Positions 1 through 64,000 of a DNA stretch of 64,000 bases are shown here, piece after piece; the first letter of the stretch is position 1; each line of letters begins with the position of its first letter. A model generated the notes under the pieces. That model was not told where the DNA came from, ran no database searches, and worked only from the letters and a program-made list of their open reading frames with translations. Where the stretch lies: NCBI GenBank assembly GCA_963843145.1, contig CAWJJC010000022.1, positions 438,006-502,005 of the forward strand, written 5' to 3'. Made by a program: the position numbers and the translations under genes. The stretch comes from an uncultured delta proteobacterium (GTDB lineage Bacteria; Desulfobacterota; RBG-13-43-22).

Positions 1-1
1 T

Positions 2-721
2 ATCAGTTATGCCGGGGCCGAACAGGACCTAACCCGGGCCTTTCCCGGGTCCTATAACAGCCTGGGGCAACTGGAAGCGATCCGGGGGCAGGACGAACGA
101 TTCCTTCTGGGCGTAACGGGGGGGATCGCCACCGGAAAGACCACGGTGGTCAACCTGCTCCGGGCGAAGGGGGCTGCGGTGATCGACTTCGATCTTTTGG
201 CCCGGAAGGTGGTGGAGCCCGATAAAGCGGCCTGGAAGGATATTGTGGCCTATTTCGGGGAGCAGGTCCTCCAGGAAGACCGGAACTTGGACCGAAAAAA
301 GTTGTCGGAGATCGTTTTTCAGGATCTGGAGAAACGGAAAAAACTCGAGGGCTTTACCCATCCCCGGATTCTCGGGGAGTTTATTCAGGAGTTGAATGAA
401 ATCGTCTCTGCTAACCCTCAGGCCATTGTCCTGGTGGACATTCCGCTGTTGATCGAGCTGAACCTCCAGTATCTGTTTCATAAGCTCCTGGTGGTTTATG
501 TGCCGGAAGAAGAGCAGATCCATCGCCTGATGGAGCGGGACGCGATCAGCCGGGAGGAGGCGGCCGGTCGGCTCAAGGCGCAGCTTCCCATTGAAGAGAA
601 GGTGGGCTACGCGGATTTTGTCATCCACAATGAAGGTTCGCTGGAAGAGACGGGGAAACAGGTGGATGCGCTTTGGAAAAAGCTAAAGCAGCTCCAAGAG
701 GAAAAGGCGAAAGAGGCCTAA
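2..721 (+). CDS. coaE: dephospho-CoA kinase, 5' end open at the window edge (N-terminal extension or fusion)
   Basis: The frame of ORF 146..721 is open back to position 2 and contains the P-loop LGVTGGIATGKTT upstream of the ORF-track start; also DxDxLAR, THPRI, DIPLL and ADFVIHNEG motifs. Confidence 0.93.
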   Translation: MSYAGAEQDLTRAFPGSYNSLGQLEAIRGQDERFLLGVTGGIATGKTTVVNLLRAKGAAVIDFDLLARKVVEPDKAAWKDIVAYFGEQVLQEDRNLDRKKLSEIVFQDLEKRKKLEGFTHPRILGEFIQELNEIVSANPQAIVLVDIPLLIELNLQYLFHKLLVVYVPEEEQIHRLMERDAISREEAAGRLKAQLPIEEKVGYADFVIHNEGSLEETGKQVDALWKKLKQLQEEKAKEA

Positions 722-768
722 CCACAAGTAGTTGATTAACAAGATTTAGGTGTTATTCCTTCCATGAT

Positions 769-2076
769 ATGCATATGAAAGATACCCCTCGGCCCTCTAA
801 TCTTCAGGACCTCCCGCGGATGCTCTATGCCGATGAACAAGGACGGATCTTTGAACATCCCTATCTGCGGATGGCCGGGTTCTTCGGACGCCGTCCGGCC
901 CCCATCGTTAAGGATGATCTGATCCCCATGCCGGAATTCAGCAAGCTTTTCTATCTGCCGGGGTGTGCGCCCCTGGGCCTGGACCCGGAGACCGGTGAAT
1001 ACCGCCTGGTTTCCGAGATCCTCGTCGCCGGGGAAAAGATTCGTTGTTCAGCCGTGGCGGCCTTCCCCGAACCGGGGCTGGTGCGCAGCCATTTGCCGGC
1101 GGCGGACTATCGGTACCGGCAAGTGCCCCTGCCCCTTTGGGGGTATACGGCTGTGGGCTTCAAACGGGGCCGCTTCCGGATCGCCGCCTTCCGGATTGAA
1201 TCCAACTTCCGGTGGGATCCGCGCAATTTCGATGACCGAGAATTGATGCCGGCTATTCGGCGCTATCAAAAGAAGCAGGCTGGGGGGCCCCTCTTGGAAC
1301 ACCTCATCGCCTGCGCTGTTCAAAACCACTGTTTCGCCGCCAAGAACCTTTTCTTGGGCCGCTGGGAGGCACCCCTGCCGGTGAGTCGCCGCTGCAACGC
1401 CCGCTGCCTGGGTTGTCTTTCCCGGCAGGGAAAAGAGACCTGCGCCGCTTCCCATCAGCGCATCGGCTTTAAACCGGATCGGGAAGAGATCGTTTCCCTC
1501 GCCGTGCGGCATCTCCGGCAGGCCCCGGATGCGGTAGTCAGCTTTGGACAGGGCTGCGAAGGGGAGCCCTTAACCGAATACCGGCTGATTGCCGACAGTA
1601 TCCGGGAGATCCGTCGCCGGACCGACCGGGGGACTATCAATCTCAATACCAACGGCAGCCTGCCGGAGCGGGTTCTGCTGCTGGCCCAAAGCGGACTGGA
1701 CAGCATCCGGATCAGCCTGAACAGTGCCCGTCCCTCGTTTTACCAGGCCTATTACCGTCCCCAGGGGTATACTTTTCAGGAGGTGGTCACCTCCCTAAAA
1801 ACGGCTGTGGATCAGGGCCTGTTTACCATGGTCAATTACCTGGTTTTCCCGGGCATCACCGACCAGGAGTCGGAGTTGAGGGCCATACAAAAGTTGATCC
1901 GCCGCACCGGCCTTAATTTCCTGCATCTAAAAAATTTAAATATCGACCCCGAGTTTTATCTGAGCAGGTTGCCCGTTTCCAGATCTCCTTCCAAAGGGCA
2001 TAAAAATATGGTGACCGTTTTAAAAAAGGAATTTCCCGGGCTGCAACTGGGGTACTTTAACCAGGCGGTCAAGTGA
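769..2076 (+). CDS. radical SAM protein, uncharacterised family
   Basis: CNARCLGC (CxxxCxxC), SFGQGCEGEP, NTNGS. Confidence 0.88.
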   Translation: MHMKDTPRPSNLQDLPRMLYADEQGRIFEHPYLRMAGFFGRRPAPIVKDDLIPMPEFSKLFYLPGCAPLGLDPETGEYRLVSEILVAGEKIRCSAVAAFPEPGLVRSHLPAADYRYRQVPLPLWGYTAVGFKRGRFRIAAFRIESNFRWDPRNFDDRELMPAIRRYQKKQAGGPLLEHLIACAVQNHCFAAKNLFLGRWEAPLPVSRRCNARCLGCLSRQGKETCAASHQRIGFKPDREEIVSLAVRHLRQAPDAVVSFGQGCEGEPLTEYRLIADSIREIRRRTDRGTINLNTNGSLPERVLLLAQSGLDSIRISLNSARPSFYQAYYRPQGYTFQEVVTSLKTAVDQGLFTMVNYLVFPGITDQESELRAIQKLIRRTGLNFLHLKNLNIDPEFYLSRLPVSRSPSKGHKNMVTVLKKEFPGLQLGYFNQAVK

Positions 2077-2086
2077 AAAAGAACGC

Positions 2087-2452
2087 GGGTTCAATACGAA
2101 AATAGGGTCCAAGCTCACCAGCGCTCAGGCCTTTCCCCTTAGGCTTTTTCATGCTTCGTGGCCTCAGGCGGCCATGGGGGTTATATTATCAAGCGCCACC
2201 TTGGGCATTGTTTTTGCCGTCATGCCGGACTCGATCCGGCATCCAAGTCCTTTGAGACGTAACTGAGGCCTGGATTTCGGATCGCGCTTCGCTTGTCCGG
2301 AATGACGAGATGACTCGATCCGATCAAAGCCTAATTACATGCTTCGCAGGTGGCCCTGATGAAAAACTCGTCACCCCCGAATGCTTTTATCGGGTATCCA
2401 CTCCTCTTCTCGAGAACCAGGATTCCCGCTCAAGAGCGCTGCGGGAATGACG
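2087..2452. repeat. intergenic repeat cluster: TACGAAAAT...TTTTCATGCTTCG modules plus two CGTC-type REP doublets (2218-2307, 2369-2452)
   Basis: cgtcatgccggactcgatccggcatcca...ccggaatgacg and cgtcacccccgaa...ggattcccgctcaagagcgctgcgggaatgacg; related copies at about 11.3, 13.9, 14.4, 20.1, 39.2 and 43.4 kb. Confidence 0.85.
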
Positions 2453-2507
2453 CTCTCCTCTGAAGTAGCGACCATTGAGAGGCCAATTAGAGGTCAAAAA
2501 ACCAGTT

Positions 2508-2891
2508 ATGCGTCCCCTCGACCTTTCCATGGATGAATTTGAAAAGATGACCTCCCAGGCCATCAGGGAGATACCGGAAGATTTCCTGGAGGCCCTGGAA
2601 AACGTGGAAGTCTTTGTGGAGGAAGAAGCCGGACAGGAGGTCTTGGACGAATTGGGGATTGGCTTCCCGGGGAGTCTCCTGGGTCTTTATCAGGGGGTAC
2701 CCCGAGGTGAGCAGAGCGCCTTTAACCCTCCGCCCATCCTGCCGCACCGGATTATACTTTTCCTTCGTCCGATCCTCCGGATAAGCCGAAACCGGAGGGA
2801 AGTGGTAGAACAAATAAAAAAAACCCTGGTCCATGAAATTGCCCACCATTTCGGTTTTTCTGATAACCGTCTCCGGGAGTTGGGGTATTGA
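2508..2891 (+). CDS. minimal zincin-like metallopeptidase family protein
   Basis: LLGLYQGVP, RIILF, TLVHEIAHHFG (HExxH). Confidence 0.88.
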   Translation: MRPLDLSMDEFEKMTSQAIREIPEDFLEALENVEVFVEEEAGQEVLDELGIGFPGSLLGLYQGVPRGEQSAFNPPPILPHRIILFLRPILRISRNRREVVEQIKKTLVHEIAHHFGFSDNRLRELGY

Positions 2892-2980
2892 GGCCCGTTT
2901 TTATGTTTGACAAAGGGGTTTACTTTTGGATATAGAAAATTAGATAAGGGACCGAAGCTCCACAAATAAAGGAGGTTGGC

Positions 2981-3913
2981 ATGAGTGCCCAGGGAAAACC
3001 AAAGGCCTTGATCTTGGTTATCGACGATGAAATGATCGTCCACCAGAGTATTTCCAGAATTCTCGAAGCGGAGGCCTATCGAGTGGATGGGGTCCTCCGG
3101 GTGGACGAAGCCCTGGAGCGGCTGAAAAAAACGCCCTACGATCTGGTGTTGACCGACCTGATGATCCCTGAAAAAAGCGGGATGGAGGCGGTCAAGGCCA
3201 TCGCCCGAGATTATCCCGACATGGGCGTGGTGATGTTTACCGGTTTTCCCACCGTTGATTCCGCGGTCGAATCGATGAAGCTGGGCTCCCTGGATTACCT
3301 ACCCAAGCCCTTCACCCCGGACGAATTGCTGGCCGTGGTTGACCGGTCCCTGGAAAGAATCCAAAAAATTCGACGGGAACGGGAACTGGAGGAAATATAC
3401 TCCGAAGCCGAAATGGCGATCCAGTCCAGTCTGGAACTGAAGGAAATCCTAAATTCCATCAATGAAAATGTGGTTCGCCTCTTTAAAGTCAAAGGCAGTT
3501 CCCTTCTAATCCTCAACCAGAAAAAGGAGACCCTGGAACTGGCTTCCTCCCTGGGGCTTTCCGAGGGCTACTTGCAGAAGGGGACCATCGACGCCACAAA
3601 AAGCGTGCCCGAGGTGCTCAGGTCCAGCGAAGCGGCGGTGGTCCAGGCCGACCAGTTTGAAAATAAACTTCAGTACCCGGAGGAGGCTCGCCGGGAAGGG
3701 ATCTCCACGATCCTCTCCTATCCGCTCAAGGTGCAAGACCGGATATCGGGTATCCTGCGGCTCTACAGCCAACAGCCCCGTTCTTTCAGCCGGGAGGAAC
3801 TGGACCTGCTCCAGAAATTCGCCGAACAGGGAACTCGGGCCATCGAAAACGCCTTAGCTTACGCCAAAGTGCGCAACGACCTGGAAGCGCTCCAGAAATA
3901 CGTCCCGGAATAG
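2981..3913 (+). CDS. response regulator, REC + GAF
   Basis: Canonical receiver (VIDDE, LTDLMIP, TG, YLPKP); C-terminal GAF (YPEEARREGI, GILRLYS, AIENA); RBS aaggagg. Confidence 0.9.
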   Translation: MSAQGKPKALILVIDDEMIVHQSISRILEAEAYRVDGVLRVDEALERLKKTPYDLVLTDLMIPEKSGMEAVKAIARDYPDMGVVMFTGFPTVDSAVESMKLGSLDYLPKPFTPDELLAVVDRSLERIQKIRRERELEEIYSEAEMAIQSSLELKEILNSINENVVRLFKVKGSSLLILNQKKETLELASSLGLSEGYLQKGTIDATKSVPEVLRSSEAAVVQADQFENKLQYPEEARREGISTILSYPLKVQDRISGILRLYSQQPRSFSREELDLLQKFAEQGTRAIENALAYAKVRNDLEALQKYVPE

Positions 3914-4054
3914 ATTCTTACCTCCATTGTTCTGAGAATTTGTCTTTAACAATGGATGAAAGAATCTAAATTAAAAGACGTTAGCTTTAAATCTGTTAAG
4001 TGGTTTTTATTATAGCCAAAAATATTAGGAATATTTTTGGCTCGGGAGAAGAAA

Positions 4055-5011
4055 ATGACCGCAGAGATCAAAGGAAACGTCCTGGTTTTAGACGGCGAAC
4101 CCCAGGTGCTGGATGAATTGACCCGTCTGCTGGAGGCCAATCAATACCGGGTATCCCCTTGCCGAACCGGAAAAGAGGCACTCGCCCTTTTTAAAGAGAA
4201 AGATTTTGATCTGTTGATTATCGAGTGGCAAGTGGACGGTCCGGACGGACTGGACGGCTTTCAAGTCATGGAATCGGTCGGCAAGCTGGATCCGACCCTG
4301 GCCGTGGTAGTCTTGACGGCTTTCCCTGATGTGGATTCGGCCGTCAAGGCCATGCGCTTGGGCGCCAAGGATTATCTTAAAAAGCCCCTGGTTCCGGATC
4401 AGCTCCTGGCTTTGGTCGAAAAGGTGATCGAAGACCGAAAAGCCCTGAGGAACCGGAGGGAATCTAAGGCGGTCTTTGAAGACATCAAGCGGAAGATCTC
4501 TTCATCTTTGAATCTTCAGGAGGTCCTGGACCTGATCGCCACCGGGGTAACCAAGGGGATGGGGGTAAAGGGCTGCACCATCGGCCTCCTGGACAAGAAG
4601 CGGGATCAACTGAAAGTGGTGGCCTACCAGGGATTAACCCAGAAGTATCTGGAAAAAGGGCCTATTGATCCCGCACGCAGCTTGGGCGGGATGGTCCAAA
4701 GCGGCCAAGACCTCTTGATCGAGGACGTCGCTCGGGATAGCCGGGTCCAATACCCCGAAGAGGCCAGGGAAGAAGGTATTAAATCCATCCTGAGCGTGCC
4801 TTTGCTGCTCAAACAGGAACTTATCGGGGCGCTGCGCATTTATACCGCCACGGCCCATAATTTTTCTCCGGAAGAATTCAAATTCCTTCACGACTTGGCG
4901 GATCAGGCCGCGCTGGCCATTGAAAATGCCCGCTCCTACGAAGACATGAAAGAAAAATACGAGGCCTTGCGTGGCGATCTGGTCGATTATTTTGAAGACG
5001 GCTGGACTTAG
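4055..5011 (+). CDS. atypical response regulator, REC + GAF, paralog of the upstream gene
   Basis: Receiver fold with VLDGE and LIIEWQ (phospho-Asp position is Glu), YLKKP; GAF resembles that of the upstream gene. Confidence 0.85.
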   Translation: MTAEIKGNVLVLDGEPQVLDELTRLLEANQYRVSPCRTGKEALALFKEKDFDLLIIEWQVDGPDGLDGFQVMESVGKLDPTLAVVVLTAFPDVDSAVKAMRLGAKDYLKKPLVPDQLLALVEKVIEDRKALRNRRESKAVFEDIKRKISSSLNLQEVLDLIATGVTKGMGVKGCTIGLLDKKRDQLKVVAYQGLTQKYLEKGPIDPARSLGGMVQSGQDLLIEDVARDSRVQYPEEAREEGIKSILSVPLLLKQELIGALRIYTATAHNFSPEEFKFLHDLADQAALAIENARSYEDMKEKYEALRGDLVDYFEDGWT

Positions 5012-5101
5012 AACGCCTGCCGTATCCCGCAGCCCTCTTTATTCCTTAATTTTCTCGCCGCAGTAGGGTCCTCCCATACCATCCAGGTGGCTTAACCCGC
5101 T

Positions 5102-6237
5102 ATGAAGAAACTGAAAAAAACCAAGTCGAAAATTCCGGTCCCAGCTAAGGGTAAAATCGCCGACCTCAACAGCTTACCCAAATTCTGGGCCAACCTCATT
5201 GAAAATTCTCCGGATGCCATTGTGGCCATCCGCAAGGGGGGGAGATCATCATCTTCAACCGGGCGGCGGAAAAGCTTTTGGGCTATCGGGAGGCCGAGGT
5301 CATCGAGCGAATGAACATTACGGATATTTACCCTTTCGGCCAGGCCAAAGCGATCATGAAGGATCTGAGGTCCGCGGAATACGGCGGACCCGGCTTGCTG
5401 GAGAAGAGGGAATTTCTCCTGCTGGATAAAAACGGCTGGGAGATCCCGGTCTATATTTCGGCCTCGATACTCTACGATGCGGAAAGGGAAATCGGTTCGG
5501 TGGGGGTATTCACCGATCTGCGGGAGAAGCGGGAATTGGAAAAGCAACTCCTGCGGACCGAAAAATTGTCTTCTCTGGGCAAGATGGCGGCCGGGATTGC
5601 CCATGAAATCAACCAGCCGCTGACCGGTGTCTTGACCTTCGCCCACCTGCTGCTCAAAAAATTCAAGGACGATGAAGCGACCCGACTGGATCTGGAATTG
5701 ATCGTCCGGGAAACCACCCGCATTAAGAAAATCGTTCAGGGGGTCCTGGATTTTGGCCGGGAAACTCCGATGAAAAAAGAGTTACAGGCCATTGAGGATA
5801 TCCTGGACACCACCCTAAAAATCATCATCCACCAGGAACGTTTTTTCGGCATCAACCTGATTAAGAAATACGGCGCCGATATACCGCCGGTCAAGGCAGA
5901 CAGCAGTCGAATGGAACAAGTATTTTTGAATATTATCTTCAATGCCCTGGAAGCCATGGGTGGTTCCGGCACGCTGACCGTTCAAACTCGAAAGACTTCC
6001 GAAGGGGTCGAAGTGGACCTGAGCGATACCGGGCCCGGGATCCCCGCAGAGATCCTGGATAAGATCTTCGATCCTTTTTATACCACCAAGGATTCCACCG
6101 AAGGACTGGGCATGGGCCTGGGTTTGGCCGTTTGTTACGGGATTGTCAAGAAACACAACGGGGATATCCAGGTAACCAGTTCCCCCGAGTTGGGCACCAC
6201 TTTTACCGTCAGGCTGCCACTTGCTGAACCTGCTTGA
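5102..6237 (+). CDS. PAS sensor histidine kinase, frameshifted in a G-run near 5236-5242
   Basis: LIENSPDAIVAI continues in another frame as EIIIFNRAAEKLLGY; H-box AHEINQPL, N, DTGPGI and GMGLGL boxes. Confidence 0.88.
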
Positions 6238-6239
6238 CA

Positions 6240-6331
6240 GGAAAACCCATTCGCCGAGACCCCATGGCCACAGAGGCCCGATTTCAGGTTCATTTGCCCT
6301 ATATTGTGGCCACCCACCCAAAAGTGCGCAC
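6240..6331 (+). repeat. partial (right-arm) copy of the 34390-34699 inverted-repeat element
   Basis: ggaaaacccattcgccgagaccccatggccacagaggcccgatttcag closely resembles 34609-34656. Confidence 0.7.
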
Positions 6332-6341
6332 AACCATTAAA

Positions 6342-7463
6342 TTAAATCAAACCTTTCCCTTTAAGTTCTTTAAAGATGAACTGCCCTTCATTCAGACCCC
6401 GATAAATGGCGGCTGAGGTGATGGTGGCCGTGGTTACGGCATCGACCTTGTGCGAAAAGTGAAAGGGGTTGTAAATATATCGGCCGATAATTCTTTGGCG
6501 CATCTTGGCGATATCGGCGTCATCCCAATTTTCATTACCGTATTTGGTCAGTTGAATAGGAATGAATTGAAGGATTTTTCCATTGGCTCCGAAAGTGTAG
6601 ATAAAATGGGTATCATGACAGACGTCACAGGTGGGCAACTGGCTGACCACCTGGGCGAAGAGGCGCCGGCTTTCCCCGTTTTTTTCAACGACCCCCGTAT
6701 AGATGACGCGTCCCTTTTTGAGGGTAACTCGATCAAAGCCGGATAGCCGCCCCCCTCCCTCGGTAAAGGCCTCCTTCACCTTGGCTTGAATCTCTTCCTC
6801 GCTGATGGGAGGCTTGAGGGTTATGACCTGGGCTTTGGTACTTTCTCCTTTTTTCCGGATAGCGGCCAGCGTCATACCGGACACGGCCTTTAACTTTTCT
6901 AACAACCCCTGAATGTCCTCATTGACACCCAAGTGGGTATCAGCCACCAGAGCGGGTTTAGCCGTAGGATCTCTGCGGACGAAAATTGAAAAGGGGGTCG
7001 GACTCCCGCCCACCGCCTCATGGAGGATATATTGGGTGTCGGGAATAATCGGATAGGGTATCTGGAAATGATCGCGAAAAATTTTAATCTCCTCGTCGTC
7101 GTTCCCTACGGCGATCCCGATCATTTTGATTTGTTTCCTGGTGGCCGCCTTCGATTGTATTAGGTCAAAGAGTCGGTTGTAGGAGGGGGCCTGTTTTTGG
7201 CAAGCGGCACAATAGACGTTCAATATCTCCACCAAAATGACTTTCGCCTGGATATCTTGGATCGTAAAACGATCACCCTTGGGAATTCCCAAGTAGGCCC
7301 TGTCTTTGGCCTTCAGCGGTGTTTTCAGGGCGGTAGCCGGAAAGTCGTCTCCGCCCTTGATGAATGTTTTTTCCTGTGCTCGGAGTTCGGCCGGCCCTCC
7401 GAAAAAAAATAAAAACATTCCTATGGCCAACAAGATCGGGATAAAAGCGAATTTTCTGGACAT
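6342..7463 (-). CDS. exported TlpA/redoxin-like protein with a C-terminal domain carrying CxxCH and an FMN-binding-like motif
   Basis: Signal peptide; NVYCAAC thioredoxin motif; TCDVCH; VDAVTTATITS. Confidence 0.75.
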   Translation of the reverse strand: MSRKFAFIPILLAIGMFLFFFGGPAELRAQEKTFIKGGDDFPATALKTPLKAKDRAYLGIPKGDRFTIQDIQAKVILVEILNVYCAACQKQAPSYNRLFDLIQSKAATRKQIKMIGIAVGNDDEEIKIFRDHFQIPYPIIPDTQYILHEAVGGSPTPFSIFVRRDPTAKPALVADTHLGVNEDIQGLLEKLKAVSGMTLAAIRKKGESTKAQVITLKPPISEEEIQAKVKEAFTEGGGRLSGFDRVTLKKGRVIYTGVVEKNGESRRLFAQVVSQLPTCDVCHDTHFIYTFGANGKILQFIPIQLTKYGNENWDDADIAKMRQRIIGRYIYNPFHFSHKVDAVTTATITSAAIYRGLNEGQFIFKELKGKGLI

Positions 7464-7633
7464 GGCGGGTTTTCCTTCCCTGTTCATCGGAGATAATCCT
7501 GCCGAATACTATTCATAGTCTCCATAGTAGAGATTAGCGCAACTTCTTTTCTTGCCTCTTATTAGCCGAAAGGGATGACGCCGGGTCGATTAGGCATCTA
7601 CTTTTTCGGCTGAGGGGACGGCGTCTGCGGCAC

Positions 7634-8221
7634 CTACCGCAACAGGGACTTCATTTCTTTGAACAATCCCGGCATGTCCTTATTGAAACCCAAATGCGTG
7701 CCGGTCACTTGAAAGGTTTTCCCCCCCGCATCCCGGCGCACAATAATGGAAAAAGGGGCCGGTGGTCCTCCCACCGCCTTATGGAGGATGTATTCCGGAT
7801 CGGAAACAATCGCGTAGGGTATCTGGAAATGATCTCGGAACTTCTTAATCTCCGGCTCCTCGTCCCCGACAGCGACCCCGAGCATTTTAATTTTTTCCCG
7901 GGTGGCCGGATCCGATTGAATCATGCCGAATAGCTGCTTGTACAGGGGCGCTTGAAGCTGACAAGGGATACAATACACATCAAATATTTCCACTAAAATG
8001 ACTTCGGCCTTCAGGTCTTTGATCGTAAAATGGTCGCCTCCGGAAATTCCCAGATAGGTCCGGTCTTGAGCCTGGACCGGGGTTTTCAGAGCGACTGTCG
8101 GAAAGGCCTCTCCCTTTTTGATCACCTTTTTCCCCTGGGCCTGGAGATCGCTCAGCCATCCGGATAAAAACAAAAGCACTCCCAATCCCAGGACCGTGAT
8201 AAACGTGGATCTTTTAAACAT
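7634..8221 (-). CDS. exported TlpA/redoxin family thiol-disulfide oxidoreductase
   Basis: Signal peptide; DVYCIPC; paralog of the N-terminal domain of 6342..7463. Confidence 0.82.
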   Translation of the reverse strand: MFKRSTFITVLGLGVLLFLSGWLSDLQAQGKKVIKKGEAFPTVALKTPVQAQDRTYLGISGGDHFTIKDLKAEVILVEIFDVYCIPCQLQAPLYKQLFGMIQSDPATREKIKMLGVAVGDEEPEIKKFRDHFQIPYAIVSDPEYILHKAVGGPPAPFSIIVRRDAGGKTFQVTGTHLGFNKDMPGLFKEMKSLLR

Positions 8222-9266
8222 GGGCAGTTTTTCCTCCTCTCGTCAGCTTTTTTCCTGGCCACCTTCGGGAGGCCATTTTCTCTCCATCCCGGGTCAAGAG
8301 CATGGCCGCCAGCCGCTCCTGCCGGTTTATCAAGGACAGACCCACTTCCGGACCTAAAAGCAGGAGGGCGGTGGCCAGGGCATCGGCTGTTTCAGCCGAA
8401 GAGGCGGTAACCGTGCCGCTGACCGCCCGGAGGGGAGACGAACCACTTACCGGGGACAGGATATGATGATGGATCTTTTCCTGGTCAAAATAGACCATAT
8501 AATTTCCCGAGGTAGCTACCGCCCCTTCCCGGAGCAAAATCATTTCCGGAGAACTCGTTCCGCCGTTCGGGTCATAGACCGCTATTCGCCAGGGTTTATC
8601 GTCTCCCCGGCCCCCGAAGACCCGAAGGTCTCCCCCCGCATCCACCAGCGCATGTCGAATTCCCTCTTTCCGGAGATAGGCGATGGTATCGTCGACGATG
8701 GTCCCCTTGGCTATGCCGTCAAGGGTGACTCCCATGCCTTCCTTGGAAAAAGTGATTTCTTCGGGACGAACCTTCAGTGCGGCGGCGCCTACCCGGCTTA
8801 AGGCGTCCCGGACGGACGACTCCGCGGGAAGACGGCCTAGTTCCTTTTCAGACTCATAAAGGTCCAGTAAAGGTTTGGTGGTCACGTCAAAAAGGCCCCG
8901 GGTCTGGGCATGAATAGCCTGACATTGCCTGAGCAGCCGATGCAGTTCAGGAGGAGGACTCGAAAGGGCCCCCCGTTCATTTAGATAGCTGAGGGCCGAA
9001 CGCGGATCATGGCGACTAAATATTCGGATCTGTGTTTCCATTCGCTGAAAACCCGCTCCCAGGACGGCCTGAGCCTGATCACGCGAAGGATGGAAAATGG
9101 TAATAGTGACAAAGGTCCCCATCAGGTTCCGGGTTTCGGAGACTTGTGACAGGGAGGAGGAAAAGGGGCTCGTGGTCATGGGCGCCGCCCAACCTTTGAC
9201 CGTCCAGCCGGCGCCCAAGAGGCCCAGGCCTTGGAGAAAGGCCCGTCGGTTCCATAGCGTTTTCAT
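8214..9266 (-). CDS. apbE: FAD:protein FMN transferase with Tat signal
   Basis: RRAFL Tat motif; LMGT, FDVT, LDGIAKG, DAGGD, VATSGNY, HHILSP, ADALATA. Confidence 0.93.
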   Translation of the reverse strand: MKTLWNRRAFLQGLGLLGAGWTVKGWAAPMTTSPFSSSLSQVSETRNLMGTFVTITIFHPSRDQAQAVLGAGFQRMETQIRIFSRHDPRSALSYLNERGALSSPPPELHRLLRQCQAIHAQTRGLFDVTTKPLLDLYESEKELGRLPAESSVRDALSRVGAAALKVRPEEITFSKEGMGVTLDGIAKGTIVDDTIAYLRKEGIRHALVDAGGDLRVFGGRGDDKPWRIAVYDPNGGTSSPEMILLREGAVATSGNYMVYFDQEKIHHHILSPVSGSSPLRAVSGTVTASSAETADALATALLLLGPEVGLSLINRQERLAAMLLTRDGEKMASRRWPGKKLTRGGKTAHV

Positions 9267-9352
9267 AAGTCGTCTATCCTGTGAGGCAAAGTTGAGGTTA
9301 GGAAGAAAGAGTTGCCGTCGGTCGAGGAGTCCCTAGTCGTAGAAGGCGCCGT

Positions 9353-9386
9353 AAAAAAAGGCGGCGGGTTGAACCGCCGCCTTTTT
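9353..9386. terminator. intrinsic terminator (bidirectional geometry)
   Basis: aaaaaaaggcggcgg-gttgaa-ccgccgccttttt. Confidence 0.85.
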
Positions 9387-9411
9387 CGGATTCATTGATT
9401 TCAGAATAGCG

Positions 9412-9804
9412 CTAGGGCTGTAGCGTTCTCATCATTTCGTCTTCAGCCTTTTTGCTCCAGACGACTTTGCCCTTCACGGTCATCGTATCGACATTAATGG
9501 CACTGTACTTCTTGTTCACGGTCCCGGAAACTTCGACGGTATCCAGGAAGTACTTGGCTTTGAGGCCCAGGCCGATATTGGACATGTAATAATACTTCCC
9601 GTCGGCCGTAACCAACACAAAGTCTTTTTCCAGGTTGATCACCGGATCGGCCTTGTCAATCGGGCAGATGTAGCCTTTTAAGAGACAGGTTAACCCTTCA
9701 ATTTTTCCCTTGACCGTCTCCGCATTGACAATCATGGGAATCAGTAGAAATATGACCAACAATACAGCCGGCACTAGCGTTTGCTTTTTGATTCCGTGCA
9801 TCAT
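9412..9804 (-). CDS. exported hypothetical protein with a Cys pair
   Basis: Signal peptide, TCLLKGYICP, RBS gaggtg. Confidence 0.75.
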   Translation of the reverse strand: MMHGIKKQTLVPAVLLVIFLLIPMIVNAETVKGKIEGLTCLLKGYICPIDKADPVINLEKDFVLVTADGKYYYMSNIGLGLKAKYFLDTVEVSGTVNKKYSAINVDTMTVKGKVVWSKKAEDEMMRTLQP

Positions 9805-9893
9805 ATCACCTCATAATTTGTAAGATTTGGTTTTCGGGGGGAGGGAAAGGCCGTTAAGCTTCCCCCTCCCCCGGGGTTTCGTTTAGAGTCAGG

Positions 9894-11042
9894 TTAGAAT
9901 ACAAACTGGAACTGTACGCCGCCCAACCATTCTTTGCCCAGGTCGGGGTTGCCGGCGACGTTCGGGTTCTTCCCGTAGTCATAATAGGTGAATTCCGGAA
10001 CGACGTAGAAGCTGTCAGCGACCTTCCAGTTGAGGCTCGCACCGTACATCATGCGGATGTTGTACTTGTCGCCCACATAAACGTCAGTGTTTTCAGCCTT
10101 GTCGTATCCAACATAAAGGTGAGGAATAACCGGGCCGGCGTTGAAGGCCAAGTCGACAAAACCATTCAACCCGGTGGTATCCTTAACCTTGCCGTTAACT
10201 CTCTGGTATTGCTGGAAACCACTTTCCAGGGCCAGCGGGCTGGCGATGTTCGCCCCGTAGCCAATCTGGAAGGTACCCGTAAAGGCGCCGGCTTTAACTA
10301 CGACCGGCAGCACGGTATACCAAGAGGTCATGTTGTCGTCAAACCCGTTCGGCAAATTATTCCATTTGACGTATTGATAATAACCGGCCGGCATCAGGGA
10401 GACCACGCCAAAGTTCAACCGCAATTTGGCGGCGACCATAGGGATCGTGGCAAAGGAGCGTTGGTTGGTATCGGTATAGTACATGGGGCTGTACCAGAGA
10501 GATGTCATACCCGACGACCTTGGTAACATCCTGGGAGAAACGAACCTGGGCGTTACGTTGATCATACACAGTACCCCAACCGAAGCCGGCGACATGGCCG
10601 CGACCCCGAGGCCTAAGTTCTGACCGGCGACCACGGAAAATACATGGCCATCGGTCTTGCCTGCCAATAGGGTGCAGTTTCCGAATTTATACCAGCCATA
10701 CAGTTTGGCGCTTTCCACAAATTGGGCGCCTCCGGAGTATTTTGTACTCGTCGTCTGCTTGATCGCCGGCCAATCCGGAGTTCAAAATAGCCGCCCACAT
10801 GGCCGACTTCCAATCGAGCCGCGGACGCGGGAATGAGTGGGAATATTCATGAAAAACTCAGTCTGATCGGATTTTCCGTCATATAGTTCTTTGCTCCGAT
10901 TCCAGGCCCCGACATCGGTCAACATCAAAGCTCCAAAATAAAAATTGGTGTCTTTGGCGCCCTCGATCTTGAAAGCGAAAGCCGGAACGGCAAACATTAC
11001 GGCCAGGCCCAAGACCAATGCGAAAATTAAAGTTTTTTTCAT
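9894..11042 (-). CDS. outer-membrane beta-barrel/porin-like protein, split by indels at about 10720-10815
   Basis: Signal peptide (10782..11042), amphipathic aromatic strands, C-terminal GVQFQFVF; three consecutive frames join into one protein. Confidence 0.75.
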
Positions 11043-11253
11043 TGTCTCTTTTCTCCTTGTTAAGGTTGATCTTTTCTCTTTAAGTAAACAAACTCCTTGT
11101 TATTGCTTATCTTTTTATCGCCAGCCGATGACCACCTCCCCTCCTGAACAGGATTCACTCATTTTCGACCAGCAATTTATACGGTTAAGCCGTTGATGTC
11201 AAGCATTATTTTTGATTCCCGGGACAATTCCTTTATCAGATATTGGGGAGGTT

Positions 11254-11474
11254 CGGGCGGGGATCAACCCCGCCCCGATTTAACGTGGATAAGGCCCTCT
11301 ATTTATTGTAATTAAAGGCAATTTCTCATCATCACCGAATGCCCTTGTCGTGGATCCAATATTCCCCAAAAAAAGCTTGGATTCCCGCTCAGAAGCGCCG
11401 CGGGAATGACGTTCTATTCTCTGATATTGTTATTATTTTTGGGTTTCCGTAGGGGCGGGGTTGATCCCCGCCCG
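11254..11474. repeat. inverted pair of GTAG-type REPs enclosing a CGTC-type REP doublet (11327-11411)
   Basis: cgggcggggatcaaccccgcccc (from 11254) is the reverse complement of ggggcggggttgatccccgcccg (11452-11474, preceded by gta). Confidence 0.85.
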
Positions 11475-11489
11475 CCTGTCAATCGTCTT

Positions 11490-12761
11490 TTAAACAAGAC
11501 CTTTGACTAATTGGCCGATCTTCTCCAAATCGTCGGTTCCGGCCGGGAAAGATACGCCCGCATTCAGGATCTGTCCATCCCTGACCATCTGTACTTTGAT
11601 CACCGGGAGATAGTTTCCATCCCACTCCTCCAAGCCGAAGGACACCTGATAAGTCATATTGGACGGAAAGGGTGGGGCGGCCGGAAATGATTCTGTTTGC
11701 TGAGCAAAAAAGGTCTCTTTTTCTTGAGCCTCCAGGGGTCGACAAAACAGAACGCTCCCCTGCTTTAACTGCTCCACGCAGTTGTTGCAGGAAAGGCAGG
11801 CGGCTTTTCGCCGGTCGCCCTTTTGCCAGCGATTGATCAAATCCAGCTCCCGGATAAAGGGCCGGCAGAGAGCGATGAAATCGGCGGTCCCTTCTTCCAG
11901 AAGGCGCCGGGCCGTGGGAAAAGACCGGATCCCGCCCACCAAAATGACCGGGATTTGGAGCTGCTGCTTGAAGGCCAGGGCTTCGTTTCGGAAAAAGGCC
12001 GGGTCATCCTCGCCGCTGTTTTTATCCCGGAGCAGGTTGGGCAAGTTCAACAGGCCGCCGCTGATCTCCAGGGCATCGACGCCGACCGCCTCCAGCCGCC
12101 GGCCTACCTGGATGGATTCCTCCAACCGGAGTCCATCCTCGATCAGGTCCCGGCTGTTGATTTTCACCAAGAGGGGGTACTCGGGATTAAGCTGTCCCCG
12201 GACGGCCTCTGCCACTTCTACCAGGGCCCGGGCCCGGTTTTCAATCGAACCGCCGTATTCATCGCTGCGGGGATTGTAACGGGGGCAGAGGAGCTGGCTC
12301 AGGAAGAAGCCGTGGGCGGCCAGGATCTGAATCCCGTCGAACCCGGCTTGCTCTGCCCGGCAGGCGGCCCGGGCGAAGGCCGTGCCGACCGCCCGGATAT
12401 CCTCCGCGGTCATTTGGCTCACCCGGGACTTGGAGAGATAGGCCCCCCCATAATTAAGCTGCAGGACGATCCGGCCTCCCCGGTCATGGACGGCCCGGGT
12501 CAATTGTTGGAGTCCGGGGAGCAGGTCGTCCGAATAACTGCCGAGCTGTCGGGGCGAATGTTTCCCCGAGGGGTGGACATAACTATGACCGGTGATGATC
12601 AGACCCACTCCACCGTCGGCCAGGGCACGGTACAGATCGATCAGGGGCGCGGTAACCGACCCATCCTCGGCCGCCATTCCCTCCCAGGTAGCCGAGCGCA
12701 CAAAACGGTTTTTTAAGGTCAGGCCGTTTATCCGACCGGGCTCAAATAAGGGTTCCATCAA
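11490..12761 (-). CDS. NADH:flavin oxidoreductase (old yellow enzyme family)
   Basis: LKNRFVRSATWE, AGFDGIQILAAHGFFLSQ, DEYGGSIENRAR, C-terminal CLSCNNC. Confidence 0.92.
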   Translation of the reverse strand: MMEPLFEPGRINGLTLKNRFVRSATWEGMAAEDGSVTAPLIDLYRALADGGVGLIITGHSYVHPSGKHSPRQLGSYSDDLLPGLQQLTRAVHDRGGRIVLQLNYGGAYLSKSRVSQMTAEDIRAVGTAFARAACRAEQAGFDGIQILAAHGFFLSQLLCPRYNPRSDEYGGSIENRARALVEVAEAVRGQLNPEYPLLVKINSRDLIEDGLRLEESIQVGRRLEAVGVDALEISGGLLNLPNLLRDKNSGEDDPAFFRNEALAFKQQLQIPVILVGGIRSFPTARRLLEEGTADFIALCRPFIRELDLINRWQKGDRRKAACLSCNNCVEQLKQGSVLFCRPLEAQEKETFFAQQTESFPAAPPFPSNMTYQVSFGLEEWDGNYLPVIKVQMVRDGQILNAGVSFPAGTDDLEKIGQLVKGLV

Positions 12762-12852
12762 AGACCTCGTATTTAATGGAAGAACTGCCGCAGTTGGTTA
12801 CCAGAAGTTTCATGCCTGTTCGGCTAATAAAGGCCAGCGACCGGGGCGGGCC

Positions 12853-13881
12853 CTACGCGGTAAACAGGGTCGTGCCGGCGGACCGCAGGTCGCTGACCGC
12901 CCGCTTCACCCGCTCGGCCATGGCCCCTTCCGCTTCGGAAAGGTAGGTGCGGGGATCGTAAGCCTTTTTGTTGCCCATTTCGCCGTCCACCTTGAGCACC
13001 TCCTGATAATGCCGAAACATATGGTGGACGACCTGCCGGGTGAACGCGTACTGGGTGTCGGTGTCGACATTCATTTTAACCACGCCATAGTCAATGGCCT
13101 CGTGGATGTCGGCCAATTCCGAGCCCGAGCCGCCGTGGAAGACCAGATAGAAGCGAGCCGCCTCGCCGTACTGGTTGACCACCGCTTCCTGACAGTCTCG
13201 CAGGATGGAGGGTTTCAATTTGACTGCCCCGGGCTTGTATACGCCGTGAACGTTTCCAAAGGTAGCCGCCAGCAGGTAGCGGGCCCCTTTTAAGGCATTG
13301 AGGCGTCGGGCGACCTCCAGGGTATCCCCGGGGGTAGTGTAGAGCTTGGCCGAGGCCTCGGCCTTGATGCCGTCTTCCTCCCCTCCCACCACCCCAGCTT
13401 CGATTTCCAGAATCAATTCGTTTTTTTGAAACCGCTCCAGCAGCTTGATGGAAATATCCAGGTTGTCTTTCAGAGGCAGGGCGCTGCCGTCGAACATGTG
13501 GCTGCTGAAGAGATTGGGCCTTCCGGCGGCCCGCCGCCGCTCCGTTTCCTCCACCAGCGGAAGAACGTAGTGATCCAGCTTCTCCGCCTGGCAGTGGTCG
13601 GTGTGCAGGGCCACAAAGATGGGATAGCGTTCAGCCATCCGGTGAACATGTTCGGCGATGGAGATCGCCCCCAGGACCATGTCCTTGACTGACGACCCGG
13701 AGGCGAAGGCGGCGCCCCCGGTGGAAACTTGGATGATACCGTCGCTTTGGCTTTCCGCCAGCCCTTTGAGGACGGCATTGGCCGTGGTCAGGGAAGTGAC
13801 ATTAATGGCCGGGTAGGCGAAGCGCCCCTCACGGGCACGATCGAGCATTTTACAGTAGGTCAGGTAATCGGCAACCGGCAT
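12853..13881 (-). CDS. fbaA: class II fructose-bisphosphate aldolase
   Basis: LHTDHC, HMFDGS, FGNVHGVYKPG, FHGGSGS, KMNVDTD. Confidence 0.96.
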   Translation of the reverse strand: MPVADYLTYCKMLDRAREGRFAYPAINVTSLTTANAVLKGLAESQSDGIIQVSTGGAAFASGSSVKDMVLGAISIAEHVHRMAERYPIFVALHTDHCQAEKLDHYVLPLVEETERRRAAGRPNLFSSHMFDGSALPLKDNLDISIKLLERFQKNELILEIEAGVVGGEEDGIKAEASAKLYTTPGDTLEVARRLNALKGARYLLAATFGNVHGVYKPGAVKLKPSILRDCQEAVVNQYGEAARFYLVFHGGSGSELADIHEAIDYGVVKMNVDTDTQYAFTRQVVHHMFRHYQEVLKVDGEMGNKKAYDPRTYLSEAEGAMAERVKRAVSDLRSAGTTLFTA

Positions 13882-13912
13882 AGTGTGCTCCTTTGTTAAG
13901 AGGTTGATTTTT

Positions 13913-13998
13913 CGTCATCCCCGAAGGTCTTTATCGGGGATCCAGTGTTCCTTGAAGAAAAGCCTGGATTCCCGCTCAGAAGCGCCGCGGGAATGACG
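13913..13998. repeat. CGTC-type REP doublet (empty element)
   Basis: cgtcatccccgaaggtctttatcggggatccag...ctggattcccgctcagaagcgccgcgggaatgacg. Confidence 0.88.
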
Positions 13999-14047
13999 CT
14001 TTATGATGTTGTTACTATTTTGAGACCATTTGTAAAAGGTATTTGGA

Positions 14048-14075
14048 CGTCATTCCCGCGGAGGCGGGAATCCAG
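14048..14075 (+). repeat. CGTC-type REP abutting the GIY-YIG stop codon
   Basis: cgtcattcccgcggaggcgggaatccag (ATTCCC-N8-GGGAAT core). Confidence 0.88.
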
Positions 14076-14076
14076 G

Positions 14077-14370
14077 TCACCGGATGATCATGTCCGTTAG
14101 ATCTCTCCAATCAGCATTATTTCGTTCGATCAACCTGATTTTCCAGGCCCGCTCCCATTTTTTCATCTGTTTTTCTCGAGTCAAGGCGCTTTCAGCCGTC
14201 TCATGCACTTCAAAGTAGACAAGATTCTTTATGCCATATTTTTTTGAAAAACCGTCTGCCTGGCCCTCCTTATGTTGCCAAGTCCTCTGAACCAGATTCG
14301 AGGTCACACCAATGTAGAGCGTTCCATTTCGTTTACTGGCCAGGATGTAAACATAGAACTGTTTAGGCAC
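14077..14370 (-). CDS. small stand-alone GIY-YIG nuclease
   Basis: FYVYILAS..GTLYIGVTSNLVQR..QHK, ALTREKQMKKW.R.WK..LIE..N..W.DL. Confidence 0.93.
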   Translation of the reverse strand: MPKQFYVYILASKRNGTLYIGVTSNLVQRTWQHKEGQADGFSKKYGIKNLVYFEVHETAESALTREKQMKKWERAWKIRLIERNNADWRDLTDMIIR

Positions 14371-14382
14371 ACAAAATCCTTA

Positions 14383-14416
14383 TGGATTCCCACGCAGAAG
14401 CGCTGCGGGAATGACG
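14383..14416 (-). repeat. CGTC-type REP upstream of the GIY-YIG gene, inverted relative to 14048-14075
   Basis: tggattcccacgcagaagcgctgcgggaatgacg. Confidence 0.88.
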
Positions 14417-14458
14417 GTCCGACCACGAACCAATAACGCCTGACGTGAATTTTTCTTG

Positions 14459-16549
14459 TCAGGTCGTCTCTTTTCCTATCCTCTCCATCAGCACCACAAT
14501 CGACCGAGGTTGAACCGGGTAGGTCTCCCCGGAAACAGCCGGGGCGTGGGCCCAGGTGCCGATGTCTTCGGGCGGGTCCAGCGCGGTGTCGATCCACCGG
14601 TGCCAGGCCTTGCCCTGCAGGTTTTGAACGGGCGGCAGTTCAAAGGTCAGGGGCTTCCAGTAAGCGTTCAACATCATGTAGGTCAAGAGCCGGCCCTGGC
14701 GGCTCCAGGCGCTGAAGGCCAGACTATGAGAATCCGGGCTCCAGTCGGGCTGGCTGAGCTTGACCCCGTGCCACTGAATCCGGGCCTGTCTGAGGATCTG
14801 GCTCAGGGTCAATTCCCGGCCGGGGGTGAAGGTGTCCGTGCGCAGGCGGGCCGCGATCAAGCTCTTGACGAACCGATGCACATCGGCATGTTCAGCCAGG
14901 AGGTCCCAATCCAACCAACTGATTTCGTTGTCCTGGCAGTAGGCGTTGTTGTTTCCCCCCTGGGTCCGACGGACCTCGTCGCCCATGAGGAGCATGGGGG
15001 CCCCCAGGGCCAGGAGGGTGACGGTTAGAAAGTTCTTTACCTGGCGGTTGCGGAGCCTTTCGATTTCCGGTTTGTCCGCGGGGCCCTCCACCCCGCAATT
15101 CCAACTCAGGTTGTCGTCGGTCCCGTCGCGGTCCTCTTCGCCGTTGTCCTTGTTGTGTTTGGTGTTATAAGAGACCAGGTCGTTCAAGGTAAAACCGTCG
15201 TGGCAGGTAACGAAATTGATGCTCTGTTCCGGTTCGCGTTCCTGCCCGCCGTAAAGGTCCGGACTGCCCAGTAGCCGGGGGGCTACGGCGGAAACGGCGC
15301 CACGGTCGCCTTTGATAAAGCGCCGCACGTCATCCCGGAATTTGCCGTTCCATTCTTTCCAGCTTTCCCCGACAAAGCTGCCCACCTGGTAAAGCCCGGC
15401 CGCGTCCCAGGCTTCGGCAATCAGCTTGGTACCGGCCAGGACCGGGTCGGATTCAATATCCCAGAGGACCGGGGGATTGGCCAGGGGTTGGCCGGTTTCA
15501 TCCCGGGAAAGAATGGCGGCCAGATCAAAACGGAAGCCGTCCACGTGCATCTCTTCAACCCAGTGGTGTAAACTATCGATGATCATCCGCCGGACGATGG
15601 AATTGCCGGAATTGAGGGTATTGCCGCATCCCGAATAGTTGGCGTACCGGCCGGTGGCGGCTTCCAGGATGTAGTAAGCCCGGTTTTCAAAACCCCGATA
15701 GCAAAGCGTCGGACCGTATTCGTGCCCTTCGGTAGTGTGGTTAAAGACCACGTCCAGGATGACCTCGATCCCGGCTCGGTGCAGGGCCTTGACCATATCC
15801 CGGAATTCATCCAACGGATCGAGGGGGTCTCGGCGGGAGCAGTAACTCCCGTGAGGGGCGAAGAAGCTGACGGGGCTGTAGCCCCAGTAGTTCTCGAAGC
15901 CGGGAGGCGCGTCCTGTTCATCAAATTCAAAGACCGGGAGGAGTTCCACGGCGGTGATTCCCAAATCCTGCAGGTAGGGGATTTTCTCGATCAACCCGGC
16001 GTAGGTCCCCCGTTTATCCACTGGCACCCCCGAACTGGGATGACGGGTGAATCCCCGGACGTGCAGTTCATAAATAATGGTATTGGAAAACGGGCGCCGG
16101 AGTGGGGCGTCCCCCTCCCAATCGTAAAGGCTCAAATCCGCCACCACGCTTTTCATGGCCGTGGCCGTGTTGTCTCCCGGAAGGCCGGCGGCCAGCCGGC
16201 TGTAATGAGGGGGCGTCACCAAGGCCTTGCCGTAGGGATCCAGCAGAATTTTTTGGCCGTCAAAACGCAGCCCCTTTTCCGGTGCATAGGGGCCGGAAAC
16301 ACGGTAGCCATAGATTTGTCCGCAAGTCAGTCCGGGGACGAAGATATGCCAGTAGAAATAGGTCCGGTTTTTGTTTGGTTCCAGGAGAATGACCCGGGCC
16401 GGTCGGGCGTCATCGGGCCGGTCGAACAGGAGCAGTTCCACTCCGGAGGCGTTTTTGGAATAGACGCTGAAATTGACGCCTTCCGGGTTGACAGTGGCTC
16501 CGAGGGGGAAAGCGCTTCCCGGGGGATATTGATCACTAGAGGAGTTCAT
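14459..16549 (-). CDS. glgX: glycogen debranching enzyme / isoamylase
   Basis: PLGAT, NYWGY, DVVFNHT, DGFRFDLA, IAEAWD, NFVTCHDGFTL. Confidence 0.96.
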   Translation of the reverse strand: MNSSSDQYPPGSAFPLGATVNPEGVNFSVYSKNASGVELLLFDRPDDARPARVILLEPNKNRTYFYWHIFVPGLTCGQIYGYRVSGPYAPEKGLRFDGQKILLDPYGKALVTPPHYSRLAAGLPGDNTATAMKSVVADLSLYDWEGDAPLRRPFSNTIIYELHVRGFTRHPSSGVPVDKRGTYAGLIEKIPYLQDLGITAVELLPVFEFDEQDAPPGFENYWGYSPVSFFAPHGSYCSRRDPLDPLDEFRDMVKALHRAGIEVILDVVFNHTTEGHEYGPTLCYRGFENRAYYILEAATGRYANYSGCGNTLNSGNSIVRRMIIDSLHHWVEEMHVDGFRFDLAAILSRDETGQPLANPPVLWDIESDPVLAGTKLIAEAWDAAGLYQVGSFVGESWKEWNGKFRDDVRRFIKGDRGAVSAVAPRLLGSPDLYGGQEREPEQSINFVTCHDGFTLNDLVSYNTKHNKDNGEEDRDGTDDNLSWNCGVEGPADKPEIERLRNRQVKNFLTVTLLALGAPMLLMGDEVRRTQGGNNNAYCQDNEISWLDWDLLAEHADVHRFVKSLIAARLRTDTFTPGRELTLSQILRQARIQWHGVKLSQPDWSPDSHSLAFSAWSRQGRLLTYMMLNAYWKPLTFELPPVQNLQGKAWHRWIDTALDPPEDIGTWAHAPAVSGETYPVQPRSIVVLMERIGKETT

Positions 16550-16806
16550 CGGTTCGTACCCTCCGGTTGATAGAACACCCGTTCCTGATTTTTCAGGATT
16601 ATTCCCGGATCGAACGGTCCGGGTCAATTTTGTCCGGGCAGGACTTCTTTTGGATACGCTTCATACCCAGACCCCGTTTTCAACCAGGGGCAGCCGTTTC
16701 GCCGGGGTAACTGATTTTGAGCGTTTGTCCAATGGTTCAATAATAGCAGAAAATGCAGATTAGACCAATGATGATTTATTCCCCTTTTTCGAAAATGGGG
16801 GAGGAG

Positions 16807-17856
16807 TTATGGTTCCAGAAAGCATTGCGGGTCTTCGCCGGTCAGGTGGGGACGCCCCGCGGCCCGGGAAAAGGCATAGGCCATAGCCCGGCATCCCCGA
16901 CAGGCCGCCCACCGGCGGCAACGGCCGCATTTTCCTTCGTAACTGTTTCTATCCCTTAGCCGCTCCAGTACCGGGGAGCCGCTCCAGAGTTCACGCAGGG
17001 AGTCCCGGCGCACATTTCCGATGGGGACCGGCAACCGGCGGCAGGGAGTGACCGTGCCGTCGGCCATCAAGGTCAAGCCGGATACCCCGGCCGCGCACCC
17101 GCCTTGGGGGAACCCTCCCAGGTCGTTCGGATCAGCGCCCGACTCCATCTGCCGGTAAAGGGGATCGCCGCTGACCAGTTCCAATCCCTCGGGAGAGAGG
17201 GAATGGATTTCCTGATAAAGGTCCCGGACTTGATCCGGTTTTAACAGCTTGGAAGAGAGCAGGGCCCCTTGACCGGCGGGGATCAATCGGGAGAACCCCA
17301 GCCGCTGGACGTTCAAGGCCTGGGCCAGGGGAATCATTTTTAAAAATTGGTCCCGGTTGAGATCGGATAAAGTTGTATTGATGGTCACCGGGATCCCGGC
17401 TTCCACTAAGGTTCCGATCCCTTTCAGCGCTTCGGCAAAACTGCCTTTCCCCCTGAGGGCATCATGGGTTTCCTCCAGACCTTCCAGACTGATCTGGACT
17501 CCCCGAACCGCCAGGCGGCTCAGTCGGCCTGCCCTATCCCGGTCCAGGAGGGTTCCGTTGGTCAGGAGATAAAGGTCAAAACCCCGCCGACTCATTTCTT
17601 CGAGAATTAGAAAAAGATCGGAGCGCAGGAATGGCTCTCCTCCGGTAACATTGATACTGGTCTGGAAGGTCAGGCCATAGCTATTTGACCAGTCTGCCAG
17701 CATCAGGGTTATCTCGTTCAGGGTTTCTTTGATTTCAGAGAAAGTTAGTTCCTCAAAAGGCCCTTTCTCCTGATAGCAGTGGAGACAATGAAGATTGCAT
17801 TTTTCGGTCAGATGCCATTGAAAAAAGAAATCAAAGGGGTGGTCGGTTTGCATCAT
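16807..17856 (-). CDS. radical SAM/SPASM domain protein, candidate peptide maturase
   Basis: QWHLTEKCNLHCLHCY, TGGEP; SPASM Cys pattern CAAG..DGTVTPC..KCGRC....CRGC...DPQC. Confidence 0.92.
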   Translation of the reverse strand: MMQTDHPFDFFFQWHLTEKCNLHCLHCYQEKGPFEELTFSEIKETLNEITLMLADWSNSYGLTFQTSINVTGGEPFLRSDLFLILEEMSRRGFDLYLLTNGTLLDRDRAGRLSRLAVRGVQISLEGLEETHDALRGKGSFAEALKGIGTLVEAGIPVTINTTLSDLNRDQFLKMIPLAQALNVQRLGFSRLIPAGQGALLSSKLLKPDQVRDLYQEIHSLSPEGLELVSGDPLYRQMESGADPNDLGGFPQGGCAAGVSGLTLMADGTVTPCRRLPVPIGNVRRDSLRELWSGSPVLERLRDRNSYEGKCGRCRRWAACRGCRAMAYAFSRAAGRPHLTGEDPQCFLEP

Positions 17857-17882
17857 TCAGGTCCGTTTTCTGGTCTTCATTC

Positions 17883-18054
17883 TAAACCCTCTGACCCGGG
17901 GCGGGCACCCCAAATGAACGTCGAACATTGAACATCGAACGCCCAACCTCGAATGAAAAACAAGCTTCCATTGCCGGACAGAGAGTGTCAAATCTTGTTC
18001 TTTCATCTTCTTTTATTCAATATTCGATGTTGGAAGTTCGATGTTCGATGTTCA
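17883..18054. repeat. inverted heptamer-repeat (aacatcg / cgatgtt) hairpin element with a GGGCGGGCACCCC end
   Basis: Related copy at 25477-25618; arms are tandem 7-mers in inverted orientation. Confidence 0.8.
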
Positions 18055-18145
18055 ATTGCTCAATGACCCTTACAAAGCCCATCCAGCGCAAAAATAACCT
18101 ACGGCCTATTGGGCGCGGGCGGGCTATTTTCATACCAAGGACAAA

Positions 18146-18200
18146 GGCGGATAGGGAGCAGGTTAGCGATGCTTTTTCCCCGCCTCCTCCCTATCCGTCC
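18146..18200 (-). terminator. stem-loop downstream of the small peptide gene
   Basis: 11-bp perfect stem cggatagggag / ctccctatccg followed by ttt on the minus strand. Confidence 0.6.
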
Positions 18201-18228
18201 GTTGATTCCATTGCTGAACCAGCAATGT

Positions 18229-18351
18229 TTACGATTTTCAGCCTTTTCACTTGTGGCATACTGTTTTGGGACCTTCCTTCGCCGCTGCCTTCATTTTGGC
18301 CCAAAAAGCTGCCTCTTTCGCCAACCCCTCCGGGTTCATCTTTTTTTTCAT
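18229..18351 (-). CDS. candidate selenopeptide MKKKMNPEGLAKEAAFWAKMKAAAKEGPKTVCHK-U-KG-U-KS (34 aa if the first UGA is a stop)
   Basis: Strong RBS aaaggaggtg before the ATG at 18351; in-frame TGA at 18249-18247 and 18240-18238; hairpin cattgctg-gtt-cagcaatg starts 10 nt after the second TGA. Confidence 0.65.
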
Positions 18352-18434
18352 CCTTTTTCACCTCCTTTCTTTTGTTAAGTATCCGGTATCGAGTTTCGTC
18401 TCTATCCGGCATCCGTCTTTTCAACCCGCGAACC

Positions 18435-20078
18435 TCAACTTTCCTCCCCCTTCTTACGGTCCAAATCCATTTGCCGCAGATCCTTGCGCATGATTTTGCC
18501 GGTGGCCGTCAGGGGCAGTTCGGCCAGGAATTCGATTTCCCGGGGGTATTCATGGGCGGCCAGTCGGGTTTTAATAAACTGCTGGATTTCTTCTTTCAGG
18601 GAATGCTCGGGGAGTATTCCGGATTTAAGAACGATAAAAGCCTTGACGATTTCCCCCCGTACCGCGTCGGGGCTGCCGATGACCCCGGCCAGGGCCACAG
18701 CCGGGTGTTTGATCAGGCAATCTTCGATCTCGGCCGGCCCTATCCGGTACCCGGCGCTGCTGATCAGGTCGTCCTTGCGTCCCACGAACCAGAAATAGCC
18801 CTCCTCGTCCTTGCGGGCCAGGTCGCCGGTCAGACTCCAGTCGCCGATGAACTTGTCTTCCGTGGCCTGGGGGTTGCCCCAGTAGCCCAGAAACATGACC
18901 GGGTCCGGCCGCTGGATGGCCACCTCTCCTATTTCTCCCGGGGGCAGGACCTGCCCTTCTCCATCCACGATCTCCACCCGGTGGCCGGGAATGGGACGGC
19001 CCATGGAACCCCGCCGGTTCTCCATGATCTCGGAACAATTGCCCAGGACCAGGTTTACCTCCGTTTGCCCGTAGAATTCATTAATCGTCAGCCCCATGAC
19101 CTTACGGCCCCACTCCAGGAGTTCTTCGCCCAGGGTCTCCCCGCCGCAGCCGATGGTCCGCATGGCAAAATCGTAACGGTCCCCCGGGTCCGGGACCTGG
19201 CGCATGATCTTCAGGGCCGTGGGCGGCATGAAGGCATTGCGGATACCGTATTTGGCGATAAAATGAAAGGCCTGCTCGGGGTCAAACTTTTTTGCCCGAA
19301 AGGCGACTACCGGGACCCCGTGGTGCCAGCTTGGCAGCAGGACGTCGATCAAACCGCCGATCCAGGCCCAGTCGGCCGGTGTCCAGTACAGGTCATCTTT
19401 TTTGGGAAAGAAATTATGGAAGAACTCCACTCCGGGGACATGGCCCAGGACCACTCGCTGGGCATGGAGCGCCCCCTTGGGCGGGCCGGTGGTGCCGGAG
19501 GTATAGATAATCAAGGCCGGATCGTCGGCCCTGGTCCGCAGCGGGGTAAAGGAAGGGGATCCTTTTTCCAGGATCTTCCAGAAATCGACCACTCCATCGG
19601 GGGTTTCTCCCCGGGTGACGATAACCGTCTTCAACTCCGGCAAGCGGTCCTTTATTTCCAGGATCTTGGGGAGATTGTCTTCGTCGGTGATCACCGCCCG
19701 GGCGCCGCTGTGACCCAAACGGTATTCCAGGGCCTCGGGTCCGAAGAGGGTGAAAAGAGGGAGAGCGATCCCCGCGGTTTTATAGATGGCCAGATGGGAG
19801 AGGGCCGTCTCCGGACATTGCGGCAGGAGGATCCCCACCCGTTCCCCCCGATGCAGGCCGCAGGCCTGCAAGGCGTTGGCCAGGCGGTTGGAGCGCTGTT
19901 TGAGGTCCCAAAAGGTATATTTCTCGACCTGCCCCTTATCGTCTTCGTAGATCAGGGCCAGGCGGTAGCGCTGGTCAGCCCACTTGTCGCAGCAATCCAC
20001 CCCGATATTGTAGAATAGGGGGACTTTCCAGTGGAAGGAGTTATAGACCTTTTCGTAGGTGTTCCCTTTTTTGAGCAT
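18435..20078 (-). CDS. acyl-CoA synthetase (AMP-forming, short/medium chain)
   Basis: YTSGTTGPPKG, EFYGQTE, TGDLA, GRKDDLISSAGYRIGP, LPLTATGKI. Confidence 0.93.
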   Translation of the reverse strand: MLKKGNTYEKVYNSFHWKVPLFYNIGVDCCDKWADQRYRLALIYEDDKGQVEKYTFWDLKQRSNRLANALQACGLHRGERVGILLPQCPETALSHLAIYKTAGIALPLFTLFGPEALEYRLGHSGARAVITDEDNLPKILEIKDRLPELKTVIVTRGETPDGVVDFWKILEKGSPSFTPLRTRADDPALIIYTSGTTGPPKGALHAQRVVLGHVPGVEFFHNFFPKKDDLYWTPADWAWIGGLIDVLLPSWHHGVPVVAFRAKKFDPEQAFHFIAKYGIRNAFMPPTALKIMRQVPDPGDRYDFAMRTIGCGGETLGEELLEWGRKVMGLTINEFYGQTEVNLVLGNCSEIMENRRGSMGRPIPGHRVEIVDGEGQVLPPGEIGEVAIQRPDPVMFLGYWGNPQATEDKFIGDWSLTGDLARKDEEGYFWFVGRKDDLISSAGYRIGPAEIEDCLIKHPAVALAGVIGSPDAVRGEIVKAFIVLKSGILPEHSLKEEIQQFIKTRLAAHEYPREIEFLAELPLTATGKIMRKDLRQMDLDRKKGEES

Positions 20079-20090
20079 GGAGAGATCCTT

Positions 20091-20114
20091 CTCAGAAGCG
20101 CTGCGGGAATGACG
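20091..20114. repeat. partial CGTC-type REP
   Basis: ctcagaagcgctgcgggaatgacg matches the right arm of the other doublets. Confidence 0.7.
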
Positions 20115-20121
20115 CGCTCAT

Positions 20122-20652
20122 TCATTTTACCAGGTCCGCCTCCACCTCCAGGTTAAGGAGGACCTCATTCCCGGCCACCAGGCCGCCGTTTTCCATGGTG
20201 AAATTCCAGCTTACTCCGAAATCATGGCGGTTGATGCGGGTAGTCGCCGAAAAGCCGATGCTGATGTCTTCGTCGAAGGGACTTTTCACTTTCCCCAGGT
20301 ATTCAAGGTCCAGGGGTACGGATCGGGTGACACCCCGGATGGTCAAATCGCCGGTCACTTTAAAGCTATGAATGGCTACCGGTTCCATCCTGAGACCCTT
20401 AAATTGGATGAGCGGATGATTATGCACGTCTAAAAAATCAGGGCTGCACAAGTGCTCGTCCCGCTTCGGGATACCGGTATAAATGGAGGCGGCTTCGATT
20501 TCGACTTCCACCGAACCCAGGTCGGGTTTGTCCGGATCGAATTGAATGGACCCGGAAATCTTGTTGAACTGGCCGCGAACCAGGGTGATCATGAAGTGCC
20601 GGACGGTAAAGGCGGCCACGGTGTGATCAGGGTCAATTTTCCACTCAGACAT
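20122..20652 (-). CDS. YceI family protein
   Basis: WKIDPDHT..F.VRH, RDEHL.SPDFLD, GDLTIRGVT, INRHDFG. Confidence 0.92.
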   Translation of the reverse strand: MSEWKIDPDHTVAAFTVRHFMITLVRGQFNKISGSIQFDPDKPDLGSVEVEIEAASIYTGIPKRDEHLCSPDFLDVHNHPLIQFKGLRMEPVAIHSFKVTGDLTIRGVTRSVPLDLEYLGKVKSPFDEDISIGFSATTRINRHDFGVSWNFTMENGGLVAGNEVLLNLEVEADLVK

Positions 20653-20779
20653 AGAAACCTCCTTGAAATTCCATTTGCCAACAACCAGAGGAAAGTTTAA
20701 CATAGTTTAAAGAAAGTTTCTAGTCCAGCGGCTCGACCCTGTTGTAAAAATATTGATACCATTGATATAGGTGGCCTTT

Positions 20780-21124
20780 ATGGGACGCATGAGTTTTGGC
20801 CCCGGGAGGCGGTCTTCCCGCAGTCCGGTAAAATCCCCGTCCTCGGAAAAAGACCCGGCGGCTTTTGTCCGGGATTTGAAGAAGTCTCTGCCGGTCCGGG
20901 AAAGCTATCGGGACCGCTCTCTGGCTATCCACGGACTGATCTGCGCCCGCTGCGGACGGGAATTCGAGCCGGCCCAGCGGCAATTGCTCACCGTCCATCA
21001 CCGGGACGGGAACCATCAGAATAACCCGCCCGACGGCAGCAACTGGGAGAATCTATGTATCTATTGCCATGAGGATACCCACTCCCGGGAGTTGCTGGGG
21101 GAGTATTTAGATAAAAAAGACTGA
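20780..21124 (+). CDS. YajD-family HNH nuclease
   Basis: CARCGREF...LTVHHRDGNH.NNPPDGSNWENLCIYCH. Confidence 0.9.
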   Translation: MGRMSFGPGRRSSRSPVKSPSSEKDPAAFVRDLKKSLPVRESYRDRSLAIHGLICARCGREFEPAQRQLLTVHHRDGNHQNNPPDGSNWENLCIYCHEDTHSRELLGEYLDKKD

Positions 21125-23106
21125 TGATTTCCATTGACCGCGTTTCCAAATTCTATGGCCGGCAAGACCTGCTGAAAGAGGTTTCCTTTTCCATCAATCC
21201 CGGGGACAAAATGGCCCTGGTCGGGGCCAACGGCACGGGGAAAACTACTCTTTTCAGAATCCTCCTGGGCGAAATCGAGCCGGACAGCGGCCAGGTCCAC
21301 CTGAAAAAAGGGGTTCGGTTGGGGCATCTTCCTCAGGAGGTGATCCGGGTAAAGGGAAAAAGGGTCCTGGACCAGGTGATGGAAATGGATCCGGAGCTAA
21401 AACGGTACCAAATCGAGTACCGGGAGGTCTCGCGACGGTTGATTGCCGCCTCTGATCCTGCCGACCAGGAGATTTTGGCCCATAAGCAAAGCCGTTTATT
21501 GGAGGAACTGGAACGTCTGGGGGGGTACGATCTGGAGGCCCGGGCCCAACAAATCCTGTCCGGTTTGGGTTTCTCGGAGGAACAGTTTCAGGCCCCGGTG
21601 GAGACCTTAAGCGGAGGGTGGGTCATGCGGGCGGCCCTGGCCCGGATCCTGCTGTTGAAGCCCGAGCTGCTCCTTTTGGATGAGCCGACCAATCACCTGG
21701 ACCTGGATTCGTTATTATGGTTAGAGAATTTTCTTAAAGGGACTTCATCGGCCCTGCTTTTGATTTCCCACGACCGGGTTTTTATGGATAAAGTGGTCCT
21801 GCGGGTCCTCGAGCTGGAAAAGGGGGGGCTGACCTCCTATGCCGGCAATTACAGCCGGTACCGGGAAGAAAAAGCCAAGCGCCTCCAGCTTCAAGAGGCC
21901 GCCTATTATAACCAGGTAGAGAAGATTCGCCAGATTGAGGACTTTGTCGCCCGAAACCGATCCCGAAAAGATCGGGCCAAGCAGGTGCAATCCCGGATTA
22001 GGGTCCTGGAGCAAATGGAACGCCTCGAACATCCTCGGGAGGAACATCAGGTTTCCTTTCAATTCCAGGAGCCGGTACGGACCGGCAAGGTGGTTTTGGA
22101 ACTCCAGGGGGTCGGGAAATCGTACGGTGAAAAAATACTCTATCAAGGAGTTGATCTGACGATCAGCCGGGGAGACTGTGTCGCTTTTCTAGGCCCCAAC
22201 GGCGCAGGGAAAAGCACGCTGATCAAGATCATGGCCGGGATCGTCCCGCCCGACCAAGGAAAACGGGAACTGGGGCATCATGTCACCCTGGACTATTTTG
22301 CCCAGCATCAACTGGACCAGTTGAGAGGCGAACGAACGGTCTGGCAGGAGATCGGCGATGTGGCCGGCGATCGGACCTACGGGGCCTTGCGAAATCAGTT
22401 GGCGGCCTTCTTATTCCGGGAGGAGGATGAAATCAAAAAAAAGGTCTCGGTCCTTTCCGGGGGGGAGAAAAGCCGTCTGGTGATACTCAAGATGCTCCTG
22501 GGCGGGGCCAACTTTCTGCTTTTTGACGAACCCACCAACCATCTGGACATCCCTTCCCGTGACGTGTTGGAAGAGGCGCTGCGCGCCTTTAACGGGACTA
22601 TTTGCCTGATTACCCACGACCGGCATCTGATCGATGCCCTGGCCAACCGGACGGTGTATATTCGAGACGGGCGGCTGGAAATGTTCCCGGGAAATTACCG
22701 GGACTTTGAGCAGATCTGGAAAGGACGAGTGGAATCGAAGGAACCTTCCGAGGACCCATATCCCAAAGACCTTTCCCGAGCGGCCGGTTTGAAAAACGGT
22801 GCCCCGGGCCGCAAAACGACCCAGGAGAAGCGGCAGGAGGCGGAGCGGCGCAACGCCCTGTTTAGACAAAAAGCGCCCCTCAAAAAGGAAATCGAAGAGC
22901 TGGAAGAGCGGTTAGCCGGGGCCGGCGCCGAGAAAGAAAGACTGGGGAAAATCCTGGCCGATCCGGAATTCTACCGCCAGGGGACGGGGATTCAGGAAGC
23001 CCAGCAAGGCTATGGGCGGCTTCAGAAGGAAATCGACACCCTGACCGAACGCTGGGCGAAAGCCCTCCAAGAGTTGGAAGAACTGGAAGCCCAGGCGGGG
23101 GACTGA
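21124..23106 (+). CDS. ABC-F family ATPase
   Basis: Two ABC cassettes (GANGTGKTT, LSGGW, DEPTNHLD; GPNGAGKST, LSGGE), no TM segments, coiled-coil C-terminus. Confidence 0.94.
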   Translation: MISIDRVSKFYGRQDLLKEVSFSINPGDKMALVGANGTGKTTLFRILLGEIEPDSGQVHLKKGVRLGHLPQEVIRVKGKRVLDQVMEMDPELKRYQIEYREVSRRLIAASDPADQEILAHKQSRLLEELERLGGYDLEARAQQILSGLGFSEEQFQAPVETLSGGWVMRAALARILLLKPELLLLDEPTNHLDLDSLLWLENFLKGTSSALLLISHDRVFMDKVVLRVLELEKGGLTSYAGNYSRYREEKAKRLQLQEAAYYNQVEKIRQIEDFVARNRSRKDRAKQVQSRIRVLEQMERLEHPREEHQVSFQFQEPVRTGKVVLELQGVGKSYGEKILYQGVDLTISRGDCVAFLGPNGAGKSTLIKIMAGIVPPDQGKRELGHHVTLDYFAQHQLDQLRGERTVWQEIGDVAGDRTYGALRNQLAAFLFREEDEIKKKVSVLSGGEKSRLVILKMLLGGANFLLFDEPTNHLDIPSRDVLEEALRAFNGTICLITHDRHLIDALANRTVYIRDGRLEMFPGNYRDFEQIWKGRVESKEPSEDPYPKDLSRAAGLKNGAPGRKTTQEKRQEAERRNALFRQKAPLKKEIEELEERLAGAGAEKERLGKILADPEFYRQGTGIQEAQQGYGRLQKEIDTLTERWAKALQELEELEAQAGD

Positions 23107-23155
23107 TCCGGGTAGGAGACAATTGTCCCTACCCTTTTGATGAACAATTAGTATA

Positions 23156-23312
23156 AATACGAAATTCGAAGCACGAAATCGACTCGGCTAAACAAGCTAA
23201 ACTAAGGCCCAAAACTGTCGAAGGACTCAACAAGCAAAAAAGTTACGAATTTCAAAATCTAAATGGTCAAATTGAATTTGTTTCGAATTTCGAGTTTCGA
23301 GTTTCGGATTTT
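23156..23312. repeat. inverted heptamer-repeat element (cgaaatt / tttcgag type)
   Basis: aaatacgaaattcgaagcacgaaatc ... tttcgaatttcgagtttcgagtttcggattt. Confidence 0.7.
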
Positions 23313-23381
23313 TAGCCAAAAATTAAAATATTTTATGGTTAGTTCTTTATACTTTCATAATACTCCTGATCCCGCCTGACC

Positions 23382-23789
23382 ATGGTCTGGGGCCTGGATT
23401 GGAAATTTTACAGCGCCAATGAATACTTTTTTTGCCTCTATGATCCCGATCGGGTGCTCCGTCCGGAACCGGACGTGGTTCACGTCTGGGCCAACTGGAT
23501 TGCCACCCCGGAAGGAAAAAAATACCGGACCCAGGAAATGGCTCAAACGAAAATCCCTAAATCCGCGTTGGAACGCTACGAGTCCACCCGGGTCCGGATG
23601 GCCCTCCATTGCGCCGATCGCACCTATCAGCTCCTGTCGATCGCCGATTACGATGATCAGCAGCGAGAGATCGGGAATGGATCGCAGGCTTGTTTTTTAG
23701 AGGAGTTCGTAACTCGCCAGCCGATTGGAAAGAACTCCAGCGAAGAAGACTTATACAAAATTCTTTGTTCGGGCCAAAAAGGCAAATAG
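23382..23789 (+). CDS. hypothetical exported protein (surface-adhesin-E-like); signal peptide probably separated by a frameshift
   Basis: DWKFY, VHVW, HCADRTYQ...YD, final C; hydrophobic segment upstream in another frame. Confidence 0.55.
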   Translation: MVWGLDWKFYSANEYFFCLYDPDRVLRPEPDVVHVWANWIATPEGKKYRTQEMAQTKIPKSALERYESTRVRMALHCADRTYQLLSIADYDDQQREIGNGSQACFLEEFVTRQPIGKNSSEEDLYKILCSGQKGK

Positions 23790-23847
23790 CTAGATTCTTA
23801 CCTCCATGTCTAAAAGCTTGCCTCAAGCCGAAAACCTTCCCCTCCAG

Positions 23848-24738
23848 TTAGGTCGCGGATCTCCGGGCCAGAAAAATACCCGACAGCACCAGCAGCCCCC
23901 CCAATGCCTGTCCAAGGCTCAGCGCCTCGGACAGCAGCACCCAGGCCAGGAGAGCGGCAAAAACCGGCTGCAGCAGCAGGGTTACCGAGGAAAAGGCCGC
24001 GGGCAAATGGGCCAGGGCATAAGTGATCAGCCCTTGTCCGCCGACATGTGAGATCAGGGCCAGCCCCAAGAGTACCAGCCAACCCCAGGGGGATCCTGGG
24101 AAAAACTTCTCCCCGGAGAGCCAGGTAACGGCCAGAAGGATCGCCGTACAACCGACTGTACTCCAGGTCATGATGGCCGCCGTAGAAAAATCCCGGCGCA
24201 GACGGGTAATGGACAAGAGATACCCGGCATAAAAAAAAGAGGCCGTCAGGGCCAGGAGATCGCCCTTCACCTGGTTCAGGCGAATCTGAAAGCTGGCGCC
24301 CACTATCAGTGTCGCCCCCAGCAGGGCGCTGACCAGCCCGGCTAAAAATAGTTTCTTAATTCGATCTTTAAACAGCCACCAGCCGGCGAAAGTTACCCAG
24401 AGGGGGGCGTAATTGACCAGCAGGGTGGAATTGGCTACGGAGGTGAGGCGGAGGGACCAGTGCCAGACCGAAAGATCCCCGGCGAAAAATAACCCGGCGG
24501 CGGCCAGACGTAGATAATCGCTATACCGGGAAGGCCGCCGAATGTCCGGCCGTTGACGCCGTTCCAAGGCCGTCCAAAGCCACAGGGCGGGCCAGGCCAG
24601 CAGGAGTCGCCAGAAGGCCGTGGAGAGAGGACCGACCTCGCTGACCCGGACAAAAATAGGGGCAAAGGCAATGGACAAGGCGCCCCCAATGAGGGCCAGA
24701 AGGGGGAGGTGGGGGTTGCGGGGTAAAGTCGGTGCCAT
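23848..24738 (-). CDS. EamA/DMT family transporter
   Basis: About 10 TM helices, two EamA repeats. Confidence 0.9.
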   Translation of the reverse strand: MAPTLPRNPHLPLLALIGGALSIAFAPIFVRVSEVGPLSTAFWRLLLAWPALWLWTALERRQRPDIRRPSRYSDYLRLAAAGLFFAGDLSVWHWSLRLTSVANSTLLVNYAPLWVTFAGWWLFKDRIKKLFLAGLVSALLGATLIVGASFQIRLNQVKGDLLALTASFFYAGYLLSITRLRRDFSTAAIMTWSTVGCTAILLAVTWLSGEKFFPGSPWGWLVLLGLALISHVGGQGLITYALAHLPAAFSSVTLLLQPVFAALLAWVLLSEALSLGQALGGLLVLSGIFLARRSAT

Positions 24739-24794
24739 AGAGCTGATTGCCGGATAAGAGCATGGTTACGGATTAAAACAGCGCTCCTTGCTGG

Positions 24795-25412
24795 TTACAG
24801 ATCACGGATCGCTGGTTCAATAGCGGTACGATCCAGCATCTGGCGTATATCCGTAGGGGAGAAGGGGAGGTCCCGGAAGATCTTTTTTTCCTGTTTCAAT
24901 GAATTTTCAAGCAGTGCGGCGATTCGTTGTTGGTCTTCGGGGGTGCGGCCATAACGCTCCTGCAGATAGCGAAACCGGGTCTCCAGGTCAACAATCTCGT
25001 CGTGCAAGACCCGTTTATCGGCATAATGAACGAGCTCTATTTCGGTTATTCGGTGATTTGGGGGTTGCCCCTCATTAAGGTTGACGTGCTGGGCGACGAT
25101 TTCGGCGACTTCCGGATAACCGCGGGTCCGTAAAAAATCGGCCCCGATTTCGGTATGTTTTTTTTTGGTTTTCAGACACTCGGTCTTGGCGATGTCATGG
25201 AGGAGCGCCCCGGCTTCCAAAAGGGCCAGATCCAGGGGAGGGTTGGAGGACGGCAAATGGGTCGCCAGGACCTGGGCCACCCGGGCCACCTGCAGGCTGT
25301 GGTTGCGGATATTGGGGAGCATACCCTGGTCTGCCATCAGGGCCAGGCACTCTTCCCGGGAGGGGACGCGGGGCTTAAGCTCGGATGAATGGGAGTTAGG
25401 GGATAGGGTCAT
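24795..25412 (-). CDS. HD (HDIG-type) domain protein
   Basis: HSLQVA, ALLHDIAK, H..IGA, VHYADKR. Confidence 0.88.
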   Translation of the reverse strand: MTLSPNSHSSELKPRVPSREECLALMADQGMLPNIRNHSLQVARVAQVLATHLPSSNPPLDLALLEAGALLHDIAKTECLKTKKKHTEIGADFLRTRGYPEVAEIVAQHVNLNEGQPPNHRITEIELVHYADKRVLHDEIVDLETRFRYLQERYGRTPEDQQRIAALLENSLKQEKKIFRDLPFSPTDIRQMLDRTAIEPAIRDL

Positions 25413-25476
25413 CGATCAGGTTCTCTTTAAAATGAATCCACGCCAAGGTTCGATTTGTCCACGGGTTTCGTGTAAA

Positions 25477-25618
25477 ATGAACATCGAACATTGAACATCG
25501 AACGCACAACCTCGAATGAAAAACAAACCGCTATGGCCGAATAGAGGAACCCTATTTCTGCTTCTTCATCTTTTCCCATTGGACGTTCGATGTTGAATGT
25601 TCGATGTTCGACGTTCAT
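25477..25618. repeat. inverted heptamer-repeat hairpin element
   Basis: atgaacatcgaacattgaacatcgaac ... gttcgatgttgaatgttcgatgttcgacgttcat. Confidence 0.8.
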
Positions 25619-25783
25619 TTTTCGTATTAAACCCCCATGCCCTGGGCGGGCACCCCGAAGCATGAAAATAAAGGAGCAGACATAAGCCTAGGTTTTTAAC
25701 ATTAATAATTAATAATCAATTGTTCATTATTAATTATTGATGAATGCCCGAGTGGTGCCGGGTTCTATTTTCGTACTAAACCC
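25618..25783. repeat. about 165-bp repeat, copy 1 (overlaps the ligase stop codon)
   Basis: Near-identical to 27808-27972. Confidence 0.92.
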
Positions 25784-27728
25784 TCAACTCCGGCAGGTCC
25801 CGGTACAGCTCCAGGGCCTGGGGATTGGCCAGGGCGTCCCGATTGGTTACGGGTTTGCCGTGGACCACATTACGAACCGCCAACTCCACCTTTTTCATAT
25901 TGATCGTATAGGGGATGTCGGCCACCGGGATGATCTTGGCCGGTACATGGCGGGGAGAAGTGTTCTCCCGAATGGTTTTATTAATCTTTTTAGCCAGAGG
26001 CTCATTGAATTCCACTCCGGGGGCCAGTTTGATGAAAAGAATGATGCGGACATCGTTGTCCCAGTCCTGGCCGATGACGATGCTGTCGGCGATCTCCTCC
26101 AGGGTCTCCACCTGGCGGTAGATGTCGGCGGTGCCGATGCGCACTCCGCCCGGGTTCAGCGTGGCATCCGAACGCCCGTAGAAGATCACCCCGCCGTTTT
26201 CGGTAATCTCGATGAAGTCCCCATGGGTCCAGATGTTGGGAAAGACCCGGAAATAGGCGTTCAAATATTTTTCGTTATCGGGATCTTTCCAGAAATAGAG
26301 CGGCATGGAGGGGAAAGGGGCTTCGCAAACCAGTTCCCCTTGCTCGCCGATCACCGCCTTTCCTTCGGTGTCATAGGCCTTGACCTTCATGGCCAGACCC
26401 CGACACTGCAGCTCCCCCTCGTAGACCGGGCCGAGGGGATTGCCCAGGCCGAAGCAGCCGTTTAAATCCGTTCCTCCGGCGATGGAGGCCAACTGGACAT
26501 CCGGCTTGATTTCCCGGTAGACGTAGTGAAAACTTTCAGCCGGGAGCGGGGAACCGGTGGAGAGAATGGCCTTCATCGGGGTCAGGTCGAATCGTGATCC
26601 GGGCTTGAAGCCTTCCTTCTCGATGGCGGCCAGGTAGCGGGCGCTGGTCCCGAAAACGGTTACCTTTTCATCCTGGGCCAGTTTCCAGAGGGCCCCCGGG
26701 TCGGGGTAGAAAGGCGAACCGTCGAACAGTACCAGTGTGGCCCCCACGGCCAGGGAACTGGTCAGCCAATTCCACATCATCCAACCGCAGGTGGTGAAAT
26801 AAAAAATCGTGTCTTCCCGCTTCAGATCGGTGTGGAGCATAAGCTCCTTGAGGTGATGGACCAATATGCCCGCTACCCCCTGGACCATGCACTTGGGCAG
26901 GCCGGTGGTCCCGGAGGAATACATGATATATAGGGGATGATCGGCCGAGACCTGTACAAAGTTGATTTCCGGGTGATCGACCGGGATAAGAAAATCCTGA
27001 TAATGGACGGCGTTGGGGATGGGTCCCAGGTCGGCCCGCTGCTCGGTGTAAGGGACGACCACCACCTTTTGGATGGAAGGGAGCTGCGAAATGATATCGG
27101 CAACCCGGGCCAGGGAGTCAAAGGACTTGCCGTTATAGGAATAGCCATTGGCGGTGAAAAGGACCTTGGGCTCGATCTGGCCGAAACGGTCCAGGACCCC
27201 CTTGATCCCAAAATCCGGCGAGCAGGAAGACCAGACGGCGCCCAGGCTGGCGGCGGCCAGCATGGCGATAATGGTTTCCATCATATTGGGCATGAAGCCC
27301 ACCACCCGGTCCCCGGGTTGAATACCCTCCAGCCGCAGGGACAGGGCCAAGGCCGCTACCTGAGCGTACAACTCGGCATAGGTGATCCGGCGCGGTTCCT
27401 GCACCTCGCCTTTAAAAATCAAGGCCACTCGGTCGTCCCGATAGCGGAGGAGGTTTTCGGCAAAGTTCAACCGGGCCCCTTCAAACCACTTCGCCCCGGG
27501 CATCTTGCCCAGATCGTCCACCACCCGGTCATAACCCCGGGAGGCCTTGACTCCGGCAAACTCCCAAAAGGCGGCCCAGAAATCCGGGATCTCGGTGATG
27601 GACCACTCGTACAATTCCGGATAGTCCTCAAAGTCCTTATCGAATTTCCGGTTGACCCACTGGATAAAGCGGGTCAGGTTAGCTTGTTTTTTCCGCTCGG
27701 CGGACGGTTCCCAGAGTGGTTTTTTCAT
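25776..27728 (-). CDS. acetoacetate--CoA ligase
   Basis: WFEGARLNFAENLL, WSSCSPDFG, YSSGTTGLPKC, TTCGWMMWNW, GRSDATLNPGGVRIGT. Confidence 0.94.
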   Translation of the reverse strand: MKKPLWEPSAERKKQANLTRFIQWVNRKFDKDFEDYPELYEWSITEIPDFWAAFWEFAGVKASRGYDRVVDDLGKMPGAKWFEGARLNFAENLLRYRDDRVALIFKGEVQEPRRITYAELYAQVAALALSLRLEGIQPGDRVVGFMPNMMETIIAMLAAASLGAVWSSCSPDFGIKGVLDRFGQIEPKVLFTANGYSYNGKSFDSLARVADIISQLPSIQKVVVVPYTEQRADLGPIPNAVHYQDFLIPVDHPEINFVQVSADHPLYIMYSSGTTGLPKCMVQGVAGILVHHLKELMLHTDLKREDTIFYFTTCGWMMWNWLTSSLAVGATLVLFDGSPFYPDPGALWKLAQDEKVTVFGTSARYLAAIEKEGFKPGSRFDLTPMKAILSTGSPLPAESFHYVYREIKPDVQLASIAGGTDLNGCFGLGNPLGPVYEGELQCRGLAMKVKAYDTEGKAVIGEQGELVCEAPFPSMPLYFWKDPDNEKYLNAYFRVFPNIWTHGDFIEITENGGVIFYGRSDATLNPGGVRIGTADIYRQVETLEEIADSIVIGQDWDNDVRIILFIKLAPGVEFNEPLAKKINKTIRENTSPRHVPAKIIPVADIPYTINMKKVELAVRNVVHGKPVTNRDALANPQALELYRDLPELRV

Positions 27729-27807
27729 AAGGGCCTCTTTAAAAAGACGGGTTTTTTATCTTAATTCCTCAGGCCTGGGTCAGACATACCGATTGGCTCG
27801 GATAGCT

Positions 27808-27972
27808 ATTTTCGTATTAAACCCCCATCCCCGGGGCGGGCACCCCGAAGCATGAAAATAAGGGGCAGACATAAGCCTAACGGATTGACATTAATAATTA
27901 ATAATCAATTGTTCATTATTAATTATTGATGAATGCCCGAGTGGCGCCGGGTTCTATTTTCGTATTAAACCC
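27808..27972. repeat. about 165-bp repeat, copy 2 (direct orientation)
   Basis: ttttcgtattaaacccccat...gggcgggcaccccgaagcatgaaaat...AT-rich palindrome...ctattttcgtattaaaccc. Confidence 0.92.
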
Positions 27973-28128
27973 ACCTACCATATTTAAAAAAAATTAAGGT
28001 GTCAAGCAGGATATTCGATAAGCTAACTATCATTAACTGTTTAAGATATAGGATATTTTTGCTTTCAGGGGCCAGTCGCTGTGAAGAAGGATGATCCCCT
28101 TGCTCCAAGTGGCCGGTCTGAATTTTTA

Positions 28129-28163
28129 TTGACAAGGAAAACGCATGTAATTACATTGTAATT
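28129..28163 (+). promoter_or_regulatory. sigma70 promoter with overlapping palindromic operator of the mazEF-like module
   Basis: ttgaca-17 nt-tacatt; palindrome atgtaattacat overlaps the -10. Confidence 0.65.
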
Positions 28164-28186
28164 CCAAACAAATTCCTAAACGGAAA

Positions 28187-28447
28187 ATGGTGATGAGAGC
28201 CCACATTGTAAAAATCGGTAATTCCCAGGGAATAAGGATTCCCAAGCCCATCCTAGAACAGTTGGGGATTGTGGAGGACGTTGATATTAAAGTCGAGGCT
28301 AGTCAGATCATCATCCGGCCCATCTTAGATCCAAGATCCGGTTGGAATGAGGCCTTTCGAAAAATGGCTAAAAATGGTGATGAGCTCCCCGTAGAAGGCG
28401 ATGGAATTGTTGACCACTCCTGGGATGAAACCGAATGGGAATGGTAA
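28187..28447 (+). CDS. AbrB/MazE family antitoxin
   Basis: IVKIGNSQGIRIPK, C-terminal WDETEWEW. Confidence 0.92.
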   Translation: MVMRAHIVKIGNSQGIRIPKPILEQLGIVEDVDIKVEASQIIIRPILDPRSGWNEAFRKMAKNGDELPVEGDGIVDHSWDETEWEW

Positions 28448-28767
28448 TCAGCCGCTTTGATATTTTTTTGATAAATCTTGATCCTACGGTGGGCTCAGAG
28501 ATCAGAAAGACAAGACCATGTCTGGTCATTTCACCTGATGAGATGAATCGTCATATTCGTACCGTGATCGTAGCGCCGCTGACAACAAAAGAAGGAAAAG
28601 CGTATCCCACCCGGGTCGCTTGCGAATTTCGAGGTAAAAAAGGGCAGATCGTTTTAGATCAGATTCGTACGTTGGATAAATCGCGGCTTATTAAGAAACA
28701 AGGGACCGTAGATCCTCAAATTCAAATCAAAGTAATTTCCAGGCTACAAAAAATGTTTGCCTTTTGA
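28435..28767 (+). CDS. PemK/MazF family toxin
   Basis: LDPTVGSEIRKTRPCLVISP, DQIRTLDKSRL. Confidence 0.94.
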   Translation: MGMVISRFDIFLINLDPTVGSEIRKTRPCLVISPDEMNRHIRTVIVAPLTTKEGKAYPTRVACEFRGKKGQIVLDQIRTLDKSRLIKKQGTVDPQIQIKVISRLQKMFAF

Positions 28768-28797
28768 TTGAAAAGGGTGCAGCGCGGGTCTCTTCAT

Positions 28798-30522
28798 TCA
28801 CCGCTGATAGCGGTTGGTGATCGGCAGCCGCCAGTCCTTGCCGAAGGCCCGGGTGGTTATTTTGATGCCCGGCGGGCTTTGGCGGCGTTTGTATTCGTTG
28901 CGGTCCACCAGGCGGATTACCTTTTCCACCATGGCTTGATCAAATCCCCGACGGACCATCTCCTCCACCGAACAGCTTTCCTCCACATAGGCTTGAAGAA
29001 TGGGATCCAGCAGGTCGTATTCGGGCAGGGAATCGGAATCCTTCTGATCGGGGCGAAGCTCCGCGGAAGGGGGCTTTTCCAGGACCCGTCGAGGCAGGAG
29101 TTCTTTCCCGGCCAGTTGGTTCCGGTAACGGCACAGTTCGTAGACCAGGATCTTGGGCACATCCTTTAACACGGCGAACCCTCCGGCCGTATCCCCGTAC
29201 AGGGTGGAATAGCCCACGCCGGTCTCGCTTTTGTTGCCGGTGGTCAGCACCAGCCAGCCGAATTTGTTGGAAAGGGCCATCAGAATCGTTCCCCGGATTC
29301 GGGGTTGCAAGTTTTCTTCCGTCAATTCCTCCGGCAGCCCTTGAAAATGGGGATTCAGGACTTCCAGATAGGTTTGAAAAAGGGCGTCGATGGGAATGAC
29401 GGAAAAATGAATGCCGAGATTTTGGGCCAATTGCTCGGCGTCTTCCAGACTATGGGAAGAGGAAAAGCGGGTAGGCAGGGCGATGCCGTGCACCCGGGCG
29501 GGCCCCAGGGCATCGGCGGCCAGGACGGCGGTCAGGGAACTGTCCACCCCGCCGGAAAGACCCAGCACCACTTCCTTGAATCCGTTCTTGCGGACGTAGT
29601 CTCTGGTGCCTAAAACGAGGGCCTGGTAGCCTTCCGCGGTACGGGGCAGCGGGACTTGCTTTTTAGCAACGGCGGAGACCGTTTTGGAAACCCGGGGAAG
29701 AGGCGGGATAAGGACCTCTCGCAGGGAACCGCTATCCTCTCGGGGTTGCTTTCGCCGCCGCGGATCAAATAGACGCCAGCGAAAGACTTCGGTCAGGTCC
29801 AGATCGGCCACCAGAAAATCTTCTTCAAATTGGGCGGCCCGGGCCAGAATTTCCCCCTGAGGTCCGAAGATCAGACTCTGCCCGTCGAAGATCAGTTCAT
29901 CCTGGCCGCCCACCAGGTTGCAATAAACCAGATAGGAACGATTGTCCGCCGCCCGGGTGGCCAGCATCCGCTCCCGATCGCTTCCCTTGCCCAGGTAGAA
30001 GGGCGAGGAGGAGATGTTGATCAGCAGTTGGGCCCCGCCTGGGCCGGCCTGTTCCCGGGCCGGACCGTCCGGGTACCAGAGGTCTTCGCAAATACTGACC
30101 CCGAAACAGGCCTCGCCTAATCGAAAGACGGCATTGTTTTGTCCTACCTTAAAGTAGCGATTTTCATCAAAGACGCCGTAATTGGGAAGCAATTGCTTAT
30201 GATAAACCGCCTGGATCCGTCCGTCGGCCGCGACCAGGGCGCTGTTATAGAGATCGTCTTCCACCCAGAGACCGCCGATAATGGCCACTAACCCTTTCGT
30301 CTGGGGCAGGAGGTCCAGGAGGGTCTGCCGGGCGGCATAAACAAAATCCGGTTTCAGCAGCAGGTCCTCGGGCGGGTATCCGCTGACGGCCATTTCCGGA
30401 AAGGCCACCAGGTCCACTTCCTGCCTGCGGGCCAATTCCAACTGTTCTTCGATCTTCCGGCGATTTCCCGGAAGGTCACCCACGGTGGTGTTGATCTGGG
30501 ACAGGGCGATGCGCAGGTTCAT
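28798..30522 (-). CDS. nadE: glutamine-dependent NAD+ synthetase
   Basis: Nitrilase domain (FPE, LPNYGVFDE, ICED) plus GLSGGVDS, TGNKSE, PPSAEL. Confidence 0.96.
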   Translation of the reverse strand: MNLRIALSQINTTVGDLPGNRRKIEEQLELARRQEVDLVAFPEMAVSGYPPEDLLLKPDFVYAARQTLLDLLPQTKGLVAIIGGLWVEDDLYNSALVAADGRIQAVYHKQLLPNYGVFDENRYFKVGQNNAVFRLGEACFGVSICEDLWYPDGPAREQAGPGGAQLLINISSSPFYLGKGSDRERMLATRAADNRSYLVYCNLVGGQDELIFDGQSLIFGPQGEILARAAQFEEDFLVADLDLTEVFRWRLFDPRRRKQPREDSGSLREVLIPPLPRVSKTVSAVAKKQVPLPRTAEGYQALVLGTRDYVRKNGFKEVVLGLSGGVDSSLTAVLAADALGPARVHGIALPTRFSSSHSLEDAEQLAQNLGIHFSVIPIDALFQTYLEVLNPHFQGLPEELTEENLQPRIRGTILMALSNKFGWLVLTTGNKSETGVGYSTLYGDTAGGFAVLKDVPKILVYELCRYRNQLAGKELLPRRVLEKPPSAELRPDQKDSDSLPEYDLLDPILQAYVEESCSVEEMVRRGFDQAMVEKVIRLVDRNEYKRRQSPPGIKITTRAFGKDWRLPITNRYQR

Positions 30523-30684
30523 AGGTCAAAGCTCCTTGCGAATTTGACCCAGTGTAGCATAAAGGGAAAGGAGTTGGCAACGAAAGGGACCGGGCAGCGC
30601 TAGAACCGGAAACTTTCTTTCATTGACACCCGATGGCTTTTTTGATTTAAGAGAGGCATAAAATCAGCGCCAAAGGGGATAGCC

Positions 30685-31521
30685 ATGTATGCGGATTTGA
30701 AAGGTAAGACGGCCCTGGTGACCGGAGCGGGAAAGGAGACCGGAATCGGTTATGCCATCGGCCGGAAACTGGCCGCCTCGGGAATGAATATTATCCTGGC
30801 CGATCTGGGCCGCGAAGGGGCGGGTAACGGACCGGTCAAGACCGGGACTCGGGAAGAACTAGAAGCGCTTGTTAGAAAAGCGGCGGAGGAATATGGGGTG
30901 GGGGCCCTGGGGGTGGAAGTGGATGTGACCGCCAATGAATCCATCCAGAGGATGGTGGAAAAAATAAAAGAGCGGTTTAGCCGCATTGATGTGCTGGCCA
31001 ATAATGCCGGCGCCTCCTTCGGTGTTCCCAATTTATTTCATACTTATAACGAAGCCGATTGGCTCAAGACGATCGACGTCAATCTGCACAGCGTCTTCCG
31101 GGTGACCCGGGCGGTGCTCCCTTTGATGACCAATAACGGGGGAAGCATCATCAACACCGCTTCCCGGGCCGGCAAGGTCCCGCCCTTGTTCAACGGGGCC
31201 TACGCCGTGGCCAAGGCCGGCTTGATCATGCTCACCAAAGTCATGGCCCAGGAATTGGCCGGAATGAATATCCGGGTGAACGCCATTTGCCCCGGCCAGG
31301 TGATGACCGATCTGGAAAAATGGCGATTCGGTCTGGAAGCGCAATTTTATTCCTGTACCAGCGAGGAGCGGGAACAGGCCATGTGCCAGACCATCCCCCT
31401 GCGCCGTATCGGGTCGCCGGAGGAAGTAGCCAATCTGGTCGCCTTTCTGGCCTCCCAAGAGTCATCCTATATGACCGGCCAGGCCGTCAATGTGACCGGC
31501 GGGCAGTTGATGGAGCTGTAA
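30685..31521 (+). CDS. short-chain dehydrogenase/reductase
   Basis: TGAG...GIG, NNAG, YAVAK, NAICPG. Confidence 0.93.
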   Translation: MYADLKGKTALVTGAGKETGIGYAIGRKLAASGMNIILADLGREGAGNGPVKTGTREELEALVRKAAEEYGVGALGVEVDVTANESIQRMVEKIKERFSRIDVLANNAGASFGVPNLFHTYNEADWLKTIDVNLHSVFRVTRAVLPLMTNNGGSIINTASRAGKVPPLFNGAYAVAKAGLIMLTKVMAQELAGMNIRVNAICPGQVMTDLEKWRFGLEAQFYSCTSEEREQAMCQTIPLRRIGSPEEVANLVAFLASQESSYMTGQAVNVTGGQLMEL

Positions 31522-31663
31522 ACCCAGGATAAAGGATCGAGGATAAAGGAGAGTGATGAGCAAGGGGTTGTTGAACCGTCTGCTCTCTCTTCTTTATCCC
31601 TATTCCTGATTCCTCCCTGGCGGGATATCACCCGCTCACCCCTAACCTGCAAAGGAGTTGAAC

Positions 31664-33358
31664 ATGGCCAATATTTCCGGCGGTCAGCTTACCGCTGAAG
31701 CGCTAATCGAAAGAAAGGTGGAATATGTTTTCACCTTGAGCGGGGGGCACATCACCCCGATTTATCAATACCTCGAAAATTCAGCGGTCCGGCTGTTTGA
31801 CACGCGGCATGAACAGGCGGCGGTCTTCATGGCCGAGGCCTACGGCCGGCTGACCCGAAAACCCGGGGTGGCCATGGTCACTGCCGGGCCGGGTTTTACG
31901 AATTCGCTGACCGCCGTGGCCAGCGCCTACCTGGCCAATACCCCGCTGGTCCTGATCTCCGGTTGCGTGGGGATCGACAGTTGTGAGAAATTGGACCTCC
32001 AGGATATGCGTCAGCTCCCGGTAATTGAGCCTATGGTCAAAAAGGCCCTGGTCTGCCAACGGACCGAACGGATCCCGGAGTATATCGATATGGCCTTCCG
32101 CACGGCCCGCAGCGGCCGTCCCGGGCCGGTTTACCTGGAGCTGCCGATTGATATATTAAACGGCTCGGTGGACCCCTACCAGGCCAAAAAAAGAAGAACC
32201 GACGTGGAGTCCCACCCGGTCGATCCGGACCAGGCGGCTATTTTGATTGATATGATTCGTCAGGCCCGGAAGCCGTTGGTCATTGCCGGCAGCGGGGCCT
32301 GGTATGCCGGGGCCGAAAAGGCCCTGATCGAATTTATTGAGAAAACCGGATTGCCGGTTTTTACCGCGGGGCTGGGACGGGGGACTATCCCGGATACCCA
32401 TCCCCTGTGCTTTGAATCTTCGCTGGCCATTCGACCCGGAGCCGGTTTTTTTGCCTTTATGAATACCGATCTGGTTATTCTCCTGGGTAACCGCCTCAGC
32501 CTCTTTTATATTTTCGGTGAGGTCTTCAACCCCCAGGCCAAATTGGTCCAGGTGGATATCCAAGGGGAGGAGCTGGGGCGCAACCGGGCGGTGGACCTGC
32601 CGGTGGTCAGTGACGTTCGGGCTTTGCTGACCGAATTGAACCGTCTGGTCGATCAACAGGGCGCGGCCGAAAGCCTGCGCCGGCAATTCGCCGGCTGGAT
32701 AGACGAACTCAAGAAATCGGAAGCCGACAACAAGGCCATGTCTCGGCCCACCTGGGAAAGCGATCAGGTCCCCATCCATCCCTTACGGCTGGCCCGGGAG
32801 GTCGATGACTTCATGAACCGGGAGGAGGACATCGTTGTGGCCGACGGCGGCGATACCACCACCTGGATGGGGATGACTCGGACGGTCCGTCGTCCCGGTC
32901 ACTATTTGGACTATGGTCTGTTCGGCTGCCTGGCCGTGGGACTGCCCTTTGCCAACGCCGCTCAGCTCCTGAATCCTGATAAACGGGTCTGCCTGCTGAC
33001 CGGCGACGGGTCGGTGGGCTTCAATTTCATGGAGTTTGAGACGGCCCTTCGAAAACAATTGCCCATTGTGGTGGTCATCAACAACGACCTGGGTTGGGGC
33101 ATGATCCGGCACAGCCAGGAAATCAAGATCGGGAGGGCCATCCCGGACGGCACCTTTATCGGGAAGGTGGATTACCACAAAATGGTCGAGGCCCTGGGCG
33201 GGCTGGGCCTGTTCGTAGAGCAGCCGGCGGCCATCCGGCCGGCACTGGAGGAGGCCTTTGCCTCGGGGAAAACAGCCTGCATCAACGTCATGACCGATCC
33301 CACGGTCATCAGCCCGGGAAGCATTGCCTTGGCTAATCTGGGGGGATATAAAGCCTGA
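31664..33358 (+). CDS. thiamine diphosphate-dependent enzyme (acetolactate synthase-like / 2-hydroxyacyl-CoA lyase-like)
   Basis: FTLSGGHI, TRHEQAA, TAGPG, GDGSVGF...NND. Confidence 0.88.
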   Translation: MANISGGQLTAEALIERKVEYVFTLSGGHITPIYQYLENSAVRLFDTRHEQAAVFMAEAYGRLTRKPGVAMVTAGPGFTNSLTAVASAYLANTPLVLISGCVGIDSCEKLDLQDMRQLPVIEPMVKKALVCQRTERIPEYIDMAFRTARSGRPGPVYLELPIDILNGSVDPYQAKKRRTDVESHPVDPDQAAILIDMIRQARKPLVIAGSGAWYAGAEKALIEFIEKTGLPVFTAGLGRGTIPDTHPLCFESSLAIRPGAGFFAFMNTDLVILLGNRLSLFYIFGEVFNPQAKLVQVDIQGEELGRNRAVDLPVVSDVRALLTELNRLVDQQGAAESLRRQFAGWIDELKKSEADNKAMSRPTWESDQVPIHPLRLAREVDDFMNREEDIVVADGGDTTTWMGMTRTVRRPGHYLDYGLFGCLAVGLPFANAAQLLNPDKRVCLLTGDGSVGFNFMEFETALRKQLPIVVVINNDLGWGMIRHSQEIKIGRAIPDGTFIGKVDYHKMVEALGGLGLFVEQPAAIRPALEEAFASGKTACINVMTDPTVISPGSIALANLGGYKA

Positions 33359-33419
33359 TTGACAGCTCGCCCGAAAAAATGTAATCATAATGTAGTAATT
33401 GATGTTAAGGGGGGCCATT

Positions 33420-33668
33420 ATGGTTAGAACGCAGATTCAATTGACCGACGATCAGGCCAAGACGGTCAAGAAGTTAGCCATAGCCCGTGGCGTCTCCATG
33501 GCTGAATTCATCCGTCAGGCGGTCGAGGGGGTTATTCACTCGAGTCCCGACATTGACCGGGAAGAACGGGTTAAACGGGCCAGGGACATAGCCGGGAAAT
33601 TCAGTTCCGGGAAAAGCGACGTTTCCAGGAAACATGATGCCTATCTCGACGGGGCCTACCGACCATGA
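33420..33668 (+). CDS. CopG/RHH antitoxin (VapB-like)
   Basis: MVRTQIQL, VSMAEFIRQAV, SRKHDAYL; overlaps the PIN gene. Confidence 0.88.
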   Translation: MVRTQIQLTDDQAKTVKKLAIARGVSMAEFIRQAVEGVIHSSPDIDREERVKRARDIAGKFSSGKSDVSRKHDAYLDGAYRP

Positions 33669-34063
33669 GGGTATTTATCGACACCTCCTCCTTGTACGCC
33701 TTGCTCGATCGGACGGATGAAAATCACCTGAAGGCCAAGCGGGAATGGAACCGAATCCTGGATGAGGACTATACCCTGGTGGCCAGCAACTATATCCTCG
33801 TGGAGACCCTGGCCCTCCTTCAGAGCCGTATTGGGATGGAAGCGGTACGAGGATTTCAGGAAGATGTGTTTCCTCTGCTTTTCGTAGAGTTCATTACCCC
33901 CAAGATTCACCGCCTGGGCACATCCGCTTTGCTTTCTTCATCCAGGAGGCGGCTGAGTTTCGTGGATTGTGTAAGTTTCGAGGTCATGCGGGAAACCGGG
34001 ATCCGAAAGGTGTTTGCCTTTGACCCCCATTTTAAGGAGCAGGGGTTTGAGGTCGTGCCGTAA
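33665..34063 (+). CDS. VapC PIN-domain toxin
   Basis: FIDTS, E, SFVDC, FAFDPHF. Confidence 0.92.
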   Translation: MRVFIDTSSLYALLDRTDENHLKAKREWNRILDEDYTLVASNYILVETLALLQSRIGMEAVRGFQEDVFPLLFVEFITPKIHRLGTSALLSSSRRRLSFVDCVSFEVMRETGIRKVFAFDPHFKEQGFEVVP

Positions 34064-34198
34064 CGGTTCTCTTGAATTTCTACTCCCCTTTCAAATTAAG
34101 AAGAACGAATGAACGACGGTCAAGGGGGCGGGCCCCCGCTCCCGGCCCTTATCAGGGTAGGGAGCGGAAGGGCAATTTCCCTTTGCCGGGCCAGGCCC

Positions 34199-34297
34199 CT
34201 ATTTCTTCTTTTTTTCTTGCTTGGCCTTCTTCTTTTCTTTGGCTGTTTTGGCCGGCTTCTTTTTTGCGTCCTTCTTGGCGTCCATTGATTTGGCCAT
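34199..34297 (-). CDS. 32-aa lysine-rich small protein MAKSMDAKKDAKKKPAKTAKEKKKAKQEKKKK
   Basis: Strong RBS aaggagg before the ATG; below the ORF-track size cutoff. Confidence 0.7.
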   Translation of the reverse strand: MAKSMDAKKDAKKKPAKTAKEKKKAKQEKKKK

Positions 34298-34389
34298 GAG
34301 GTTCCTCCTTAAAAATTAAATTGATGGAGAATACCATTTTCGCCTTTTAAAAAAAATGGAAAAAAGTTACTTTTTCTAAAAAAAGCCGC

Positions 34390-34699
34390 TTCGCCCTTTT
34401 GGTGTGGGTACCCCCCAGATCTGGTCTGGCCGTCGGGTCTCGGCGAAAGGGTTTTCCAAAAGTGCTCCGGACTTTGAATCCGGGCCTAACTTACTAATTT
34501 TATTTGAAGCAGGCCCAAACTCGGAGTCTTTTGATGCTTCCCAGGTTGGCCCTGCCTCCGGGAAGATTTCGGAACACGGGGGCCGGGTTAGAGCCGAAAA
34601 GGCAATAAGGAAAACCCTTTCGCCGAGACCCGACGGCCACAGAGGCCTGATTTCAGTTTAAGCTACCAGGGGTTGCGGCCAGCTACCCCAAAGGGCGAA
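34390..34699. repeat. about 310-bp element with nested inverted repeats (MITE-like)
   Basis: 31-bp perfect IR 34427-34457 / 34609-34639; outer IR ttcgcccttt / aaagggcgaa; partial copy at 6240-6331. Confidence 0.8.
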
Positions 34700-34724
34700 C
34701 AACCTAATAAAAGGAGGCCTCCCG

Positions 34725-36194
34725 ATGAAATATGTCGCCGCCATCGATCAGGGGACCACCAGCACCCGATGCTTTCTCTTTGACCGGGCGGGACAGCCGA
34801 AGGCCGGGGCCCAACAGGAGCACCGGCAGATTTATCCGCGGCCGGGCTGGGTGGAGCATGACCCGGTCGAGATTTGGGATCGGACCCAGCGGGTGTTCGC
34901 CGAGGCCCTAGACTTGGTCCGGGCCGAACCGGGCGACCTGGCCGCCATCGGTATCACCAACCAGCGGGAGACGACGGTGATCTGGGAAAAGGCCGGCGGA
35001 CGGCCGATCCACAACGCCCTGGTCTGGCAGGATACGCGCACGGCCGGCCTCTGTGCCGACCTGGCCGGGCAGGGCGGGCAGGACCGCTTCCGCCCCAAAA
35101 CCGGCCTGCCGCTGGCCACTTATTTCTCGGGCCCGAAAATCCTCTGGCTGCTGGACCAGGTACCCGGCGCTCGGGAGCGGGCCGAGAACGGCGATTTATT
35201 GTTCGGGACGATCGACACCTGGCTGGTCTGGAACCTGACCGGCGCTCATGTCACCGATGTGACCAACGCCGCCCGGACCCTGCTGATGAATCTGGAGACC
35301 CTGGATTGGGATGAAGACCTGCTTCGCGAACTGGGGGTGCCCCGAGCCCTGCTGCCCCGGATCGTTTCCTCGAGCGAGCTCTACGGAGTCACGCGCCAGG
35401 GCGTGCCGGTGTCGGGGATTCTGGGCGATCAACAGGCCGCCCTGTTTGGGCAGACCTGCTTCTCCCCGGGGGAGGCCAAGAACACCTACGGCACCGGTTG
35501 CTTCATGCTGCTCAACACCGGAGAAACCGCGGTGCCTTCGAAAAATGGCCTGTTGACCACGCTGGGGTACCAACTGGGGAAACAACCTCCGGTCTATGCC
35601 CTGGAAGGCTCGATTGCCGTAACCGGCGCGCTGGTGCAATGGCTGCGGGACAACCTCGGTCTGATCGGGCAGTCCGCCGAAGTGGAGAAACTGGCCGGCT
35701 CCGTGGACGACAACGGCGGCATCTACTTCGTCCCCGCCTTCAGCGGCTTATATGCGCCTTATTGGAAGGACAGCGCCCGGGGGGCCATCGTCGGGATGAC
35801 CCGCTACGTGAACAAGGGGCATATCGCCCGCGCCGCCCTGGAAGCCACGGCCTATCAGACCCGCGAAGTTCTGGAGGCGATGAATAAAGACAGCGGCGTT
35901 CGGCTGAGCTCCCTGAGAGTGGACGGCGGGATGGTTCGCAACGAACTCCTGATGCAGTTCCAGGCGGACATCCTCCAGGTCCCGGTGACCCGACCCCGGA
36001 TCTCCGAAACCACCGCGCTTGGGGCGGCGTATGCCGCCGGACTGGCGGTGGGCTTCTGGCCCAATCTGGAAGAACTGCGCCGGAACTGGCAGGCCGATAA
36101 AACCTGGCGGCCCCGGATGGGGGAGGAAGAGCGCGATCGGCTGTATCGTGGCTGGCAGAAGGCTGTCACCCGCACCTTTGATTGGATCGATTAA
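34725..36194 (+). CDS. glpK: glycerol kinase
   Basis: [52 protein letters not shown]. Confidence 0.96.
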
Positions 36195-36235
36195 CAGTTT
36201 GAGGAAGTGGATCAAAGAATGAGGAGGTAAAAATC

Positions 36236-37966
36236 ATGCCCAAGCAAAAAATGACCCCCAGCGAAGCGTTGGTCGAGACCCTGGTGGCCGAGGGGGTAAA
36301 AACAGTATTCGGGATCGTGGGTTCGGCCTTCATGGATGCCCTGGATTTATTCCCGGCGGCGGGAATCCGCTTTGTTTCCGTGGCCCACGAACAGGCTGCC
36401 GCCCACGCCGCCGACGGCCTGGCCCGGGTGACCGGTCGGCCCCAGGTCTGCATCGCCCAGAACGGCCCGGGGGCGGCCAATTTCGTGTCCGCCGTTACTG
36501 CCGCCTTCTGGGCCCACTCGCCGGTGGTGGCCATCACCCCGGAAACGGGTTCCCTGGGGATCGGGACCGGCGGCTTTCAGGAGCTGGACCAAATGGCCTG
36601 GTTCAAGGAGCAGACGGTCTACCAGGTGCGCGTCAATCGGCCGGAGCGAATGGCCGAGTTGGCCCGCCGGGCGTTTTATCTGGCCAAATTGGAAAACGGA
36701 CCGGCCCAGCTCAATATCCCCCGCGATTACTTTTACGGTTTGTGCGAGGATGAGATCTATCCCACTCTGACCGTCTCCCGGGGCAGCGGACCGCGGGAGG
36801 CCCTGGAAGCGGCCGCCCGGCTGCTGCTCAAGGCCAAAATCCCGGTCATTCTGGCCGGAGGCGGGGTCTCCCAGGGGAACGCGCTGGAAGAAGTAATGGC
36901 CCTGGCCGAGTACCTCGGCGCCCCGGTGGCCAACACCTATCTGCACAATGACACTTTTCCGGGTGACCATCCGCTGGCCGTGGGACCCATCGGCTACTGC
37001 GGCTCCAAGGCGGCCATGCGGACCTTAGCCCAAGCGGATGTGGTCCTGGCCCTGGGCACCCGCCTGGGCCCCTTCGGCACCCTGCCCCAGTATGGATTGG
37101 ACTACTGGCCTAAACAGGCCAAGCTTATTCAGGTGGACGTGAATGCCCGGGTCCTGGGCCTCAGTCGGAGGGTGGACGTGGCCAGCCCGGCGGAAGTGAA
37201 GGAATTCACCCGTGAAATGATCCTGCTGCTCAAAACCCGCAAGCCGGAGATAAAAGTTAATCGAAAACGCCTACGGGAACTGGAAAAAGCGAAGCAGGAT
37301 TGGTCCGAGGAATTACGGAAGGAATCTTCCTCCACCGCCAAACTGATGCATCCCCGGAGATTTCTATGGGAGCTGTCCCGGGCCATCCCCCCGGGTTCCA
37401 CCGTCACCACGGACATCGGCAATAATTCCTCCCTGTGCAATGCTTATCTGAAATTCACCGACGTTCGGCAGCACCTGGCCGCCCTGAGCTGGGGCAATTG
37501 CGGCTTTGCCTACGGGGCCGCCCTGGGGGCCAAGATCGGCCGGCCCAAGGTCCCGGTCTTTGCCTTCCAGGGAGACGGAGCCTACGGGATCAGCGGCCTG
37601 GCCGAAGTCATGACGGCGGTAAGGGAAAATATCCCGGTGATTGCCGTGGTGGCCAATAACCAGGAGTGGGGGGCGGAAAAGAAAAATCAGATCGATTATT
37701 ACGATAACCGTTTTGTGGGCGCTAACCTGCCGGGTAACCCGGATTACGCTCGGTTGGCGGAGGATATGGGGGCCAAGGGATATCGGGTGGAGGACTACCG
37801 GGACGTGCCGGAGGTGGTGCGCGAAGCCGTCAAGTCCAACCGGCCCTGCGTGATCAACGCGCTGATCGAAGGCGGCGAAAAGGTCCTGGCCGAGCCCTTC
37901 CGGAGGGATGCCTTGAAAAAACCGGTGCGCCTTCTGCCTAAATACAAGCACTTGACGGTTCGATGA
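36236..37966 (+). CDS. xsc: sulfoacetaldehyde acetyltransferase
   Basis: MTPSEA, FGIVGSAFMDALDLFP, QNGPG, NIPRD, TDIGN, WGAEKKNQ, EPFRRDAL. Confidence 0.9.
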   Translation: MPKQKMTPSEALVETLVAEGVKTVFGIVGSAFMDALDLFPAAGIRFVSVAHEQAAAHAADGLARVTGRPQVCIAQNGPGAANFVSAVTAAFWAHSPVVAITPETGSLGIGTGGFQELDQMAWFKEQTVYQVRVNRPERMAELARRAFYLAKLENGPAQLNIPRDYFYGLCEDEIYPTLTVSRGSGPREALEAAARLLLKAKIPVILAGGGVSQGNALEEVMALAEYLGAPVANTYLHNDTFPGDHPLAVGPIGYCGSKAAMRTLAQADVVLALGTRLGPFGTLPQYGLDYWPKQAKLIQVDVNARVLGLSRRVDVASPAEVKEFTREMILLLKTRKPEIKVNRKRLRELEKAKQDWSEELRKESSSTAKLMHPRRFLWELSRAIPPGSTVTTDIGNNSSLCNAYLKFTDVRQHLAALSWGNCGFAYGAALGAKIGRPKVPVFAFQGDGAYGISGLAEVMTAVRENIPVIAVVANNQEWGAEKKNQIDYYDNRFVGANLPGNPDYARLAEDMGAKGYRVEDYRDVPEVVREAVKSNRPCVINALIEGGEKVLAEPFRRDALKKPVRLLPKYKHLTVR

Positions 37967-38064
37967 AGAAATTTTCGGTGTTAGAAGTGCCCATTTTGAT
38001 GGACACCGGGGACATTCGGTAATAGAATTTCTAATAAAGCTTTTAGCTGGAGGGAATTTTTTGT

Positions 38065-39156
38065 ATGGAGATCAAATGGGGAAGACTGGTCGGGCTGGTA
38101 TTCATCGGGATCTGTCTCATCATTAACCCGGCGTCGGCCGCCCGGAAGAAAGCCGCGGTGAAGAAAGCGAAAGTGACGCAGAAAGAACCTGCGCGACCTA
38201 AGCCGGCGGACGTCAATACCGCGCTGGTCTTTGGGAAGGCCGGAACGGATCCGGGCGAGTTCGAGACCATCGACGGCGTCTGGGTGGATGCCCGGGGCCG
38301 GATCCTGGTCGTCGACAAGGGGAATAACCGGATCAGCTTTTTTAATGGCGGCGGCCGGTTTTTGAAGTCTTTCGGGGAACCGGGTGAAGGACCGGGCCAG
38401 TTCAACCGGTGCACGGGTATCGTCATTGACCAGCGGCAGCGCATCATCATCTCCGACCAGGGCAATTTCCGCATCCAGGTCTTCGATGCGGATGGAAAAT
38501 TCCTGACCGCTTTCGGACGCCAGGGAAACGGTGACGGGGAATTTCAGGAGCCCATGGGCCTGGCCCTGGACGCCCAGGGGCATCTTTACGTTGCCGACGG
38601 GACCCGGGGCGATGTTCAGGTTTTCGACGAAAATTTCACCTTTGTCCGGAAATTCGGGATCCTAAACCCGGATGCCGGACGAATGGAAATGATCGAGTCG
38701 GTGGCCGTCGGTCCCCCGCCCCAGCAGGAAGTTTATGTCTCCGACGAAAAGAATTCCCGCATCCAGCGTTTCAGTGCCGAAGGGGAGCACCTCGGGACAC
38801 TCGGCAAACAGGGCTTCGGACCGGGGATGTTCGCCAAGGAAGTGGAAGGATTGACGTTCGATAATCTGGGATACCTCTACGCGATGGATGAAAGCGGCGG
38901 CAAGATCGAGGTCTTTGACCCGGAAGGCCGGCCGGTTCATTCCTTCGGCGGGGGATTGGGCATCCGGCCGGGCCAATTCAATTCACCGGATGGTCTTCAT
39001 TACAGCCCCCTTTATAACAGCATCCTGGTCGCCGACCAGCGGAATCACCGCGTTCAGGTCTTTCATCTGGATGATATCTGGAAAAACAAGAAGCGGGTAT
39101 CTCAAAAACAGGAGAACCGACAGACCGACCCTTCCCCCGATGACGGCCGGTCATGA
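38065..39156 (+). CDS. exported NHL-repeat beta-propeller protein
   Basis: Signal peptide; repeated G.F..P.G.....G.I.V.D..N.RIQ.F. Confidence 0.88.
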   Translation: MEIKWGRLVGLVFIGICLIINPASAARKKAAVKKAKVTQKEPARPKPADVNTALVFGKAGTDPGEFETIDGVWVDARGRILVVDKGNNRISFFNGGGRFLKSFGEPGEGPGQFNRCTGIVIDQRQRIIISDQGNFRIQVFDADGKFLTAFGRQGNGDGEFQEPMGLALDAQGHLYVADGTRGDVQVFDENFTFVRKFGILNPDAGRMEMIESVAVGPPPQQEVYVSDEKNSRIQRFSAEGEHLGTLGKQGFGPGMFAKEVEGLTFDNLGYLYAMDESGGKIEVFDPEGRPVHSFGGGLGIRPGQFNSPDGLHYSPLYNSILVADQRNHRVQVFHLDDIWKNKKRVSQKQENRQTDPSPDDGRS

Positions 39157-39170
39157 TCCTTGGGTACCGC

Positions 39171-39367
39171 TTAGTACGAAAATAATCTTGAATACCGCTT
39201 TTTAGGCCTTTGTCTTGTGTCGTCATACCGGACTTGATCCGGTATCCAGGACCTCCGGAGCTTAACCGAGGCTGGATTCCGGATCGCGTCACGCCTTAGG
39301 CGTGACTTGTCTGGAATGACGAATCTTGGTCAATATTTTCATGATTCGCGGGTGCCCTGCGGGGCCG
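39171..39367. repeat. TAGTACGAAAAT...ATTTTCATG module containing a CGTC REP doublet (39221-39321)
   Basis: Same end motifs as the 2.1, 25.6 and 27.8 kb copies. Confidence 0.78.
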
Positions 39368-39407
39368 CAGACTTTATTACCAAGGAGGCGTCCACCTTGA
39401 CCAGGGA

Positions 39408-39456
39408 ATCTGACTTGGCGACGCTGTTCCCGATCAAGTCGAGCGACTGGTTGGGC
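39408..39456 (-). other. degenerate attC-like site after the RelE gene
   Basis: GCCCAAC-cagtcgctcgACTTGa...CAAGT on the minus strand; no clean R' box. Confidence 0.45.
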
Positions 39457-39769
39457 GTTGTCGCTCATCTTGCTCCTTTAGCCGCTTCCACCAATAAAAA
39501 GGTCGCCTTTTTTGATGAGCACACGATACTATTCGATTAGGATCCGGGTAAACAGCATAGATCAGATTGTAGGGAAACCGCCACAAGGTCTTCCGCCGCA
39601 TCCTCTTTCCTATTGGTTGGGAAGCCTCGGGGCTTTTTGAAATCTGATCGAGCGCTCGTTCCACCTCCCGAAGAAAGTCCGAGCCAAGCCCAGGCTTACG
39701 GACCTCATAGTACTGCGCCGCCTCTGTGATTTCGGCATCAGCATCGGGATGGAATACGATCAGTTTCAC
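39434..39769 (-). CDS. RelE/ParE family toxin
   Basis: FHPDA.AEI.EA..YY....GLG..F, RFPY.LIY, AHQKRRP.YW. Confidence 0.9.
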   Translation of the reverse strand: MKLIVFHPDADAEITEAAQYYEVRKPGLGSDFLREVERALDQISKSPEASQPIGKRMRRKTLWRFPYNLIYAVYPDPNRIVSCAHQKRRPFYWWKRLKEQDERQRPTSRST

Positions 39770-39990
39770 GAGATAGCAGCCCGCGCTCGGCGAAGTACTT
39801 CTTTCGCCGGTATCTCAGTCACCTGCCCCCGCTCCATCTCGTCAAGGCGGCGTTCCGCTTCCTCAAGCCACAACGCCTCGACCTCCGCTTCAGATAACTC
39901 GTCGAGGCTCTCGACTATCCACTTTGCGAGCGCCGCCCGATCCTTCAAATCCAGTTTCTTGATCTCGGCTTCGATTTCTTTGAGGCTCAT
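39766..39990 (-). CDS. addiction module antitoxin
   Basis: DRAALA..I.ESLD......W..EAERR; overlaps the toxin start. Confidence 0.88.
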   Translation of the reverse strand: MSLKEIEAEIKKLDLKDRAALAKWIVESLDELSEAEVEALWLEEAERRLDEMERGQVTEIPAKEVLRRARAAIS

Positions 39991-40036
39991 AAGGTCACTC
40001 CTTTGTTGTTCACTACTATCAGGTCTCTCATTTCAT

Positions 40037-40129
40037 GCCCAACGCCCAAGCTGAGTGACAGCGGCCAGCGACGTTACCGCTAAGCGCCACCGCCTGCATC
40101 CCGCCGTCCATTCAGGCGCTTAGTTGGAT
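40037..40129 (-). other. integron attC recombination site
   Basis: Minus strand: ATCCAAC (RYYYAAC) ... GCCTGAAT ... ACTCAGC ... GTTGGGC (GTTRRRY), imperfect palindrome, 93 bp. Confidence 0.75.
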
Positions 40130-40180
40130 GCGGGAGAAATTTATCTTAGTAGAGAAAAATTCTCATACAATGCAGGGACG

Positions 40181-40452
40181 TTAGGCCTGAGAGTGGGCCT
40201 TAAGCCAGTCGCGTAGGGCATCGTTGATTCGAGACTGCCATCCTTTGCCCGTGGACTTGAAGGCGGAGAGTAGTAGGTCCAAAGAATGTTCACCGTCTTC
40301 TTCGGAGATTCCACCGTAGGCCGGCCGCGCCTGGGGAGCACCGCCATCAGCTCTGGGGGCAGCACCTTGGAGGCTGGTTTGAAATACTTGAAGTCATCGG
40401 CGGCAAGTTCGCGGACCTCGCCGTCTTCGTCAGTCGGTAATTGTTTCGTCAT
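40181..40452 (-). pseudogene. BrnA-family antitoxin, frameshifted, cognate toxin essentially absent
   Basis: DEDGEVREL...RRGRP....K..VNI, then in another frame FKSTGKGWQSRINDALRDWLK; stop lies inside GCCTAAC. Confidence 0.78.
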
Positions 40453-40659
40453 GGTTGGGTCAAAGTCGATTCTCCTAGAATTATTGTATCCACAAAAAAT
40501 AAGGCCATCAACTCTTCCCTTAGGCATTCATCAATAATAATGCTTTTGTGGCCAATCGTTCGAGTTTATTCTTTTGCTCCGCTAAAGGGATCAATATTCT
40601 ATATTAGCCTTCTTTCCATAATTCATACCCGGGCCATACCTCATGACTTGGCCCGGGAT

Positions 40660-41695
40660 CTATACCGAACATTTCGAAAACAGTTTCTCAAACAGCTTTT
40701 TCAAGGCCTCATCTTCCGCCATTCGGGACACCAGCCTTCTTCCTTTCCTGACTGACCGCGCTGCCGCCTATCCCGAAAAGGCTTCCGATCTCGTCTCCGG
40801 TCAATCCGCCTACCCGATACAGCAATTCCATGGCCAACCGGCGCCGGTCCCCCTTGGAAGATTTAAGCTCTTCCAAACTCAAACCGGTTTCCACTGCCAG
40901 AAATTCCAGGACCTGCTCCTTGGATCGATAGCGTTTCAAGGCGTTATATCCGCTGTAGTCCCCGACCGGCAGTTCCTTAATGTGTTTTTCCCGGACCCAT
41001 TGGATATAACCCGCTCGGCCCAGAACACACCCGCCGACTATTTTTCCTTTCAGTTCGAGGCCCCCGACGAGGTCCTCTCGGGTCCGTTTTCCATAACCAC
41101 GCCGTCCCTTTGGGTTGTCCCCGCCGAATTCACCCAAAACCAACCCGTAATCCACCCCCGGCCATCGGGCTTTGACATTCAAATATCCCGGTAGGGTGCT
41201 CCAAGGATAGTCCAGCAGATAGTGCCACCGGACTTTGGCGTCTTCCGATTCCAGCTCTCGGGTCCGGACCGGGTTCAAGTGGATATAGCGGGACAGCTCG
41301 GACAGATAACTCTCTTTTTCCACCAGAATGCTTTTATACCGGCCTTGGTACAAGTGGCCCACCCGCCCGTGCCGGCGGTTGAAATAGCCGGTATAGGTGA
41401 TGTTAAACCGCCGCATGAATTCGTTCAAATTGCCCAGAGGGGTCTCCAGCAACAAATGAAAATGGTTCCCCATCAAAACCCCGGCATGCATCTTCACGTT
41501 ATAGATGATTAGGGACCCCGCCAGGATTTCCAGGAATTCCGTCCGGTCCGTATCGTCCCGGAAGATGTCCTGACGGTCATTGCCCCGGCAGGTGACGTGA
41601 TATAACGCCCCGGGATATCGGATGCGCAAAGGTCGGCTCATGGAATCTCTGTATCAATATGGAATGGAGGATGTCAATACTAAAGATTTGACCCC
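40660..41695 (-). mobile_element. Y1 HUH tyrosine transposase (RAYT-like, C-terminal HTH); CDS starts at 41641, frameshift near 40740; upstream GGGGTCA-type terminal motif at 41672-41695
   Basis: MSRPLRI..PGA.YHVT.RGN, LMGNHFHLL, GHLYQGRYKS, YIHLNP, YPWS. Confidence 0.88.
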
Positions 41696-41700
41696 TTTTT

Positions 41701-41753
41701 GCGCTGGTTAAGCGGCGTCGCGCCGCGCTGTTCGCTGGAACCGTTTGTAAGGC
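41701..41753 (-). other. attC-like site after nucC, truncated before R'
   Basis: GCCTTAC-aaacGGTTccAGCG...CGCTtAACC-agcgc, directly followed by aaaaaGGGGTCA. Confidence 0.6.
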
Positions 41754-41776
41754 GACCGTCTCATGTTGATCCTCGT

Positions 41777-42523
41777 TCATCGCTCGCCCCTTGCTTGGTC
41801 GAAGCGCGCAAGGTAAGCCGCATAGTCAATCGCTGGCGCGGTAGCCAGGAGTTGGAGCTGCTTGAGTAGACGAAATAAAAACTGTACGAGCGAACGCGGC
41901 CCTTCGGCGACTGCGACCTCGACGGGGTGTCCGGTGCGATAGTTGGCCTCGAACGCGCCGTGCACAAGGGCGCACCCGACGTCGAGCTGTGCCTCGGGAC
42001 CGAGCTCCTCCAGGGTATCGCGGAACGGCCCTCCGAAAGCCGGATTCCAAGAGCTTTGATACGTGACGAGGCCGGCGACGATGCGCGGTAAGGGCCTCGG
42101 CTTGTAGGCGCCCCCCGCGTGCGGAATCCGGACGGAAGTTCGATGGAGGCGGCGCACAGATGCGGCCTTCTCGCCCGCATAAATGACGTGTTCGTGACTC
42201 AAGTCCTGCTTGACTTCCAGCACGCCGTACACGCTCTCGGCCGGAACGTGGCGCTGGTTCGCCTGATTGTATAGGAAGGGCGAGTACTGACGGTCGTAGA
42301 TGACGACGTCGATTTGCTCACTACTAGCGCCGTTGGAATCGATGACGAACGCGCGGTCTGCTTGGTATCTCGCTGGCAGATGGTCTTTGAGTACGCGCAA
42401 CCAGTCCTCTTCGGACGCCTCGCCTCGGGCACCCGGATGCGTGACGGCCGCCCGGTTGCCGCGAAGCTCTCCTTCAAGTCGGGCTTGGAGGCCGTCGAGT
42501 ATCTCCGTCAGTCGGTCGGGCAT
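41777..42523 (-). CDS. nucC: CBASS effector endonuclease NucC
   Basis: HPGARGEASE..W, SEQIDVVIYDRQYSPF, PAESVY.V.EVKQ, ASVRRLHRTS..IPHAGG, FLFRL..QLQ...T.P.ID, collinear with NucC as I recall it. Confidence 0.93.
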   Translation of the reverse strand: MPDRLTEILDGLQARLEGELRGNRAAVTHPGARGEASEEDWLRVLKDHLPARYQADRAFVIDSNGASSEQIDVVIYDRQYSPFLYNQANQRHVPAESVYGVLEVKQDLSHEHVIYAGEKAASVRRLHRTSVRIPHAGGAYKPRPLPRIVAGLVTYQSSWNPAFGGPFRDTLEELGPEAQLDVGCALVHGAFEANYRTGHPVEVAVAEGPRSLVQFLFRLLKQLQLLATAPAIDYAAYLARFDQARGER

Positions 42524-42531
42524 TGGTCTCG

Positions 42532-43294
42532 TCACCAGATAATCCTCCCCCATGATTGTTCCTGCGCCGACTGCGCAGCCAAGTTGGCGATCCGTTCCTT
42601 CTCTATGTTCGTCAAATCGTCCGAAAGGACATTGCTTGTGTTCGCCGGGTCCTCGATACGGGTCGAGGTGAGAGATGTGCCGATCGTTCGTAGTGCGTAG
42701 AGGACGTTGTCGGCGAGCGCGGTTCGAGAGCGGCCCGCAAGCGCCCGGATGGTGAACAGCTCCAGATAGAGGGACGGAAAGTCTAGGCTCCGGAGAAAGC
42801 GCCAGATCTTAACAGCTCGAATCTCCATCACGCGACCCGAGTCCCGCACGGTCTGGACGTGCTCGGATACGTTGGTCTGCGTCCAGGAATCTCGCTTGCG
42901 AAGATACAGGCTGGCAGTAATTCTGGTATCCGGCTTGAATTTTGCCGGGGACGAGATCGCCTCGTGTTCCATTGATTGTGACGCCAATCGAAACGTTCTG
43001 CGCCCGCGGCGACCACCCCTGTTGCTGCGCAAGGTTATGGAGCTTGCTATAAATCTCCCTCAAGGTGTCCGTAGCGCTGGCTTTCAGCGAGATGAAAACA
43101 TCGACATCCGAGATTCCGCGTACGCCGGTCTCCTTGGCGTACGACCCTGAGTACTCAAGCGCATTCAGTTGCTGACCGGCCCATGTGCGAATTGGACCGG
43201 TCACCACAACGCCCAGCCGCTCCGCAGGCGAGGTCGGCCCACGGGCCACCGCGTACTTCGAAAGAACGGATTCGACGTACTGGTCTTGAGTCAT
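42532..43294 (-). CDS. CD-NTase (cGAS/DncV-like, SMODS) cyclic oligonucleotide synthase, 1-bp frameshift near 42914
   Basis: SGSYAKET.....SDVDVF, QNVSIG, DLVPG; second frame WTQTNV..H, KIW, PSLYLEL, DPANTSN; RBS aaaggag. Confidence 0.88.
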
Positions 43295-43341
43295 CGCACA
43301 ATCTCCTTTGGCGCCCAAAACTTCGAGTTTGGGCCGAGTTT

Positions 43342-43517
43342 GGGGTTGGACCCAATGCTGTTAACTTAACAGATTTAATCCTGAAATTAAGTCTTTGCCG
43401 TCATTCCGGCGGAAGCCGGAATCCAGATTTTTCAGGCTTTCTGGACCCCGGCTTTCGCCGGGGTGACGCTATGGACAAGGGAATTATCCTTAAGTTAACG
43501 GCATTAGGTCCGACCCC
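43342..43517. mobile_element. MITE-like element with 28-bp imperfect TIRs and an internal CGTC REP doublet
   Basis: ggggttggacccaatgctgttaacttaa (43342-43369) versus ttaagttaacggcattaggtccgacccc (43490-43517), 3 mismatches. Confidence 0.82.
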
Positions 43518-43532
43518 CAATTTTGTGTTGAG

Positions 43533-44417
43533 TCAGACTCTCCAGAAGCGCGATTGATCATTATTGACCTCGATCTTGTCGAATAAACTTTCCATAAGTG
43601 CTTCTAATCCGGAGCGGTCCCAACCAAAGAGACAAAATCTTGACCAAATTGACATTGAAAGCGCTCGAAGAACTTCTGCAGACAGACCCAATATGCTTTC
43701 AGGTGAAAGGCTCTTCTCCATTTGATGGACCCTGACTCCTGAGGCTGAACGTGTCTTGAATGCGCCATCGGCACCACCTACGAGCCCAAAGCTCAAATTG
43801 ATAAGCGCCCAAAAGTGTCCATGGGCGGCTCCCGAGAGGACTCGATAAAGCCATTCGCGGTCCAGCATCTGCGCCACAGTCTCCGTAACGCTCGGCATCA
43901 CGAGCCCGATCCCGGTGCGCTTCCCTTTCTTGTCTCGAAGCAGCTTGAAGCCAGCCTTGACCGCCTTTCGTTCGACTTCAAGTATCCTCTTGTGAACGCT
44001 TTCTGCGAGCGCAAGTTGCTTTATTGAGCGGGCAAATCTTTCCTGCTGGACGAGTCCTTCATTTCGGAACGCAAAACTGCGCTGAAGTCGTACTTTTTCG
44101 TCAATCGATGAGTCCGTGAGCCAGAGAGCCAGAGCGGAAGACTCAAGCACCGATCTTGCCAATGTCCATGGCGCAATGGTTTGTGTTGGAGCCGTCAATG
44201 ACTTGGCATATGTCGCGGCCACATCAGATGCAAACTCGACAAGCATCCCACTTTGACTGAAGGCGGTCTCCAGCAATTCCTTCTGAGTCGTGGAGGCGAG
44301 CTCTTGTTGGGCCTGCGACCGAGGCCAAGGATCGACGCCCGGAGTCCTGTATATTGCGCTAAAGCTTTCCCCGAAGCTCTCAACAGCTTCAATGCTTATG
44401 GCAAGCAGGTCACTCAT
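43533..44417 (-). CDS. hypothetical protein, DUF5677/HEPN-like helical family
   Basis: LARSVLE.....LWL and LYRVLSGAAHG motifs; RYYYAAC box at the stop codon. Confidence 0.6.
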   Translation of the reverse strand: MSDLLAISIEAVESFGESFSAIYRTPGVDPWPRSQAQQELASTTQKELLETAFSQSGMLVEFASDVAATYAKSLTAPTQTIAPWTLARSVLESSALALWLTDSSIDEKVRLQRSFAFRNEGLVQQERFARSIKQLALAESVHKRILEVERKAVKAGFKLLRDKKGKRTGIGLVMPSVTETVAQMLDREWLYRVLSGAAHGHFWALINLSFGLVGGADGAFKTRSASGVRVHQMEKSLSPESILGLSAEVLRALSMSIWSRFCLFGWDRSGLEALMESLFDKIEVNNDQSRFWRV

Positions 44418-45241
44418 TGGTCGACTTCCTCACCCCAAAATGAACCAATGCGATATTGAATCCATCACCGGATAGGTCATAAAGGGGCACGTATTTCACC
44501 GAATTCAGTATTCTTTAACGGAAACCTCTTCATGATGTCGGGCCAATGAATAAAACCAGCCGTTGTTCTGAATAAACCCAATAGTTCCCCGGGCAGCAGC
44601 TCTTCCACTTCGGAACGCGTTCAAAGGCCCTCACCGGAAGTCTCAACCTATCCGGCGACGCTCCCCCTAATGTCGCCGCTGGTGATCGCTTAATTGCGCC
44701 ACCACATTATGGCCGAAAGTTCAATCCACACCGGGCAACCCAGACTAAAAAGTAAGTGAACGTTAACATCAGAAAAACGAGTGAAAGGAATTAGGAATAG
44801 AACGGCCATGGGCCCCATGGTGTAAGTATACGTGTATAAAAGGTTTTGTAGGAAGTCAAGGCAAAAAGGCCAGATGGAAGATAGAAGAGAGAAGAGGGAA
44901 GGCCGGAAAATCAGAGATTGGGGAAAAGGGGATTAAAAGCGGAAGGTGATGAGCCAATTGAGGCCGTAAGTCGTTAGGCGCGGGGACGGTCGGCCAGGGG
45001 GGCCAGATCGACGGGGGGCATCCCTCAAAAGCCTTCTGGCAGGGTCCAGCCCTCATTCTTTTTCTGGCGAAAAGTGGAAAAATAGCCTTATAATAAAAAA
45101 GTCTTCTCCGTTTTTCTAATTTTTGCTAACGCGCATCCGCAAATCCAAGGTTTCCGGAGAGAACTGGCAGCGATCGGGTGAAAGAGGGCCCCTGGCCTCG
45201 GCCAGAAACTAAGGGGGCATAACCGTGCCATTGGAGATATT

Positions 45242-46928
45242 ATGAAAAAACGCTTGACCAGAGAGCAACTAACGCAGGAACTGGGAAAAATGCGCCGGCA
45301 ACTTCAGTCACTCGAAAGGTGTGGCTGGGAAAGGGAGGCCATCCAGGGTAAATACGATAAACTCCTGGAATCGGCCCCGGACGCCATGTTCTTCATCGAT
45401 CGAGAGGCCCGGATACTTCTCACTAATGCCCAGGCGGAGAAATTACTCGGATACCCCTTGGAAGAGTTGATTGGGAAAGACCTGCACTTTCTGATTCCGG
45501 AAAGATATCGCCTCAACCATAGAAAGAATCTGGCCGACTACTTTTCGCATCCCCTTGTTCGAAACATGGGAAGTGGTCTGAATATCTACGGACTCCGAAA
45601 AGACGGGACCGAATTCCCGGCTGACATCAGCCTCAGCCCGATCGAGGCGAACGGGGAAGTGCTGGTCATTGCCTCGGTCAGAGACGTCACGGAACGCAAG
45701 CAGGCGGAATTGCAGATCGAGCGGAATTACCGGATCCAGACGGCGATCAGCTCCGTGCTCAAGATTTCCTTGGAGCCGATTTCCCTGGAAGAGCAGTTGA
45801 ACAGAGTACTGGACCTGATTTTGATGATCCCCGGCCTTTCCTCCCAACGCCAGGGAACCATCTATATAGTCGAAAACGAACCGGAAGTCCTGGCTCTAAA
45901 AGCCTGGCGGAGCCTTCCCGGAATTCCCCCTCCCAGCGCCAGGATCTCCTTCAGCCAATGCCTCTGCGGGAAAGATATCTCAACCTGTACGACGGGCACT
46001 ACGGAATGTGGGGATGGACAACAGGGAACCCAACGGCCCGCCGAATTTCCGCACAGCTATTATTGCCTGCCCATTGCCTTAGCCGGGCAGACGCTGGGAC
46101 TGATCATCATCTTCATCGAAGAAGGCCACAAAAAAACCTTGGAGGAAGAAAGGTTCCTCACAGCCGTGGCCGACACCCTGGCAGCCGTGATGATGCGTCA
46201 GCAGGCCGAAATGGAGAAAAGCCGGCTTAAGGAGGAATTGGCCGAGGCGGAGAAAAAAGCGGCCCTCGGGAGAATAACCGCCAATTTGGCCGACAAAATC
46301 AGAAACCCCCTGACCGCCGTCGGCGGATTCGCCAGGAGACTCGACAAAAAGATTCCCGAAGGGTCTAAAGAGAAGGAGTATACGAAATTTATCCTGGCCG
46401 AGGTCGGCCGCCTGGAAAACATATTGCGAAACGTCCTTTCTTTATCCTGGGGCCCGGCCGCCCGCCCGGAGAAATGCGACCTGAAAGAAATTGTCCGGGA
46501 AGCCCTGGGGATTTTCGAGGAGCTGTGTAAAGAGCGCTCCATATCCCTGGAGCGGTCCTTGGAAGACGTGCCGCCCATCGAGGGGGAAAGGGAGTTGGTC
46601 CTGGTGGCGGTCGAGAATCTGATTTTCAATGCCATTGATGCTATGCCTCAGGGAGGCCGGCTAGCGGTGGCCACCGGAACAGCGACGATCAACGGGGCGG
46701 CCTATGCGATGGTCAAGGTCAGCGATACCGGCGAAGGGATTAAGAAAGAAGATCTGAACAGGATTTTTGAACCCTTTTTTACGACCCGGGTCTCCGCTAA
46801 AAGGATCGGACTGGGTCTTTCCGTTGCCAAGAGAGTCCTGGAGGATCACCAGGGGTGGATTCGAGGTGGAAAGCACGGTCGGCTCGGGCGCCAGCTTTGT
46901 TCTCTACTTCCCTCCCGCGGCGGAGTAG
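45242..46928 (+). CDS. PAS-GAF histidine kinase-like protein lacking the phospho-His; frameshift near 46862
   Basis: FixL-like PAS, GAF, H-box LADKIRNPL, NAIDAM, DTGEGI, FEPFFTT, GLGL; corrected end EVESTVGSGASFVLYFP. Confidence 0.85.
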
Positions 46929-46981
46929 TCCGATAAGCCGGCGCCTATAGGGTCAAACCCTGAGTCGGACGCCTGCTGCGC

Positions 46982-47755
46982 TTATTCCGGCGAGTTGTAA
47001 TTTTGGTAGTTGTAGGGATTTTCGAATCCGAGTTTTCGATACACCGGCTTCCCCAGGGCAGAGGCCTGCAGGCTGGCAAAAGTGCAGCCCCTGTTCCTCC
47101 CGGCTACCAGAGATTGGACGGTTATGGCCTTTCCAAAACCCTGGTTTCTGAATTTATCCAGAGTGGCGACCCAATAGATCCCCGCCACCGGTCCGGTTTT
47201 TACCAACATGGAAGTGCAGACCGGCTGGTTGTCGGCATACCCGACGAACAGCTCCGAATCAGGCAGCTTCAATAATCGCTCGGTGACCACGAAGGGCCCG
47301 GAACCCGCGGGAAGAGAATAACTTGTTTCGATGACTACCTGAGCCTGGGCTAATTCCTGGGGACTCGCAACCCGCCTGATTTCCAATTCCCCCCGGTAAG
47401 GGTTTTTATCCGGAAGGTCTAACAGGGTCATGACCGTTTCGGGGGCGGCCTCCGTATAGCCTCTTTGAGACAGCAGCGGCAAAAAGTCCTTTTCCAGACC
47501 GTATCTGAACGAGATACGGAAAGGCAGTTTCCCGGATTCAAAAAACTGCTCGCCTTTATTTACCAGCTTCGCCGGGTTCGACGTCTTCTCCTTAACGAAG
47601 AGGACATTAAACCGCCTGCTCGGGAAACCGCTGTTGAAGATGCTGAATTTGTAGCTATTGAAGAATTCACCGACGATGGTATTGGAGAGTAACAGCCCCA
47701 TACATGAAACATAATTATAATCGACTAAATCCTGCTGGGCTCTATCCAAATCCAT
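46982..47755 (-). CDS. GNAT family N-acetyltransferase
   Basis: AGIYWVATLDKFRNQGFG, LQAS..G..VY.KLGF. Confidence 0.88.
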   Translation of the reverse strand: MDLDRAQQDLVDYNYVSCMGLLLSNTIVGEFFNSYKFSIFNSGFPSRRFNVLFVKEKTSNPAKLVNKGEQFFESGKLPFRISFRYGLEKDFLPLLSQRGYTEAAPETVMTLLDLPDKNPYRGELEIRRVASPQELAQAQVVIETSYSLPAGSGPFVVTERLLKLPDSELFVGYADNQPVCTSMLVKTGPVAGIYWVATLDKFRNQGFGKAITVQSLVAGRNRGCTFASLQASALGKPVYRKLGFENPYNYQNYNSPE

Positions 47756-47779
47756 GGTTTGCCTCCCATTTCTCGATTT

Positions 47780-48127
47780 CTAATAAAGCAGCTCACCGGT
47801 TTCCCTGAGCTTGTCGAGCCAGAGTTGCTTAAGCACCCGAAGATCTTCCGTTGCGTCATAGTCCGAATCATTCTTGGGCGCAAGTTGGTCCAAGGCTTCG
47901 AAGGTAAAAGCGTCAGACCCGAATTCGGCCCAGTCCTTCTGCAGTTCCTGGTCCGGGTGTGAACCGTGCTCCAACTGAAAACGATGTCGATTAAGCCTTC
48001 CCGGAAGATTCGGGCTCGATCCGATAAGCGATTTCATCCGGATATTGTTGCGGACTCGGTACACCCCCGATGGAAGGGGGGTCTCTCTATACTTACGAAT
48101 AATTTCTTTACGATCCAAAACGCTCAC
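47780..48127 (-). CDS. GIY-YIG-like domain protein (different subfamily from 14077..14370)
   Basis: SGVYRVRN.....LIGSS.NL, NRHRFQL..GSH....LQ.DW..FG. Confidence 0.78.
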   Translation of the reverse strand: MSVLDRKEIIRKYRETPLPSGVYRVRNNIRMKSLIGSSPNLPGRLNRHRFQLEHGSHPDQELQKDWAEFGSDAFTFEALDQLAPKNDSDYDATEDLRVLKQLWLDKLRETGELLY

Positions 48128-48158
48128 TCCTGGTCAAGGTTTCTGTGGGGCTTTTTAT

Positions 48159-48198
48159 GCGGCGTTGACTCGTGGTAGGCAGCTTCCGCGGCAGGAAA
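48159..48198 (+). repeat. direct repeat copy 1 flanking yefM-yoeB
   Basis: gcggcgttgactcgtgg-nnn-gcagctt. Confidence 0.7.
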
Positions 48199-48234
48199 AC
48201 TATGCCCAGCGCCTGATCCACCAAGGCTCTTTTA

Positions 48235-48499
48235 CTACTCAAAGCGCGTCCACATCCGGATGACCTTTACGGTCTTGATGTCTTCTAAATTCTGATAAAC
48301 CAGGCGGTGCTGGATGTTGATTCGCCGGGAATAGGAACCGGTGAGATCACCCTTGAGCTTTTCAAAGGGAGGAGGGTTCTGATAGGGGTCTTCCCCAAGG
48401 ATATCCAACAACCGGGAGGCTGCCGGTTTAAGTGCCTGAGTGGGCGATCTTCTTCGCGTCCTTTTGAGCCTGCTTGGTAAAAACCAGGCGCCAGCTCAC
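48235..48499 (-). CDS. Txe/YoeB family toxin, frameshift near 48433
   Basis: MSWRLVFTKQAQKDAKK then DPYQNPPPFEKLKGDL.G.YSRRINIQHRLVY...VKVIRMWT; GTG overlaps the antitoxin stop; missed by the ORF track. Confidence 0.88.
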
Positions 48500-48738
48500 C
48501 AACCCGGTTCCTCCGCACACTGATCGACAGGGGTCTTCAAGCCCTTCTTGATTGACTCGCGCATTCCCGGTATGGAAGTGAGATAGAGCGTCTCTTCAAT
48601 GGCCCGCCAATCTTCCTCGGAAACAAGAACCGCGGTACTTCTCTTGCCCACAATCTGAACCGGGACGTGACTTTCCTTCACTTCGTCAACCAAGTTGTAG
48701 AGCCGTTTCCTGGCTTCAGATGCCGATAATATTGTCAT
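48496..48738 (-). CDS. Phd/YefM family antitoxin
   Basis: ASEAR..LY.LVDEV, AVLVSEEDW.AIEETLYL.SIPGMRESI. Confidence 0.92.
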   Translation of the reverse strand: MTILSASEARKRLYNLVDEVKESHVPVQIVGKRSTAVLVSEEDWRAIEETLYLTSIPGMRESIKKGLKTPVDQCAEEPGW

Positions 48739-48814
48739 GCCGGGCGAACCTCCTAATCGTACCATTTATGGTACGGCACAGCGGGGGCAATGTCAAGTCA
48801 GTTTATGGCGAATC

Positions 48815-48854
48815 GCGGCGTTGACTCGTGGCCCGCAGCTTGCGGGGCCGGAAG
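48815..48854 (+). repeat. direct repeat copy 2 flanking yefM-yoeB
   Basis: gcggcgttgactcgtggcccgcagcttgcggggcc. Confidence 0.7.
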
Positions 48855-49004
48855 TCCTTGACCTCGGTGTCCAATGACCTGACCGAGCCTTTCCGCCGAG
48901 ATGCCTGAAAATGGCGGTGCGCTATTTGCCGAAATATAAGGATTATCCTAGGATCAAAAAAAGCTATTGACATCTGATGCAGTTTATTTAATCATCAAAA
49001 CATT

Positions 49005-49268
49005 ATGCGAACCACGGTAAATATTGACGATCGGATTCTAAAGGATTTGAAGAAGATTCAAAGGCAAGAGAGGCAATCCCTCGGACGATTGGTTTCCAAC
49101 CTCCTGGCCCAGGCCCTGGGGCAGCGTCAATCGGCCAAAAATTCGATCCAACCGACACGGTGGATTTCAAAACCCATGGGTGTTCGTGTTGATTTGGCGG
49201 ATCGTGAGGCTGTGTACCAGGCGATGGAACAAGGAACTTCCTCTGTCCGAAGTTCGAAAAAAACATGA
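49005..49268 (+). CDS. VapB-like antitoxin
   Basis: MRTTVNIDD.IL, SLG.LVS.LLA.AL. Confidence 0.85.
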   Translation: MRTTVNIDDRILKDLKKIQRQERQSLGRLVSNLLAQALGQRQSAKNSIQPTRWISKPMGVRVDLADREAVYQAMEQGTSSVRSSKKT

Positions 49269-49708
49269 GTTATGCCCTGGACGTCAACATCCTTCTTTAC
49301 GCCTCGGACACGAAAAGCCCCTTCTTCAATCAGGCCAAGACCTTTATCGGGCACTGTATTACGAAAAGAGATCTATTTTATCTGGGCTGGCCGACGGTTA
49401 TGGGTTACTTACGCATAGCCACGCATGCGGCGGTATTCGAACACCCGCTATTGCCGGAAGAAGCCATGGCCAATATAGAGACTCTCCTTAACCTCCCCCA
49501 TGTCCGCGTTCTATCCGAGGAGGAAGGTTTTTGGGAAATCTACCGCGAAGTGACGGCGGGGGTTCCCACCCGGGGGAACTTGGTGCCGGATTCACATTTA
49601 GTTGCTCTGCTCCGACAACATGGCGTTAAAACAATTTATACTCACGACCGAGACTTTCTTAAATTTCCATTTCTCGACGTAAGGGATCCTTTTAGCCGAT
49701 CAGCTTAG
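49265..49708 (+). CDS. VapC PIN-domain toxin
   Basis: LDVNILLYA, YLRIATH, GNLVPDSHL, THDRDF. Confidence 0.92.
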   Translation: MSYALDVNILLYASDTKSPFFNQAKTFIGHCITKRDLFYLGWPTVMGYLRIATHAAVFEHPLLPEEAMANIETLLNLPHVRVLSEEEGFWEIYREVTAGVPTRGNLVPDSHLVALLRQHGVKTIYTHDRDFLKFPFLDVRDPFSRSA

Positions 49709-51793
49709 AATAATGCTGGCGTCCAGGGCAATCGGTTCCCCTTTTACGATCAGCAAGGGATTGACGTCGATCTCCTGGATCGCCTCCACCCGGCAGGCCA
49801 ATTCCCCCAGACGGATCAACCAGTCGGCCAGGAGGTTCAGATCGACCGGGGTTATCCCGCGGAAACCCTCCAGCAGGGCCCGGCCCCGCAATTCCGAAAC
49901 CATTTGCTCCACTTCCAGCCGTGTAACCGGGACCAGTCGAAAGATCACATCCCGATAGACCTCGGCCCGGACGCCGCCCAGGCCCAGCATGACCGCCGGA
50001 CCGAACTGGGGATCCCGGACGACGCCGACGATCAATTCCAGGTCGCCTTTCAATTGCGGTTGAACGATAAAAGCCGTCGGCGGGTTAGGCCGGTCGGCCA
50101 TTTCCTCAAAAGCGCTTTGCAGCGCTTCCGGGGTGTAGAGATCCAGGCGGACCAAACCGGCCTCGGTCTTATGGACCAGGCCGGGCGACCGGCCCTTGAG
50201 AACCACCGGGTAGCCGAGGGTCCGGGCCGCTTGCCGGGCGGCTGAAAGGTCCTCGACGGGAATTTCCGTCACGGTGGCCAATCCCAGCTCCCGCAGCAAA
50301 TTCTTGGAATCCCTTTCATCCAGGACGGTTCCTCGGAACGCTTCCACTTTTCTTTTTATGGAGGGAAACACTTCGGCGTCCTCTTCGCGGGCCAGGACCG
50401 GAGCCGCTTCCCGGACTTTACTGAATTTGAAAATCCCGGCCAGGACCTTGACCACCCGCTGAATTTCATTGAAAACCGGAAAACCCCTTTTCTCGACCGA
50501 CAGGCGGGTGGGATGGAACCCTTTCTCGTGGCCCATGACCCAGAAGAGCACCGGCTTGCGGGTTTCCGGAAGATCGGCCAGTATTTTTTCCATGTCAAGG
50601 AACCAGACGCCGAACCCGGCGAAGAGATGCACAATGATTCCGTCCACCTCGGGGTCCTCCAGGAGTGCGGCCAGCCCTTCCCGGTAGGTGATCTCCGGGC
50701 CGTGTTTTTCCATGGCCGGCCAGAAATCCACCGGGTTGCTGACCGGCATCCAGGGCGGGGACAATGCTTCCAGCCGCTGTTTGGTTTGCGGGGCCAGATC
50801 GGCCAGCGTCAACCCGGAGGCTTCGAGGTGATCGGTGGTTACGATCCCGGCCGCCCCGCTGAAAGTAAAAACCGCCACCCGGGGTTTCCCTTCCTTCGGG
50901 CGAGACGTTTCAAAATCCATTTCCAGGGTCCGGGCCAGATCCACCAGCTCAAAAAAATCATCGGCCTGATAAACCCCGGCCTGGTCCAGGGCGCCTCGAA
51001 TCAGTTCAAAGTTTCCGGCCAGTGACGCCGTGTGGGAGGCGGCCGCTCGAGCCCCGGCAGCGCTTTTTCCCCCTTTGAGCACCACGATGGGCTTTTTCCT
51101 GCGGGCGGCCAGTTCGAAAAATCGCCGTCCCCGGGGAAAGGACTCGACGTACAGGGCAATGACCCGGGTGTCGTCATCCTCCAGAAAATACTCCAGCAGA
51201 TCGGTTTCATCCACGTCGCTTTTGTTGCCGATGGAACAGGCCTTGGCCAGGCGCAGGGTTTTGTGGCTCATGAGGGTGGTCATGAAGCCGCCGGCCAGCA
51301 AACCGCTTTGAACGATGAGCGACACGCCCCCGGGATTTAAGTTTTCTTCCCAGGCCTCGGGGGTGATGAAGGAAAAAACGTATCTTTTCCGGATGTCGAT
51401 CAGGCCCATGCAGTTGGGGCCCCAAAGCCGTATCCCGCCCCGGCGGGCGATCTCCAGGCAGCGTTCCTGCAGGGCGCGGCCTTCGGGGCCCACTTCGGCG
51501 AAACCGCCGGATTCGATGATGGCTCCCTTGACGCCCCGGGCCGCGCATTCCTCCAGGATCTGCGGAACTCCGGGGGCCGGGATAAAAATCAGGGCCAGCT
51601 CCACCGGGTTCGGGACCTCGGAAATCGAGGGATAACAGGTCAGCCCGAGAATCTCGGGATAGCGGGGGTTAACCGGATAAATCGGGCCGTCGTAGCCCAG
51701 GGTCAAGTTGCTGAGCAGGTTATACCCGCCGGTATGGATTTTAGGGGTGGCCCCGACCAGGGCAATCCCTTGGGGTTCAAAGAAAGATTTCAT
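49700..51793 (-). CDS. acetate/acyl--CoA ligase (ADP-forming), fused alpha-beta
   Basis: CoA-binding domain, GPNCMG, SHTASLAG, ATP-grasp HKTEAGLV, DPQFGP, EIDVNP. Confidence 0.92.
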   Translation of the reverse strand: MKSFFEPQGIALVGATPKIHTGGYNLLSNLTLGYDGPIYPVNPRYPEILGLTCYPSISEVPNPVELALIFIPAPGVPQILEECAARGVKGAIIESGGFAEVGPEGRALQERCLEIARRGGIRLWGPNCMGLIDIRKRYVFSFITPEAWEENLNPGGVSLIVQSGLLAGGFMTTLMSHKTLRLAKACSIGNKSDVDETDLLEYFLEDDDTRVIALYVESFPRGRRFFELAARRKKPIVVLKGGKSAAGARAAASHTASLAGNFELIRGALDQAGVYQADDFFELVDLARTLEMDFETSRPKEGKPRVAVFTFSGAAGIVTTDHLEASGLTLADLAPQTKQRLEALSPPWMPVSNPVDFWPAMEKHGPEITYREGLAALLEDPEVDGIIVHLFAGFGVWFLDMEKILADLPETRKPVLFWVMGHEKGFHPTRLSVEKRGFPVFNEIQRVVKVLAGIFKFSKVREAAPVLAREEDAEVFPSIKRKVEAFRGTVLDERDSKNLLRELGLATVTEIPVEDLSAARQAARTLGYPVVLKGRSPGLVHKTEAGLVRLDLYTPEALQSAFEEMADRPNPPTAFIVQPQLKGDLELIVGVVRDPQFGPAVMLGLGGVRAEVYRDVIFRLVPVTRLEVEQMVSELRGRALLEGFRGITPVDLNLLADWLIRLGELACRVEAIQEIDVNPLLIVKGEPIALDASIILS

Positions 51794-52417
51794 GAAAGGC
51801 CTTTCGCGATTCCTGATTTTGAAACAGACCTGGTATAGCATATCCGCAAAGACTTGAACAGCCTTTCCCGAGACCAGAAGTGGACCGCTCCCTCTTCATA
51901 TCGTTGAGCTTCTTCGAAAAGTTAGGCTGATCGGCGGCCAATTTTCTGGTGCGCGGGGAAAGGTGCCTTTCAAAAGTCTTGAATAAGATCGATTTTTATA
52001 GTAGGGTCGTATTTATTATGATCGGGTGGAATAGGAAATTACTCATTTATCAATCCTCTATCCAAAAACCAACCTTCCCAAGCCCTTCACTCATGTATTG
52101 GGGATTCGATATTTCCCCGCCTCTATTACCGAGACAATAATACTTTCATTTTCTCCTGAACGGCTTCGACAAATCCTAAAAACCGGAGGATCAGGAGATG
52201 TTGTCGGCGAGTCCTCGATCAATCCGCCTGCTGCGCGCATTGGATCGCCCAGCGCTACAGGACTTTCTTGAATCCGGTAAAGACCTTTCTGTGCGGAAAT
52301 GTCTCTTAAGTCGTTTTAGGGCCTTTCAGGCCTTTGCCGGCCAATAATTAAATCGTTGTGGCACGTATCTCGCGGTTAGAAGGCCCATCACTTCAATGAC
52401 CGAAGGGGGGGGCGCAT

Positions 52418-53674
52418 TTGGACAAGGGAAGGAACTCTTTTGAGCAAGACCGGGGGATTGGGTTGCTAAATCGATATTCGAAAGGAAGAATTCCGCCGTA
52501 TTTTTTTCGGCTCGTTGCAACCTTGTATTGGATAGGGCTTGTTTCAGTTATCTCTCTTTTCCGGAGTCGAAGCAAAAGTCCCGATTCCCAACTGGCAAAA
52601 GATTTCCCGTTTGAAGCCGGGTCTGCGGGTGATGGTTCAAGTAACCAGTCCAAACCCCATAACCTTGGCGGATTTGGCTTCCCTGGCCCAACTGGGTATG
52701 AATCCGGCCGATCGTGACCCCGGTCTGGTTGTAGGGCTGAGGCAGGCGATCTTCTCCGTTAACTTAAGACATTGGAAACCTAAAAACATCCCTTCCCACC
52801 TTCAGGCCAAGTTGCTGGCTCAATTTATTTTGAGCGGAATCTACCGGGTGAGTTTCAAGGTTGAGGAAAAAGGATATGAAGGACCCCTGACAATGGAAAT
52901 TACCACACCCAGGGACGGGTTTGGGCAGCAACTGCTTTATTCAGAGATATTGTCCGTCCCCAGGCACCCCATCGACTTCAAATGGATTCAGCCGGAAACC
53001 GTTGGTTTTGTATAGATTATCCGAAAATCCGGTATGGCGAAACGATAAGATTCCATTTTGCTTTTCGTTATCGAGTCGACCTGGCCTCCCTGCTGGAACA
53101 TGACCTGATGTTATTGGAACGGGATGAACCAGGTCCTATTCCTGAAGATATTCAACGTTTTTTGAACTCCGGTTATAAGATCGATACGCACATTCCCGAG
53201 GCCATCGAATGGGCTCAAGCCGAAAATCTTCCCGGCCCGGCCAATGTCCGCTCGGAGTATCTAAGAGTTAAGCACTATATTAATAAATCGATTCAATACG
53301 ACGATCGAAAAAAAGCCCGCTATTTCGGAGGGAAAGCCATCTACTTTAACCTGGATGCCATGTATCAGGACCTTCCGATTACGCTCGCTCAAAAATTAGG
53401 TGCCTGCCCCGACACCTCTGTTCTGGAATGCGCTTTCCTCAGGGCCAAAGGGATACCCTGCCGGACGGCTGGCCGCTTTGGCCATTTTCTGACGCACCTT
53501 TATGTCCCCGGCAGGGGGTGGTTTTCAACCTCCGTTCATCCTACGGGTATCCCTTTAATTGTGGCTCCCGGCCCGGACAACGTTTCCTATCAGAAATGGA
53601 GCCCGTCGATTGCTCTCAGAACCGTAACCCTGACCAGTAAGATCAGAATCGAATCCTTGGAGGAGCAGCCATGA
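52418..53674 (+). CDS. exported transglutaminase-like domain protein, two frameshifts (about 52560 and 52981); start uncertain
   Basis: ORFs 52418, 52539 and 52982 join at homopolymers; core GAC.D......AFLRAKGIPCR....GH...LYVPG.GW. Confidence 0.72.
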
Positions 53675-54729
53675 CCCAGGATCATTTAGTATTCGCCCCC
53701 TACCATCCGAATAAAGACGCTGAAATCCATCAACTATTTTCGGAATATTCATTTAAGGATTATCAAATCAGATTTATGGGAGCTTCGAAGGAGCGAATGG
53801 TGGAATATCTCATAAAGTCCCTTCACCAATCCGTCATTAAAACCATCTGTCTGAGCGATAGGAACCGACTGATCGGGTTTATCAGCATCAAACCACTTCC
53901 CTGGCTGAGCAGCCATTTTGGTTTCCGCATGTTTACCGTGACGCATCTTCTAGCCAGCGGGGAAGATCCTCTGGTGCAGGCCCGCCTATTGCGATATGTA
54001 ACGGAAGAATCACAGGATGTGGATTTTCTGGACTGTCGAGTCGCAGCCAACGACATCCATTCGGCCCACGCTCTAGAAATCTGCGGGTTCCGCTATGTGG
54101 GGACGGAAATCTATTTGGGAAAGACGATAAAAAGGAATGGTCCGGCACACCGCCCGGTATTTAAAGTTTCTGCCTTCCAGCAGGAATCAGATTTGGATCA
54201 GGTGCTGGAGATCGCCGGGCAAATACACCTTCATAACCGCTTCAGCTATGATCCATTTTTTAGGGAAGAAAACGCCAAGTCTGTTTATAAACGTCTGATG
54301 GCCAATTGTATTGACGACGATCAGTTTGTCGTTTTGGTTGCCCGGTCGTCGGCCAGGATAGAAGGGTTTATCGTCTCCAAGTTCAATCGATCCTTGAGCC
54401 GGGAATTGGGCTTCCTCTGCGCCAGTCTAGACTTTATCGGTGTCCGCGCGGAAATCCAAAACAGGGGATTGGGGCAGGCCCTCAATCTGGGAGCCTTGCG
54501 GCATCTGGCTCGAAAAAAGGTGGAATTCGTTGGAGTCAAGACCATGGCCAGTAACTACAGCGCCTTGATGGTCTGCAATAAGACCGGTTTCCAATTGACC
54601 TCGGCCAGCCTTCATTTTCACAAGTGGATTTATCGGCCCCAGATTACACCGACCGTTTCTCCGATTTTGTTGCCGTCTTTTGAGTCAATCAACAACAAAG
54701 TATTGTTTGGTGAAGGGGCTGCCATATAG
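53671..54729 (+). CDS. tandem GNAT acetyltransferase (WecD/RffC-like)
   Basis: NRFSYDPFF, IGV....QNRGLG, N.SAL.....GF. Confidence 0.75.
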   Translation: MTQDHLVFAPYHPNKDAEIHQLFSEYSFKDYQIRFMGASKERMVEYLIKSLHQSVIKTICLSDRNRLIGFISIKPLPWLSSHFGFRMFTVTHLLASGEDPLVQARLLRYVTEESQDVDFLDCRVAANDIHSAHALEICGFRYVGTEIYLGKTIKRNGPAHRPVFKVSAFQQESDLDQVLEIAGQIHLHNRFSYDPFFREENAKSVYKRLMANCIDDDQFVVLVARSSARIEGFIVSKFNRSLSRELGFLCASLDFIGVRAEIQNRGLGQALNLGALRHLARKKVEFVGVKTMASNYSALMVCNKTGFQLTSASLHFHKWIYRPQITPTVSPILLPSFESINNKVLFGEGAAI

Positions 54730-54767
54730 TGAAAAGCATATCCATAAACACCCAAAGGAGAAAAAAC

Positions 54768-55256
54768 ATGAACGAATTCGGTCAAAAGTCCAGACCCTGG
54801 GTTTCGGTCGCGATTTTACTGTTGTTCGGACTGGGGGTTTTCTCATCGGCGTCCACGGCGCAAACGTTATACAAAGGACACCTGGTTTACGTGCCCATCT
54901 ATTCCCATGTCTATTACGGCGATCGGGAACGGACCATCCTGCTGACCGGCATCCTGAGCGTCCGCAACACGGATCCAGGGCAAGCCATAACCCTTCTGCA
55001 GGTGGATTATTACGATACCGAGGGAAAGTTGCTCCAGAAGTATATAGCCCAACCGGTCCGCCTGGGTCCACTGGGTTCCACCCGGTTTATTGTGAAGTCC
55101 TCGGATACCGCCGGCGGGTCAGGGGCTAAATTTCTGGTGCGGTGGAAAGCGGAAATCCCGGTCAATGAACCGATCATAGAGGGGGTGATGATCGGCGCCT
55201 CCGGGCAACAGGGCATTTCCTTTACCTCCCGGGGAGTGGCGATTAAAGAAGAGTGA
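54768..55256 (+). CDS. DUF3124 family exported protein
   Basis: VYVPIYSHVY, LSVRNTD, DYYDTEG, GGSGA.F.V.W, QGISFTS. Confidence 0.88.
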   Translation: MNEFGQKSRPWVSVAILLLFGLGVFSSASTAQTLYKGHLVYVPIYSHVYYGDRERTILLTGILSVRNTDPGQAITLLQVDYYDTEGKLLQKYIAQPVRLGPLGSTRFIVKSSDTAGGSGAKFLVRWKAEIPVNEPIIEGVMIGASGQQGISFTSRGVAIKEE

Positions 55257-55458
55257 CCCTTTCCTGAGGAGCCATTGTTCAGGGTCGTTTCCAGGTATCG
55301 AGTCTTCCGGTGCCGGTGGCTGTTATAACGGATTCGGCCATCATTTTCGGGCTTTTCCTGAGAAAAACCCTTCCGGTCGCCGTGACAGCCATCGACAGAA
55401 GGAGAAATTCGTTTGACTCCGGTTTGACATTTTTGGAATTTTTAGTATTATAGAAATT

Positions 55459-55758
55459 ATGAGGAAATACTCTAATAAAGGGAAGGTATTCTGCCTGCTC
55501 TTATTCTCTCTATTTCTGATCGAGTATCTGGAGCCATCCGCCGTAGGGATACGGGCTTACGTTGATTTTCCTATGACCCAAGAAATTCCGGATTGGGAAA
55601 ATCCCCCTAGCACCCATGCCCTGGGTCTCAACGGCACTTTCGAACTCAACACGGAACTACTGGTGAGCTCGGTTATTTCTCTACCCATCATTCCTTCGCA
55701 AAAAACCGTTTTCTTCAAAATCTATCGACCTCCTCTTTCCAACCTTCAACCGCTTTAA
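55459..55758 (+). CDS. hypothetical protein
   Basis: Signal-like N-terminus, C-terminal IYRPP; ttgaca/tattat promoter-like sequence just upstream. Confidence 0.45.
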   Translation: MRKYSNKGKVFCLLLFSLFLIEYLEPSAVGIRAYVDFPMTQEIPDWENPPSTHALGLNGTFELNTELLVSSVISLPIIPSQKTVFFKIYRPPLSNLQPL

Positions 55759-55845
55759 TCCCTTTACCTTCTGTTTTCTTTGCAGACTTTCCGGTCCGAC
55801 CGCCTTGGCGATTCGGAACGGGTCCGGATTTTCCATTGGAGGGAT

Positions 55846-56049
55846 ATGCTGATGAAATTTTTCCACCTGATAGTTTTAATCGGGGCCACCTTGGCCCTGG
55901 GGATCGTAGAAATTCTTTCGGCCAAACTGCTGCTGGGAATGATGCCCAAAAGTCTGGTGGTCCTGATTTTGGCTGCCGTCGGGTTTGTCTTGGTCTGGGC
56001 GGTGATTCGAATCAACACCCCCAAACCAGTGGTGCGGGCTGAGGAGTGA
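55846..56049 (+). CDS. small two-TM membrane protein
   Basis: RBS ggagg, two hydrophobic helices. Confidence 0.55.
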   Translation: MLMKFFHLIVLIGATLALGIVEILSAKLLLGMMPKSLVVLILAAVGFVLVWAVIRINTPKPVVRAEE

Positions 56050-56127
56050 ACGTTTGCCTCAATGAATTGGTTGCCTTTTCTTAAACAAAAAGTTTTAATA
56101 AAGATATCTTCCAAGAGGTTCTCGTAA

Positions 56128-58140
56128 ATGGAAATCCCCCTTTTGACCGACATCGACATCATCCTGGGTCTCTCCATCGGGATACTGTTCGTATTCCTTC
56201 GGCTGCGGATGCCGGTCCTGATCGGCTTTTTTTTGACGGGCATCCTGGCCGGTCCTCACGGCCTGGGTCTGGTCAAAGCCGTTCATGAAGTGGAGGTGAT
56301 GGCCGAAATCGGGGTGGTCCTGCTGCTGTTTACCATCGGGATCGAGTTCTCCTTCAATCATCTGCTGCGAATTAAAAAGTCGGTTTTGTTGGGTGGAACG
56401 CTTCAGGTCTTGTTCACCACCCTGGCCACCTTTGCGGTGGCCCGCGGGTTGGGCCTAACGATCGGCCAATCCGTCTTCATGGGTTTTTTGCTTTCCCTGA
56501 GCAGTACCGCCATCGTCCTGAAACTGCTCCAGGAAAGGGCGGAAGTCGATTCCCCGCACGGTCGAACCACCCTCGGCATCCTGATTTTCCAGGATATCGT
56601 CATCGTTCCCATGATGCTCTTGACCCCCTTGCTGGGCGGCGGCGAGGGAAACCCGGGGCCCGCTGTCCTGCTCATGCTGTTAAAAGGAGCGGGAGTGATT
56701 GCCTTCGTTTTCCTGGCCACCAAATGGGCGGTGCCCTTTTTACTCTTCCATATTGTCGGGACCAAAAGTCGGGAGTTGTTTCTCTTCGGGATTCTCGGCA
56801 TCTGTATGGGGGTGGCCTGGCTCACCTCCAGCGTCGGGCTTTCGCTCTCTCTGGGGGCCTTTCTGGCCGGGTTGATCATCTCCGAATCGGAATACAACCA
56901 TCAGGCCTTGGGCAACGTCCTGCCCTTTAAAGATATCTTTTCCGGCTTTTTCTTTGTGTCCATCGGAATGCTGCTCGACGTGCGCTTTCTGCTTAACCAT
57001 TTTTTTTGGGTGGTCCTGCTGGTCGCTGCCATCATGGCGTCAAAAACCTTTTTGGCTGCCCTGGCCGCCGGGACCCTGGGGTTCCCGCTCCGCACCACCC
57101 TGCTGGTGGGCCTGGGGCTGTGCCAGGTGGGGGAGTTCTCCTTTGTTCTGGCGGAAATGGGAAGCCGGTTCGGGCTGCTGGCCGGCGACCACTACCAGTT
57201 GTTCCTGGCCGTATCCGTACTGACCATGGCGGCCACTCCTTTCCTGATCCCCCTGGCTCCCCGGATGGCGGATAGCTTCTTGAAGATTCCCGGTCTGGTC
57301 CGTTTCCAGAGCGGGATTTTGCCGGACAAAGGGATCCGGCTTCCTCCCCTGAACGATCATCTGCTCATCATCGGATTTGGGGTGAATGGCCGCAATCTGG
57401 CCCGGGCGGCCCGCGGAGGACAGATCCCCTACCTGATCCTGGAGATGAACCCGGAGACGGTCCGGGAAGAGCGGGACAAAGGGGAGCCGATTTTTTTCGG
57501 CGACGCCACCCAGGAACCGGTGTTGGAGACGGCTGGCCTGGAGCGGGCCCGGATCCTGGTGGTCGTGATCAACGATGCGGCGGCGGTGCGGCGGATCACT
57601 GAGACGGCCCGCCGGCTGAATCCCAAGATTTACTTGATCGTCCGGACCCGTTTCCTCCAGGAAGTAGAGGCCTTGTATGCCCTGGGGGCCGATGAAGTGA
57701 TCCCCGAAGAGTTCGAAACCGCCGTAGAGATCTTCACCCGCGTATTGAAGAAATACCTTTTCCCCAGGGAGCACATTGAAAAATTCACCGCCGATGTGCG
57801 TGCCGAGGGCTACCAGATGTTCCGTAAGCCGGAAGTGATCCCTCCCTCCTTGAGTGACCTGAGTCTCCTCATTCCGGATATGGAGGTAACCACCTTCCTC
57901 ATCAAAGAGGGTTACTGGGCGGATGGAAAGTCCCTGGCCGAGATGGCATTGAGGAAGAAATACGGGGTGACGGTGATGGCTGTGCGCCATCAGGGCCAAA
58001 CCAGGCCCAATCCGGACGGCGATGCCCGTCTGGCAGCCCGTGACCTGGTCGTGGTCATGGGAAACCCCGAGCGGCTGGTCGGCCTGGAAGACTTGTTGGA
58101 ACGAGGTCCTCAGACGACTCCCGGCGCAAAAGCGAAATAG
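56128..58140 (+). CDS. CPA2/Kef-type K+/H+ antiporter with TrkA-N and TrkA-C domains
   Basis: AEIGVVLLLFTIGIEFS, LSSTAIV, GILIFQD, QVGEFSF, GFGVNG, FGDAT. Confidence 0.93.
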   Translation: MEIPLLTDIDIILGLSIGILFVFLRLRMPVLIGFFLTGILAGPHGLGLVKAVHEVEVMAEIGVVLLLFTIGIEFSFNHLLRIKKSVLLGGTLQVLFTTLATFAVARGLGLTIGQSVFMGFLLSLSSTAIVLKLLQERAEVDSPHGRTTLGILIFQDIVIVPMMLLTPLLGGGEGNPGPAVLLMLLKGAGVIAFVFLATKWAVPFLLFHIVGTKSRELFLFGILGICMGVAWLTSSVGLSLSLGAFLAGLIISESEYNHQALGNVLPFKDIFSGFFFVSIGMLLDVRFLLNHFFWVVLLVAAIMASKTFLAALAAGTLGFPLRTTLLVGLGLCQVGEFSFVLAEMGSRFGLLAGDHYQLFLAVSVLTMAATPFLIPLAPRMADSFLKIPGLVRFQSGILPDKGIRLPPLNDHLLIIGFGVNGRNLARAARGGQIPYLILEMNPETVREERDKGEPIFFGDATQEPVLETAGLERARILVVVINDAAAVRRITETARRLNPKIYLIVRTRFLQEVEALYALGADEVIPEEFETAVEIFTRVLKKYLFPREHIEKFTADVRAEGYQMFRKPEVIPPSLSDLSLLIPDMEVTTFLIKEGYWADGKSLAEMALRKKYGVTVMAVRHQGQTRPNPDGDARLAARDLVVVMGNPERLVGLEDLLERGPQTTPGAKAK

Positions 58141-58147
58141 GGCTTCC

Positions 58148-58176
58148 TTGACAAATCCTCCCCTTTTTGCTATAAA
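58148..58176 (+). promoter_or_regulatory. sigma70 promoter of the glucosylglycerate cluster
   Basis: ttgaca-17 nt-tataaa with extended -10 TG. Confidence 0.6.
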
Positions 58177-58305
58177 TTGTATCACTCATCGATCGCGGTT
58201 GAATTCAAAATCCACCAACCCAATTAACAACCATAGAAACGGATGATGGGTCGCTATGGTTGCCGGCAGTCCTAAATCGATCCACTCAATATCCGAGGAG
58301 CTATC

Positions 58306-59571
58306 ATGTACATCTCCGCCTTAAGACCCTACGCCTTGAAACGACTGGAGGAAATCGAAAAAGCCGATATTCTGGTCGGGATTCCCTCCTTCAACAATGA
58401 AAAAACGATCGCCCATGTGGTCCAGATGGTCTCCCACGGTCTGAACAAATACTTCCGAGACCAAAAAAGCGTCATCATGATCGCCGACGGCGGATCGACG
58501 GATGATACCCGGGAGGTGGTGAAAGAATTTGAGTTAAAGCCCTGGCAGGAAAAATTGCTGATCATTTACCGGGGGCCCGGCGGTAAAGGCACGGCTTTTC
58601 GCTCTATTTTCGAGGCGGTGGAGAAGCTGAAGGTCAAGGCCTGCATGGTGGTGGACTCGGATATTCGCAGCATCACTTCGGAATGGGTGAGTTACCTGCT
58701 GAGTCCGGTGCTGGAACAAGGTTACCAGTACGTCACCCCCGTCTATTGTCGCCATAAATACGATGGGACCATCACCAACAATATTGTCTATAACCTGACC
58801 CGGGCGCTATACGGGAAGCGCATCCGGCAGCCGATCGGAGGGGACTTCGCTTTTTCCGCCGAGGTGGCGGCCCATTTTCTCGGCCAGCCGGTTTGGGATA
58901 CGGAGATCGCCCGCTTCGGCATCGACATCTGGATGACCGTAGAAGCCATTATCGGAAACTTTAAAATCACCCAGGCCAATCTGGGGGTCAAGATCCACGA
59001 CGCCAAAGATCCGGCCACGCACCTGGCCCCCATGTTCCGGCAGGTGGTTTGGACGTTCTTTCATCTGATGGAACAGTATGAATCCTATTGGCTGAAGGTG
59101 AAGGAAAGCCAGCCCCTGGAAGTCTTGGGCGCCTGTGCCATGGGCGAACCGGAGCCGATCAAGGTCGATCTGGAGGCATTAATTTATAAGTTTAAGGTGG
59201 GGTTTAAGCAATTCGGGGTTTTTTGGAAGGATATTCTGGATTCCGGAAGCTACAATACCTTGAAAAAGGCCTCCAAAATGGAAACGCAGAATTTTTCTCT
59301 GCCCATCGAGGCCTGGGTTAAAATTCTGTACGAACTGGCCGCCACCTTTCATTACTGGCCCATCAACCGCAACAAGCTGATCGACCTGATGACTCCGCTC
59401 TATCACGCCCGTGTCGCTTCTTTCGTCCGGGAGAGCTGGGACCTGGATTCGAATGCCGCCGAGGCCCTGGTGGAAAAGCAGGCCGAGGCCTTTGAGGCCA
59501 ATAAAAAATATCTGATCGAGGTCTGGCAGAAAAAAAGGAAGATCTTTCAACGCCTGAGCGAGAAACTCTGA
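58306..59571 (+). CDS. GT-A glycosyltransferase, glucosylglycerate synthase (Ggs)-like
   Basis: ADILVGIPSFNNE.TI, DGGSTD, GKG, DSD, RHKYDGTITN, RQPIGGDF, FGIDIWMT. Confidence 0.8.
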   Translation: MYISALRPYALKRLEEIEKADILVGIPSFNNEKTIAHVVQMVSHGLNKYFRDQKSVIMIADGGSTDDTREVVKEFELKPWQEKLLIIYRGPGGKGTAFRSIFEAVEKLKVKACMVVDSDIRSITSEWVSYLLSPVLEQGYQYVTPVYCRHKYDGTITNNIVYNLTRALYGKRIRQPIGGDFAFSAEVAAHFLGQPVWDTEIARFGIDIWMTVEAIIGNFKITQANLGVKIHDAKDPATHLAPMFRQVVWTFFHLMEQYESYWLKVKESQPLEVLGACAMGEPEPIKVDLEALIYKFKVGFKQFGVFWKDILDSGSYNTLKKASKMETQNFSLPIEAWVKILYELAATFHYWPINRNKLIDLMTPLYHARVASFVRESWDLDSNAAEALVEKQAEAFEANKKYLIEVWQKKRKIFQRLSEKL

Positions 59572-59572
59572 G

Positions 59573-60445
59573 TTGGCAAAGACCCCGACCATTCGAAATC
59601 GGAACATCAGGGCCGCAATCAAAAACACGGTAATTGTTTTCACCGACCTGGACGGGACCCTTTTAGATCACCGGACTTACGGGTTTGAACCGGCCCGCCC
59701 GGCTCTGGAGCTAATCAAGGGGAAAAAAATTCCCCTGATCCTTTGTTCCAGCAAGACCCGGGCGGAGATGGAAGGGTACCGGCAAAAGCTGGGGATCACC
59801 GGCCCGTTTATCGTAGAGAACGGGGCGGCTATTTTTATTCCCCCGGAGAGTTTGAAAATGGAAGGTGCCTTATTCCGGGAAGCCCACGACTTTCAAATCG
59901 TGGAGTTTGGTCTCCCCTACGGGCAACTCGTCCGGTCCCTGCAGGAAATCCGGGAAGAAACCGGTCTAAAGCTGATCGGTTTTTCCGACATGTCCGTAGA
60001 GGAGGTCGAACAGGCCACCGGGCTGGGTCGGGACCTGGCCGAACTGGCCAAGCAGCGGGATTATTCAGAGCCTTTTCTATTGGCCGATGAAGGCCTCCCC
60101 GGCCATTTATTGGAGCAGGCGGTGAGGCGACGCCGATTAAACCTGGTCCAAGGAGGAAGATTCTTCCATTTGATGGGCGACCATGACAAGGGGCGGGCGG
60201 TTCGCTATCTGACCACGCTCTATGGGAAAGAGACCCCGGACCTGATCACTATCGGGTTAGGGGACAGTCCCAATGATATTGCCTTGCTGGAAAATGTGGA
60301 TTTGCCGGTGCTGGTCAAAAAACCGTCCGGCGGGCATGAAGTTTGGCGCGGTGAAAAGGAGGTCTTTTATACCCAGGGCATGGGACCGGAAGGATGGAAC
60401 GAAGCCATACTAACCCTGTTGAATAAGGAGGAACGGCATGAGTGA
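59573..60445 (+). CDS. mannosyl/glucosyl-3-phosphoglycerate phosphatase (HAD IIB)
   Basis: FTDLDGTLLD, CSSKT.AE, ENG, GGRF.H, GLGDSPND, GPEGW. Confidence 0.9.
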   Translation: MAKTPTIRNRNIRAAIKNTVIVFTDLDGTLLDHRTYGFEPARPALELIKGKKIPLILCSSKTRAEMEGYRQKLGITGPFIVENGAAIFIPPESLKMEGALFREAHDFQIVEFGLPYGQLVRSLQEIREETGLKLIGFSDMSVEEVEQATGLGRDLAELAKQRDYSEPFLLADEGLPGHLLEQAVRRRRLNLVQGGRFFHLMGDHDKGRAVRYLTTLYGKETPDLITIGLGDSPNDIALLENVDLPVLVKKPSGGHEVWRGEKEVFYTQGMGPEGWNEAILTLLNKEERHE

Positions 60446-61643
60446 TTTTTTTCAAAACGGGATGATTACCACCCTGCATCGATTGAACCGGAACAACCGG
60501 ACGGAACTGGAACAGGAGATGATCTACCACAGCCAGCGGCGACCTATCGCCCTGGTGTTGCCGGCCCTTTATTCGGAACTGGAAACTCCGGCCCTGCCTA
60601 AGATTGTCGAGGCGCTGAAGGGGGTGCCCTACCTGACCCAAATCGTGATCACCATGGGTCGCACCGATGAAAAGCAATTCCGGCAGGCCAAAAAATTTTT
60701 TGAGGTCCTGCCCCAGGAAAAAGTAATCATTTGGAATGACGGACCGCGACTGGAGCGGATCTATCAAAGCATTGAAAATGAATTCGGACGTTTTGACAAG
60801 GGGAAGGGGCTTTCCGCCTGGATGGCCTACGGCTACGTTCTGGCCGCCAGAAAATGCCAGGTCATTGCCCTCCACGATTGCGATATATTAAGCTATGACA
60901 CCGAAATGCTGGCCCGCCTCTGCTACCCCATCGTCAACGCCCGGCTGAACTATGAGTTCTGCAAGGGGTTTTACAGCCGGGTGACCGACCGGCTGCACGG
61001 TCGGGTGACCCGCCTGTTTGTTACGCCCCTGATCCGGGGTCTGATCCAGATGCTGGGGCCTAACCCCTTTCTGGCCTATCTGGACAGCTTTCGTTATCCC
61101 CTGGCCGGGGAATTCGCCATGGTGACCGACTTGGCCTGGCGCAACCGCATCCCCAGCGATTGGGGGCTGGAGGTCGGGGTCCTGGCCGAGATTTACCGGA
61201 ACTGTACGCTGACCGGTATCTGCCAGGCCGACCTGGCCGACAATTATGAACACAAGCACCAGGATCTCTCGGCCGACGATGCCTCCAAGGGTTTGATGAA
61301 GATGACCGCCGACATCGCCAAAAGCCTTTTCCGGACACTGGCCGGGGAAGGGGTCGTCTTTTCCGAAGGCTTCTTCAAATCCCTAAGCACCACCTATGTA
61401 AAGCAGGCCCAGGATGCCATCAAGCGCTACCACGATGACTCGATGATCAATTCGTTGGTTTTTGACCGCCATGAAGAGGCCACGGCCATGGAAGCCTTTG
61501 CCCGGAGCATCCAACTGGCCGGGGACCAGACCCTGGAGGATCCCCTGAATATTCCACTGATCCCCAATTGGAGCCGGGTCCTATCCGCCCTGCCCGACCT
61601 GTTTGACCAGCTTTTGGAGGTGGTGGAAAAGGACAACGCCTGA
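60438..61643 (+). CDS. glucosyl-3-phosphoglycerate synthase-like glycosyltransferase
   Basis: MSDFFQNG.ITTLH, GKG...W, HDCDI, GRVTRL, YPLAGEF, DWGLEVG, YEHKHQ. Confidence 0.85.
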   Translation: MSDFFQNGMITTLHRLNRNNRTELEQEMIYHSQRRPIALVLPALYSELETPALPKIVEALKGVPYLTQIVITMGRTDEKQFRQAKKFFEVLPQEKVIIWNDGPRLERIYQSIENEFGRFDKGKGLSAWMAYGYVLAARKCQVIALHDCDILSYDTEMLARLCYPIVNARLNYEFCKGFYSRVTDRLHGRVTRLFVTPLIRGLIQMLGPNPFLAYLDSFRYPLAGEFAMVTDLAWRNRIPSDWGLEVGVLAEIYRNCTLTGICQADLADNYEHKHQDLSADDASKGLMKMTADIAKSLFRTLAGEGVVFSEGFFKSLSTTYVKQAQDAIKRYHDDSMINSLVFDRHEEATAMEAFARSIQLAGDQTLEDPLNIPLIPNWSRVLSALPDLFDQLLEVVEKDNA

Positions 61644-61822
61644 GCAGTAGGCATTGGCTGCAACTTTAGGAAAACCTTCTCGACCTGACCTTCTATTTGA
61701 CTTCGGAGAGGAAGCTTATTAACGGTCTCAAAATAATTTTGACCGGATTCCTTGTGTAAAGACAATTATAAGACTGTTAATAAATTGCCGGCGGGTTCAG
61801 CGTTTCTGGAAAACGGCGGCCT

Positions 61823-63038
61823 CTATCTTCCGGCACAGGCCGGATCGGCTTTTTCATAGTACATTTTGAACAGTTCCCGGGTGATGATCATTTTTTGCAC
61901 GTTGGAGGTCCCTTCCAGGTATTCCATGCCCCGGGCATCGGCGGCCAACTGGCTGATCAGGGCGTTGCGCAGATACCCCCTGCCGCCCATGATAATCTGG
62001 GCCCGGGCGGCTAGATCCATAACCATTTGGGTGGCGAAGAGCTTGGCCAGGGAAGAGCTCAACCGGTAATGGGGCGAGCCCAACTGCTCCAGGGCGTGGA
62101 AGCACAGTCCCCGGGCCGCGTTCATCTTGGAGTACATGTCGGCGATCTGGAAGCTGATATCCTGGCTGCTGGTGAGGGGGTGGTCGAACTGCCTCCGGCG
62201 CAGGGCGTAATAATAGATTTCGCGGAATATCCGGTAAGCCAGTCCGCAGCAGATGCCGGCGATGTGAATCCGCCCGCGGTCGATCACCTCGAGGGCCAAC
62301 AACAGGCCCTTCCCTTCCTCGCCGATCCTGTTGGCTGCGGGTACCCGCACATCCTGGAAGACGAGACGTCCCGTGGGCAGCGCCTTCAGACCGTCTTTTT
62401 CCGGCAAACCTTCGACAGAGAAGCCCTCGGTCCCGTTTTCAACGATCAGGAGGCTGAGGGAACGCGGACCCTTGGTCCCGCGGGTGTTGACCAGGATGGC
62501 GTAGATATCGGCCAGCCCGCTGTTGGAGATGAAAATCTTTTCCCCGGTCAACAGGTATTGTCCATCGATTCGCCTGGCCGAAAGTCCGATGGCGCTGGCG
62601 TCGGATCCCGCTTTTTCCTCGGTCATGGCAATGGCCCCAAATTGTCCGGCGGCCATCCGGGGAAGATACGCTTCTTTCTGACGTTGATTACCTTGACAGA
62701 CGATGTCGATAGCCCGCCCGTGGGATACCAGGATAATGCCGATGGCCGGAGAGGCATAGCCCAGGAGCTCCATGAGACAATAGATGTCCGACTCCGAGAT
62801 TTTTTGTCCTCCGAATTCCCGGGGAATGAACCGCTCAAAGATACGGGCCTCCTTGAGACCCAGGGTGATCTGATCCCATTCCTTCGGGGAAAACGGCCTT
62901 ATGGTTTTCAATCTTGTTCTCGAGGAACGGATAGCTGGGGATGATCCGTTCCTCCAGAAGGGCCAGAAAATCTTTTACTCCTTCTTTTTCTTTCCACCCC
63001 GGTTTGAAGGAATCGAGGATGCTCAAAAGGTTGTCCAT
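61823..63038 (-). CDS. acyl-CoA dehydrogenase, frameshift near 62888
   Basis: IPREFGG, AMTE..AGSD, GEKIFISN, R.QF, GGRGY, EGTSNVQ; N-terminus in ORF 62835..63038. Confidence 0.88.
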
Positions 63039-63673
63039 TATAAACCTCCGCTGGTGGTCGGGAGCCCCCGCTGGTCAGGAGGGGCGGTCCCCGCGATTTC
63101 CTGACCTCGATCTTTTAATTCCGCTTCGGCCAATTTTACCGCCGCCGGCGTAAAAAACCACCGGCTAACCCTGGCCGCGAGAAACCGGTATAATTCGTCC
63201 GCGCCCAGACCTTGCCTTTTTATTTCATTCCAGAAGCCGATGCCGGAGAAACGCCAGAGCTTATCCGCGTCCTTCAAGATCTTTTCCTCCAGGGAATCGG
63301 CCTGTTCTCCTGAGTCATGCCGCTCGATCAAGAGGGCGATCCGTTCGATCCACGGCGGCGAATAGTTCCGGGACTGGAGGATGCGGCGGGCAATGACCGC
63401 CCCTTCCCGTTCATGGATCCGGTTGAGCCGTTCGGCCTCCTCTCCCCCGGCGCGCACCCCGAAGGCGATTTTGATCTGCGCGGGTTCCAGTCTCGACCAG
63501 CCCACATCATGTAAAATAACGGCCGGTTCCACGATCCGCGCTTCACCCCCCTCTTCTCCCAACAGGCGCAAGGCGTAGCCATGAGAAACCTGGGCATGCG
63601 GGAGATCGCCCCTATTCTTTAAATAAGGTTCAGCCAGCCGGAAAAGCTCGCGGATGAATTCATCCCAATCCAT
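63038..63673 (-). CDS. HD domain protein
   Basis: HAQVS, ILHDVGW, HEREG, HD, KDADKLWRF. Confidence 0.85.
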   Translation of the reverse strand: MDWDEFIRELFRLAEPYLKNRGDLPHAQVSHGYALRLLGEEGGEARIVEPAVILHDVGWSRLEPAQIKIAFGVRAGGEEAERLNRIHEREGAVIARRILQSRNYSPPWIERIALLIERHDSGEQADSLEEKILKDADKLWRFSGIGFWNEIKRQGLGADELYRFLAARVSRWFFTPAAVKLAEAELKDRGQEIAGTAPPDQRGLPTTSGGL

Positions 63674-63794
63674 GCCTGGAAAAATACTATAGGGGGAAAA
63701 AGAAAACAAGGGAAAGGTCTGATCAAAAATAATAAAATTTTGGGTTCAAAAGTTAGACTTGTTTATCCCGTTGCTATTTCCTACAATAGGACCG

Positions 63795-64000
63795 ATGAAG
63801 CGTAAATTATTAATCATTGGCGGAGGCCCGGCCTTTCAGGATAAGGTCCGGCAACACTTTCAGGATCGCTATGAGATAAAGACTTCCTCCTCCGGGAAAG
63901 AAGCCCTGCCCCCGCTCATGACCTGCAAACCCGCCATGGTCCTTTTAGGCGCCCCGCTGCCGGACACGAATAGCCTGGAAATACTTCAGCGGATTCAACA
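63795..64000 (+). CDS. receiver-like domain protein, truncated by the window end
   Basis: KLLIIGGG...SSGKEAL.....KP.MVLLGAPLPD..SLEILQRI: receiver pattern lacking the acidic residues. Confidence 0.6.
   Translation, partial: MKRKLLIIGGGPAFQDKVRQHFQDRYEIKTSSSGKEALPPLMTCKPAMVLLGAPLPDTNSLEILQRIQ

Follow-up and report, generated by a model that had tools for sequence, protein, structure and literature searches.

A frame of 40 codons that is interrupted by two TGA codons and lies in front of a gene for a radical SAM/SPASM enzyme (rSAM) raises the question of whether a peptide with two selenocysteines is made from it and handed to this enzyme. We analysed the locus in a window of 64,000 nt, the whole stretch of DNA under study, to which all coordinates refer; the genome of origin is called G000, and the system is coded on the minus strand. 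The original prediction had described a double-UGA peptide, a hairpin, a second stem-loop and a downstream rSAM gene, and this description was confirmed, with the ribosome binding site, the ATG at 18351 and the double-TGA frame all in place. The explanation we favour, with a probability of roughly 0.68, is a real double-Sec peptide on which a dedicated SPASM maturase, encoded next to it, acts. The locus contains the following features.

20122..20703, minus strand: gene for a YceI-like protein, two genes upstream (Pfam YceI, 158.8 bits)
18368-18359, minus strand: Shine-Dalgarno-like AAAGGAGGTG, GGAGG 9 nt before the ATG, read from the sequence
18351-18229, minus strand: candidate selenopeptide gene, 40 codons plus TAA, translated with TGA as U
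18249-18247, minus strand: first in-frame TGA (Sec35), TGA in 17/17 sequences anchored on the rSAM gene
18240-18238, minus strand: second in-frame TGA (Sec38), 10 nt 5' of the hairpin
18231-18229, minus strand: TAA stop of the peptide gene, read from the sequence
18227-18209, minus strand: SECIS-type hairpin CATTGCTG-gtt-CAGCAATG, perfect 8-bp stem, loop GUU, one base after the stop
18196-18137, minus strand: GC-rich stem-loop (18196-18149) and T-rich tract, terminator-like, between the peptide and rSAM genes
17856-16807, minus strand: radical SAM/SPASM enzyme, 349 aa (Pfam Radical_SAM PF04055, 82 bits; SPASM PF13186, 42 bits)

The double-UGA frame and its conservation

The frame reads MKKKMNPEGLAKEAAFWAKMKAAAKEGPKTVCHK-TGA-K-G-TGA-K-S-TAA, and the end of the peptide would be C-H-K-UGA-K-G-UGA-K-S-stop. 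The predicted product is a basic, Lys-rich peptide of 40 aa with the spacing C-x2-U-x2-U, which consists of a leader-like helix with the invariant residues E13 and W17 and a core C32-H-K-U35-K-G-U38-K-S. It is indeed overlooked by the ORF list of the window, which gives a 77-aa ORF of another frame instead (18191..18424).

A word-indexed search with the 40-aa peptide found only 5 close matches, truncated at 34 aa. Species genomes were further scanned on both strands (596 Gb) with a 30-nt degenerate pattern; because the pattern carries 43 bits, about 0.1 chance matches are calculated for this amount of sequence, and at least 120 stretches were matched. When 41 genomes were scanned with a reversed control pattern, there were 0 matches, compared with 17 of the same 41 for the true pattern. 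Among the pattern matches listed, 79 of 80 are true peptide loci; the remaining one (L048) is a chance match from which the peptide context is absent. Most carriers belong to the Nitrospirota and Desulfobacterota, and Syntrophorhabdus aromaticivorans UI (L113) is a cultured one. As judged from genome sequences, the putative pairing of peptide and rSAM occurs in over a hundred anaerobic bacterial species. An alignment of 69 sequences showed a mean column identity of 71% with E13, W17, C32, K34, U35, U38 and K39 invariant, and the consensus of the family core is C-[H/R]-K-U-K-[G/S]-U-K-[S/T].

The codons behind the TGAs were compared in 88 unique sequences and in the 17 rSAM-anchored sequences, which were found via the rSAM alone and are therefore not ascertained by the pattern. 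The first position is TGA in 88/88 unique sequences, as forced by the pattern itself, and the second is TGA in 87 and TGC (Cys) in one. The amino acids of the six codons that follow the first TGA are conserved, and in the rSAM-anchored set the Ser after K39 is written with five codons belonging to the TCN as well as the AGY family (TCG, TCT, TCA, TCC and AGC). Among the 88 unique sequences, the codon following K39 is TCN in 18, AGY in 67 and ACN in 3, while the G/S position is GGN in 50 and AGY in 38; Arg and TGN codons, which the pattern also permitted, never occur. The in-frame stop (TAA in 44, TAG in 7 and TGA in 37 sequences) invariably follows 3 codons past the second UGA. These data support the view that the ORF runs on through both TGAs as coding sequence, as the original prediction had proposed.

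A very unlikely alternative is that the UGAs are ordinary stops, giving a 34-residue product that ends with Lys34, and that the downstream bases and the hairpin function at the RNA level only, e.g., to titrate SelB or for stabilisation. Public gene calls do halt at the first UGA: 110 of 118 profile matches end at profile position 34, and two further ones (P0042 and P0080) end at the same place with a Ser there, so that 112/118 database matches agree with such a product; one public record translates the same gene with TGA=W. Cys homologs are also almost absent. The aligned Cys codons anticipated upstream of rSAM orthologs were found only in part, namely as a single variant with TGC at the second Sec position in one genome (G020), which retains a canonical copy as well, and nowhere else. 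None of the 118 profile matches represents an all-Cys form, and when metagenome contigs were scanned for a Cys codon in place of the first Sec, a single match, due to chance, was obtained. Against ordinary stops stand the amino-acid-level conservation beyond both UGAs with Ser codons of two families, the constant distance of the final stop, the Cys codon of G020 and a hairpin of fdhF-type sequence at decoding distance. Homologs that end at the first position with TAA or TAG and have no hairpin, which would fit such stops, were not found: the codon is TGA throughout the rSAM-anchored set, and the hairpin covaries.

The hairpin behind the stop codon

Bacterial SECIS elements are hairpins located a short fixed distance 3' of a UGA, and their apical loop contains a conserved G (GU). 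The SECIS-like hairpin of the original prediction was recovered with its exact position and spacing: it starts 10 nt past the second TGA, its loop begins 18 nt from the second and 27 nt from the first TGA, and it is located wholly in the 3' UTR. In 85 sequences, 89.7% of the cells were paired, compared with 16-52% if the partner was slid, and 5 of the 7 pairs have changed on both sides; the covariation score was reached by 0 of 500 shuffles. In 84/88 sequences the loop begins 15-18 nt past the second UGA, and the commonest loops are GGTC (27), GGTCA (23), TGGAT (10) and GTT (9). In E. coli fdhF (NC_000913.3), the TGA is followed by 11 nt and then by GGTTGCAGGTCTGCACC, and the hairpins of four loci (L113, L068, L081 and L088) have 14 contiguous bases, GTTGCAGGTCTGCA, in common with the fdhF SECIS. 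Because the hairpin of the cultured carrier is among these four, direct expression in E. coli may be feasible. Together, the short distance 3' of a UGA, the G-containing loop, the compensatory changes and the fdhF-like sequence support the assignment of the hairpin as a bacterial SECIS.

A search against Rfam at permissive thresholds (E <= 10) over 16000-19500 left the hairpin unmatched and gave only chance-level miRNA/sRNA matches. A narrow scan of G000 for hairpins of this type that follow an in-frame TGA by 6-32 nt produced 3 raw hairpin/TGA combinations, of which only the present locus passed the ORF filter, and the hairpin type was found on no other gene; the SECIS region of SelD in the same genome is unlike it. 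The Sec machinery proved to be complete in G000, which encodes tRNA-Sec, SelA (609.4 bits), SelB (368.8 bits) and a SelD with its own in-frame TGA. SelA was found in 37 of the 41 relatives and SelB in 5/5 peptide-bearing genomes reached via the pattern scan.

It had also been suggested that one SECIS might serve two UGAs, and this single hairpin is the only conserved structure available to both. Translation would thus proceed through two UGAs as selenocysteine to yield the 40-residue basic peptide, directed by one SelB-binding SECIS just past the stop, which would have an fdhF-like distance to the second UGA and an additional 9 nt to the first. For the first UGA, this is 9 nt more than the optimum of the E. 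coli type known from fdhF spacing experiments, and its efficient decoding is therefore assumed. In the 37 unique sequences whose stop is a third UGA, this codon would be too near to the hairpin for recoding. If this is true, a decoding rule would follow: two UGAs spaced by 9 nt are recoded through one SECIS in the 3' UTR, and a third UGA that comes after another 6 nt still ends translation.

The radical SAM/SPASM enzyme and its relation to the peptide

The next co-oriented gene codes, as described, for a radical SAM/SPASM protein. A CxxxCxxC motif (C20/C24/C27) and a Cys-rich C-terminal SPASM region with seven cysteines (254, 272, 310, 313, 319, 322 and 345), all invariant in 52 orthologs, place it in the radical SAM/SPASM superfamily; an RRE-like N-terminal domain was not found in it. 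Its AF2 model has a pLDDT of 89.1, and the nearest solved folds are SkfB (6EFN), SuiB (5V1T), anSME (4K37), CteB (5WGG), PqqE (6C8V) and ChlB (9GMC), with Foldseek E-values of 1.8e-17 to 1.8e-12 and TM scores of 0.64-0.75 normalised to the query. SPASM enzymes often modify small peptides encoded nearby.

Synteny of the peptide with the rSAM gene was borne out, the peptide lying 5' of the rSAM in 17/17 assessable orthologs of relatives. Among the 41 relatives, the motif is present in 16/16 genomes with an ortholog, 24 genomes carry neither, and in one the motif lies at the end of a contig and the rSAM is absent. A same-strand rSAM match follows downstream in 61 of the 79 true peptide loci. Adjacency is lost clearly in 10 and probably in 5 of 76 assessable loci, and in 5/5 tested genomes with unlinked genes an rSAM ortholog (53-57% identity) occurs elsewhere in the genome.

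A complex of both partners was predicted using only the 34 peptide residues before the first UGA and hence without the Sec residues. It reached an ipSAE of 0.87 in all three runs versus 0.02 for the best control, with at least 89% of contacts agreeing between runs and a partner pLDDT of at least 72. The mark applied is reached by 58/80 solved complexes and 2/110 mismatched pairs, counts that hold only roughly here because our own alignments were used. In the model, E13, A14, F16 and W17 of the peptide helix contact the invariant rSAM residues W56, R288, W291 and R301 and the nearly invariant Y60, and residues 29-34 lie next to the SPASM cysteines. This controlled prediction supports a binding of the peptide to the rSAM.

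In the NCBIfam search, in which the rSAM reached the cut-off of no model, its top match was the heme synthase AhbD (TIGR04545), with 176.2 bits against a cut-off of 500, and several homologs are named 'AdoMet-dependent heme synthase' by JGI. An AhbD without any functional link to the peptide is nevertheless barely credible, given that the score is far too low, that the true AhbD of G000 is encoded elsewhere (C20:662638-663654, 545.1 bits compared with 173.4 for the present rSAM), and that the peptide co-occurs with the enzyme and shares a modelled interface with it.

The further stem-loop predicted behind the hairpin is present as a GC-rich stem. The 131-nt region containing it folds with -52.2 kcal/mol (z = -5.15), and a GGCGGAT...ATCCGCC stem with a T-rich tract was seen by eye in 16/17 of the relatives' rSAM-anchored sequences. 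We read it as terminator-like from the fold in the window and the inspection of these 17 sequences; a terminator consensus scan did not flag the element, whose T-run is weak, and a strict detector for a perfect stem plus T-run recognised a site in only 8/88 sequences. Tandem rarely decoded codons, a hairpin and a terminator-like stem-loop before the rSAM gene resemble the layout of an attenuator, and the peptide might accordingly be a cis-acting leader, in which the passage of ribosomes over two UGAs reports the supply of Sec-tRNA or selenium and tunes rSAM transcription. We regard this as highly improbable, since the peptide gene lies far from the rSAM, before unrelated or opposite-strand genes, in all five genomes tested, since the rSAM of L030/L066 begins 26 nt past the peptide stop without a terminator, and since the leader amino acids are under strong selection and contact invariant rSAM residues in the model. 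For the double-Sec substrate we prefer, the peptide gene would be expressed from its own ribosome binding site, with the terminator-like hairpin following it in the present lineage.

A search of the neighbourhoods of the 79 pattern loci revealed no third conserved gene and no conserved protease or transporter/exporter. YceI-like ORFs follow the rSAM or the peptide in 14/79 and PEMT/ICMT-like ORFs lie near 8/79 pattern loci, both limited to certain lineages; the YceI-like protein is possibly a loose associate, and we do not claim it as a member of the system. Public sequencing runs covered only small parts of the window, and one RNA run and three DNA runs gave short contigs; in the RNA run, two of these fell on the rSAM and none over the peptide, with DNA carry-over being possible.

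A genuine double-Sec small protein could also work unmodified as a CxxUxxU redox or metal-binding module, with the rSAM as a binding partner, client or co-regulated neighbour. CxxU and UxxU are typical motifs of redox or metal-binding selenoproteins, a table of a 2026 review (PMC13188914) includes UxxU families, a protease, an exporter and an RRE domain are all not conserved, and no fewer than 10 loci have the peptide gene separate from the rSAM. We nevertheless consider it unlikely, because the peptide co-occurs at the genome level with one specific rSAM subfamily even without linkage of the two genes, the modelled interface scores highly and places residues 29-34 of the peptide beside the SPASM cysteines, and the enzymes with the nearest folds, all of the SPASM or twitch type, modify peptides or proteins.

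As the substrate of the neighbouring 349-aa enzyme, the peptide would dock with its conserved amphipathic helix on invariant enzyme residues, and its Cys/Sec tail would be fed into the cleft beside the SPASM cysteines. Because seven SPASM cysteines are available for two auxiliary clusters, one cluster iron may have a site left for a thiolate or selenolate, and radical chemistry may occur on or beside Cys/Sec, such as formation of a thio- or selenoether cross-link or side-chain oxidation. As neither an RRE nor a conserved protease or transporter is present, only the class of the enzyme and its modelled interface with the peptide speak for the modification. The lack of a conserved protease or exporter nearby also makes an intracellular selenium-dependent redox, metal-binding or cofactor-like peptide a likelier product than a secreted antibiotic. 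Rather tentatively, one may go further and imagine an obligately Se-dependent intracellular module, in which an open iron in an auxiliary cluster of the dedicated SPASM enzyme, itself devoid of an RRE, would bind the selenolate and the enzyme would perform Se-specific radical chemistry on the C-x2-U-x2-U core (e.g., selenoether cross-links or a new Se heterocycle), resulting in a redox or metal-binding, cofactor-like product. The scarcity of Cys forms would then mean that sulfur is unable to substitute.

Comparison with known systems

Like the fdhF SECIS, the family hairpin is short and has a GGUC-type loop that starts 18 nt after the UGA. It differs in its position entirely beyond the stop and in its stem without a visible bulged U, it must serve two UGAs 9 nt apart, and in 37/88 family sequences a third UGA 6 nt further on is the stop. 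The enzyme is alike to the Cys-directed SPASM or twitch peptide maturases SkfB, SuiB, anSME, CteB, PqqE and ChlB in its fold class, in the CxxxCxxC motif and Cys-rich SPASM region, and in having its (here predicted) peptide substrate encoded next door, whereas it is only 16-24% identical to them, has no RRE-like domain and would act on a substrate containing Sec.

No NCBIfam or Pfam family matched the system of peptide and rSAM specifically, and the peptide gave zero matches at E <= 1 with 18,950 NCBIfam models. These cover the 'UXX-star' and UxxU selenoprotein families (NF041114, NF041211, NF041115 and TIGR02605) tabulated in the considered part of PMC13188914, which resemble the peptide in their type of motif, either a Sec at three residues' distance from the C-terminus or a UxxU with two Sec, but for which that part describes no rSAM link. 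No such peptide family appears in the main-text passages of the literature searched, including PMC13188914, PMC13326102 and bioRxiv 10.1101/2022.07.06.499078.

The closest known system is SbtA/SbtM, which likewise combines a UGA-encoded Sec peptide with a radical SAM/SPASM enzyme in anaerobic Desulfobacterota; SbtA also has Sec near the C-terminus and a short hairpin just past the stop after the last UGA. SbtM is reported in passages of PMC9204691 and PMC11002830 to turn Gly-Cys or Gly-Sec into a thio(seleno)oxazole. We rejected an identification of the peptide as SbtA, as TIGR04081, the model of the 'selenobacteriocin' precursor, gave no match at E <= 1 and the core is C[HR]KUK[GS]UK[ST] instead of SGUG/GGUG. 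Its dissimilarity to the hydrophobic SbtA leader had been suspected, and the real SbtA peptides encoded beside SbtM proteins above the cut-off (L194 and L197) are indeed entirely different: they are about 90-110 aa long, are hydrophobic in an N-terminal segment and carry SGUG motifs far apart from each other. SbtM membership was taken as a match of at least 350 bits to the full 516-position model TIGR04082 (thio(seleno)oxazole radical SAM maturase), including its N-terminal part. The rSAM scored 163.7 bits, and its core aligned only to model positions 199-516, whereas the N-terminal part of roughly 195 residues is missing; it was therefore rejected as an SbtM, and no match above this cut-off was found anywhere in G000. 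In two relatives (G003 and G011), a true SbtM stands beside the present system, which indicates two paralogous systems.

By these sequence comparisons, the system is neither SbtA/SbtM nor AhbD, and the results suggest that the modified peptides with selenium include a second family that had not been described before. Since gene callers miss the peptide or halt at its first UGA, it would be an addition to the prokaryotic selenoproteome, and the system would offer a natural case for asking about radical SAM chemistry with selenium, the near-complete lack of Cys forms and the reach of a bacterial SECIS over two Sec codons close to a UGA stop. If our preferred reading is true, this is the second family of Sec-containing peptides matured by an rSAM, next to SbtA/SbtM as the only one found in the literature and family libraries searched, with a peptide unrelated to SbtA, an enzyme distinct from SbtM and a wider distribution than SbtA/SbtM in the genomes sampled.

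The double-UGA gene and its hairpin

The original prediction had placed a selenopeptide gene with two in-frame TGA codons, a SECIS-like hairpin, a further stem-loop and a co-oriented radical SAM/SPASM gene on the minus strand, and each of these details, from the ribosome-binding site through the ATG at 18351 to the enzyme gene, was recovered from the window at the position claimed.

Features of the peptide locus (window coordinates)
20122-20703, minus strand: YceI-like gene, two genes upstream of the peptide
18368-18359, minus strand: ribosome-binding site AAAGGAGGTG ahead of the ATG
18351, minus strand: ATG of the peptide frame, translated as MKKKMNPEGLAKEAAFWAKMKAAAKEGPKTVCHK up to the first TGA
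18249-18247, minus strand: first in-frame TGA, followed by Lys and Gly
18240-18238, minus strand: second in-frame TGA, followed by Lys and Ser
18231-18229, minus strand: stop codon TAA ending the peptide ORF
18227-18209, minus strand: perfect 8-bp hairpin with GTT loop, beginning one base past the stop
18196-18149, minus strand: long GC-rich stem-loop with T-rich tail, 3' of the 8-bp hairpin
17912-18060: palindromic repeat element with arms of ~45 nt (GTTCGATGTTCAATGTTCGACG-like), between the terminator-like hairpin and the enzyme gene
17856-16807, minus strand: next co-oriented gene, coding for a 349-aa enzyme (Pfam Radical_SAM and SPASM)

A stretch of 131 nt folds at −52.2 kcal/mol (z = −5.15). 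It also held true that the ORF track misses the peptide, as the mechanical list contains only a 77-aa ORF in a different frame at this site. The Sec machinery on which the prediction depended was found as well, the genome encoding tRNA-SeC, SelA, SelB and SelD. SelD (C27:447576-448499, L010) is a selenoprotein in its own right, its gene having an in-frame TGA within the motif AAG-U-ASKLGPG. The RNA downstream of this gene is unlike the peptide hairpin, and a narrow hairpin-plus-UGA scan of this genome did not find the same hairpin flavour on another selenoprotein gene.

The seven pairs of the hairpin helix were counted in an alignment of 85 distinct sequences anchored at the first TGA. Paired cells amounted to 89.7%, compared to 16–52% with a slid partner, two-sided changes occurred at five of the seven pairs (51 cells), and the covariation score was equalled by none of 500 shuffles. 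Conservation is strong in the core UUGC/GCAA; switches occur at the outer and loop-closing pairs. Among 88 unique sequences, the second UGA lies 15–18 nt ahead of the first loop base in 84, and the commonest loops are GGTC (27), GGTCA (23), TGGAT (10) and GTT (9). In the SECIS of E. coli fdhF (NC_000913.3), the TGA is followed by 11 nt and GGTTGCAGGTCTGCACC, which places it 18 nt ahead of the first loop base, and GTTGCAGGTCTGCA is common to this element and the hairpins of four peptide loci (L113, from Syntrophorhabdus aromaticivorans UI, L068, L081 and L088). Because of this covariation, the loop spacing and the bases in common with fdhF, the element is predicted to be a canonical hairpin of SelB type, and its distance to the second UGA is likewise canonical. 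The first UGA is 9 nt farther away, which we take from the fdhF literature to be beyond the E. coli optimum. The hairpin lies wholly 3' of the stop codon, which is TAA in 44, TAG in 7 and TGA in 37 of the 88 sequences; as read from these sequences, the third UGA of many species, 6 nt past the second and 0–7 nt before the stem, must terminate translation. We put the probability that the peptide is translated with two Sec residues, as predicted, at about 0.9.

Conservation of the peptide and its link to the enzyme

Searching 41 related genomes with the enzyme sequence yielded 18 orthologous loci of at least 48% identity in 16 genomes. We read 1.5 kb upstream of 19 enzyme loci (L015–L031, L041, L042), and the scan proposed in the original prediction recovered a homologous small ORF in 17 of them, ending in C-[HR]-K-TGA-[KE]-[GS]-TGA/TGC-K-S-stop; the exceptions were L042, with a flank of only 165 nt, and L031, a 38–40% homolog with an internal stop. 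The motif played no part in selecting these 17 sequences. Because the Ser past the second TGA is encoded by TCG, TCT, TCA, TCC or AGC and the Lys codons alternate between AAA and AAG, the synonymous variation indicates protein-level selection extending beyond both TGAs. One relative (G020) has two peptide genes: the copy adjoining the enzyme gene (C15:128582-128611, L027/L076) has TGC (Cys) in place of the second TGA and reads C-H-K-U-E-S-C-K-S, and the stand-alone copy elsewhere (C10:222943-222972, L109) is canonical.

A 30-nt degenerate pattern (43 bits) was then scanned over one genome per species (596 Gb), and matched at least 120 stretches, compared to a calculated chance expectation of about 0.1. 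By record title, 61 of the 80 loci listed among these matches are of Nitrospirota type (Nitrospirae/Nitrospirota, Thermodesulfovibrionales, Dissulfurispiraceae, Ca. Sulfobium) and 16 of Desulfobacterota type (delta proteobacterium, Syntrophorhabdales, Syntrophus, Syntrophobacterales, Thermodesulfobacteriota), including the cultured S. aromaticivorans UI; one each is labelled Chloroflexota, Pseudomonadota and Berkiella. The last of these (L048) lacks the peptide and matched by chance; the other 79 contain the full leader-plus-core ORF. The peptide is nearly fixed in length, and 69 distinct sequences have a mean column identity of 71%, with E13, W17, C32, K34, U35, U38 and K39 invariant.

The peptide profile matched 118 of 1.84 billion protein representatives (E ≤ 0.001). 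In 110 cases the protein stops exactly at profile position 34, just ahead of the first TGA; two have the same end with Ser replacing Lys, one is the same gene with TGA translated as Trp, one (P0107) matches only in the leader (profile positions 1–23) and diverges beyond, and three are unrelated repeat proteins. Because the matches nearly all end before the first TGA, public databases carry the family only as shortened hypothetical 34-mers. No all-Cys form occurred among the 118 matches, and Cys homologs were nearly absent from the profile search and from a scan for Cys at the first Sec position in metagenome contigs. The remaining match, P0113 (47 aa), combines a homologous leader (…KEALAKEAAFW…) with a different, Sec-free tail without an in-frame TGA, and may be a Sec-free sister peptide.

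An enzyme match follows on the same strand in 61 of the 79 peptide loci, starting 26–418 nt past the stop. It is missing from ten loci where 2 kb or more of downstream sequence could be read and probably from five more (0.6–1.1 kb), and the flank was too short to assess in three; adjacency is not universal. All five unlinked-type genomes tested have an enzyme ortholog elsewhere (53–57% identity), with no peptide within 1.5 kb. Among the 41 relatives, the motif is present in all 16 genomes with an enzyme ortholog and once at a contig end without the enzyme, and 24 have neither, including five from a genus where both are present in nine other genomes; a reversed control pattern gave no matches in the 41. 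SelA occurs in 37 of these relatives, and SelB in all five peptide-bearing genomes reached via the pattern scan. Possible decaying enzyme copies were seen at L119 (5088-6239, minus strand; four in-frame stops, only 42% identity) and L077 (match confined to the 70 C-terminal residues).

Across the 79 loci, the pair has no conserved third gene in its neighbourhood; the neighbours in S. aromaticivorans are housekeeping genes. YceI-like ORFs occur at 14 loci (L045, L069, L114 and 11 others), after the enzyme gene in 12 and directly after the peptide, with the enzyme gene moved away, in two. A PEMT/ICMT-like membrane methyltransferase ORF takes the same place in eight loci. All of these loci are Nitrospirota-labelled, and the recurrence possibly reflects an accessory function or lineage synteny only. 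The peptide-to-enzyme spacer is 402 nt in the window versus 152–296 nt in the same genus because of the palindromic repeat at 17912-18060, which resembles a dispersed repeat of the REP or MITE type: it has 105 blastn matches on 12 contigs of the genome, and metagenome contigs from soil, sediment and wetland contain its arms in high abundance, with many different flanks and variable interiors.

The enzyme and its predicted interaction with the peptide

The enzyme reached no NCBIfam cut-off. Its top scores were 176 for AhbD (cut-off 500) and 164 for SbtM (TIGR04082, cut-off 350), the latter covering only the C-terminal two-thirds of the model, and it was also far under the cut-offs for ACGX, NirJ2, TIGR04053, GeoRSP and MftC. 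An assignment as AhbD was rejected on this score, a true AhbD being present elsewhere in the genome (545 bits). Source annotations give the homologs generic names or, in several JGI records, "AdoMet-dependent heme synthase", which is probably a misannotation because of that true AhbD. The AF2 model (pLDDT 89.1) is nearest in fold to the peptide maturases SkfB, SuiB, PqqE, anSME, CteB and ChlB (query-normalised TM 0.64–0.75, 16–24% identity). Because only 19 residues precede CxxxCxxC, there is no RRE-like domain. SPASM enzymes such as CteB may keep an open site on the auxiliary cluster for a substrate thiolate, and by analogy the seven C-terminal Cys, invariant in 52 orthologs, are compatible with one auxiliary cluster whose open site could take a thiolate or selenolate of the substrate.

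We modelled the enzyme (52-ortholog alignment) together with the 34 peptide residues before the first UGA (69-sequence alignment). The complex scored 0.87 in three of three runs, compared to 0.02 for the highest-scoring of three controls, with contact agreement of at least 89% and partner pLDDT of at least 72. In a benchmark, 58 of 80 solved complexes reached that mark, as did 2 of 110 mismatched pairs, counts that are only approximate here because we used our own alignments. The contacts defined best pair the peptide's E13 and W17, both invariant, and also A14 and F16, with the invariant W56, R288, W291 and R301 and the near-invariant Y60 of the enzyme. Peptide residues 29–34, including Cys32, are placed against enzyme residues 230–232, 251–255 (C254) and 317–322 (C322) in the SPASM region. 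The model supports binding without demonstrating it.

We consider a functional partnership of the two very likely, and the enzyme would probably modify the C/U core covalently, possibly by a thio/selenoether cross-link, side-chain oxidation or a heterocycle. Because the surroundings of the pair in the 79 loci revealed neither a conserved protease nor a conserved exporter, its setting argues for an intracellular product (redox, metal-binding or cofactor-like) rather than a bacteriocin.

Comparison with SbtA/SbtM

We found no description of the system in NCBIfam release 20 or Pfam, nor in the literature, where Haft & Tolstoy 2025 or supplements may hold one; the peptide family was not found in the accessible parts of the selenoprotein table of a 2026 review (PMC13188914), BSepDB and the 2022 Haft preprint. 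The accessible parts of two papers (PMC9204691; PMC11002830) describe one Sec-containing RiPP matured by a radical SAM enzyme, SbtA/SbtM, which is the closest known system and alike in outline, but the system described here failed all membership tests for it. SbtM is absent from the window's genome. In a sample of 201 genomes of the phylum, 12 carry true SbtM, and two of the 12 (G003 and G011) also have the present system; in G003, of the same genus, an SbtM gene (716 bits) lies ~4.4 kb from the pair on one contig (C54:70406-77528), with no SbtA within its 1.5-kb flank. Real SbtA genes of the phylum resemble ours in a similar short hairpin right after the stop, 3' of the last UGA. However, the SbtA peptides beside true SbtM are ~90–110 aa long, begin with a hydrophobic segment at the N-terminus and contain SGUG motifs, which bears out the original view that the 40-codon peptide may belong to a separate family.
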